A stretch of DNA of 64,000 nucleotides from Ministeria vibrans ATCC 50519 (lineage: Eukaryota > Protista > Filasterea), in contig CALSCP010001670.1 in NCBI GenBank assembly GCA_943704425.1, forward strand, positions 1 to 64,000, written 5' to 3'. The notes under the pieces are model-generated. The model was not told where the DNA came from and ran no database searches. It saw nothing but the letters and a program-made list of their open reading frames with translations. Every line of letters begins with the position of its first letter. The first letter of the stretch is position 1. A program made the position numbers and the translations under genes. Positions 1-64,000 of the stretch are shown in pieces.

Positions 1-443
1 TAATAATTATTATTGTGTTTGATATTGCATTCACGGCTAAGCTCTTGTTAAGTTTATGGTGACGATAACCCAATTGAGAACTTGTGAGTTGTGAATTGTG
101 ATGCATTATTGATGCATTGTGTTTAGGTTTGAGCAACTTCCACCAATGCATCTGGTAAGATGAAAGGTTTCGCGTTTGTACTGTTGTCACTAAGACCACT
201 TGTCACTTGAGGAACTTTTACTTGCGCCTTGACGGACAAAGAAATAAAGTGAACGATCAACGAATAACAACGATCTTTTGCAGAGCATATTTTTTAGTTG
301 ACTGTATCCTCTGCTCTGTTTACTGTTATTTTCTTTACAATTTACATCGTTTTCTAACTTTCCTGCTCACCCTTCATTGAACAATAGCCGCAACACACAC
401 ATACACACACACACACACTCTCTCTCTCTCTTCTAATCGCAAC

Positions 444-1453
444 ATGCCGCAAGATAAAGGGCTGTATACTCACGATGGAGAGGAGTTTTTTGCGACAAAC
501 CGTCGCCGAGAATCGCGCGCGCCGCTTACAGAGCCGTCTCGGGACGCACACAGCAGCGATGTTGAGGATGGCGGGCGTACCGGGTGCTGCTCGCCTGTCA
601 GCGCACGCCCCGAGACTTGGCGCGGCCTCCTCGCGGCGTGCTATGCGCTTGTGGGTGCGCTGTTGCTCGGCGCAACGCTCACTTCAAATTGGACTGTGTA
701 CAAAATGGACACTGTTGCCGGTCTGCCGCGCCGTCGATACTGGCTCGGCATGGTCCGCTCGTGCGAGCAGGAGTGGGATGCCTCCAACACGCTCTTTGTG
801 GACCGTTGTTTCTGGCATGTCCCAAATTCCGAGAACGAACTCTTTGTGACCGTCTTTGGCGTCACTGTCCTCGCCTGCATCCTTGCCTTCCTTGCCTTCT
901 TCTCCGTCTTCATCTGGTGTGGCTGTGACTCCTTCAAGGGTGTCTTTAGAAACATGGTTTATCCTATTGGTAACACAAAATGGGCAAACCTCTCTTATTC
1001 TCTCGTGGCGGCGAGACAGAGGTCTTACCGCGTTGGGCGCGCACAGTCTCCATGNNNNNNNNNNNNNNNNNNNNNNNNNNNNNNNNNNNNNNNNNNNNNN
1101 NNNNNNNNNNNNNNNNNNNNNNNNNGTAAATGGTCTCTCAACCCTCCAACCTGCATAAAACGTGTGACTGAACTCGTAGCTTGCTGTCCCCGCAACCCAT
1201 CTTCTGACTTCTCCTCTCTCTCTCGATCTCTCTCTCACTCGATCTCTCTCTCGCTCTGTCTGCACAGTGCTCTGCACCCTTCTCGGCGTCTTTCTCTTTC
1301 CCGCCGGCTGGGGCGAGATTTACGTGTTTGGCTTCAACGGCGGCGTGGGACTGTCGCAGGGCGGCGCCTACACCATCCCTGAATACTGGTCGGCTGGCTA
1401 CTCCTACGCTCTTCTCGTTATCAGCGCTGCATTTTCCGTCTTTATGGTCAGGC

Positions 1454-1492
<39 letters not shown>

Positions 1493-2860
1493 GAAATTTC
1501 ACACCTGTCGAATTCCATCGCCTGTTCTCACTGGATGCGTCTTGCGTAGGTGTACTGGACATTCAAAGAACCAAAATGGATGGTTGCCGGGGAGGATTTC
1601 TCGATGGACTTCTTTGTGGGGGACAACAAGGGACACCTGAGCGCACGGAATGCGACGATTGAACGCGACTGGGACGAGTACGACCACGGCCTGGGCACCA
1701 TTGGCGTCGACGACATGCATGCACAGAATGCGGCCTTGTCGCTCAATGACCAGTAAGCAGTCCTGCTTCTTCTCTTCTTCCGCTCTGGCCCACTCAACAT
1801 TTCTTTTTTAAGTTCGTGTTGGTTTGTTAAATTCTTTTTCATGTTCGTGTTGGTTTGTTATTATTATCAACACTATAATTAATTTTATTAATTCTTCTTC
1901 TCTTTTCTATTTCAGCACTCCTCGTCAGCAGTGGGCGTACGATGGCGAGACAGCCGTGTCGAGTGGTCTTTCGCCGGCGCCCGCAAGCATGGCACAAGCC
2001 TCACAGCCCAATAGTTTTGCCAATCGCGACCAACCCCGCGTGCTCTTTGTGGTGGGTGGGCCGGGAGCGGGTGCGGCTCAGCAAGGGGCACTGCTCGCTG
2101 CTCACTTTGGCATGGTGCATGTGGACGCAAGGATCGCCGTGAAGCACATCACGACGTCGTCGAGTACGCTTGGTGCGCGTCTCAAGACGTACGCCCTGCG
2201 TGCAGAGCCTCTCCCCTCTGTCATGATTGTCATTGTGTTGCGCACCGCCATTGAAGAGTCTTTGAGACGTCACCCCGACAAAAAGGACTTTGTTATTACT
2301 GGCTTTCCCGACGAAAAGTCTCAAGTAAGAAGAAGAACGTATTACTAAGATTCAGAATGAGGATGATTCAAAATAAATTCACGTCGCATTGTTGTAAAAT
2401 TCTTATTAATATTTTTTTTGTTCTTTTTAGGCTGAGATATTTGAACGAGACGTGGTTCGGTCGGAAGGCATGGTCTTTTTAGACTGCCCCAAGATGCAAA
2501 TGGAATTGCGCGTGGCAAAGAATCTGAGTGAAGCGGGAGGACATGTTGACCGAGTGGAGATTCGCGAGCACATTGACAAGACTCTCTCGGCCTTTCCCGA
2601 CTTACTTACGTACTTTCGGCTGCGCGACCATCTTGCGGTGGCGCAAATTCGACACGAGCCCGACGAGACCTTTGCACAAGTGCGTACGGCAACTGAGCAA
2701 CTCATGACGTGGAACGGCGACGATATGTCGCTGGCGATGTCACAACGGAGTCGTGGGAGCAGTCGATACGGCAGTCGCAGTGGGAGTCGCAGGAGTCGCC
2801 ACAATGTGAGCATGTCCAATGTGAATACTGCTGCATCGCCACTCGTCATCAACAACACCA

Positions 2861-2893
<33 letters not shown>

Positions 2894-3564
2894 ACGACGA
2901 TGTCGCGTCCTTGTCAAGCTCACGTGCGAGCAGTCGAGTGAACAAAACCCACAAGCTGTGGGTGCCAGCCACGGTGCGCAAACGGGCGGGTCTCGGTCTG
3001 AGCCCACAGTCTCCACCACAAGCATCCACCAACTCTCACGCTGCGCGACAGCACCAACAGCGCCTAAACGAACAACAACAACAGCAACAACAGGAAGAGA
3101 TGTCGACGCACACTCCTCCTGCTGGCATGCAAGGCACATCGCGTCTCCGTCGCTCCTCTGGATCTGACTCCAACACTGACGACGATCTGTACGTTCCCTC
3201 CACATATCAACCATCGTCTCGTGTCGCCATTCCGGGACCCAGTGACGACGACGACGACGACGACGACAACAACGAAGACGACGACGAAGGTGCATCAAGC
3301 GTAGACGAAGAAGGCCTCACGACGGACAACAGGGTCTACAACGACGACGACGACACAGACTTTATTGACTCCACCACAGCCGCCAACACTAACGCCAATG
3401 CTCGCTCTAGCTCCTTCCTCACTCGCTCCTCTGCGCACCAACAGCACCACCAGACTGACCCTCTCGACAGCGACGCAGACATCCCTCCGCCTCCCCCTGC
3501 GCCTCCACAGCCTCGCATGCCCGCGCGAGCCAACAGCAACATTCAAATTAACCGAAAAAGATGA
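444..3564 (+). CDS. Spliced gene: LHFPL/claudin-superfamily tetraspan membrane domain fused to a degenerate adenylate/UMP-CMP kinase-like domain and a low-complexity tail
   Basis: Approximate exons 444-969, 1270-1447, 1550-1752, 1916-2324, 2431-3564 with GT-AG ends. Has TM1 followed by W...WLGMVRSC...C (claudin-like loop), LGVFLFPAGWG and WSAGYSYALL (LHFPL-like), then VLFVVGGPGAGAAQQGALLAAHFGMVHV, FVITGFP and VFLDCP (ADK-like). Confidence 0.65.
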
Positions 3565-3674
3565 TGACAATAAATTCATATTACTATCAATCGTACACAT
3601 ATCAAATCAAATCCTCGACGCATCTCAAAGTAAAAAAAAAAATGATTATTATTATTACTAATTGGTCCGGCTAC

Positions 3675-4034
3675 TCAAAAGGAGAGCCATTCATTCATAT
3701 ATTCACAAGTCGTCGGGGAGATAATTCCACCGGGCACACAGGCGGCCCTTGACGGGCACATGTAACAAGGGGCAACAAGGGACTCGGCAAGCTGCGTCGG
3801 GTCCGGCGCCACAGCACGGTACACATCAGTGGTCGTCTTCCACTGCGGACGACGCGCGTGGTACTCACGCGGCAGCTCAGGTGCCGGCCAGGGGGAACGC
3901 ACGACGCGCCGGTCAAACACAAGCGCCGTCAGCACTGCCCTTGCGTCATCAAGGCTAATATCCACATTGGACACCTATATTAAAGATTAAAGATAAAAAC
4001 CGTCGAACCACTGCCCCACATAAAGCATACACAA

Positions 4035-4065
<31 letters not shown>

Positions 4066-5088
4066 GACAGACAGTGTCGCTTACGCCAGTCCCAGACACA
4101 TAAGCAATAATATCTTCTGCTGACTGGTATGTGTTGAGTCGCTGTTCAAACAAATTCCAGTCGGCATTCCCTTCAGCTGCTTCTCTCTGTTTCAAAAATA
4201 CAAAATGAATAGAGCCTTCTCAAACTTGTAACAATTTACCTTTGAGTTGAGAAATTCTCTGAAAATGGAGGTCAGAAGATTTGCAAAGGACACATCGAAT
4301 TTCTCGTCTTCGTAGAACGCGCCGCCAGTGAGAGCACGACTGGGCGTCATGTCGTAGAGCATGTACACCTTCTTCTTCGACGACTACAAATAATTCATGT
4401 GTCAAGCAAAGACATAACACAAATGAATGAGACATAATAACACAAAGGAATGAGACACATACCACAACTGTTTTGACGGGCTTGATGAGTTTCTTGCTCT
4501 CAAGAGACTTGAGTGACTTGTTGATGACGTTTGTCGGCAGGTTAGTCTTCTTTTTGATGTCGCGCGACCAAATGCCTTAAAAAGCAATGAGAAATCACAG
4601 TCAGACACACACAGTTCTGGGCATCATGAAGAACAGCAGGAATTGGGAGGAGCCAGTGCCACCAGCGACACACAAAAAAAAAAAAAAAAAAAAGCGAAAC
4701 AGACGAAAATCTTACCAATATTGCCGCTCTGCTGAATCAACTGATAGATGTGTCTGTCGTCGCCCGAGGCGCCCTCGAGGGATTTGTTGTCGCCAGCAAG
4801 GCCAGTCGCGCGCACTCGCAGCGGATCGTGTCCGAGAAACTCCAAATGGCCTTTGGACGCCAAGCCGTTGATACACTCCATGAAGGCCGCGTTGGACACG
4901 ACCAAGTGCTCTACTAATGCCGTGTATATGTCCTGAGCTGGGCTGCCCTTCTACAAAGGCGCAGGAGCGGTAAGAGAGCGCGAAGACACATCAAGTGCGC
5001 CACAGCTTGCCTTGGTGTCGCATCGCGCCAGGATTTCCTTGGCCAGGTCGTACCCAGAAGGCCCTGCCTCGTCCTCGTCGTCCGCCAT
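3675..5088 (-). CDS. POLR3F: RNA polymerase III subunit RPC34/RPC6
   Basis: Exons give IYQLIQQSGNIGIWSRDIKKKTNLP...KSLKSLESKKLIK, KKVYMLYDMTPSRALTGGAFY and the C-terminal Fe-S motif PCYMCP..C..ISPTTCEYMNEWL. Confidence 0.9.
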
Positions 5089-5215
5089 CTCAAAAAAAAA
5101 AAGATTAATAATTCAAAATTTAGAAGAAGAAGACACAATGAGATATAACTTGACTCATTTTTGCGTATTCGTTTGCCAACTTTTTACTTTCCTATAATTT
5201 TTACTTTTCTTTCTA

Positions 5216-7187
5216 ATGCATTTCCTCCTTGCTTTGCTGACTGTTTCAGCACTGCCGTGGACGACTCTGGCCACAGCCAAGTCGTGGAGCGACGTGACAG
5301 ACTTGCTCCATGCGCAAATCGCCAATCATTCCTTTCCCGGCTGTGTCGCCGCTGTGATCAACAGCGACGGCTTCCTGTACTTGGAGGCGCTTGGCAACTA
5401 CACGTATGGTGCTGCTACGCCGCTGAGTCCGGCTGGACGTCCTATGGAGAAAGATGTAGACAATTTTTTCGTCACCTGAACTTCATTCATTCATTTCCGC
5501 TTCTTTTACAGACTCTGTTTGACCTGGCATCTCTCACCAAGGTGCTCGCCACCACCACGGCCGCCATGACCTTTTACCAGCGCGGCGAACTTGATCTGGG
5601 TAACACACAAACACAAAAGAGACACATTATTGTTAAACACACACACACAACAACACATTCACTCACTCTTCTTATGACCAAAGATATGCTTGTCTGTGAC
5701 GACCGATTGCTTGGCGCTGGGTTTGCCAATCATGGCAAGGAGGTCATTACCATCCGCAACCTTCTCATGCACAACGCGGGCTTCCCACCAGACCCGGATC
5801 CTGAATACTGTAACAGCAAAAACACACATGCACTAAAATACGTTACTAATAATAATAATTTATTATTATTATTTTATTATTTTTTTTGGCTGCTGTGTGT
5901 TTTGTTTTTGTAGGGAGTCGCGAGTTTGCGTGCTCGTCCACTCTCCAGCCAGTTCCACCGGAGACCTTTGACTGCCGTGATCGTATTTACAAGGCACTCC
6001 TACAGCAGACCCTCGAAAATACTCCGGGCGAAGTGTTTCTCTACTCCGACTTGTCCATGGTACGCCCTATCAAAAGGGTCTCTCGCGTCTATTTTTGACG
6101 TTTTGCGTTGTTGTTAGATCACGATGATGTTTGTATTGGGCACTCTTGCTCGTGATTTGCATTACATCAGTCCTTCAGAGTTACTCACAGACTGCGCCCA
6201 GGGACCCGAACCGTAAAAACCCTAAACCCTAACCCTAACCCTAACTCTAACCCTAACATCCTACATTGACTCTCTTTTAGACTTACGCAGTGTTACTACG
6301 AATCGTATGTGCGTAAATATGTCATTGAACTCGTTGGAATGCCCGACTCGGGGTTTCTCCCCAAAGAGTCATTGCATGAAAAGTGCGCTCCAACAGAAAA
6401 CAATACTTATGAGAACACTCAAATTCAAGGCAAGAAAAAAAAAAAGATGAAAAATAATAATAATAATTATTATAATAATACTAATGATAATAATAATAAT
6501 AATAATTAAAATTTCCTGTTTTGTGAATTTTACGTGATGAAACGTCCTTCTCTTACTCTCAGTGTTAAAACACAGAGGCACAATTCACTCACTCACTCAA
6601 CTATCACTCGTACTTTCTTTTCTTATTGTCATTTTTATTGCGTCACACTCATTTTATTTATTACCGTTAGGACGAGTGAGCGACGGCAACTCATACGTTC
6701 TTGGAGGGATCGCAGGACACGCCGGACTGTTCAGCAGTGCTCCTTCCATTGCGCGTCTCTTGCACCGTCTCCAATTCCCTTCACCTTCCACTGCCCATTG
6801 GCTCAACCAAACGACGATCAGTGAGTGGACACGCGCTCAGAATCTGTCGCAGAGCAGTCGCGCACTCGGTTGGGACACCAATGACTATACTATGAACACG
6901 TATCGCGGGTGTGCTGACCTCTCCGAGACTACCTTTACTCACACTGGGTACTGACCATTTTTCATTTTTTCTTTTTTTTAAAATTTGGTGTACTGACTGA
7001 GAGTGCATTGGTGTTTAGGTACACTGGAACTGAAGTGTGTAATGATCCCGTGCGCAAAATTTCGACCATTTTGCTGACAAATCGGTGTTATCCCGACGAT
7101 TCTTCCACGTCCAAGGAGAAGATCCATCGTGCTCGGCAGATGTTTAATAATGCCGTGAGAGATGTGGTCGATGGACTGTTGGAATAA
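5216..7187 (+). CDS. Secreted beta-lactamase-family serine hydrolase (AmiE/NamA-like)
   Basis: Signal peptide MHFLLALLTVSALPW; FDLASLTK (SxxK), LLMHNAG, YSDLSM, GRVSDGN..GGIAGHAGLFS, HTGYTGT, LLTNR; multi-exon. Confidence 0.85.
6218..6258 (+). repeat. Interstitial telomere-type (CCCTAA)n/(TTAGGG)n tract inside intron 6213-6280
   Basis: aaccctaaaccctaaccctaaccctaactctaaccctaac read directly. Confidence 0.85.
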
Positions 7188-7236
7188 AAACGATCAGTGG
7201 TAGTGAGTGAATAAAGTGATTACTATTTTTTCTGTT

Positions 7237-7998
7237 ATGCTCCGCAACGTCGCCAGCGAGAGCTTCCGCTCGCTCCAGCGCGTCAAGGGGATGCTGGTGG
7301 AACTCCGCGCTGATCCCAAGTGGGCGCGCCGGCTCAATGGCGCCGTAGAACGTCTTGAAAAAGCGGTCGACGACAAACCAGACACTTTTCGCGTTTGCTT
7401 TTGTGGTGACAGTTTCACTGGCAAAACGTCCCTGGTCAACAGCCTTGCTCTCAGGTCAGCGTCTTGCTGTGCCACACCCCCTCCCCACGCGCGCACCCCT
7501 ATCTCTCTCATACGACCGTTCCTTGTTCCTTTTTTTTTTGTCGCAGAGAGACGGATGCCGATCGCAAAAGTGTCGCCATCACAACGACTCCCGTCTCTCT
7601 CGAGAGCCTCCAGCAGCCGAGCGACGTGCCTCTTGCCACGGAGGCCTCGTTCCCCCCGGCCGGCGTGGTACTTACCTAATCATCTATCGCTGTGCGATCC
7701 CAAAACACATTTTTCTGATTTTGATTTTCTTTAGACGCGCACTGTCGACTATGCTGAGACTATTGGCAGCTCTGTGACGCACGATCAGATGCATGTTCAC
7801 ATCCCATCACCTTGTACCGCGCACCAATGCCCAGTTAGCAACTGATGATTGGGACTAACACCATTTCACTTTTCTCTCATAGTTTTGCGCAGTCTCAACG
7901 CCTCTTTCATTGACATGTCGAGTCTCAGCCTGACTCACCGTGCGGGACTCGACCCGCGCCTCAACGAAAAGGTACAGATATATATATATATATATATA

Positions 7999-8084
<86 letters not shown>

Positions 8085-8771
8085 CGCGTTGACATACAAC
8101 ACCATTTCTCAGATGGCCGCCAACAGTGATCTGGTTGTGTTTGTCACGTCGATTGACCGACGTGCGTGCGATCGTTACGAGCGCGATCTGCTTCACTCGG
8201 TGCGCCACACGCCCACTCTTGTAGCGCTCAACCGCACCGACCGCTGTACGGATGTGAGCGAAGAACAATTGATGCTTGACGAGACGTCAGCGAGTGTGGC
8301 GTCGTCCAACGCATCCCGTCTCGCCTCCACCTCCGTCTTCTCCACATCCGCACGCACCGGCGACACCGACTCGCTTGCTCACGCACTTCATGCCGCCTCT
8401 CTCCCCTCTGCACGCATCCAATCCTCGGCGCTGCGTGGCGTCCGGCTCGGCCAGGAGCTTCTCACAACCGCCGCCACCAGTGTCCTGCGCGCTTCCGAGC
8501 GACGCATGCGCGACAAACGCACGCTCGTCTTTCGTGTCCGCGAAGAACTCGCTCGCTACGAAAACGAACTTATCTCCGAATTCGCCAAAGTACGAAAAAG
8601 CGCCTTGTCTTTTTATCTGATTGTGTGTGTGTATGAGTGAGTCAGTGCGATTTGGCGCTTCACTTTGTCTATTTTGTCTGTTTTATTTTGTCTTACTTTA
8701 CTTTCTCTCTATCACTTTGTGTCTTACTTACTCTTATCACCTTCTTTCTCGCCTCTCTCTCTCTTTCTTTC

Positions 8772-8869
<98 letters not shown>

Positions 8870-8985
8870 GTTCTTTCTCTTTCTTTCGTTCTTTCTCTCT
8901 CTTTCTTTCTTTATCTTTTTTTTTCTCTTTTTTCTCGCTGTGTGTTTATGTGTGCAGGAGGATTGGGAAGCGATTNNNNNNNNNN

Positions 8986-9069
<84 letters not shown>

Positions 9070-10237
9070 GTTCTTTCTCTTTCTTTCGTTCTTTCTCTCT
9101 CTTTCTTTCTTTATCTTTTTTTTCTTCTCTTTTTTCTCGCTGTGTGTTCATGTGTGCAGGAGGATTGGGAAGCGATTGATTTAACAATGATGAAAGTTCG
9201 CACTCGCGTCAGTGACTATTTTGCAACAGAGCTCAGTGGAGTGCGTCTGCTGAGCAACGCGCTGTTGGGTCGCATTGCAAATGGGATTGATGCAGCGTTT
9301 GAAGGCGATTTCCTAAAGGTACCCGCTTCCCCTTCCTCTCTATCCTTGGTCGAATTTGTCACTGCTCTCAACTCGGGTTTTATTTTTATTTTTATTTTTA
9401 TTATTTTATTTTTAGCGGATTGCGTATCGAATGGCATTTACATCGGGAAAACTGTCTGAAGGAGGAGATCGCGAGTTGAGTTTTGCTGTGGATGAGTTAC
9501 GGACTGAGATTGTGGAGGATTTGGCAATGGAAGAGCATCCGTTGACAGCATTGGCGGCGCAGGAGACGAGTGCGGCACTCAAGGCTGTGCTGCGTGCACC
9601 GAGTCTGCGTAAGGTGCAAATGCACTCTGCTGCTGCTGCTGCTGCTGGCGGCGGTGGTGGTGGTGGGAGTAGTGGTGGTGCTGCCACTGCTGCGAATGCG
9701 ACGACGAGTGTGCCAGCGGATGTTGATGTTGATGTGGATGCGAGTGCACGCGCACTGGATGACGCGCATGAGCTGTCCAGTCGGGTCCATGCCCGCTTCC
9801 GTGAATTTGACCATGTTGCATTGTGTCGCGGTGCGGATGCGGATCTCTCTATGGCAACTACACAGGCGTTGGTACTTCAAGTGCTTGGTGCGGCCGCTGT
9901 GTCGGTCGTTGCGCTGCCTTTGCTCCCGTCCGTCTGTGCTCTCGTGGGCACCACTGCCACTGGCTACGGATGGCTCGTGTATCGTCGAAATCGTGTCCGC
10001 AATACCATTCACGAAGAGCTCAACCAGCTCCAACGCAAGGTCAAGGACGACCTTGCAAGTGCTTTTGTTGGGCGCGTTCACGACTCCCTCTTTAAGCCCA
10101 TCCTCCAGTCCGTTGACAGCATCCTCAACGTCCACGATAACACCATCCGCCAGCTCTCTCTTCAGCACGACCGTGCTCATGCCCTTGTCACCGAACTCAA
10201 ACAACTCGAACTCAAACTTGAACAATGTACAAACTAA
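7237..10237 (+). CDS. Dynamin-superfamily (bacterial DLP/FZL/mitofusin-like) protein with degenerate GTPase motifs and a C-terminal hydrophobic hairpin
   Basis: FRVCFCGDSFTGKTSLVNSL (G1), FIDMSS (G3 position), SDLVVFV, LVALNRTD (G4), helical middle, LQVLGAAAVSVVALPLLPSVCALVGTTATGYGWLVYRR, then coiled coil. Confidence 0.65.
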
Positions 10238-10639
10238 AAACTTTTTTTCATACGAAATTGTTAAAAATAACATCAATTTTAATAATAATAATAATAGTGC
10301 AGTGGGGACTCCCATGTAAGGGTCTACCTGTGCCTCCACACACTCTTCTAGTGAGTGTATCAGTGGGTCTATGGGCTTCTTTCGGGACATTATCATCTAG
10401 AAGTCTTCGGCGGAAGTTTTTTGTATATTGTCTTGTTTTGACATTGAGTACAGCTCTCGATTCTCTAGTTATTTTCTTAACAATAATGAGACTTTGAAAA
10501 GTGACGTCAGTGTATGCACTCTGCGATTTACCCCTTTTTGTTTTATTTTTCATTTTTTTACGAACTTTTTATTTTAATACTTTTTTTTTCAAGTTACAGG
10601 GTCATTTGTGTTACTCACACACAAAAAGAATTGTTCTCT

Positions 10640-13600
10640 CTACGTTGTCACGAGCTTCTTCTCGACAATGCCACGTTTCCACGCGGGCAACTGGTTGAGT
10701 TTCTCTGCAATGGCACGCTCCTCAGCCTCCTTGCGACGCGCCTCTTCCTCGGCGGCCCGCAGGTGCGCCGTGGCCGCCAGCTCAGCCTGACGCGCCTCTT
10801 CGCGCTTCTTCAGAATCACATCCTTCTTCCACTGTGGCAGTCCCTTGAGCTCTGCTTCTTCTTCCTCGCGGCGACGCTTATCCTCGGTCAGCCTCTCGTA
10901 CTCGGCGCGTGCGCGTTCCTGCTCTTCTTCTTCCGCCTTGCGTGCCAGTGCAGCCTTCTCTTCCGCAAGCTTCTTCTTCCAGTCTGGTGGTTCTTCCACT
11001 GCGGGCGGTGGCGGCGGCTCAAGTCGCGCTGGTGGTTCAACCTTTTCAGGTCCCTCAAGCACAAGCTTCTTCTTCCAACCGGGCATCTTCGTCAGCTCCT
11101 CTTGTCGCTTAATCTCACGCTCTTTGCGCTTCAGCTCTTCCGCTGCCTTCTTGCGATCTTCCTCTTCCTTCTTCAACATGAGCTTCTTCTTCCACTCACT
11201 CACGCCAGCCCATCGTGCAGCCTCCTTGCGCGCCGCCTCTTCTTCTGCCTCTTTCTTGGCGCGCAACTCGGCTTCCTTGCGCTCCTTCACCAGTTGTTTC
11301 CAGTCGCCTTTCTTCCCATCCGAGCCACCACCAGTACTAGCAGCAGCAGCAACAACAGGCGGAGCAGCAGGAGTGGTGCTAGCAGGTGGAGGGGGAGGTG
11401 GAGCGGCAGCAGCAGGTGGTGGTGGTGGAGGAGGACCAGACTGAGAGGGAGGTCCTAAAAACAAACAAAAAGACAGATGAGAAGCGAAACGAAGAATAAT
11501 CATAAAACGGATTCTTATTAAATTAATAATAATAATAATAATACCTGGTGGCGGTGGCGGTGGAGCAGCCATCATGGGGGGAGGAGGAGGAGGAGGGCCT
11601 CCAGAGGGGCCAGGGGGTGGTGGTGGAGGCGGAGGTCCACTCATGGACACTGGGCCAGGTGGTGGTGGTGGAGGAGGGGCCGCTGTGAGAGCGACAGAAG
11701 TCAATAAACTTGTTTTTTTTTTTTTNNNNNNNNNNCCTGATGGTGGCGGGGGAGGGGGAGGGGCTGCACCGACAGGCGGGGGAGGAGGTGGAGGGCCAGC
11801 TAGAGACAAAATTGAATATTAACATGATGATTTTGGGTCGTGCGCCTCTGTTACTTACTCATCATGGGTGGGGGTGGAGGACGTGGGGCAGCAAAGCCCG
11901 ACGGAGGAGGAGGAGGTGGGGGTTGGCCGTAAGAAGCAGGTGGTGGTGGTGGTGGTGGCTGGCCATACATGGCGGGTGGTGGAGGTGGTGGCGGCTGACC
12001 GTACATGGCGGGAGGGGGCGGAGGAGGAGCATGTGACTGTTGTTGTTGGTAGTAGGACGTCTGTTGCGTGTACGTGGACTGTTGTTGTTGTTGCTGGAAC
12101 TGCGCAGGTGGAGGAGGGGGTGGTTGCGAGGCAAATGCTTGTGGGGGAGGTGGAGGTGGATTGGAGGCGAGTTTCTTGCCGGTGGGTTTGAGACGCACAA
12201 CAATCTTTTCCGCTTCACGTTTCTGGCGCATGAGTTCGTCGCGACGACGTTTTTGCGCCTCGTCAATGCTACTGGAGTCGTCAGCGTTGGAGCGAATAGG
12301 ACGTTGCTGGATGGACGCCATGAGTTCGGACACCATGTCGTCCTGAACGCGCGCCTTGGCCTTGGGCTCGTGGTCGCGCGCCTTGCTCGCCTTGAGAACA
12401 TTGCGCTTCTCCATCAGCTCGCGCATAAGCGTAGTGGGACCGGCCTTCTCGGATGGGATGTCGGGGACGAATCCGTGAGGAGGAGGGGGAGGGGGTGGAG
12501 GAGGGCCGTTGCCGCCCGGAGGTGGGGGAGGTGGGGGACCCGGTGGTGGAGGAGGAGCATCAATAGATGACGAGCCCACAATGATGATGGTGCTGCCGTC
12601 AGCGTCCATTTGCGGTGGAGGCGGAGGCGGGGGTGGCGCCGGCTCAGAGGGAGGAGCAGCCGCGACGGCCGCAATGGTTGTAGCGACTTGGTCGTCGTCG
12701 GCAGCCTCACGCGAGAACATTCCCACTTCAGTGGCGTAGAGGGAGCGATTGCGGTGCTGATGGACCGCCTCAAAGTGGTGGAAGCGCTCCTCTTCGTCGT
12801 CGTCGACGCCGTCCCAGTAGTGCGGGGCGGCACGAGCCTCCTTGCGCTTGCGAGCCTCTTCGTTGGCCTCAGCAGTCGCCATGGGATCGTACTGGTCGTC
12901 TTCGTCGTCGCTGATGCCCGCACGCGGACGGTTTGGGTCGTCGAGTTCAACGTGACTGAAGTCGCGTGGATCGACACCACCGTCCTGTCCCAACTGCTTG
13001 CGCAACTGGCGCACCTCCTCCTTGAGCTTGCCCAGCTCCGACATGTTTGCAGGATGTTCGTCAATGTGCAGCCAAGGGTCCTTACCACGGCCCTGGAAGG
13101 GTTTGTCCATCTCGGCGTGGCCCCACGGGTCGTCCTGCTCGAGCAACTCGCGAATGTCGGGTCCCACCTCTTGCAGTCCATCGTTGCCACGCTCGGCATG
13201 GTACGCCTGTGCCGCACGTCCTGGCATGGCATTGTCCCAGGGATCGTACGAAGCAAAGTAGAGGGAGGCGTCCGCAGAGCCAAAGGGGTCGCCCTCCTGA
13301 GGCGGTTGACGACTCTGAGGGTCGAGATTGCCACGATATGTGGGCGCCACTCCACGCGCCTTGAGCTGGCGCTCCTTATCTTCCTGTTCCATGCGACGCG
13401 CGACAAACTCGGCTTCGCGTCGTTGCTTGGCAATAAGACTCGCGTGTTGCTGGTGCAGCTGCACCTCAATGGACGAGGCGGCGTCCGACGATACGAACGA
13501 CTCGCGACGACGCCCGAGACTGGCTGCGTTGCCTTTGGGCAACGAAGGACGACGTGCGGTGGCTACAGACGACGGAGCATAGTGTACACCGCCACCGCCA

Positions 13601-14905
13601 CCGGTGGGAGGTGGAGGCGGTGGGGGTGCCATCATGGAGGGAGGAGGTGGTGGTGGCGCACCTGGGTGAGCCATGTGGCGTGCACCGAGCATGGTGGAGA
13701 GATCGCGACTGACTGGTCGATTGGTTGACATAGGAGCTCCCATCATGGGTGGGGGTGGTGGGGGACCGGGCGCGCCCATCATAGTGGGGTTGCGCGACAC
13801 GCCCATATGGTTGTTTTGCTGGCCCATCATGCTGGCGTGACGTTCCAATCCTCCTCCGCTTGGTGGTGGCGGTGGCGGTAGGGGCTGTCCAAACCCTGGG
13901 GGTGGCGGAGGAGGAGGTGCACTGCCGTGGAACGAGAATGTCCCTGGGGGTGCTGGAGGGGCCATGGGGGGTGGAGGCGGAACCATTGCGTTGGAGTGTA
14001 CCATAGGCATCTGCAACGAGAACCATGGTGAGCGATGAAGGCGATGACCACGAAGCATAGGAATGGAAGAGAGGGGATGGGAGGGGAAGGAAGAAAAAAA
14101 AAACAAAGGGAGGGTGACACACGGTCGATGATCGAAATGATCGAAACTGACGAGAGCAAAAGTGTGTTCTTTTTTTAGAAAACCGCACTTCCACTCTGTC
14201 TCTCTCTCTCTGCGTCTCTGTGTCTCTCTCTGCGCTCAACAACGCCATTATCGCCCCAATTAGTGGGTGTGTCGCGATAGGGATACAGGAGAACAGGGTG
14301 CCGGGTCGTGGGAGAGCGTTTGTGAGCGGAAAGGGACACAAAGAAGAAAAAAAAAAAAAAACGTAACAGGCAAAATACGAAAAAGGGACAGTGACAGCGA
14401 AATGAAGACGACTCGTACCTGTGTTGGGGCCTGAGGAGGAGCACGAGCGGGAGGAGGAGGGAGGCCGGCGGCATCGAAGGCTTCCGCGGGGTAGGTGAGG
14501 GAGGAGCGACGGAGGATCTCGTGAGCGTTGGTGGCGCGCTGCCAAGGGGCTCTCGTATCGATGTTTCCCGTCCACGCTGTCGCCGGCGTCGGGCCTGTAT
14601 GGCCATGGCCATCGTCACCGACCGCTTCGAACTGCCGACGAGCCACGTCGTGCGGCGAGAACCACTGAAGAAGAGACGGAAAAAAACACACAAATGTCAG
14701 CAAAAAAGTCGGAAAAGTTAAAGAGTGATTGGGGCCACTAGCGACACATCCACAGGCAAGGAGGCTCAAGCGGCAAGTGGCAGACGTCTCTTACATCGTC
14801 GCTGGTGGACTCTGGGCGACTCAGTTGGCCGCGGTGGAGTTCGCTGAGCCAGGCGGCCTGCTGCGTCCGCCCGCGCCCCTGCTTACGGCCGAGCGTCAAG
14901 GGCAT
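10640..14905 (-). CDS. Large proline-rich cytoskeletal/endocytic adaptor-like protein
   Basis: Exons begin MPLTLGRKQ (14905) and splice via WFSPHDV... to the 751-aa and 389-aa ORFs. Many polyproline tracts, DPW/DPF motifs, WH2-like helices and six W-K-K/R helical repeats at the C-terminus. Confidence 0.65.
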
Positions 14906-15025
14906 TGTTCAAGTAGACCAAGAGGACACTGCCTCTATCTTTCTCCTCTTCAGTTACAAAAAAATAAATAATTATTATTATTCTATTCTTTGATTAAAAT
15001 AGTTTCAGTTTTATTCATTTTTGAA

Positions 15026-15727
15026 ATGCTGAGCGACGACGACTTTGTAGATGCCCTGCGCCTGACCGAGGGAGTGTCTCTTGACGGTTGGGAGCTCTTT
15101 ATTAACTTCAAGGAGAACAAAGTAAGGGGCAGTGAAAGGTGAACGACAACCGATCTTAATTCTTAACTTATCATCTTATTCATTTAGGTTTACCGCCAGC
15201 AAAAACCCTCAAACCCAAAGCTGTACGAGTACATGGCATTTGGCAAGGTGAAGTCAACGGCTGAAACGCTCGCAATGGTGTACACGAGCACGGCGTTCCG
15301 CAAGAGTTGGGATGACTACTGCATTGAGTTTGCGAACCTCCAAGACGACATCTACTACTATCTTGTGAAGTATCCCTGGCCCCTCTCCAACCGCGAATAT
15401 GTGTACCAGGCGCAGCAGCGCACCATGAAGGACGGGTCCATTGTGTTCCTCGGCTCGTCCTTCCCCGACCATGCGTCGCTGCAGCCGGAGAAGAAGGGCG
15501 TTGTGCGCATTGTGGACTATCAACAAAGGCTGGTCCTGCGCGATGGCCCAGACGGGCTCTGCGACGTTGTCAGCTTCTACAGCGACGACCCGCGCGGCAA
15601 CATCCCTTCCGCCGTGGTCAACTGGGCCGCATCAACGGGTGTCCCCAAGTTCTTCGACAAGATGGAGCAGGCGTGTGGGAAGTACGACAGTTGGGCGAAA
15701 GAACGCGACGCCCAGGTGTGCGAATAG
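15026..15727 (+). CDS. START-domain lipid transfer protein (PCTP/STARD2-like)
   Basis: Two exons; FRKSWDDY, YYLVKYPWPLSNREYVY, GVVRI, DDPRGNIPSAVVNWAASTGVPKF. Confidence 0.9.
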
Positions 15728-15781
15728 TGTATAGAACTTTCTTTTTTATTGATACAATACAGGAAACTAATGTGTCACAGC

Positions 15782-15868
15782 TTAGTCTTGATCGTCACCA
15801 ACAGGGGTCTCGTCATCATCAGCGTCGTCATCGACATCGCTATCATCCACATCCAACACATCATCATA

Positions 15869-15905
<37 letters not shown>

Positions 15906-17791
15906 TCGTCATCCTCACTGCTGAGAGTCTCTGGTTCAACCATACCATCCAATGCAAAAGCAGCATTAAGTGGAGTCGTATGCATCGTTGCCGTCGCAGT
16001 AGCCGTGTCATCATCATCACCATTATCATAAGCAGCATTCATCTGCGTCGCAAGCGTTTGCTCGTGCACTCGCTTGCGTCGTTGTTGCTCCTGCGACTCC
16101 AAGAGGACCATGACAGGCGAGCTACGCACCTCACGCCACCGTACATTGGCCATCTGGAGCCACTCGGCCTCACTGCGCGGGGGCGGTTGTGACGGAGCAG
16201 TAGAGGGAGTGAGTGAGGGGGAAGGGAGAGCAAAGGAGCGCAGGAGAGAGGGACGGGTAAGAAGGTGAAGGAGACGGTTGCGCAGGCGAGTGACTTGCTG
16301 GTGGAAGCGTGCTTGGCCATGGTCGCCGTTGCTGCCGCCTGAGGCGTAGTCGCGAAAGGACGGAAGGGTGATGATGTCGGAGAGGGCACCAGTGCGGACA
16401 AAAAGAGAGTCGGAAGGAGAGCAGAAGAAGCGACGAACAATGTGAAGGGCGCGAGTGGAGCCGTCGTCGTTGTGTGTGTTGCTGTCTCGGGGCTGTTTGG
16501 TCGTGATGAACATGAGGTGAGGCGGCAGGTCGGGAGGACCATGTGCGAGCGGATTGAGGAGGAGCGCGAGACGGAGCAGACGCAAGAAAGGCAGATTCCC
16601 AAACCACTCTTGCGTGACCAGGACGACATGACAGACGGAGAGGAGCCAGACGAGAGAGTCAAGCGGCGGCATCGACTCGTCGTTGGCACTGTTGCTCAGA
16701 ACGTTGTCGAGCGACAAACTCCCCGTGTCCAAAATGAGCAGGCGGCGACCTTTGGCCCCATCCCCACTTGCACTCGCACTACTACCACTAGGCGTGGAAG
16801 AAGCACCATTCCCGTACATCTCGTCGTACGTGTGCATCCACAGACTCTTGCGTCGTCGCTCTAGACCCCCCTTGTGTAAATTCCCGCGTGATTCTGCCAG
16901 CGCTGCTGCCAGTGTCGACTTGCCTGCACCCATGGGGCCACACAGACCAACAACGAGGAAGCGATTGCTCGGCTCCTCCGAGATGAACTGCTGCGACTTG
17001 GACACAAAGCGCATGTGCGGATCAAACAGTCGTAGAGGCGGATTAATTGACGCAGGCACAGCGGCAGGCGCCGTAGCTGTCGTACTGGCTGAGGATGCGG
17101 ATGCGGACGGGATTCCTGGGACAAAAGGTTTGGCGTGTGTGGCTGCTGCAATGGCAACGCCAAAGGCTCTTCGTGCACTCTCATCCTGCTCTGTTTTTCG
17201 TGGTGACGAGGGTTGTGGCTGCTGCGCTATCGTGTGGTACAGCTGAGGCTGGGCAGGCTGTGGCCGTTGGGACGGCGTGGGCGGCGGCGGAGGCGGAGGC
17301 GACAGGACAGTCTCGTTTGCAGACGCCACCGCTGACGCACTGCCAGCAGCAGCGGGTTCGCGGCGCTTGAGAATGACCGGAGCCGGCTGGGCCACTTTGG
17401 ATGCCCGCGAACCCCGGTGGTGCCCGCTGCGAGGCGGCCGGTCGCGCGAGGCGGACGCAGAGAGCGTCGACGAAGCGGATGGCGTTGGAGTGCTCGCTGG
17501 GCCTTTCGCTGACGCTTTTGCTGGCGTCTCCATGTCCGATGGAACAACAACGGCGCGACGAGAGTAGCTCTCGGGATCGGCGCCGCTCACGTACACCTGG
17601 AAAGTCAGAGAGAGGGAGAGAGAGAGAGAGGAGAGAAGAATTTAAGAAGGGGGTTTTGACAGGCGACACATTTTCCCTCCGCTTACCGGTGCACTGGGCG
17701 GCGCGGCGACGCGTTGCCACGGAGGCAGTGTGGCTGCTGCATTAGAGTCATTGTCAGGTCGTTTGGTGCGCCGAGAGCGCTTTCCTGACAT
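15782..17791 (-). CDS. SMG9: Nonsense-mediated decay factor SMG9
   Basis: Exon 1 17791-17687, exon 2 17596-15782. FLVVGLCGPMGAGKSTL, LILDT, LLSVCHVVLVTQEW, PHLMFI and SEAEWLQMANVRWREVRSS match SMG9 blocks. Confidence 0.8.
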
Positions 17792-18035
17792 GAATTATTT
17801 TGTTTGATTGGAAAAATAATTATTAGAGAATCAAGAGCTGTATGGTATTCATCGGAATAATAAAATTATTTATTGGTTTTTGGAGTTTCGAATTCATTCG
17901 TCTTATATGTGAGAGTGAATATGATTTATATGAATGATACACAATCATGCTGAACAAGTATAATAATATCATAATATAATGTTTACTTTAGCACAATAAT
18001 GTATGTATGAATGTGTGTGTGTGTGGGAGGGTGAA

Positions 18036-19622
18036 TCAGGAAGAGCCAGTCGCTTCAAACTTCATTGCAAGCGGGAGGTAGCAGACGAGCTCGGACGAGG
18101 ATGACTTGGCGTACTCACAGTCCTGGATGGATGGCTCACCTGTCGTCTGGATGGACACGCGCATATTCTGCCCAAACACACGCAAGTTGATGCTACACAG
18201 CACAGAAAGAGAGAGAGAGAGAAAGTGTGTGTGTGTGTGTGTGAGTGGGAGCGTCAGAGAGTGAGGGTGGCAAGAAGTGGCAATGAGTTTGCGTGCTCTC
18301 TTTCTTTCCTTCTCCCTCTCTTACTCATTGTTCAGTCGCACTCCCAATTCCGTCTCATTTTTGCGTCGCATCGCAAGCGCCAGTTTCGACATAAACTCAA
18401 TCGGAAACTCGCAATCAAAAATGAAATCTAGACAAAATGTCAGTTCACCCACAAATCCGATGGGTTGTCTGACCTCCTTTCTTGAGCACTTTCGGATCGG
18501 ACTTTGCGGCGTCGCGCAAATGAAGCACAACCGTCCGATCGTAAATCTTGCTGGTGCTCATTCCCTCAATGTCATTGTACGACAGTTCATACTTGAGCTA
18601 AAGAGTGCGTTCACTGCGTCAGACTGGCCATTTCTCTTCTCCATCTTCTTCCTTTTGCCACTTACGCCCATCGCTTTCTCGTTCACCGTTGCCATAATAA
18701 TCTCTTTGGGCGTCAAAGCTAGAACCATTGGCACAACCTTCCCGCTCCTAACCATGCACAAAACCAAACACAAGTTATGTTTCAAACCATTCTCTGTTGG
18801 TTCTTCTCTCTGTCTGCCTGTCATTTACCTGCGATGCACTTTCCTGACGTTCTGCGAGCAAATGACCCTCACTCGCAGATCCAGCTTCTCACACAGCGCA
18901 TCCCATCGCCCTCTCAACGGCCCATCGTACAGTCCTGCCCGATCCGGCACAAACATGCGCGGAAGGGAAATGGGATACGCGTTCTTTTTGCCTTTGAAGT
19001 TTTCGCTCGCCCAAAGTTTCTCCTCAAGAAGATTTTTGCGTGTGGGAGTCAATTCGTCGCGATACAGCTTGCACTACGACACAGAGTAAATATGAGCAAC
19101 CCAGTCAGTGGTGATCTGTCAACTAGGTGCCAACTTACGCGCCACAGATGGAAAATGTGTCTGATAATCTTGTTGGTCTCCTGATGGTTTTTGGGAACGC
19201 GGGCCCACAGTTGATTGCGAAGAGGCATGTATGCCTCGTCCTGGTTCGTATGAAGATACTTGGCGAGACGGAGGAACCACTTCATGATCTGGTAGCGACG
19301 GAATGCGCGTTGCCAGATGGGTGCTGCCTTGAGACGCGGATAGCGGTAGCGGGCGCACTAATAGGAGAAGTGAGTGAGAGGAAGACGCAATATGTGGGTG
19401 TGTGCGTGTGGGTGCTTACGCGCCACTTGTGGTGCATCCACTGAATGCCATTGGACAATTTGCGCAGATTGGTGGGGGGTTTGGGCCAAGTCTTGTCAAT
19501 GGGACTGTTACTTGGGAGAGTTTTGGACAGGCGCAACAGATAAGAGGTCATCTGCAAAAAAAATGTTTACCTGCTTTAAATTATTTTGGATTTCAGTAAC
19601 GAGAAGAACTTTNNNNNNNNNN

Positions 19623-19656
<34 letters not shown>

Positions 19657-21086
19657 AATTTAATATGACCCTATAGAAGTGCTCGCTTCCTCTCTCTTTT
19701 TCCACTCACCTGCGCTCTAATCATAAACCTCTCAATAATCGGGTACACGCGCACTCGCACAGCAGCGTACTTTTGACACTGAAAAGGGCAAAGGCGTCAA
19801 AGATGATATGGAGAGAAATACATACAGAGAGATAAAGGAGAGGAAAGCCCTTACTCGTAAGCGGTGATGGATCGTTTTGAGGAGCGCACTGGTCTCACTG
19901 AGGTCCTTTGGGGCATTGGTGACCCATCTGTGGTCAATGGGAGAATTGGAAGGAAGCTCACGAGCCATTCGTTGAAGAAACAAAACGACCTACGCACAAA
20001 GGATGAGAGAGAGGAGGGAGGGAGAGAGGAGGGAGGGAGAGAGGAGGGAGGGAGAGAGGAGGGAGGGAGAGAGGAGAAAGGGAGAGAAGGGAGAGAGAGA
20101 GGAGGGAGAGAGAAACAAAGTGATAGAGAGAGAAACAAAGTGATAGAGAGAGAGAAACAAAGTGATAGAGAGAGAAAAAAAGTGATAGAGAGAGAGAAAT
20201 TCAGAAAACAGTTTAAAATTATCACGAATAGAATATTATGTATGAGTGTGAAATGTGGGGACCTTGAGACGTCGCATAAAGGCAAGAATGACAGGCCCGC
20301 ACCAACCGTTGAGCTGCTTGCGGTACTTGCGACGCACAATGAACCCACGCACACGCGCTTGCACAATCACCACATCAATCTTCATCCGCTTGTACCGCTT
20401 GTGCAGCTGAAACAAATGATAAAAAGAGAGAAGAGTGAATACTTCAGAAGTAGTCAACGTAATTCTTGGTACCAGATAGCCCTTGACACGCTTCGAAATG
20501 ATGATTTGAGCTTTGCGCATGGCCAGGAAGAGTTTCCGTCGTCGGTAGCCCCTCCAGCACGCCTGAATCTTCTCAATGAGATCGACAATTTTGTCACGGC
20601 GCAACTCTTCAAGATGGAACACAGAGCGCGGGTGGCGCAGGAAGATCTTGGTGCCACCAAAGCAGTAGGCAGACTCGCCCGTTTCGGGATCTTTCATGGG
20701 AAGAAGCGACGTGACAATGGAGATGGTGCCATCGAGGGTACTCGGTGCAGTTTGCCACTTGGGGAAGTACGTCGAGAGCATACAGTACCTGTGTGTGTGT
20801 GAAGAAAAAACGGGTGTGAGACCGAGGATACATATTCGAGATGTACCGTGTGAAGAAGTAGTCGTAGGTTTGACGATACGCGTAGCCACTGCGACGCACG
20901 ATCACATTCTCCAACAGACTAAAAGAGGAGTCGTTGAGTTGCAGACATTAACAAAACTGTGTGTGTGTGAGTGTGTCACTGTGTACCCCAAGTAACGGAT
21001 CTGATTGAGAACGAGGTCTTTATCAAAGTGCTTGGATGACTTAGACTCGTTGGGTTTGATACAGCGAATGTAATGCGGTTGCTAGA

Positions 21087-21120
<34 letters not shown>

Positions 21121-22327
21121 GTGAGAAAAAAGACAAGCACATCAAATGTATCGTTACCTTGCTCATGAGATTGCTCACAAGTGCAGTCATACTCTGTTTG
21201 AACTGGTACGCTATACAAAGAAACAAGTCAGTTGGTCATAAAGCAAAGGAAATCTTCTCAAACCGGCAGTTGGGGGTCGCTTGAGCTTCTCTGAGTCGTT
21301 GGCACCGTCAGGGAAAAGGAGACGGACGAGCGGGTGGCCGCTGTTGTACATGGCTGAGCGAACATTAAAGAAGAGAGTGTCGCGATTGGTCTCCAAGAAG
21401 TTGGACACTGTATAGTCCACCTACACACAAGAGAACATTCAAGAAAGAGAAATAAAAATAAGATGGTAGTTCTCTCGCAATGTGCGCACCTCTCCTGCGT
21501 AGTGTTTGATTCTAAAAGCCTCGCGCGACAATGACTGGTCGTGAGTGCGCTCCCACGTTTCAAAATTCTGGTGCACCACTCGTTCATTCAGCGACGCCAA
21601 AAAGGTCTACAATCACATATTGTATGCAATTGAATGAGTGTGAGTGCACACACTACAATGAGTTGTCATACCAAGTCGGACGTCTGACCGGGACGCAAAC
21701 ACTCCTCATCGAGAATGGCAAGAATGCCAGTGCGGGGTCGCTCAAGCAGCTCACAGATGTACACGTTGTTGATGTAGTCCACTTGGGTCCACTCGACGCC
21801 TTGTCTACACACACGCACACACAGAGATAAAAAGAAAATAATATGTAATTATTATAGGTATTATGTTTAACACAACATGTCTTCGAACTGGTTTTCTCAG
21901 TCCGTTAGTATCATCTCTCTTCTCTCGCTTACCGAATGTAATCGTCTTGCTCTGCCTTGATTGTGAGCTCAATGAAGAGCTGCTGGAGTTTCTCATTGCA
22001 GTAATTGATAATAAATTGCTCAAATCCATTCAACTAGAAAAAAAATACATGATATTAATGAGAACCCACTGGTAAATATTTTACTTGTTCAGATATCGTG
22101 TGTGCGAACCTCAAAAATCTCAAAGCCGTAAATGTCAAGAACGCCAATGACACAGAGATCCGTCTCTAGTTCGTGTCTCTGAGTCTCGTCGCGCGTGATT
22201 TTGATTTTGTCATTGATGCGACGCACAATCCACGAGAACATGCGCTCGTAGATGGCCTTGGCGAGCGCACACCGCGCAAAATTGGACTAAGATACAGGTA
22301 AATGAGGCCGAGTTAGTAATGACATGG

Positions 22328-22404
<77 letters not shown>

Positions 22405-24623
22405 GGAGAAAAATGACAAATGATAGAGAGAGGAGGGAGAAAGAAACAAAGTGATAGAGACAGAGAGAAACAAAAAGACAACCCCAATCATGGGTGTGTG
22501 TTTGACAAGAGGGCGACAGAGCAATTTATTGTTTAGTGCACTAAAATGCTTCGTGCTGTACCTTTGCTGCGTCGAGTGGCGCCGAGACAGTCTCACCAAA
22601 CGTCTGAATGGTATTGGTCGTCAATGCCTTCTCCAGTGCATCCACTGTCATCTTCAGCAGCTTTGCAGCAGATTGAAGAGCTACAAAACACACACACAGA
22701 CACACACACCATAAAAACCAATAAACAAGCGTACTGACACATTATTATGTTCTATTCGTTACGTTGTGCGTTGCTCACGGCCGTGGTGTCGTTGTCCTCG
22801 TCAAAGCGAAATTCAATGTTTCCAATGTGCAAAATCGCACCCAACAGTGAGAAGATGATGCTCATTTCGCCGCCGTTGAATCCAATCACATCCAAACCAG
22901 CCTAACAAGCCAATCACACACACAATCTCAGAAGATGAACTCTTGGAAATAATGATGCTTTTGGTTTTTTTTTTAACCTTTGTTTCTTCCCATTTCTCCT
23001 TGTCATTGATTGTGCGGACTGTTGTACAGTTTCCAAGAAAGCGAAACTGCCGAGGATCGCGTGTCAACTCACAAAACGCTAAAAAAACACAGGAAAATAG
23101 TCCGCTTTTGTCTCTCTCCCTCTTCTTCAGGTGTCAACCTACCGATTGCTCCGTCTGATGTGCCTGCAAGCAGTTCATAGAAAATGTGGAAATTGCGCTC
23201 TCCTTCCATGCGCTTCACAACGCGTGACTGAATATATTGATAAACGGCAGCAAAAAGAACACATATACACGCAATAAATAAGAAACATTCGCACATAAAA
23301 TGAGTGTCACCTTCTCGAGCAAATCTACAAAAGAAATCGTTAGACCAAGATTTCTCTCTTGCATTTTTCTCTCGTTTCTTTACAGTTGGTGATGAGGCCG
23401 CCAATGGGATTTCCTCGAAAGTCAAATTCCATGTCCATGTACTTGCCAAAGCGCGAGGAGTTGTCGTTGCGCAGCGTTTTGGCATTGCCGAACGACTCGA
23501 GCACCGGATTCGACTTGAGCAGCTGCTCCTTGACACGATTCACTTCCTTGGTGTTGCCGGCCACAAGAGCAATGTACTCCATAATGCGCTTGCTCGCCTC
23601 TGAGACACACACACACACACAAAAGCGCCAAATACAATAGTAGTACGTTAGTTTAGTGCACCCCATGTCACTCACACAGTCACACATGCAAACACCTTCT
23701 TCTGTCCTTACCGGTCTTTCCCGAGCCGCTCTCACCGCAGATTATAATACACTGGTTGCGGTGATGTTCAAGCATGTCACGATGCGTCTCATCGGCGATC
23801 GCATACCTACAAAACAAACACACACACACACAAAAACGAGAAGTGAGTGAGTGACTTAAGATTTTTTTTTTTTTTTGGCTGCGTTCACTTAAAGTCGATT
23901 GGTTTGACACTATCCAGCAACAACCACACACGCAGACACATCGGATCGTACAGGATCTCAACCACACCCCCCCATCGCGTGTAGATCAACCGCCAAACAG
24001 CGACAGAAGACCGTTTAAACTCGACCGACAAAAGAGCACTCACAGTTTTTTTTTTTTTCAAAACGGTTTTAGCGACTGGACACACAAACAAGAGCCAAAG
24101 CGCCACTTGGTGGGTGCTTCAATGATCTTATCATATCCACAGACACATAGGACTAGGCCGGAAGGGCATTAGAAGGCGCTAAGAGGCGACGAGGCGAATT
24201 CGAAAAAAAAAGCGAAGAATAGGACAGTAAACGTCAAAAAAAGAAAAAAAAGAGAGCTGCAGAACAAAAGGGAGTCGAGCGACAGGGCCAGTAGAAGAGG
24301 AGAGGAAGGGAGGGTGCAGTGGAGCGGTCTTACACGTGAGGAGGCATCTCGTAAAAGTTTTTCCCCCGATATGTTTTTGAGACAGTCTCAGCGAAGATGG
24401 GCAGTGTCTTGTAGGGGTTGACGGAGACGAGCACGTCGCCGATGAAGGTGTACATGTCGTCGTCCTCCCAGCGCGCCCCGAGCGTCGTGGCAATGGCGGA
24501 TTCGGTGATGTCGCTGAGAAGGACCAGATCGGCAACAGTGCCGCTGCCGCCATGCATTCTCTTGTCGTGGTTCACCAGCATGAAGCTGTCCCTTCTACCG
24601 GAGCTTCGTAGCTGCGACGACAT
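18036..24623 (-). CDS. Class I myosin (MYO1A/B-like: motor, IQs, post-IQ, TH1)
   Basis: [65 protein letters not shown] motifs, [18 protein letters not shown] and TH1 tail; many introns. Confidence 0.93.
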
Positions 24624-24808
24624 ACTGTTTAAAAAATGTAGTCAAAACTCAAAAGTCAAAATTATTAAATTAGTAGCAAATGAAATAAATCAACAATAAG
24701 ACAGTACAATGAATGAAATGTGTCCTGTTACTCATGTAGCCTCGCAAGCTGTAGAACTTACTTACTAGTTTCTACTACTGAGTATAGAAGTAATAGATTC
24801 GGATTTAT

Positions 24809-27800
24809 TTACATTTTGGACGTCGCTGCGACTTGTACATCCTCAAAGTGAGCCTTGTCGATCTGCTTGACGTGGACGTCGTGGAGTGTCCAGCCCACAA
24901 GGTTGCACAGGCGGCGCTTGAGCACGGTGCGTCCGAGTGGGTGCTGCGGAAGATCGGCCCGGAAGTGCCGGGGCCCGTCCACTTCGTAGGCAACGCGGTT
25001 GGCCACGTCGGCGCCGTCGAGGAGGATGGCGGCGTCGGGCAAGAAGTATTCGGACACGACCGTGTCAGGCAGTGAGCTCAAGTGACGTTTCTGTGCAATG
25101 GACGAGTCCTTGTTCGTCAAGCGGCGCGCCACTTTCTCGGCGAGGTGCATGTTCACGTTGAGCTGGGCGGCAAGGTCGTCGTGGCCCCAGTGGCGCAGAT
25201 GTACCTTCATGTACTGCTGAAGATTCGGCTCGACAAACCTGGGCGCAACGAGACAGAGCGATTCCCAGAAACGACGTTCGCGAAACTGAAGAGTGAGAGC
25301 GGCAAATGTAATGCGCGAGACGAACAGGTGGTCGGGAGGAATGTGAAACGAAGAGGGTTGAGCCGCCAACTGCTGGATGCGCTTGCGGCAGACTTTCCAA
25401 AAGAGGGGAGGCAGACGCGCAACGTCAAGTTGAAGAGAGGCGTACGCATGAAGGATGCGGGCGACGGCGGCTCCATACACCTGGAGGTGGGGGATTTTCG
25501 GGAGGGTGCGCATGGCAAGCTCAAGGTGGTTCTGGATGGCGGGGGGCATGCGTTGTGCGCCGACCTGGGCGGCGAAGGTGTACGCAATGTCGGTCCAGGT
25601 GAGGGCGGCCACGGGGAGGCAGAGGAGGGTAGAGTGAAGGGCGGAGACGATGGAGAATGATTGGGAGGAGTTGACAAAGAGCGACTGGCGTGCAAGGAGG
25701 ATGAGGGTGCGGAGGTCTTGTAGGGTGGGACTCAAATGAGAGTGGCGGCGGTAGGCAGTGAAGCTGCTGAAGACAGAAAAAATGACGGTGCTTGCGTCCA
25801 TAGTGTTTGGAATGTGACAGATGGAGGAGGCAATGTCATGGTGGGAACGATGCGGGAGGGAGGCGAGTAGGGTGTTGTTGGAGACGGTTTGAATAATGCG
25901 TTTTGCAAGTGGTATTGTGTTTGTGCTTGTGTTTGTGGTGGTGGTGTCGTTGTTGTTGTTGGTAGTGATGGTGGTGGTGGTGGTGGTGGTGGCGTCGGAA
26001 TTTGGGAGGAGGCGCAGGGAAAAGAGAAGATCCCTGATGATTGCACTGTCGAGCGAGTGGGTTGCTTTGGGAGGGGTAAAACGGAAGTGATCCGTCATGT
26101 TTGGGCTGCTCTGTGGGCTCTGTTGGAGATGGCGAATTTGGAGGGCAGCGAATTGAAGAAGGGACTCTGCGGCGTGCGCAATGATGCGTTGGGCGCAAAG
26201 GAGATCTGCGTCAGTGCTAGTACCTCCACCGCTACTACTGCTACCGTTGTTGCTGCTCATGCCGCTACGATTACCCCTACTACTAATGATGTAGCAGCAG
26301 TAGGCCTTGAGAATGGAGTGGGACATGGAGACGGATTGATAGTATGTGTGATCGCCCGTGTGGAGGAGCGGCATGATGTGGCGCATGAGACTATCCGCTG
26401 TGGGTGCGAGCAACTTGTGGCGCGCATGACCGTACGCGAAGGTGAGGTTCTCGACGGTCGGCGAGGAAAAAGCGGCAAGAGGCTCGCGGGTAAGCAGAGC
26501 GGCAATACGTCGCATAATGTCGACTTTGAGTAAGACGTTTTCGCGGGATTCGTGACGACGTTTAAAGACACGCGCAATCTGCGAGCCCAGAAAGGTGTTA
26601 TGGCCGACGTGCTCCTCGACTGAGTCGGCAAGGCTTTCGGCGTAGCGCGCAAAGAACTCGTCGGCGATGATCGGGTCGTTGCGGTCGAGGACGGCGAGTG
26701 CTGTTGACGCGGCGTAGATGGCACTGGGGCGCTCGAAGAGTTCGTCGGGTGCAGTGCGCACCATGACACGAAAGTACGCTTGGTTCTTGGGCGTTTCAAG
26801 CTTTGCAATAGTGGTAAGAAGACGTGTGATACGGCGGTAGTGCCAAGCGGTCCATGAGGCGTGCTTGTGGGCGATGTGCGCCAGGTTGGGGATGAGAGAG
26901 TCGCGGAAGAGACGCGACGTGGTGTGCGGCTCGATGGATTCCCACACGGTGCTTGGCAAGAGTGGAGCGTCCACCAAGTAGTCGAGCAGACCGGGGAGCA
27001 CTCTGGTGGACGCGTCGCGTGTCCACGCGAGCTGCGAGAGTCGCACCATCGTCTTGTCGTGCAGTTGTGAAAAGTGCCTGGGGTCAAAACGGTACTGAGC
27101 GCGTCTCCAGAGCGACTGGGTGAACGAGACGTGCGTGGTGTGGAAGACAAAGAGGATGTCAATGAGGTGGTACAGCTCCATGGTGTTATAGAGGTGGTTT
27201 GCCGCGATGGCTTCGCCCAGCGTGGTGAAGACGTTCTCGCGCAGGTGCTTTGGACACGAGTAGAAGGACAGAGCCAGGTTGTAGATGTCGGCGCCGCTCA
27301 GCGAGGCTGCAACTGACGGCGTGATCATGGTGCTGAGACGGCCCATGGCGGCCAGACCGACCTTGGCGGGTGTGAATCCCGTTGCTGAGTGTGCGATCTC
27401 GATTATCTCACTGGTGGTCAGTTCAATGGGAACGAGCGGATTGACGGGCGGGATGCTGACGATCATGCCGCTGGATGGATCAGCCACGCCCGGCTGCACC
27501 GTTGGCTTGGGATAGACGGGGTTTGCAAGCCAGCGAGCCAGGTGGTTTCGATTCGGCGAGAAATTGCCAAAGTAAAGGTGTTTGACGCGTGGAAAGCGCT
27601 CGTACAACATACTGCGGACGTCAGGGGGGAATTCAAGCAGGCCGTGGGTGTCGCCGGGCTTATAGTGTGTGTCCATGGTGCGGATCATGGAGAGAGTGAG
27701 CAGGGCGCCGACAGGGCCGAGCGGCAGACGGTGGTACAGGAGGACGGACGCCGCCTGGCGATGCAGCGTCCTGTCGAGGCCAAAGCAGGCGGGCAGGGGC

Positions 27801-27976
27801 GTGTGCACGAGGATGTGGCTGGCAGTGGTCGCTACAGCGAGGCGATCGGCAGGAGACAGATTGGGCGCGACGACTTTCCCAAGGACTAACGTGAGACTGT
27901 GTCGACCTCTCTCTCCCGCCTGCGGCCGCAAGCCTCTCAAGCCCCTCGCAAAGTGCCGCGATCGGGCAAGGAGCAT
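24809..27976 (-). CDS. RAP-domain (FASTK-like) helical-repeat protein, probably a mitochondrial RNA-binding factor
   Basis: Intronless ORF; Arg-rich presequence-like MLLARSRHFARGLRGL; C-terminal VAYEVDGPRHF...LKRRLCNLVGWTLHDV. Confidence 0.8.
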   Translation of the reverse strand: MLLARSRHFARGLRGLRPQAGERGRHSLTLVLGKVVAPNLSPADRLAVATTASHILVHTPLPACFGLDRTLHRQAASVLLYHRLPLGPVGALLTLSMIRTMDTHYKPGDTHGLLEFPPDVRSMLYERFPRVKHLYFGNFSPNRNHLARWLANPVYPKPTVQPGVADPSSGMIVSIPPVNPLVPIELTTSEIIEIAHSATGFTPAKVGLAAMGRLSTMITPSVAASLSGADIYNLALSFYSCPKHLRENVFTTLGEAIAANHLYNTMELYHLIDILFVFHTTHVSFTQSLWRRAQYRFDPRHFSQLHDKTMVRLSQLAWTRDASTRVLPGLLDYLVDAPLLPSTVWESIEPHTTSRLFRDSLIPNLAHIAHKHASWTAWHYRRITRLLTTIAKLETPKNQAYFRVMVRTAPDELFERPSAIYAASTALAVLDRNDPIIADEFFARYAESLADSVEEHVGHNTFLGSQIARVFKRRHESRENVLLKVDIMRRIAALLTREPLAAFSSPTVENLTFAYGHARHKLLAPTADSLMRHIMPLLHTGDHTYYQSVSMSHSILKAYCCYIISSRGNRSGMSSNNGSSSSGGGTSTDADLLCAQRIIAHAAESLLQFAALQIRHLQQSPQSSPNMTDHFRFTPPKATHSLDSAIIRDLLFSLRLLPNSDATTTTTTTITTNNNNDTTTTNTSTNTIPLAKRIIQTVSNNTLLASLPHRSHHDIASSICHIPNTMDASTVIFSVFSSFTAYRRHSHLSPTLQDLRTLILLARQSLFVNSSQSFSIVSALHSTLLCLPVAALTWTDIAYTFAAQVGAQRMPPAIQNHLELAMRTLPKIPHLQVYGAAVARILHAYASLQLDVARLPPLFWKVCRKRIQQLAAQPSSFHIPPDHLFVSRITFAALTLQFRERRFWESLCLVAPRFVEPNLQQYMKVHLRHWGHDDLAAQLNVNMHLAEKVARRLTNKDSSIAQKRHLSSLPDTVVSEYFLPDAAILLDGADVANRVAYEVDGPRHFRADLPQHPLGRTVLKRRLCNLVGWTLHDVHVKQIDKAHFEDVQVAATSKM

Positions 27977-28075
27977 ATTTGGCACGACTGAGATAGAAGC
28001 TGATGAAAAGGTTTGAAGCTGATCACCAAAAAATTGAAATAATTATTCAAATAAAGATTTGTTTGCTTTGTGTTT

Positions 28076-31689
<3,614 letters not shown>

Positions 31690-31974
31690 GGACCGATGCA
31701 CAGTGAAGTGACAAGGACGCAATGTCAACAGTCCAAATGAAAATGACTACTTGTTAGTTGTTTAATGTTTTATTCAGTGAAGTGAGTCAATTCTTGCGAG
31801 AGAGTGAGAGTGATATCGTTTCATATATTGAACGAATGATCGCATTTGTGATGAATCTAACTCTCACTCAATCACTTTATTCACTTCCCTTCCCCCCCCC
31901 CACTCAAGCAACGCATCTGCTGTACAGCAACAGACACTCCTGTGAGGCTTGAATCGTGCTGCTGTGCCTGTCTA

Positions 31975-32361
31975 ATGAACGCTGTGCCTTCGCTCGTTGT
32001 CGATTGGTTCGTTTCCGCTCGTTTTCCCTTCTCCCAATGACTTACCGCCCTTCTCTGCCCGTAGCGAGCCTGCCCTGAAGCAATTCTTGTTGCACCTTGA
32101 TGCATCGCTGGAGGTAGAAGCCAAACAAAGTCACAAACGTTCACTGAAACTGAAATGTACTATTCATAATAATTATAATTATAATTATGATCATTTCAGG
32201 CTGGAAAGAAGTTTATCATTCTTGAGCTGGACGAGCGCCGTGTTTTGATCGAGCCGAGCATGAAGGACTATGTGCAGGCTGAATTTGACAAAATGCTCCA
32301 GAGGACGGGAGGTCTGTCGGAGAAGGACATTAAGAAGATGCGAGAGACAAACGAAATATGA
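31975..32361 (+). CDS. GTF2H5: TFIIH subunit TFB5/p8 (3 small exons, absent from the ORF track)
   Basis: Spliced MNAVPSLVVDC-EPALKQFLLHLDASLE-AGKKFIILELDERRVLI... Confidence 0.85.
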
Positions 32362-32525
32362 GACTGTCTGTCCTGTCTGTCGTATTATTATATTAGATGG
32401 CGATTGCACTTGTGAGCTTTTCTCTATTGTCGTTGTAGATCTGGTGACTGTATTATGAATAAATGGGTTGTATTCTTCTAATTATATTATTATTATTATT
32501 ATTCGTATTGTGTGTACTGTGTACT

Positions 32526-34016
32526 TCATTCCGTCTTCATGGCGTCCTCCTTTTGCTTCTTATCAGCGTAATACGTGCGCACAGTCTGCAGATCCTTATC
32601 GCCACGGCCACTCAAGCAAATGACAATGTTCTCTTCGGGCGACATGGTGCGAGCGAGGCGGATGGCGCCGTACACGGCGTGGGAGCTCTCGAGAGCGGGA
32701 ATGATGCCTTCGCGTCGGGTCAGCACCTCAAAGCCTTCCATCGCCTCATCGTCCGTCACACTTGTGTACTCGGCCCGCCCCGTCTCCTTCAGATGCGCAT
32801 GTTCAGGCCTGCAAACAAGAGAAGTAAGTCAGTCGGTGGATGTGTCAAGAGTGTAGCGGGCCAAGCGTACCCCACGCCGGGATAGTCAAGGCCAGCAGAG
32901 ATGGAATGGGTCTCCTGGATCTGCCCATTGGCATCCTGCAACACATAGCTGCGGTTCCCATGTAGCACACCGCCTGAATAGCCATGGGTCAGCGTCGCAC
33001 ACCCGGCCGCCTCCACGCCAACCAGACGAACACCCGCATCCTCTGTAAACGGATGGAACATCCCAATGCAGTTGCTCCCTCCCCCAACACACGCCACAAC
33101 TGCATTCGGCAGTGCTCCGTTCTGCGTCAGCATCTGAGCGCGCGTCTCACTAAAAACACCAACCGTGAGATGGGACAAAGCGCGACAGATAATCGAGTAC
33201 CGACCAATGACCGATTGGAATTCGCGGACCATAACGGGATAAGGATGGGGACCGACAGCCGAGCCGAGACAGTAGTACGTGGTGTCGACGTTGCTCACCC
33301 AGTACCGCATTGCCTCATTGACTATGAGTAAATATCAGAGAGTGAGTATAATGCATGAGTGTGAGTCTGTGATTCGCTCTTCTTTGACTGACCTGCGTCT
33401 TTGAGTGTTCGTGATCCAGTTTCAACAGGAATCACTTTCGCACCCAACAACTACACACACAGAGAGAGAATAAGGCATACAAACTATACTTTGTATGGCA
33501 CACACCTCCATTCGAAACACATTCTGCTGCTGTCGCGCACAATCCACTGCGCCCATAAACACCACCAGCTCAAGTCCCAAATGTGCACATGCAGTCGCAG
33601 ACGCAACTCCATGCTGTCCCGCACCCGTCTCAGCCACCATTCGTGTCTTTCCCATTCGCTTGCACAAAAGCCCCTACACAAAACACAAAACACAAAGACA
33701 CACCACACTCCGTCAGTTGACATTCGGGAACAATTTCACATGTTTCTTCCGATGTTAATTATTCACAATAATAATAACAATAATAATCATACTGTAATTA
33801 TTATGATTACGAGCCTTTCCTATTATTACCTGCGCAATTGCATTGTTGATCTTATGTGCTCCCGTGTGATTCAAATCTTCCCGTTTAATCCAAATTTTCG
33901 CTCCCTAAACATACGAACAGAGAGGAGAAAGAAGCAAAGTGATGGAGGGAGAGAGAGAGAGGAGAAAGAAACAAAGTGATAGAGGAAGAGAGAGAGGAGA
34001 AAGAAACAAAGTGATA

Positions 34017-34108
<92 letters not shown>

Positions 34109-35641
34109 AGAAGGGCAAAAGAAACAAAGTGATAGAAAGAAAGAGAGAGAGAAGGGAGAAAGTAGCAAAGTGAAAGAGAGAGAGACAGACAGGCACACGC
34201 AAAAGGTCAATAAAACACACAAACTCAACAAAAGAACAACTCACATTGGCATATTCCGTCAAACGCGAGGCCAAATGGAGCGGAGTGGGACGGCCAATAT
34301 ACTGCGAGAAGCCCGCAAGGTCCGCCTGAAACTGACTATCACTCATTGCACTGCGGAACGACCGTTCAAGCTCATCCAACGCACTCACAAGTGTCTCCGG
34401 CACAAACCGTCCGCCAAATTCTACACACATTCAATTGATCTTGTGGTGACATCTTCCTCTAACAATGATTTACCGCCAAAATTTGCTTGTGCGCGAAATG
34501 CTCGGTCAGTGTCTGATTCTTCAAGAGACACTTTTGGGGAAGATTGGTCGTCTGTGACCGAGGCAGTGTCACGAGCGGATTTGACTTGATCAGCGGTGCG
34601 ACCAGTGACTTGAGCACAGTAGGCGAGAGTGGCGCGAGTGACGTCGGAGGGGACAGAGACATCTTTGAGGGAGCGAATGATGGCTGAGCCAATGACAACA
34701 CCGTCGCCAAGAGCACCCACGGTGACAAAGTGCTCGCGGGTGCTGATGCCAAACCCAATGGCAATGGGAAGGCTGGTATGGGAGCGTACGCGCGCGATGA
34801 ATGCCGGTAGTGCTGTGCTCACTTGTGTGCGCTCACCGGTGACGCCCAACACAGAGACGCAGTAGATGAACGCGTCGGCGCACGAGACTAGCTTGCTCAT
34901 GCGCTCCGATGTGGTCGTGGGCGTCAGCAATGGAATGTAGCTCAGCTGATGCGTCTGGCATGCGCGACGGAACTCGTACGACTCCTCGGGTGGCAGGTCG
35001 ACAATGATGAAACCGTTGCACGTTGCCTCCGCCGCTGCTCGCACCAGCGTGTCTGCCTTGCCATCGCCATACTGCACAAACATCGACGAGTAGCCCATAA
35101 GCACAACAGGCACAGTAAGACCCTGGGCGCGCGCCGACTGCAGGAACGCCAGGCATTGATCAATCGAGTTGACACCCTGAGAGAGTGCCACCTATAATAA
35201 TTATTAGTATCATATGGTCAGTGAGAGCTCAACACAAAAACATTCAAACACTCAACAGCCACTCGACATACAAGGTTGCTGGCTTGAATGGTGGGTCCTT
35301 CGGCTATAGGATCGGAGAAGGGCACCCCAATCTCAATGACATCCGCTCCGCCATTCTAACAAAGTTGAATAGGGTTTTATGATTTTTTAAAAAGTGTCTG
35401 TGATGCAACTTTTGCGTTTCGTGTCATGACAGTGACCAGAGCGCTACCTGAAGGGCAAGCAGCGCATCAACATATGATTCTCGAGAAGGATACCCTGCTG
35501 TGACAAAGGCAATGAAGGCAGGGCGCCCTACAAGACGACAGAGAGTCACACAAGTGAGAAAGAGAGAGAGAGAGAGAGAGCAGAAAATGTGTCACCTTCG
35601 GATTTTGCCTGAGCAAACGCCGTTCGCAGTCCCTTTGACAT
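32526..35641 (-). CDS. TRP5: Tryptophan synthase, fused alpha-beta
   Basis: Alpha: [43 protein letters not shown]. Beta: [54 protein letters not shown]. Confidence 0.95.
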
Positions 35642-35816
35642 GTTTCTCCTGCACTATCAACGAGTACAAACAAAGCAAAGCGCAAAAGTTCAAATTAGAG
35701 TGATCAGACTGTGTGAACTGAGTGCGAAATGAGACGTTTCAAATCACACGATCAATCATAATTATTAGTCGTTCACGAGACACGACTTCACTCTTTTTTT
35801 TTCTCTTCCTTTTTTC

Positions 35817-36519
35817 ATGTCCGACTCTGAGGAACATCCGTCGTTGAAGCGAGCTCGCCTTGAAGGTGAGTCGATAGTGTGTGTCTGTGTGGCTGCTCAC
35901 ATGCGTGTGTAGACGCAGCGGGACCCTCGACAGCGCCCATGGACGTCGACAAAGGTTTGTGGTCCTCTCTGCGTTTCTTTGCAGCGCTCACTCGCTCTCC
36001 TTGCAGATGCGCCGTCGTCGTCGTTGGCCCAGTCTGACCCGGCGTGGACTGCAGACGCAACAACAGACAAAGACCCGGTCTCTTTGACGCATATCGGTCC
36101 GCAAAAGCACAAAAGGATCAAACAGTGTTTGATGTTAAGTGTTATGACAATCGTTTTTCGACCTTTCTCCTCTCTTCTCAGACGACGATGGAGCATTGGC
36201 GCAGTTTCTTTTGCAACTCGACGACTACAACCCACTTGTCCCGGACTCGGTCACCAAATACTATCTCAATGCGTGTGGCTGTGATTGTCCCGATCAGCGA
36301 GTGTTGCGGCTCATTAGTCTGGCATGCCAGAAGTTTGTCTGTGAAATTGCCAGCGATACAGTGACGACAAGCGGGTGGAAGGCAGCGTCGGGGCAGATGG
36401 GCAAGCAAAAACCAGGGCCGTCCAAGGAGAAGCATCGCCGGGTGCTGACCACGGAGGGGCTGGTAGAGGCACTCAAGGAGCACGGCATCAACGCTGCCAA
36501 GCCCGCTTACTATGTCTAA
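35817..36519 (+). CDS. TAF10: TFIID subunit TAF10
   Basis: FLLQLDDYNPLVPDSVTKYYL..G..PDQRVLRLISLACQKFVCEIASD...LTTEGLVEALKEHGINAAKPAYY. Confidence 0.93.
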
Positions 36520-36666
36520 TGCGCGCGCGCGCTCTCTCTCTCCATCACACACTCACTCACTCACTCACAGACTCACCCACCCACCCACTCACTCACGCAC
36601 TTACTCACTCACTCTTGTTCATTGTATAATTTGAAAATCGGCTTTTATTATATAATAATATTATTA

Positions 36667-37362
36667 TCAATACGGCTCTCTGATATCTCTCTCGTGATTG
36701 AGAAAGTGTTGTCGGACAGGCGAGTCCTTTGGCAGAGCAGCAACTGCATCTGCCACAGAACGCACTTCCATCGTCGCGCGTTCTTTTGCGGCAAACTCAC
36801 GGTCAGTGGAGAGACGCGACTTGTACTGTGATAGGTAGGCGGGGGCACTGGGAGTCTTCATGCGCTGTTTGCGGGCGTTTGTGACGCGCTCGACATCAGG
36901 CGGTGAGCGGCCCCATCGTGATGACCCTTCACCCAAGTGGGTGCGGAACTCAATGAGAAAGGCACCTGTGCGCCAGCCGTGCTTGCGTGCACGCGCGTTG
37001 ATATCGTGGTCATCGTTGCCCAGCAGGTAGTTGACCTCGTCAAGATACCCTAAGGCACGTACTCGTTCTGCGGGCAGACATGTTGGTCCACGATTAGCTG
37101 TGAGCCCCAAGTGCAGTTTGGTGTCGTGTGCCGTTTTGGCGAGCGACTGTTCAATGTTGGATCCGCATCGTCCGTAGAACAGGTTGACGCTGCCCAGACC
37201 GTGCGCACAGCGGCCGGAAATCCAGAAGAGATCGTCCCACAGTCGGTGAGGAATGCAAAGGTACTCATTCCAGCTCTGCTGCACCATTCGCATGTCGTCC
37301 TGGGTCACAACTAAATACCTATAAAATGCGTTTAGGTTAAAGAGGGTAACTGAGTGTGACGC

Positions 37363-37439
<77 letters not shown>

Positions 37440-38258
37440 AACAGTCTTATTGTTGTTGTGTGTTTACTTTCCGGTGGCCGCTCGCATTCCAATGTTGTTT
37501 GACGAGGCTTCAAAGACCCCTGAGAGTGTGCGGATGTAGCGAATGTGGACAGGACAGACGTGCTCGTAGGTGCCCGCCTCGCATGCGTCTGTGATGGCCT
37601 TTACCGCCGCCATGCCCAGCTTCTCCGAGTCGTCTTTGCAGCCATCAAAGACAATGACGTACTCAAAGACGCCGGTGGAGTAGCGGATCATGGCCGTGAG
37701 ATACTCGGTGATTTGCGCCTGACGGTTGAAGACAGGCACTATGACACTGTACTCGATGGCGCCCGTCGTATTGGAGTAGGGCGCACGCCACCATTCATCA
37801 ATGAGCACCGGCGGATACTGTAGTGGCTCTGGGAGCATCTCGGGAGCGTGAATGACGGCGCGTGACGTGCGCAACCACCACTGATCAGGTTCCATTTTGC
37901 CGCGAATCGCTTCGTCCACTTGAACCGTCTCAAACAGCGTGTCCACGATGGGGTGCGGCACGCCAATGTCGTGATGACCGTCGGCGCTCTCGGCCACGGG
38001 CGCTTGATCGTCGTGGGGCGCAGCCAGGACGGCAGGAGCGGCGGCAGGAGAGTCCTTGTCGTCGTCTTTGGTCGGATTCGCCTCTTTGCCAGCGTCAACG
38101 GGCCGATCGACGTGCACACGCACGGGAGCGATCCACCGCTGTGCATGCGGATCCGGCTTCGGTGCTGCGGCTGCCGTGCGGGCTTCAAAGAGCACTCGGA
38201 AGGCAATGCCGGTCCACAGCACAAACAGCACCAGAGCACACGCACGCAGTTTCCTCAT
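36667..38258 (-). CDS. Type II membrane glycosyltransferase, family 2
   Basis: N-terminal TM, stem, YSVIVPVFN, VIVFDGCKDDS, NNIGMRAATG, TQDD (DxD-like), GYLDEVNY..GNDDHD. Confidence 0.85.
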
Positions 38259-38442
38259 CAATCGCCGCACGGGGAAAAGGAGGAGGAGGAGGAGAAGAAG
38301 AAGGGGAGGAGGGCGGTTGTCGCTGTGGTAGACTGGGAGTCCACGAGCACCGTATCAATAAGAAAATGAGTCGAAAATTCTGATCGCGAATTCGCAATAG
38401 ATGAATTTTCATTCAAAGTTCAAACGATTTTCATTCAATGCA

Positions 38443-39580
38443 ATGGAGTCACCTTCAAGGCCGATAGGTACCCCTCCGGCATCTCCATCAGCTCCTAGCT
38501 CTATTCGCATCCCAGCGTACTTTGGCGTGGCACTTGTTGAGGTGCGCTGAGACCAAAGAGAGAAATTAGTTTTTGTTTTGAAAATGTCTCTCTCTCTCTT
38601 CCTTTTGCGCTCAGCTCCTCTCCAAGAGCGGCGACGGCAGCGGCTCCAACGTACCCAGACTTGTAGTGTTCATCTGCTCGCGCATCCTGCATCATTTGGA
38701 GTCGCTCACGCAGCGTGGGGCGCCCGCACTGCTCCTGGCCATCCACGACATGCTGGACGGCGAGTCGCCTGCACTCGATGTCAACGCTCTCGCGCACGCC
38801 CGCGCCAAATTCAACGACGGCGACTTCTCCGACGCGCCCCTGCCGCTCTTGTACCGCCTTCTCTTTGCCTTTGTGCGCGAGCTTCCACAGCCGCTCGTTC
38901 CCTCAACAATGTACTCAGACGCACTGGCACTCGTCGCATCCCATGCTCGCTCTGCCGGGCGGGCCATAGCCACCAACGGCAACTTTGGCGCCTGGCTTGC
39001 GAGCTTCTCTGATCTCCAGGCACGCTCGCTTGAGACCTACCTTGCCCAACGGCAGCACCCCGACGACGACTGCGACAGCGTCTCTGCTATGGGTGCCAGC
39101 CACCTCGACGAAGATCAAGTCCGCCCTCTCGCGACTGTTTTTGACCGCTTTGCTTTTAGCTGTCGCTCGTCGTTGTCGGCTCTTGAAGAACTTTACTTTG
39201 AATTACCTCGCGTGAACCGCCACACACTCGAATATATTGGTGTGTTCTTTGCCAAAGTCGATCTCATTGTGCGTCGCACACTCAGCACCACAGCAACACC
39301 TACTGTAGCAGCAACAACAACAACAGCAACAGCGCCACCATCATCATCAACAACGACCTCCACAGACGACACACGTGATGCTCTCGTTGCTCAACTCACT
39401 CACTCGTACCAGCAGCATCCCTCCGCCATGCTGCGCACTGTGGCCTCATCGCTCGCCCCGCATCTCCTCCGCCCCATCGCCTGGTCTGCCTCCGGCTCCG
39501 CTGCCCGTGCCCGCACTCGCGCTGCACAGGCTCACTTTCTTCTTCTCTTTTTCTTCTTCATCAAAAAGAAGGTCAGTTAA
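38443..39580 (+). CDS. RhoGAP-domain protein, apparently lacking the arginine finger
   Basis: Spliced YFGVALVELL...VPRLVVFICSRI, FVRELPQPLVP, LPRVNRHTLEYI, SLAPHLLRP. Confidence 0.7.
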
Positions 39581-39740
39581 TACTATTCTATCAACAACAA
39601 TAATGATAAAAGTATAATAATTTATTATAATAATAATATTAATTTTATTGTTATTATTGTTATTTTTAAAATAATTTATTAATATTAATTATTGTATTAT
39701 TGTTTGTATATTGACATTGATCACCGTTTAGCACAATCTA

Positions 39741-42368
39741 ATGACGGAAATGGAACGAAACGATCTGGACCGGAGTGACAACGAAGTGCTCGAGTCGCTC
39801 CTGCTCGACTCAGTCCCAGCATCCGTGCGCTTCCGTCTCGCCTTCTCGTCGTCTGCTCCTGCCTCAACAGGCTTTATCACGGCGCGACGACTTGACTCTC
39901 TCTCCTCCTCACATCTTCCCTCTTTGGCTGTTACTCAGGCGACTAGTGCAATTCATCACAGCACGCAACACACAACCATCAGCGCCACTCGACGATCAAA
40001 TGTGCCACTTGTGAGCTCTGCTTCCACTGGCCATATCACTCACAGCAACAACAACAACAATGTCAGTAGCAGCAGTAGGAGTAGTAATATCAATCATGAG
40101 AACACCACCGACATCCCACATCTGCGCGACCGTGCTCTCTCCATCACTTCCACCTCCTCCTCCATTACCAGTGTCGACTCAGGCGGTCTCACCACTGCCC
40201 TCAAATACGAACTCCCCGACCGCCCCTCAGACATTGGCGCAGGCGACATGCTCTTTGCGGGCGCACGTCCACGCGCCCAAACCCACCACGGGCCCTTCCC
40301 CAATCCCGTATCCGATCCTATCTTTGGCGTGGGTGTCTCTCCGATGCTGCTCAATCCCTCGCCAACCTCACAGCGCGATCATCACTCGTCACCCACTGCA
40401 CACCAACAACAGCCACATCCACCCGCATCTCCCACTCCCGTAACAGCCACCAGCACCGTCCCCACCTTTTTTGCACAGCTCTTCTCCTCGGCCATTCCTT
40501 CCGCTCTCCAACAGCACTCTTCTGCCTCATCCACCTCCACTTTTGTCGACCTCTCCGTTTCCCAACTCGTCGATCCGCCCGTCATTCTACCGGCTCCTCT
40601 TCAAGCGTTTCGCGATGAGCGCAGCCGCAAATCCAACGGAGGAGCAGACATCCCAAAGACAGTCACAGGGCAACGCGTCGAACCCTTTTCAATCAAGGTC
40701 CATTTGTATTCGGACGACAACGAACAACAAGAAGAAAAAAAAGAAGAAGAGGAGGAGCAGCAACAACACCAGTCGTCGGCCCTTGACGCCCCGGCACGCG
40801 CAGAAGAAAAACAAGGGGCAGAAGAAGAAGCTGTGCCATTGGAGTCAGATGTGGATTCAGCGACACACACGGCAGACACACTGTTGAATCACGATGTGCG
40901 CAAAAACCTTGTGCTCTACGGGTACCAGCCTGATTTTGATGGGATTCTGCACGACGATCAATCGGTGGTGTTGCTAGACTGGCTCCCTCGTAGCCCTGAT
41001 TGGACACGTGCATTTCTTGCTGACTCGCCCGCCTTTAGTGCCTGGCTGGCGGACCCAACCACGCGCGACACGACCATTGACACTACGCTTCAACGACTGT
41101 ACAACATGGCTGATCGACAGTCTATGACAGAGGCACTACCGTCGCCCAACCAAGCCGCACTCTGTCCGGGCTATGCACTCCCACAAATGATTGCGACGGC
41201 ACACCTGAAAATGGACGACACCGACGAAGCACGCCCGAGTTCGTTGCAACAGCAGAGCAACAATGCAAACGTATCGTGTCGTCGTCCCACCTCCACCTCT
41301 TCCTTTGGTGGCCATGTGAATGCGTTCCTTCCCGCCACAAACTATGACCAGGCGCTTGCCTTTCCACGCACCCACGCCAACATTGCTAGCGCCGCATCGA
41401 CACAGCAGCAACGGCACAACGTCAGTCTTGCACACATGTTCCTCACGGCACACCCGCCCATCAAGGCACCCTACTCGTACGACCGCGAGCAAGACGTGCT
41501 CAACCACAAGGCCATTCCTAAGTCGCTTCCTCCGCCCGTCCTCTCGTCGTCCTCCGCATCCGCCGCCTCCACCTCCACTCTCATGCAAGATCCTGCCTGT
41601 GAGCTCTGTGGCGCCACACGCGCTCTGCGTCGCATCAACTGTGCCTATTGTTCGCGTCTTGTCTGTGCCAGTCCTTGCGCCGAGACAGCCTCGCCCGTGC
41701 CCTGGCGGGTCGTCTGCCTGGGCTCCTTTGACGCTGTCCGTGTGTGTCGCCAGTGCTCGGATCATCTTCATGCACACTGGTCGCTACCCCTTATTGAACT
41801 GGACCGTCTCTCACAGACGGCAGAAGTGGCGTTGGGCGAGCGTGCGTTGGCCTCGCTGCGTCACCACCGCGACCAATGCATGCGCCACATTTACCTACAA
41901 CTGATTCCGTCGTGTCCGGCAGCACACCATTTGCTAGCACTTATCCCAACGCATCTGGTGCCACTATTGCTCATCCACCAGCATTCGACGGGCGCACAGT
42001 TGTCCATGGAACAGTTGTACGGACTGCAAAGCAGCGGACGTCTTGTGACCGACCTTGAGCGGGTCTCTCGCCTGCTGACATGCCACTGTGCCGTCTGTCC
42101 ACATTGCCTCTTGTCCACTCCTGAGTGTGGCGCAGGCACGGGCGTGTGTCGTGCCTCGCGTCTGCTTCTTTCTATCCACGGCGACTTGGTGCTGTGCAAG
42201 TCCTGCGCACGCTTTGTCCATGGCTTCTGCTGGAATGCTGTTGTCGACGAGTGTGTCTCGTGCGCCCGCGTTGACAGCACAGTCTCTGTCCTTGATCCCA
42301 ACTGTGCCTGTGATCCTTCCGCATCCACCGTGTCACTCTGGGACAGCGCCGCACTGGATCACTTTTGA
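39741..42368 (+). CDS. Rubicon/PLEKHM1/DEF8-like protein (C-terminal Rubicon-homology zinc domain)
   Basis: Intronless; CELC..CAYCSRLVC...VPWRVV..SFD..VC...HWSLPLIEL, HCAVCPHC, CKSCARFVHGFC...CVSCAR. Confidence 0.75.
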   Translation: MTEMERNDLDRSDNEVLESLLLDSVPASVRFRLAFSSSAPASTGFITARRLDSLSSSHLPSLAVTQATSAIHHSTQHTTISATRRSNVPLVSSASTGHITHSNNNNNVSSSSRSSNINHENTTDIPHLRDRALSITSTSSSITSVDSGGLTTALKYELPDRPSDIGAGDMLFAGARPRAQTHHGPFPNPVSDPIFGVGVSPMLLNPSPTSQRDHHSSPTAHQQQPHPPASPTPVTATSTVPTFFAQLFSSAIPSALQQHSSASSTSTFVDLSVSQLVDPPVILPAPLQAFRDERSRKSNGGADIPKTVTGQRVEPFSIKVHLYSDDNEQQEEKKEEEEEQQQHQSSALDAPARAEEKQGAEEEAVPLESDVDSATHTADTLLNHDVRKNLVLYGYQPDFDGILHDDQSVVLLDWLPRSPDWTRAFLADSPAFSAWLADPTTRDTTIDTTLQRLYNMADRQSMTEALPSPNQAALCPGYALPQMIATAHLKMDDTDEARPSSLQQQSNNANVSCRRPTSTSSFGGHVNAFLPATNYDQALAFPRTHANIASAASTQQQRHNVSLAHMFLTAHPPIKAPYSYDREQDVLNHKAIPKSLPPPVLSSSSASAASTSTLMQDPACELCGATRALRRINCAYCSRLVCASPCAETASPVPWRVVCLGSFDAVRVCRQCSDHLHAHWSLPLIELDRLSQTAEVALGERALASLRHHRDQCMRHIYLQLIPSCPAAHHLLALIPTHLVPLLLIHQHSTGAQLSMEQLYGLQSSGRLVTDLERVSRLLTCHCAVCPHCLLSTPECGAGTGVCRASRLLLSIHGDLVLCKSCARFVHGFCWNAVVDECVSCARVDSTVSVLDPNCACDPSASTVSLWDSAALDHF

Positions 42369-42469
42369 AAATAAATTGTATTGAATGTACATCTACAATC
42401 CACATCACATCTACATGACCTTCTTCTTTTTTTTGTTGTTTATTCGTGATCTACATGACCTTCTTCTGT

Positions 42470-43613
42470 TTATTCGTGTAACTGCTCGCTTTCGGGCGTC
42501 AGGACGGTCCGTGGGCGCTCTGGGTCCATGACCCACTCGACCCAAGAGCCCTCGTAGAGGAGGGGCAAGGGCCGACCGAGCATGTACGCGGCCATGATGG
42601 ACACACACGCGGTCATGCCGGAGCCGCACATTGAGACCGTTGGTCGTGTGACCTGGTTGAGGACTCGCTCGCACTCGTGAGGTGGCGCAAAGAACTCGGG
42701 GGCGTCGGGATTGCAGAAGTCGGTAAATGGGATATTAATGGCAGAGGGTACGTGACCTCGAGGGCAGTCTAGACGGTTGTTGTGAGTGAGGTTTGAGTGG
42801 GTGAATTGTGTCAATTCTTACCATCTCTTGGCTCTGGGTCGAGTGCAATGAAGCGTCTGTTGCTGCGTCCGTCGACCAATTGGAACTCGTCCGTTTCTAC
42901 AAAACATCATGTTGAATTATTGTTGTCAAACGATTGAAAGGAGATCACCAATATTTTTGAGGACTTCTTCAGTGGAAATCATTTTGGGCATGCGCAACAG
43001 AGCAGGGTCGTAGGGCACCGTCTCACAGGGCGCCGGCTCACCCGCCTCGGTAGCGCCTCCTGCTGCCTTCCAGGCACGCATCCCGCCATCAAGCAGCGTC
43101 ACTTCGGTGTGACCAAGCATGTGAAAGGTAAACCAGGTCCGGGGTGCTGCGAGGATGTCGCCTGTTTCATAGATGATCGTCTCGTCGCCTACGCACAGAG
43201 AGACGCAATATTTTCACGTTTGCAGTCGTTTTGCTTTTTTGACGGTCGCCATATCTGTACAAGCACAAGAAGGGGGAAGCATGGCATACCAGGTCGAATG
43301 CCAAACTTGCCCAGCGCCTCGGCAAACACTGTAGGAGGAGGAAAGGCGTGCGGAAGGATCGACGACGGATCGACAATCTTCATCACGTCGAAAAACCGCG
43401 CGCCTGGCAGATGCTCGGCGAGAAACTCCTTGTCGGCAAGGCGATTGGTCACGGGCAAGTGCCAGGAGGCGTCCAGGAGCTGTAAAAATGAGCAGAAGAA
43501 GAGATTTTGATCATTTTTTTCTTCTTTTCTTGTTGTCTCACATGAACTGGGCGGGTGGAGGTTGCGATCAGCTTTTGCAACGCGGCAACTGAGATAAGAG
43601 GGCCTCGAATCAT
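42470..43613 (-). CDS. MPST: 3-mercaptopyruvate/thiosulfate sulfurtransferase (tandem rhodanese)
   Basis: LLDASWHLP, EHLPGARFFD, LLDGGMRAWK, GHVPSAINIPF, MCGSGMTAC, LYEGSWVEW. Start codon approximate. Confidence 0.9.
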
Positions 43614-43994
43614 GATTGGCACTAAAGTGACAAAAAAGAAATGAGATGAGATAAGTCATAATGAGAACTCATAAGTGAACTCGTAAGCACTAAGTTGAGA
43701 CATTATAAGAAACAGTCATCGTAACACATTTTCCTCTCGATGCTCCTGTGAAGCTCCTGTAGCTTAGAAAATAATTCTGATCTTTTGCCTGTTAATAAAG
43801 ACATAAATCGTAATGGCAATTTATTGGCAACTTGACATTGGTATTTACATTAATTGGTCATTGAGTAGTGGATTACGTTATTTCAACCTGATCATTTATT
43901 CCTAATTATTTTCCTGTTCACTATTAATTTTCATTTTCTTGTTAAGGTGACTTGTTGTCGTCTTGCCTCATTACTTGCCTGGTCATACTCCATC

Positions 43995-46209
43995 ATGAGC
44001 TCTTCAAAAAGCCCTCCAAATTTTTGTACAGACTGAGAGTGGTGTTTTTTTTTCCTTCTTTTTTCATTTTCGGTCCATTTCGTTTTTCCGCGTCGCTCTC
44101 TTTCCGCTGCCGTTCCCTCGCGCCATCCTTCATACTGTGCGACTTATCCGTCTCTGTTTTCTTCTTGTTCGTCTCTCTCGCTCGCTCTCTGCAGCGTTTG
44201 ACTACGTTTCGCGCAATCCGGTCGATGACGAGCTTCTGTGCCACATTTGCCATCAGCCGCTCGTTGACCCGCGAATGCTCGCCTGCGAGCACATGTTCTG
44301 CGCCGTGTGCCTGCAAAGCGCCCTCGCCCAGAAGCTCACGTGCCCCGTCGATCGGAAGCCCGTCGTGCCGCAGGAAGACGTCAAGCCTGTGGCGAGTGCC
44401 TTCCTGAAACTACTGGGCAAGTCCAAAGTGTACTGCTCGAACAAAGCCAGCGGATGCGACTGGGTTGGGCCTCGCAGCAATCTGCTGACGGACCATTTGC
44501 CCGGCTGTGATCGGACGCCATGTGCCCATCGCGAGGCGGGGTGCAGCTGGACCGGGCGAGCACAGGCGATGGCGGCACATGTTGCGTCTGACTGTGTCGC
44601 CGCACCCGTCGCCTGTCCACACGTCCGCGACGGTTGCACAAAGAAGGTGCGACGAGACGCACTGGAGGAACACGAAGTGTCGTGTGAAGTTGGCGCGCGA
44701 GTGCACGCGGAGGCGATGGTGCGCGAAGAGGCGGAGCGAGCGGAGGCCAAGGCGGCGGCGGTACGAGAGGCGCACGAACGACGTGTCGAGGCGCGCAAGG
44801 CGCTCTGCAGCCGACTCAACCCCAAGAGTACAGAAGTGGTGACGATGAACGTTGGCGGACGTGTCTTTCAGACTTCCCTTGCGACACTGCGTGGCGAGTC
44901 AGAGTCAGTGTTGGCGCAGCTGTTTGCCTCGGGTGAGGTGGACGTGCTGGAGCGCGACGAGACAGGCCGCGTCTTCCTCGACTGCGACCCGGACGCGTTT
45001 GCGCTTGTGTTGCGGTGGTTGCGCGCAGGAGTGGTTCCGATTGTCACGAGCGAGACGACACTTGACAATGTCATGAGTCTTGCGCGTCTGCTGGACCTCG
45101 ACCGACTTGTGGTTGGCCTCGGCGGTGAGCTGAGTGATGACGAGGCGGAGGATGAAGAGGAGAAGGGTATGTCGACGGTGGTTTCTGTATCTGCATCTGC
45201 ACGCACACGTGTTACACCGATCTCAACGAATGTACCGGTGAGGGCGGTGCCGCGTGCAAAGACACAGCGCCAGCAGATGGAGTTGCTTCAGCTGATTGCT
45301 TTGTTCAAAAGTGGTCAGCAACAGGTGTCGCTGGCTGGCATGGACCTGCGTGGGTACCACTTGGCTGGCATGGACCTCTCGTGTGGCAAGAAAGGGGCGT
45401 GTCTGCGCGGTGCAGTGTTGGCGAACATGGACCTGTCGGGTGTGCAGCTCAAGGGTGCAGACTTATGCAATGTTGATCTCGGTGGTTGCACGCTGAGCGG
45501 CGCCGATTTGAGTGATGCGAACATGACTGATTCAACCCTCAATGGTGCAGACCTGACGGGTGCGAACCTCACTGGCGCGACGATTGACTGGTCGCGCATG
45601 GCCAACACACTCACTGGAGTCAATCTGTCAGGTCATGACCTCTCAGGCGTTGACTTGTCCTCGAAGGATTTGACTGGCGCGAACCTCACTGGCGCGACGA
45701 TTGACTGGTCGCGCATGGCCAACACACTCACTGGAGTCAATCTGTCAGGTCATGACCTCTCAGGCGTTGACTTGTCCTCGAAGGATTTGACTGGCGCGAA
45801 CCTCACTGGCGCGAACCTCACTGGCGCGAACCTCACTGGCGCGAACCTCACTGGCGCGACGATTGACTGGTCGCGCATGCCTAACACACTCACTGGAGTC
45901 AATCTGTCAGGTCATGACCTCTCAGGCGTTGACTTGTCCTCGAAGGATTTGACTGGCGCGAACCTCACTGGCGCGAACCTCACTGGCGCGAACCTCACTG
46001 GCGCAATTCTTACCAACGCAAATCTCACCAACGCAACTGTGACAAATGTGACACCTCCTTCGCCACTTACATGTCCATGGGGTTGTGGCCCTGCCACTGT
46101 AATTAAAATCACTGTCAAGAGTTCCTCCCGAAGTCAAAACGATCAACGCGTGAGCTACGGTTGGTTGTGGGGCACTTGTGCCTCTCACTCAAACAACACT
46201 TGTTACTAA
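43995..46209 (+). CDS. RING + TRAF-type zinc fingers + KCTD-type BTB + pentapeptide repeats
   Basis: CHICHQP..CEHMFCAVC..CPVDR; CSNKASGCDW; VVTMNVGGRVFQTSLATL...FLDCDPDAFALVLRWLR; A(D/N)Lxx repeats. Confidence 0.88.
45562..46003 (+). repeat. Coding tandem repeats: three 117-bp units plus 15-bp gcgaacctcactggc units
   Basis: ANLTGATIDWSRM(A/P)NTLTGVNLSGHDLSGVDLSSKDLTG x3, near-identical at DNA level, with interspersed ANLTG copies. Confidence 0.9.
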
Positions 46210-46497
46210 TGCACACATCTTCTGAATATACAAATCACACTCAGTGTCTCGTCTGTAGTTTTTTTTCTTTTCTCTTTTTTTTTTCTTTTCTCTTTTTTTT
46301 TCTTCTTTTTTTTCTCTCTCGCTCTTTTCTTCTTTTGTGTGTCCTGTTTCACACACACACACACATTTTTTTGTTATATATTCAACTGATTCAGAATTCA
46401 GCCATTCTTGGGCTGTTTGTGCAATGACCGTTGTCACTTTTCGTTTGTGATAGATAATATGAATTTGAAATGTCTATTAGTTTCCTTCACTCTCATC

Positions 46498-49009
46498 TTA
46501 CGCGGAAATACCCGCAAAACCCAAAAGAAGGCTCAACGTGTCTGACGAGAGAACGCGGCGCGAAAGAGGCGGGACATAGTCAATAGCAATGACGATAAAG
46601 CGGGCCAGGGGGGTGGTGAAGTAAGTGGCAAGCCAGGAGTCGAGGGGAAGCTGGAAGATGAGGTGGGAGATAAGCAGGGCGATGACGTCCTCCTCGTCGA
46701 CGGGGACACCCGACTTGCGCGACTCCTCCAGCAGTGCATCGAGCGCCGCGGTGTACTTCTCAAGTGGAAGCAAATCACGATCAGTCAGTGTACGCACAAT
46801 GGCGTTCATGGGAAGAAGCTTGCCAATGAAGGCGGGGAGACCACTCTCAAGGATTTCCAGGCGCGCCATGTCGCGGTTGTCCTGCCACAAAGGCGCAAAG
46901 ATGCTGCGGCACAAATTTTCACCCACAGCACAAACAGCAATGGATGAGACCAGTGTGTCATCCACCATGAAACGTCCTAAAAAGCAGAAGAGGAGATGAG
47001 GAAGAGAGTGGGAGAGATCGAGAAAGAGAGTTAGAGAAAGAACAACCATCTACTGAAATTTTTCCACACCTGCTTTGGAAACAACGGGAGAAAAGCGACC
47101 GGTCTGGATGGATCGTTCAAGAGACAAAATCTCGTGGAGCACAAGATCAGACGCGTACGTGGCGTTGACAGAGTCGATGGCAACGCGATCGCCGAGCTGG
47201 AGACGATCGGCAAAGGTGAAGCAGCCAGCGAGGGTGGGGTGGGGCATGGGCTTAAGGCGGGCGTCGCGCTGGTCAACGGGACGGCAGGTGGACGACGCAG
47301 GGTTGGCAGGAACAACGTAAAGAAGATGGTCGGGGGCAATGGAGAGCGACGACGTGTGCGTGCGGATTGTGATGTATTCGCTCTGCTTCGCGTGGTCCTG
47401 GTGGATGAAGGCGCGCACTTCACACGAGCCCATGCGCTGAGTGTCCTCCTCGATGCAGCGAATGCGCTGTCCAATACGCAGGTGGTCTATTGTGATTGTT
47501 ACACCACTATCCAGCATCACAGAGGCAGATGCAGGGAAGCACTCAATATTGCTAAACTCAAAAAGGTGCGCTGCAAAAAATGGAATACGTCGTAATAAAA
47601 ATAATTATATAATGCCACAGACGGGTTTTTGTTCGTACGACAACCGGGAATTTGGACAGTGTTGGCGCTATTCTGACAGCGTGTGGTCGGGAAAAAGCGT
47701 CTAAAACACAATGTAGTCATGAGTACCAATGCCAATATAATTTCTGCTCCATTACGTATCCCCCGAGCACACAGGAATTTCAAACAGTGCCGACTTCAAG
47801 ACTGCTTTCTTCGTTGCAATATCCGTCGCAGTGAGAGTGTATGGCTCTGACACGAGAGTGCTGTGATTTCCTGTGTCGCATCCGGCGAATGTGACACCGC
47901 TCAAGGAAGACAAATCGGCAATGGTTGCGACGGTGTCTGTTGTCGAAGCACACTTGAGAGTGTCACCCGCGCTGAGGCCACTGTCCGGTAGCTCCACAGT
48001 CCACTCGCCGTAGTCAACCTGGGTGGTATCCGTCGGAGAATCGTCAACTATGAGGAATTCGGCGGTGTTGTGCTGATTGCTTGTGGAGGACCGCTGTTTG
48101 ATGACAGTGCAAGTGCCGCCTGTGTCAAGAGTGACTTCGTCTCCAGAGGCAATCACCTCGCCACCGCCCAAGTAGTAGCAGCCGCAGTGTGCGGATGCTT
48201 CCATGCGAAAGTCGTGGTCATCGAAGAACACCACGCCCACAGACGAGAGGGACACCTCATCTGAGCATAACATAAAATACCAATCATAGTAAATTAGTAA
48301 TATTAGGAGAGGGTGAAGAAGAGCCCACTATTAATTTCAATTTATTATCCAAACGAAACGTCCACAGCACAATTAGCTCAGAAATAATAAGATGAGAAAA
48401 TTGTTGTAACTGAAATGTTTGCGCAAAAGACGAACGCGGAAGAAACCCGAAAACGATTAGGCAGAGCTCAGTCAGCTCAGTCAGCTCAAACGTCAGTCGT
48501 CACAAACCCACCAAAACAGAGTGAAAAACCGTAAATGCAGAAAATAAATTTAGAAAGCAGATATAAGAAATCATTTTTTGGGATTGGACGTGCAATGCCA
48601 TGAGGAAGAGTTAACGGCATTTGACGCAATAGAGAGGTGCATGTGTGCAATTTATATCTATGAGGGCGCCAGCGTGGCTCGTACCTGGAGCCGCTTGGGC
48701 GTACGCCTGGAGAGAGATTACAAAAATGTCACTTGCAACTTCTGTCGATGTCGCGAGACCAAAGGCATCATCCGCACTGCTCAGCGGCTGAATAGAGTCT
48801 CCAGCCGACGAGAACTGGGGAGTCAACGAGCCAGAGCAAAAGAGGGTCATTTCGCTGTATTTTCAACGGGTGTGAGAATAAGCCATAATTATATAAGGGA
48901 GATCGCGTGTCTCAACGAACCATCGAGAAAAGCTCTTCCCCCAAGCTCCCTGCACCGTGATAAGAGCAATAAGAATAGGCGCAATAGAGAGAGTAGTGTG
49001 CGTCATCAT
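46498..49009 (-). CDS. Secreted Hedgehog-type Hint (Hog) domain precursor with an unrecognised N-terminal domain
   Basis: Phase-consistent GT-AG exons 49009-48921, 48854-48685, 48260-47756, 47700-47639, 47570-47070, 46976-46498. Signal peptide; CFPASASVMLDSG..I..LRIGQRI, LSIAPDHLLYV, FADRLQLGDRV, GRFSPV..GRFMVDDTLVSS, SRR-like ENLCRSIFAPL. Confidence 0.82.
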
Positions 49010-49103
49010 GCCAGATTGAATGAAGCGAACACAAACGAAAAANNNNNNNNTATTATTTTTAATTTATTATTTGGTCACTCATTTTTTTTTCTATTCAACG
49101 ACT

Positions 49104-51463
<2,360 letters not shown>

Positions 51464-51756
51464 CTTGAAAATTACACATACATATATACACGTACACACG
51501 CTCTCTAAACTATCGCTCGATGTTTTCATCTTGTGCGGGGCTCGCAATCACAATGACATTTTAGTATACTCTCATTTTTTTCTTTCTTTCGCGCGCGCGC
51601 GTGTGTGTGTATGTATGTGTGTGTGTGTGTTACTAGCTCTCTACTTTGGATCACATCCAATTATTAAAGCGAAAAACTCACACTATTTACTTGAAAATTG
51701 AAGTAGCGTGATACAAGATAAATATTAATAAAGAATCGAGAAAGCTGTTGATTTTA

Positions 51757-53546
51757 CTATACTTTCTTCAAGTGTGATCGATCGACGGGAGTCATAAAGA
51801 GATTGTCCGGGCCAATCGCAACAATCGCGCGCGGATTGATAAACGTATGGCATTCATAGTAATGCTATGAGGAAAGAAATGTAGTTTAGGAGAGCGCAGG
51901 CAAGAAAGATACAAAGTGATAGAAGAGAAAAAACAAAGTGATATAGAGAAAATAAGTGATAGAGAGAAACAAGAGATAGAGAGAGGGAAAACTAAGTGCG
52001 AGAAAGTAAAAGCCGCACCTTTTTGATCATTTCCATATCCTAAACAAACAGAAAAAGAGTGAGTGTGTGGGAGAGAAAAAAAACAAAAGTGAAAAACGTA
52101 CAATTATGGTTTTGACGTTGCCCATCTGATAGATATCACACGTGTACGCAAAAAGATTAGGGTACTCTGTGAGCTTCTTTTTGTTGCATTTGAAGTGCGT
52201 GTGGTACACTGCGTCAAAACGAACCTAAAAAGAAAAATGTGTGTTATAGTGAAGTAACGGTGACAAGCACATCAATAGTGTGATAAATTAGTCCATAAAT
52301 AAGGCAGTGCCAGTGCATCGCATGACGCTTTTTTCTTTTTCGTACAAGGGTCACCCACAGTCGCACATCGGCCATTGTAAGATCAGTGTCCGAGACGAGA
52401 AAGCGCTGTGTGGCCAGACGAGTCTCAAGCTGGTCCATTGCGTTGAACAGCGCATGAAACGCAGTCTCATACGCAACCTGTTCGCGCGCAAACCCACAGC
52501 TACAAAATATCAAAGGACATTTTTTAGAGAGATGGAGTGAGAAATGAGAAACTCGCACAAGAGAGATCTTTTAAGAGAGTTACAGTGAAAAATGAGAACC
52601 TCTCACACAAGTTTTTCTTCATTGGGGATTATTATCTCTTACCGGTAAACACCGTCGTTGATTGCGGGATAAATCAAATCGTTCATCTACACACCCAATA
52701 GTATACTGTTAGCGCACACGAAAACATATCATTGCATCTTGTACGTCCTCCGCTTCGGCGTGCTTTTCGAGGTCCAGCGACGGATTTTTGGCCCATTCGT
52801 TGAAGGCACTGTTGAGCATTCGAATGATTTCGGCGCTCTCATTGCTCACAATGGTGTCCTTCTTTTTGTCGAAGAGAATCGGCACACTGACACTCTAACA
52901 AATGACATAATGCATCAGTGTTGTAGTGTTGTCCCAGTTGTGACTTTCTCCCCCTCTCTCTCTCTCACACACACGCTCTCTTATCTACCTTGTTGGGGTA
53001 GTCAGGATCGGCAAGACGGTAGACGTCGTGCAGACGCGTGTGCGACGGATGCAGGTGATCGGGATATTCCTCGGAGAAGTGCCATCCTTTGTAGTCGGTC
53101 GAGTTCACTGCGTACAGAGACACAAAATCTGTTGCGATAATGGTAATAATTGTGTCTTATGCGGCGCTCTCGCAAATCGCACAACTTACAGTCGTCCATC
53201 TTGTACGATGTGAAAGACACGGAGATGACATCTTCAAGGCCCTTCAGAGTGCGCACCAAGAGCGTGCGGCTGGCCCAGGGGCTGAGCGAGAAGGGAGAAC
53301 CGCAGAGTTGGCACAACGCAGAGAGAATAAAAAGAATCAAACCGCTTGTGTGGATCCACACAGAGCCGCAATCCCCAACTCCGACACCCCAATGCATTGC
53401 ACGTACCATGCGTGTGACACGTAGAGATGGTAGCGGCCATTCTCCGCTGGGAACTCCTCAGAGGGAATCTGCGCGTGAAACTTGGTCGGCGGTCGAACGT
53501 ACGCTCCCTCGTCCTTCACTTTGTGTTTCTCTTGGTCAGTTAGCAT
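51757..53546 (-). CDS. Glutathionyl-hydroquinone reductase (Xi-class GST, Ecm4/YqjG-like)
   Basis: FPAENGRYHLYVSHA-CPWASRTL, TIVSNESAEIIRML, INDGV, LTMADVRLWVTLVRFDAVYHTHFKCN, HYY..H..INP. Confidence 0.92.
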
Positions 53547-53718
53547 GTCGAACAAGAAGGTGCCAAAAACGTAAAGAAAGAGTGAATTTTTTTTAAAATT
53601 TAAAAATTAATTATCTATTGAAAAAGACATAAAAGTAATGAAGAATGAATTATTATGAATATTAATTATTACTTTTTTTTGGCTTCTCTTAATCGTTTTT
53701 CTGTCATAAAAAGTCATC

Positions 53719-55260
<1,542 letters not shown>

Positions 55261-55310
55261 GGAAATGAACTAGGCGATTTTGCAACAAATCTTACTCGCC
55301 TCTCCTGTCT

Positions 55311-55470
55311 CTCTCTATCACTTTGTTTCTCTCTCTCTCTATCGCTTTGTTTCTCTCTCGATCACTTTGTTTCTCTCTCTATCACTTTGTTTCTCTCTCT
55401 ATCACTTTGTTTCTCTCTCTATCACTTTGTTTCTCTCTCTATCACTTTGTTTCTCTCTCTATCACTTTGT
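55311..55470 (+). repeat. 20-bp minisatellite (atcactttgtttctctctct)n
   Basis: About 7 tandem copies up to an N gap; the same unit recurs at 63236-63345 and in other introns. Confidence 0.85.
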
Positions 55471-55659
55471 NNNNNNNNNTCATTGCCCCCCCCCCCCTCT
55501 CACTCACCATCGCTTCTCTTTACAGTCCTTTTTTCTTTTTTTTTATTAACCATATTAATTTATGATTTTCATCAAACAAAGCATGAATAGGTATACACAT
55601 TGTTAGGGCGAACTTCATTTTTTCCCCTCTATACTACTTTAACATTAGTGGAATTCTGT

Positions 55660-56395
55660 TCAGAAAGGGTCTTCTGAGGAGTCACTATCCTCATAGGGAC
55701 GGCGGTTGTGATGATGGTGTGAGGGGCGACGGGTGTCTGTGTGGGCGTTGCGTCTGTCGATAATGATGCGTCCGCCGCGGCCCATGCGACGGCGGGCGTT
55801 GGCGAGCACTGGGCCACGCACAAAGAGCCGCACGTCGGTATACAAGTGATCTCGCGAGATGTCGGCGGAGGCTGGCCACATGGTTTTAGCGGTAGTGGTG
55901 GTGGCAGTAGGCGCTTGGTATTGACAGTCGGAACGTGGTCGGAAGGCAAATGGGTCGCGCAAGAGTAATCCTCCATTGTAGTCTGCATCCTCTTCCTCCT
56001 CTTGATTCTCCCCTTCGTCACCAGCGTCTTCTGCCGCACTCATCTCAGTCCCTGACTCTCCCACTCCGGTCGTTCGCCTTCGCTTGCACCGACGCACATC
56101 CGTCGTTGTGTCCTCGTCCTCGTCCTCGTCCGACGACTCAAGCAACATGAGTAGTTCCGCACGAGTCAGCTCGGTACGCTCTGTTGCTGCAACAAATGCC
56201 GCGGCAGCCGCATTCAAAATTGGCTCGACGACTGGCACAGCCGCAGTAGAGGTGGTGAGAGTTGCAGCACTGCTGCCACGATGTCTCTTAAGCGGCTTTG
56301 ACGACGGCACAAGACTCCCACCCGAGTAAGGGGGATCGTCTGCGTCGCGCGCTCGTCTGCGTCGCTGCACAGGCGCACTGCCATGCTGTTGGTGA

Positions 56396-56480
<85 letters not shown>

Positions 56481-58059
56481 GCATTTGGTGCATCATCATG
56501 AGCCGTTTGGCCTCGGCTGCTCCGCTCCCATTGCCGTACCGCACCACAGAGGCCCCTCCAGCTACACCAGCACCGACAGTCGCGCCACTGGTCATGGCAA
56601 GGGCGCCCATGGAGGCGCTTGCCGTCAAGGGGGCGGCAGCAGAGGCGGCCGCCGCAGCCGCCATGTGAGAGCGTTCGGCGCGACTTCGGGCCAGTGCAAT
56701 ATCGCCAATGGACGGCACACAGCCGAGAGTGCTCAGACGCGCATAGCTGGGCAACACTGTGCGGTTCCAGTCCTCGACCTCGGTCCGCTTCATAAAAATC
56801 TGCTTCTCCGCCACCAGCATGTTGTGCTTGTCCTCCTCTCGCTGCACCACAAGCTCCAGCAGATGGTGTGCGCGCTCGAGTTCCGCGCGAAGGTACATCA
56901 TGCGCTCGAGCGATGCTGCGTCGTTCTGACGGTGCCGTCGTGTCTGCATCTTCTCGGCGCGTCTTCTAAATGCCGTGTATGGATCGTCGCGTGTAAGCTG
57001 CGGTTGTGTGCGGCTCTCCAGTCGAATGATGGGCGTGAGCCGTTTCACGTGGTGGTGGTAGTCGCACGCCATGCCTGCCTGCCCCAAAACGCTTTCAAAC
57101 ACGCGTCTGCGCTCCACCCAATGCTCATGCACCGCGCGCAGTACATCCAATTGCAAGAGTGGATCCAACGACGACGACGACGACGACGACGCAACAGCAT
57201 CGCTTGTCGTCTCACCGTCTCGCCTGGCGCCCACCGACTTACGTCCTGCCTCGTTGTGCTGCAGCTGGTACAGCAGCGTGTCTACACCAAGCTGCCTTCT
57301 AAATGCTACGAGACCCTTTTCAAGGTGGTCCAGTGCAAGTTCAAGCTGCCGTTTCCCTAATGGTGCCAGTGATGCGGTCGACGATGTGGCATCGCCTTCA
57401 TCCTTTGACGTTGTTGTCGCTGTTGCTGTTGTGATGGTCGTGGCGCTGGTAGTCGCCCGTTGGTTGTACTGGGTGAGCCACTCCTCGTCGTCAGAGTCGA
57501 GACAGTAGTCGGGCAAATCCTCGTCTTCGATGGGTGCCATCATCACCTGAATGTACTCCTTGCTCGCTCGATATGTTCCGCTGTACAATTCGTTATAGCT
57601 CTCGTCCGCAATGCGCGTCACTTCGGGTGTTGGAATCACCAGCATCTCCTTGCTTACTGCACCTCCGTCGGAGTGCTTCAATTGTGCTGAGGACGCCTCA
57701 ATTACTCGTACAAGATGATGTTCCTGCACCAGAAACAATGAATTATTACAAATATTATACATGTAATAGTAGTAGTAGGAGTAGCTGTAGTGTAGTAGGT
57801 AGTAGTGGTAGTAAAGTAGTAGAGTAGTAGAGTAGTTAGTTAGTAGTAGAGTCGTAGTGAGTTGTTGCTGTTGTGGTTGTGTGACAAGACCATGCTCATG
57901 CCTTACCTTCTCTTCCTCCTTGTCCATGCCAGTCGCCATTTCAGGCAGCGCCCTCTGCGTTGCTTGATCTTCGTCTAAATCCCTGACGTCCTCTTGTCTG
58001 AGCACAGCCATGGCGCGACCCACATCGAGCTGACGCGCTCGAAAGTTGGGTTTCGACAT
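55660..58059 (-). CDS. EPC1: Enhancer of polycomb (NuA4 subunit EPC/Epl1)
   Basis: FRARQLD, MATGMDKEEEK-EHHL, IPTP, PDYCLDSDDEEWL, DPYTAFRRRAEKMQTRRHRQND, RRRMGRGGRIIIDR; polyQ tract; one intron. Confidence 0.92.
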
Positions 58060-59106
58060 GGCAGTGCGCCCTATGTACAAGCGCAAAGGGCGACGTTTGA
58101 CTTTTGTGACTTTTGTACAACACTCACACTAACAATAATGATAATGATTGTTTTTGGTTGACGATAAAAAACCTCAACAATAAGACACACTATATGATAA
58201 AAAAATAATCAAAAACACAACGTACGACAAATATACACAAGGGAGAGGCTGTGGGCCACGTGCTACGAATAGAAGTAGAGGGAACAGCGGCGTGTTGGGT
58301 TGTGATTAGCATTCGATGACAAAAATGGTAAACAAACGAATCAGGTGAAAAAGACCGCGACTAATGGCACGGTAGATGGATAGGCATGAAGAAGTAGAGT
58401 GATGGGCGCGAGAGACATTGGCTGGTCCGGGTCGCAATTTGAGGTGAGCCGACGAAAACGCGGTGTGGCAAGTTTGCGAAAAAAAATAATCAGGCAACGG
58501 CAGCGCGTGGATCGTCGAGGGATCGTTGGGGACGCCCAAGTGTGGACGAATGACGGTGCGGGATTGGGGATTTCTAACAAGGGCGCGACGGGATCGACGC
58601 GAGTCGGTGCGCCAACGGTTGCCTTCTCATCCGTCGACCATGGCCACCGTAGGAATTTTTTTCGCGTACAATTTTCATGCCTATATGAGTGTACGAGGGG
58701 TGGGGAGCACGCGAAGGGCATTGAGAGAAATGTAGAAAAATCGCAACACTGAAAAGCTAATCAAAAACAAAATTGCCAGCGCGAATCAACGTAGGCGGCA
58801 CTTCAGATCGACGCAGCAGACACAGTTGATAACGATACAAACCTTGGCGGGCTCCTCAGATGGACCAGAAAAATTTTAAAGATGAAAATCTATTGTTACA
58901 AATCGCTTACAAATAACGAGAATTGTCTGAGTGCATCTGCCTACCTCAATCAAACGGTGCACAATAACACTTGCGATAATGATGTTATTGATGATGTTAT
59001 TTGGCCGTATTTTAACGTTATTGAAGGTGTCAGGAAATCTACTCAGTTGAAGATCGAATGAAAAATGAAGTCAGATAAATCATTTTTTTTGCTCGTTTGT
59101 CTCTCA

Positions 59107-60001
59107 ATGCTCGCTGTCTTTCGAGGACTCCGCGCCGACCTTTCGAATACAGTAGGCCGTCTGCTGCGCGAGGCCTTTCCGCCTGCCCCACACTTTTCTC
59201 TTGCGGGCGTTTATGGTAATCTCTCTCTTTCTGTCTCTCTCTCTGTCTCTCTGTCTCACTTTCTGTGTGTGTGACCCTCTCTTTAGGCAGCGATGTGCAT
59301 CCGCACGGCGACAGTGGAGCGGTGGGGGCGCAGCAGGACGCGGGCGATGGGATTTGGTGGATGGCTGTGCCCAAGAAGCGCACGACTCTCGCGCGTCGCC
59401 ACAAACGGCGCTCCTTGTGGGCTCGCGCGCCTCACTCGGGCGTCAAAGTATGCCTTGTGTGCCGTGGCGCTGCGTTAAGACACCATTTGTGTCCGAACTG
59501 TCTGGGAAAAGCTCAGTTGGAAACTGTCAAAGTCAAAGAGGTAAAGAAAAAAACGACAAAATCACCTGACAATAATGGTCGATTAGGCGGATCCCTCTCG
59601 ATACGGCCAAGCAACGCTTTTCCCCGACATGTACTACGACTTACTGTAAGAAACATCACACAGACACAGACATATTTTATATGAATGTTATACGTTATTA
59701 TGAGTATTTATGGCGTACCATTGCGATTACCTCACTGGATAGTGAGTGCACTTGTGCTTTTTGGTGTTGATCCTGGTGACTGTATTATGAATATATGGGT
59801 TGTATTCTTCTTCTTCTTCTTATTATTATTATTATTAATATTGACTTGTGTGTCTTTTTCGCCCTTCTTCTCGATCACAGATACTTTGGCAAGAAGAAGC
59901 CCACTGAGGAAGACCGTGCAAAAGCAGAGAAAATCAAAAACACCTTTCTCCGCACACAGGAGAAAAAAGCACACAGGGACGAGAAGCGAGACTCCTTTTA
60001 A
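59107..60001 (+). CDS. MRPL32: Mitochondrial ribosomal protein bL32m; 3' exons uncertain
   Basis: Presequence MLAVFRGLR..., then WMAVPKKRTTLARRHKRR...CLVC...RHHLCPNC. Confidence 0.8.
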
Positions 60002-60067
60002 AACAATTCTTTTATTATTATGTAAAGCAACACACATTCCCTCCCATTTTTTTTACCACCAATGCGA

Positions 60068-62203
60068 TTATTTCTGCTTGCGAAAGGACTGCTCAATCTC
60101 CTCGAGCGTCTTGCCCTTGGTCTCGGGGACTACAAAAGCAATGAAGACGGCGCCCACTGCACAGATGGCGCCGTAGAACCAAAAGGTCCCGGCGTTAGTC
60201 AGCTTGTCGTTCATCTCCTTGAACGTTTCGGTCACAATGAAGCTCAGTGTCCAGTTGAGCAGAGTTGCCATTGAACTGGCGTATCCGGCGATTCTCAGAG
60301 GGAAGATTTCGCTCATGATGAGCCAGGGAATGGCACCCGAGCCCAGACTGAACATGAGAATGTACCCAATGCAGGCAACGAGAGCCAGCGCAGTCGGCAG
60401 AGGGTGCCCAATATGGTCCTATTCAACCAAACACGCCAGAGTTACACCACACACACACACACACACACACACATTGTCCCACATTGTTTTTTTTTCTCTC
60501 TGACTGTCTGTCTGTCTCCACTCACCTTATAGTAAAACACAACACCCAAGAGAGTGATGGTCAGGGCCATTCCAATCGACGAGACGAGAAGAAGCGTGCG
60601 ACGCCCCGCCCGGTCCATCAGCAGCACTGCCACAACCGTCGCACCCACTTGTACCCCTCCAACGGCAAGCGACGCCGAGTTAGCGTTGGTAATGCCCGCA
60701 GAGGCAAGGATGGTGGTAGAGTTGAGGATCACCTGTAAAACACACACACATACACACAAATTATTACGCCCTTATAAAATGATTGCATAATGATTCTTCT
60801 TCTTACACTGTTGATTCCACTGAACTGCTGATAGGTCATAAGGCCAAAGGAAATGACAAAGGGCATGAGATACTGGCGGTCAAAGATGTCGGTGAAGGAG
60901 GCCTTGGTGGCCAGTTGATGGCGCACCGACACCTCAATGTCGTCAAACTCGGGTTCAATGTTGGCGCGGGGCCCGCGCAGACGCTGCAAGGAGCGCTCAG
61001 CGTCGTCGTTGCGGCCTTTAGAGACAAGCCAGCGTGGGGTAGGTGGCATAAAGAAGCAGGCGACAAAGAGCAGAGCGGGCATGCCAGCTCCAATGAACGC
61101 CAGTGGTTTCCACGCCAGCTTGACACCAATGCCATAGACAAAAAGAATGCCGACGGTGATGCTGAGCTGGAACGACGAGCCCAACATGCCGCGCAGACGC
61201 GCCGGTGCAATCTCAGACAGATACATGGGCGTTGCCTGTGAGGTCATACCCAGACCAATGCCTGTGAAAATGCGGCCCGCGTAGAGCATGGGGACGGGCG
61301 AGGTGATGCTGTCGCAGAAGCCAATGAGCAGCCAGCCGAGAATAAATGGCAGACACGCCAGCTGCATGCTGCGCATTCGTCCAATTCCGTTTGTCAGAGC
61401 ACCCGACACAATCGCTCCGATCATGGCACCCACATTTACCAATGATCCAAACAACGAGTCCTACACACACAAACACACACACACATTACTACTCATCTCG
61501 CGTTGCAAGATCTCATCTGTACCTCTGTGGGAGACAGGTCAAGATCAATATCCATCTGTGCTGCCGTGGGCGACGTGTAGCCAAGAGTGTAGCCAAAGGA
61601 GAAGGGCCCAATCAGCGCAAACATGGTGATGATAACCACTGGAAGAGTTGAGATCTAAAAGTGGGGTGTGAATATGCAAGATAGCCTGCCGTTCTCTTTG
61701 CGCAGACGTCATCAGAGACCGTATTCATGCCGGATCACACTCACAACTCAACGAATAATAAGGCAGCAAAGGACTCAAACGAACGGAAGAAAAGCGCACA
61801 ATTCCGTCTTGGCAATGCGGAATGACCACAGAGCGGTTACGCCGGAACCCCACCGCCAATCCATGCCGCGTATACACGACAGGGCAATCACTGAAGGCTC
61901 CACTGCAAGCGGAGCGCCACGAAAGAGCCTGGAATAGCGGAAATGCGGACGACTCATGACAAAGAGAGATGAAATTTTTTTTCGCATCACGCAAAAATGT
62001 CTCTCTCTTCTCTCTCTCTCTCTCTCTCCAACACAACACACAGCGAGTGCGCATCGTTGGCACGGCAGTGCGTACAGCCCATGGGGATGTACCTCGCCGT
62101 CGTCCCGGCCCTTCAGCACACTGTCATCGTCTTGAATGGTGGCAGTGCGTGAGTCGTTCTTTCTTCCGCCCAACAGCGGTGTCTGGTCCGTCGGTCCTCC
62201 CAT
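60068..62203 (-). CDS. Sugar porter, GLUT8/GLUT6-like
   Basis: N-terminal DQTPLL dileucine; FGSLVNVGAMIG, YLSEIAPARLRG, PPTPRWL, QQFSGIN, DRAGRR, IPWLIMSEIFP, PETKGKTLEEI. Confidence 0.92.
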
Positions 62204-62435
62204 TGGTTGTGTCGCACGCCACAGTCCGTGGTGATTGATACAAATATACCAAAAAAAAGAAAATAAACTGACGCAACTCATGCAAGGGCGGTGGGGCGCG
62301 AGGGACGACTCACAAGACCCACTTTGAGTTTGATCATCCATCCAATTCGTTGAGCGATTAATTTTATCGAAAGTTGAAACTTCAAACTTTTTAATTTTTA
62401 TTTGTTTTCCTATACCAAATCAATTTTTACGTAAC

Positions 62436-62773
62436 ATGAATGTTGATCATGAAGTCGAGATGCTCGTCACAGAGATGAAGCGAATTGGAAGTCAGAATGC
62501 CCAGGGCCAATACGAAGTACAGTCTCTCCTTCTCTCGCGCTCTCTCTCCCTTCCCGTCGCCTCCCCTCACGTGCCTGACACGATCGTGCGCGTGGTGCTG
62601 TCTAGGTGACGTTTGGCGTGATGTTTCGGGACGATCGCTGTGCGAATATCTTTGAGGCTCTGGTTGGAACTCTTCGAGCGGCCAAACGGCGCAAGATCAT
62701 CGCCTTCCAGGGCGAAATGCTGCTCCAGGGCGCCCACGATGACGTTGTAATCACCCTGTTGAAGGAAGACTGA
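62436..62773 (+). CDS. ABRACL: Costars-family protein (2 exons, absent from the ORF track)
   Basis: MNVDHEVEMLVTEMKRIG...VTFGVMFRDDRCANIFEALVGTLRAAKRRKII.FQGEMLLQGAHDDV. Confidence 0.93.
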
Positions 62774-62853
62774 TTTATTGCGCTTCTTTTGATGTGAATT
62801 CGATAAATATTTAATATTTTTTTGCGTTCATTATCATTATCATTTTTTTTTTG

Positions 62854-64000
<1,147 letters not shown>

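Follow-up and report, generated by a model that had tools for sequence, protein, structure and literature searches.

We found a gene on the minus strand, at 49009-46498 of the window (the whole stretch of Ministeria vibrans DNA that was analyzed, 64,000 nucleotides), that probably encodes a secreted 601-residue precursor of the Hog family. The precursor would cleave itself between Glu285 and Cys286 and release a lineage-specific cargo. The six-exon gene is real, transcribed, and spliced. Its product looks like a fairly ordinary protist Hog, of which the unusual points are an Ala at the position of Hedgehog T69 and an enlarged, helical C-terminal domain.

Results

The gene is spliced from six exons

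Three-frame translation of 49300-46300 gave six exons on the minus strand (49009-46498), which join in frame to 1806 nt and 601 codons. All five introns are GT..AG (66, 424, 55, 68, and 93 nt), with a G+C content of 32-41%, below that of the exons. By arithmetic on the exon lengths, the junctions fall at the codons of Cys30, Asp87, Thr255, Pro276, and Gly443. Exon 1 (49009-48921, 89 nt) holds the start codon and a signal-peptide-like segment. The cargo begins in exon 2 (48854-48685, 170 nt, residues 30-87), has its bulk in exon 3 (48260-47756, 505 nt, residues 87-255), and runs to its end through exon 4 (47700-47639, 62 nt, residues 255-276, with 2 Cys), with its last 9 residues in exon 5 (47570-47070, 501 nt), where the Hint follows from Cys286. 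Exon 6 (46976-46498, 479 nt including the TAA stop at 46500-46498) starts with the final Hint strands and motif J (46976-46933, placed by alignments A2 and A6). The remainder of it (46932-46498) codes for an adduct-recognition-like region of ~145 residues with a partial motif K (…FAPLW). The homology, family, and fold searches described below were run with single exons as queries.

The splicing was examined with contigs, not reads, from runs X1, X4, X11, and X18, which were aligned to the window and show presence rather than expression level; X11 is a polyA RNA-Seq marine metatranscriptome. The RNA-type runs contain 0.57-0.69 of the sampled words, roughly what the exons make up of the stretch. 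For X18 and X19, two runs of unrecorded kind, the value is 0.94, approximately the entire stretch. All five predicted joints were observed at the exact bases in RNA-type contigs of X1, X4, and X11, which come from three studies, and they read CT..AC on the plus strand. The joint at 46976/47070 was found in X1 and X4, those at 47570/47639 and 47700/47756 were found in X1, X4, and X11, and those at 48260/48685 and 48854/48921 were also found in RNA contigs. None of the five was present in the contigs of X18, the run covering the whole stretch. Thus, the six exons of the original prediction, which we had re-derived in frame, are joined in RNA as proposed.

The exons are also connected over long distances. 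A 1520-nt contig from X4 spans E6-E5-E4-E3, and an 841-nt contig from X1 spans E1-E2-E3-E4 plus 20 nt of E5. Thus, the N-terminal exons and the Hint exon lie on one transcript. At the 5′ end, RNA contigs reach 49004-49016 and splice from exon 1 at 48921/48854; X1 has zero depth over 49016-49112, which sets the gene apart from its upstream neighbor. Inside exons 5-6, the window and the X1 contigs differ at 4 positions, all of them synonymous third-position changes. We also observed a minor, internally polyadenylated isoform within intron 2 (48684-48261, 424 nt), which ends near 48311. It is represented by an X1 contig (48311-48632) at a depth of 3.1, compared with 294.7 for the spliced transcript. 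Its loose end before 48311 is a poly-T, and on the minus strand an AATAAA lies ~30 nt upstream.

The N-terminal cargo is an orphan at the sequence level

Codons 1-24 (49009-48938) form the signal-peptide-like segment, with an n/h/c layout and a predicted cut at AWG/K. A signal peptide had been proposed here before, and we retain it as putative on inspection by eye and on hydropathy, which reaches a Kyte-Doolittle value of 1.72 for residues 1-19 (19-residue window). The cargo that follows (residues 25-285) contains ten Cys and one N-glycosylation sequon; it is 25% Ser plus Thr and 11-15% Asp plus Glu, and Lys and Arg are very scarce. Within it, the part encoded by exon 3 is acidic, with 6 Cys, 25% Ser plus Thr, and one NHS sequon. 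This exon-3 ORF is also found on a 1854-nt ENA metagenome scaffold.

We found no Pfam family above threshold in exons 1-4 and no Hedge (HH_signal) domain; at E up to 1 the sole match was CBM39. It was considered as the cargo family and rejected, as its 13.2 bits lie below the cutoff of 25. Exons 2 and 3 have no paralog in their own genome, and the cargo gave nothing against the cargo domains of the paralogs (described below) by BLASTP or hhalign; the N-terminal domains of those paralogs are alike among themselves (alignment A4) and unrelated to the cargo studied here. The only matches of exon 3 among 1.84 billion representative proteins were its own ORF (173 aa) and P0002 and P0003, both repeat proteins. 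We rejected the latter two as cargo relatives. One short stretch of the query was matched many times, so they are compositional or motif artifacts, and Pfam on P0002 was incoherent. The best score of exon 3 in the ESM Atlas was just 0.77. A single-sequence AF2 model of exon 3 was weakly beta-rich and unusable; its pLDDT was 35.6, and it was therefore too poor for a fold search.

By these searches the cargo has no relatives in sequence, and the original prediction of an unassignable N-domain of ~260 aa has held up. It was also right to see a new N-terminal domain in a Hog precursor, but it overrated the novelty, since secreted Hog N-termini that are specific to one lineage are on record from protists at large (PMC2362128). 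Such proteins occur in alveolates, red algae, mosses, jakobids, haptophytes, cercozoans, cryptophytes, and choanoflagellates (Bürglin 2008, PMC2362128). In many protists the regions upstream evolve faster than the Hog domain, and orphan N-termini are a described pattern (Bürglin, PMC2362128).

The Hint module matches Hedgehog with a changed active site

Exon 5 matched the Pfam Hint family PF01079 at 68.6 bits (cutoff 29.7, E 7.7e-19) over profile positions 11-146 of 213. The remainder of the domain lies on exon 6. In the same Pfam search of exon 5, Vint (16.4 bits, cutoff 27) and Hint_2 (13.7 bits, cutoff 28.4) were both below threshold, and no intein family was listed. The best matches of the Hint among solved structures were human SHH (7e2i, E 8e-06) and Drosophila Hh-C (6tyy and 1at0). 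Judged by its profile and structure matches, the module is a Hedgehog-type Hint and the gene a member of the Hog family.

We took the active-site positions C1, D46, T69, H72, and C143 from PMC12054796 and placed them through structure alignments and alignments A2 and A6. C1 is kept as Cys286 (numbered by arithmetic on the exon lengths), at the codon predicted before (47541-47539). It is the first Hint residue, stands directly after the cargo (…NIE/CFPASASV…), and aligns with C1 of 1at0 and 6tyy. H72 is kept as His357 (47328-47326). The other three of the five positions differ from Hedgehog. D46 is replaced by His332 (47403-47401), which aligns with the His of the engineered D46H structure 6tyy; T69 is replaced by Ala354 (47337-47335), so that TXXH reads APDH; and C143 is replaced by Ser454 (46944-46942), motif J being SSIA versus SCYA. 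The residue preceding Cys286 is Glu, versus Gly.

The effects of comparable changes have been reported for animal Hedgehog proteins. In Drosophila Hh, H329A (at H72) is dead, and T326A (at T69) greatly lowers both the DTT-driven and the cholesterol-driven reactions (PMC9163320). D303H (D46H) retains structure and activity and broadens the range of accepted sterols (PMC9163320, PMC8529194), and autoprocessing activity is kept in the D46H variant (PMC9163320, PMC12054796). C143 has been proposed to bear a branched thioester, as the counterpart of the intein +1 nucleophile, and both C143A and C143D abolish SHH processing (PMC12054796). Many protist Hogs have Ser, Thr, or Asp in place of the Cys of motif J (PMC2362128).

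The genome (29.7 Mb in 2860 contigs) contains at least six PF01079 loci. One of them, L001, is a canonical Hog (FLD, VTPLH, SCYA, HHLAHLSLAPLR) that keeps D, T, H, and C as well as HxxAHxxxAPLR. Three others, L002, L003, and L005, form a subfamily with the studied gene, with 35-38% identity in the Hint. The members have in common a Cys-containing insert (…TCRPV…PH…C.T.A.R…GDR), a GE.LC…PL motif, a long helical C-terminal domain, and a Ser in place of C143. An intron position inside the Hint is common to the studied gene, L003, and L005. At D46, L002, L003, and L005 carry Asp, and at T69 they carry Ser. Thus, relative to these paralogs, both positions are altered in the studied gene. P0004, a full-length, transcript-derived JGI protein of 573 residues encoded on a 1880-nt contig, corresponds to L002. 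It has the same layout as the product of the studied gene: a putative signal peptide, a Cys-containing, Ser/Thr-rich cargo of ~250 residues, a Hint, and a helical tail.

Relatives outside the genome were few. The homologous-protein search with exon 5, covering proteins of 91-290 aa (0.55-1.75x the query length), found nothing, and the protein searches with L002 and with alignment A1 yielded P0004, P0005, and a weak Hog match from a green alga, and nothing else. P0005, an ENA metagenome protein related to P0004, has a C-terminal domain that is 76% identical. A metagenome scan with exon 5 gave no match. The scan with the subfamily alignment gave relatives at 27-33% identity, and one match of 58% covered residues 6-36 only. 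No ortholog of the studied gene was found among the protein representatives or in the metagenome scans. In five environmental Hog relatives from metagenome contigs, we observed His at the D46 column (F.HRD) in four, Thr or Ser at T69 in all, and His at H72 in all; C143 was Cys, Ser, Thr, Ser, and Ala. By the residues of these relatives, a His for D46 or a Ser for C143 is ordinary in a protist Hog, and the Ala for T69 is odd.

These observations bear on whether the Hint is still an enzyme. If the Hint were degenerate, a pseudo-enzyme, the protein would be secreted, or be associated with a membrane, in uncleaved form, with a structural or binding role for the Hint and the helical domain. In favor of such a loss, T69 is Ala, a state seen nowhere else among the six genomic Hint loci and the five environmental relatives and one that, as T326A, cripples Hh (PMC9163320). 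Also in its favor are the Glu at -1, the departure of two catalytic positions from the gene's own paralogs (D to H and S to A), and the absence of C143, given that C143A and C143D block SHH processing (PMC12054796). However, Cys1 and His72, both indispensable for the acyl shift, are retained, and the sole four strain variants are synonymous. Two of the three substitutions, the His for D46 and the Ser for C143, are normal in protist Hogs (PMC2362128), and the match to the full Hint profile still reaches 68.6 bits. We consider it unlikely that the Hint is degenerate.

The C-terminal region is enlarged and predicted to be helical

The region after the Hint (residues 458-601) contains ENLCRSIFAPL and ~130 further residues, as originally predicted. 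FAPL lies 12 residues past motif J, versus 11 in the canonical paralog L001, and this spacing supports aligning ENLCRSIFAPL with motif K of Hedgehog; MAFFT (alignment A6) places the motif K stretch ambiguously. In …LCRSIFAPLWQ…, the H..P.R motif reads R..P.W. The Pro (and FA) is kept, His has become Arg, and Arg has become Trp. In human SHH, both the His and the Arg of this HPR motif are needed for cholesterolysis (PMC7906309). The region is ~145 residues long, about twice the length of an SRR (65-95).

An AF2 model built with 4 sequences was all helical, with eight helices and a pLDDT of 60 (65-82 in the core). The region had no Pfam match, its best Foldseek match in the PDB had an E of 3.3, and the ESM Atlas gave no usable lead. 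In the VIA wide search the best Z was 5.6, below the noise stated for helical models. A saposin-like fold was considered and rejected, as its VIA Z of 4.4 is not evidence. Hydrophobic and amphipathic helices are present, but just one 19-residue window reaches a Kyte-Doolittle value of 1.62, so there is no clear transmembrane segment. The helical C-terminal domain is common to the paralogs L002/P0004 and L005 and to P0005.

The region had been described as SRR-like with a hydrophobic tail. FAPL upholds the first part of this description, but the replacement of two HPR residues (His by Arg and Arg by Trp) and the doubled length do not; the tail is hydrophobic to a weak degree only. The same evidence bears on whether the protein is a true sterol transferase, as Hedgehog is; the C-terminal region would then recognize the sterol, and the cargo would sit on the cell surface with a sterol attached. 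We regard this as doubtful. The distance of FAPL from motif J is canonical, the helices include hydrophobic and amphipathic ones, and a His general base supports sterol transfer, with a wider sterol tolerance, in Drosophila HhC (PMC8529194, PMC9163320). Yet the two HPR residues needed in human SHH (PMC7906309) are replaced, the region exceeds the 65-95 residues of an SRR, motif K is placed ambiguously by MAFFT, and the same genome has a separate canonical Hog in L001. On the motif and the model, "adduct-recognition region" would fit the region better than "sterol-recognition region."

A more specific proposal concerns all four members of the subfamily (the studied gene, L002/P0004, L003, and L005). 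They may have a new adduct-recognition domain, of eight helices and ~145 residues, in place of the short SRR. In the studied protein this domain would act together with a His that is naturally the general base and with the Ser at the position of the branched intermediate, and they would attach to a lineage-specific cargo of new fold a nucleophile that is no canonical sterol: another lipid, a sugar, or water. We offer this as speculation that is quite unlikely to hold in full.

Discussion

The reading that we prefer is the self-cleaving precursor, and it suggests the following pathway. The signal peptide would take the precursor into the ER. Residues 25-285 would make up the lineage-specific cargo, Cys-containing, acidic, Ser/Thr-rich, and probably rich in beta strands. 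In the Hint (residues 286-457), Cys286 would, with the help of His357, make a thioester of the Glu285-Cys286 peptide bond. His332, at the general-base position, and the helical domain of ~145 residues would position a nucleophile, which would then displace the cargo and release it, possibly with an adduct on its C-terminus. Because T69 is Ala, cleavage is probably slower than in Hedgehog. Because the His and Arg of the SRR motif are lost, the adduct, if any, need not be a sterol. In favor of the precursor reading we counted the five joints in RNA contigs, the PF01079 score, the synonymous-only strain differences, the retention of Cys1 and His72, the activity of D46H and the His of four environmental relatives at that column, the frequent Ser or Thr at C143 in protist Hogs, the Hint insert and helical domain found in paralogs too, and the existence of P0004 with the same layout; against it we counted the Ala in TXXH, where every aligned relative has Thr or Ser and where T326A impairs Drosophila Hh, the abolition of SHH processing by C143A and C143D, and the Glu at -1.

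It is extremely improbable that the gene model is an artifact, made of separate genes or of a pseudogene whose ORF pieces are in frame by chance: prokaryote-style ORF callers do split the gene, as the original prediction said of its ORF track, and databases hold only the 173-aa exon-3 ORF, but the idea is refuted by the five joints at exact GT..AG sites in RNA contigs of three independent studies, with single contigs spanning E6-E3 and E1-E5 and zero depth upstream of 49016.

The protein can be compared with several known systems. It resembles protist Hogs (PMC2362128) in its putative signal peptide, its Cys-containing N-terminus without relatives, its Hedgehog-type Hint, the change of the motif-J Cys to Ser, and its weak motif K. 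It differs from them in the C-terminal region, which is about double the length, predicted to have eight helices, and found in the paralogs only, and in the Ala at the Thr of TXXH. Hint/Hog genes have been reported as expressed in a marine filasterean (PMC12132279). As Monosiga ovata Hoglet (Snell et al. 2006) is summarized in PMC2362128, it too is a secreted protein of a unicellular eukaryote, Hog-released and with an N-terminus other than Hedge. According to that summary, the Hoglet N-terminus resembles cellulose-binding domains, whereas the cargo studied here has no carbohydrate-binding family above threshold.

With animal HhC (1at0, 6tyy, 7e2i) the protein has in common the PF01079 domain, Cys1, the His of TXXH, and the FAP of the first SRR helix, and its His46 is that of the D46H variant. 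Unlike animal Hedgehog, it has no Hedge domain, it carries His, Ala, and Ser in place of D46, T69, and C143, and of the HPR motif it keeps the P alone; its C-terminal domain is also longer, and identity is low. Since the Hedge domain, Asp46, C143, and the HPR motif are all missing from its predicted sequence, the protein is not a Hedgehog proper. The nematode Warthog, Groundhog, and Quahog proteins are similar to it in having a Hog domain with an adduct recognition region unlike the SRR and novel secreted N-domains. They belong to a different lineage, and the studied protein has no similarity to the Wart or Ground domain of Warthog and Groundhog (no Pfam match).

The known picture of the Hog family is unchanged by this gene. 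It adds, from a marine protist, a transcript-verified Hog gene where ORF-based annotation shows fragments only, and its orphan cargo is a further example of how readily Hog genes gain new N-termini. The gene is also a natural experiment on Hedgehog autoprocessing: it has a His as the base, which has been studied mainly in engineered proteins, it has lost the Thr of TXXH, and the thiol of C143 is a hydroxyl. Comparison within the same genome, with the paralogs (Asp and Ser at the two changed positions) and L001, could separate the residues needed for cleavage from those that choose the adduct, and could point to the ligand of the C-terminal domain.

Transcripts and surroundings of the Hog gene

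Intron 2 of the Hog gene (48261-48684) lies directly upstream of exon 3, which encodes the main part of the cargo domain. We observed that part of this intron is covered by an RNA contig, record 5 of run X1 (48311-48632), with a depth of 3.1 compared with 294.7 for the spliced form. At its end near 48311, the contig carries a loose poly-T stretch on the plus strand, and in the minus-strand sense an AATAAA motif is found within the intron roughly 30 nt before this end. This contig looks like a minor isoform that is polyadenylated inside intron 2. If this is true, the protein would be cut off after exon 2. Contigs within intron 2 were also present in a second RNA-type run, X4, and these carry three SNPs and a 2-nt deletion at 48561.

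The assembly has a gap of 8 N (49043-49050) a short distance 5′ of the start codon. The contigs of run X18 break on either side of this gap and have AT-rich loose ends (ATAATAAT…). Therefore, the assembly lacks part of the promoter/5′ UTR region.

The convergent neighbor of the Hog gene is a long ORF on the plus strand (44137-46209). Its N terminus resembles RING/TRAF-type zinc fingers, and it carries a long tract of pentapeptide-type repeats that are nearly identical to each other (…GANLTGANLTG…). We found no sign of a functional link between this ORF and the Hog gene.

Related sequences in environmental samples

The exon 3 ORF is also found, with identical protein sequence, on a 1,854-nt metagenome scaffold from ENA (L008). 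Thus, at least one environmental sample that has been sequenced contains the source organism or a strain very close to it. Four other metagenome loci (L009 to L011 and L014) encode Hog proteins with 29 to 33% identity. These have F(G/T)HRD, which places a natural His at the position of the Hedgehog general base, D46. In L009 and L010, the N terminus is short and membrane anchored, and there is no large cargo domain.

Hog paralogs in the same genome

Three loci of the same genome, L002 (G000:C2781, matching the 573-amino-acid protein P0004), L003 (C2124), and L005 (C2104), form one subfamily with the Hog gene studied here, in which an insert in Hint and a long, helical domain at the C terminus are shared. 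The upstream parts of L002 and L003 contain long N runs. The cargo domains of P0004 and L005 are alike (alignment A4), but neither is similar to that of the gene studied here.

At L001 (G000:C637:464-4018; Hint at 1486-2082, minus strand), the genome also encodes a Hog domain of the canonical, Hedgehog-like type, which scores 121.7 bits. Its motifs, FLD, VTPLH, SCYA, and HHLAHLSLAPLR, comprise all five Hedgehog active-site residues and the HPR motif. L001 is a useful comparison for sterol transfer that is internal to one genome.
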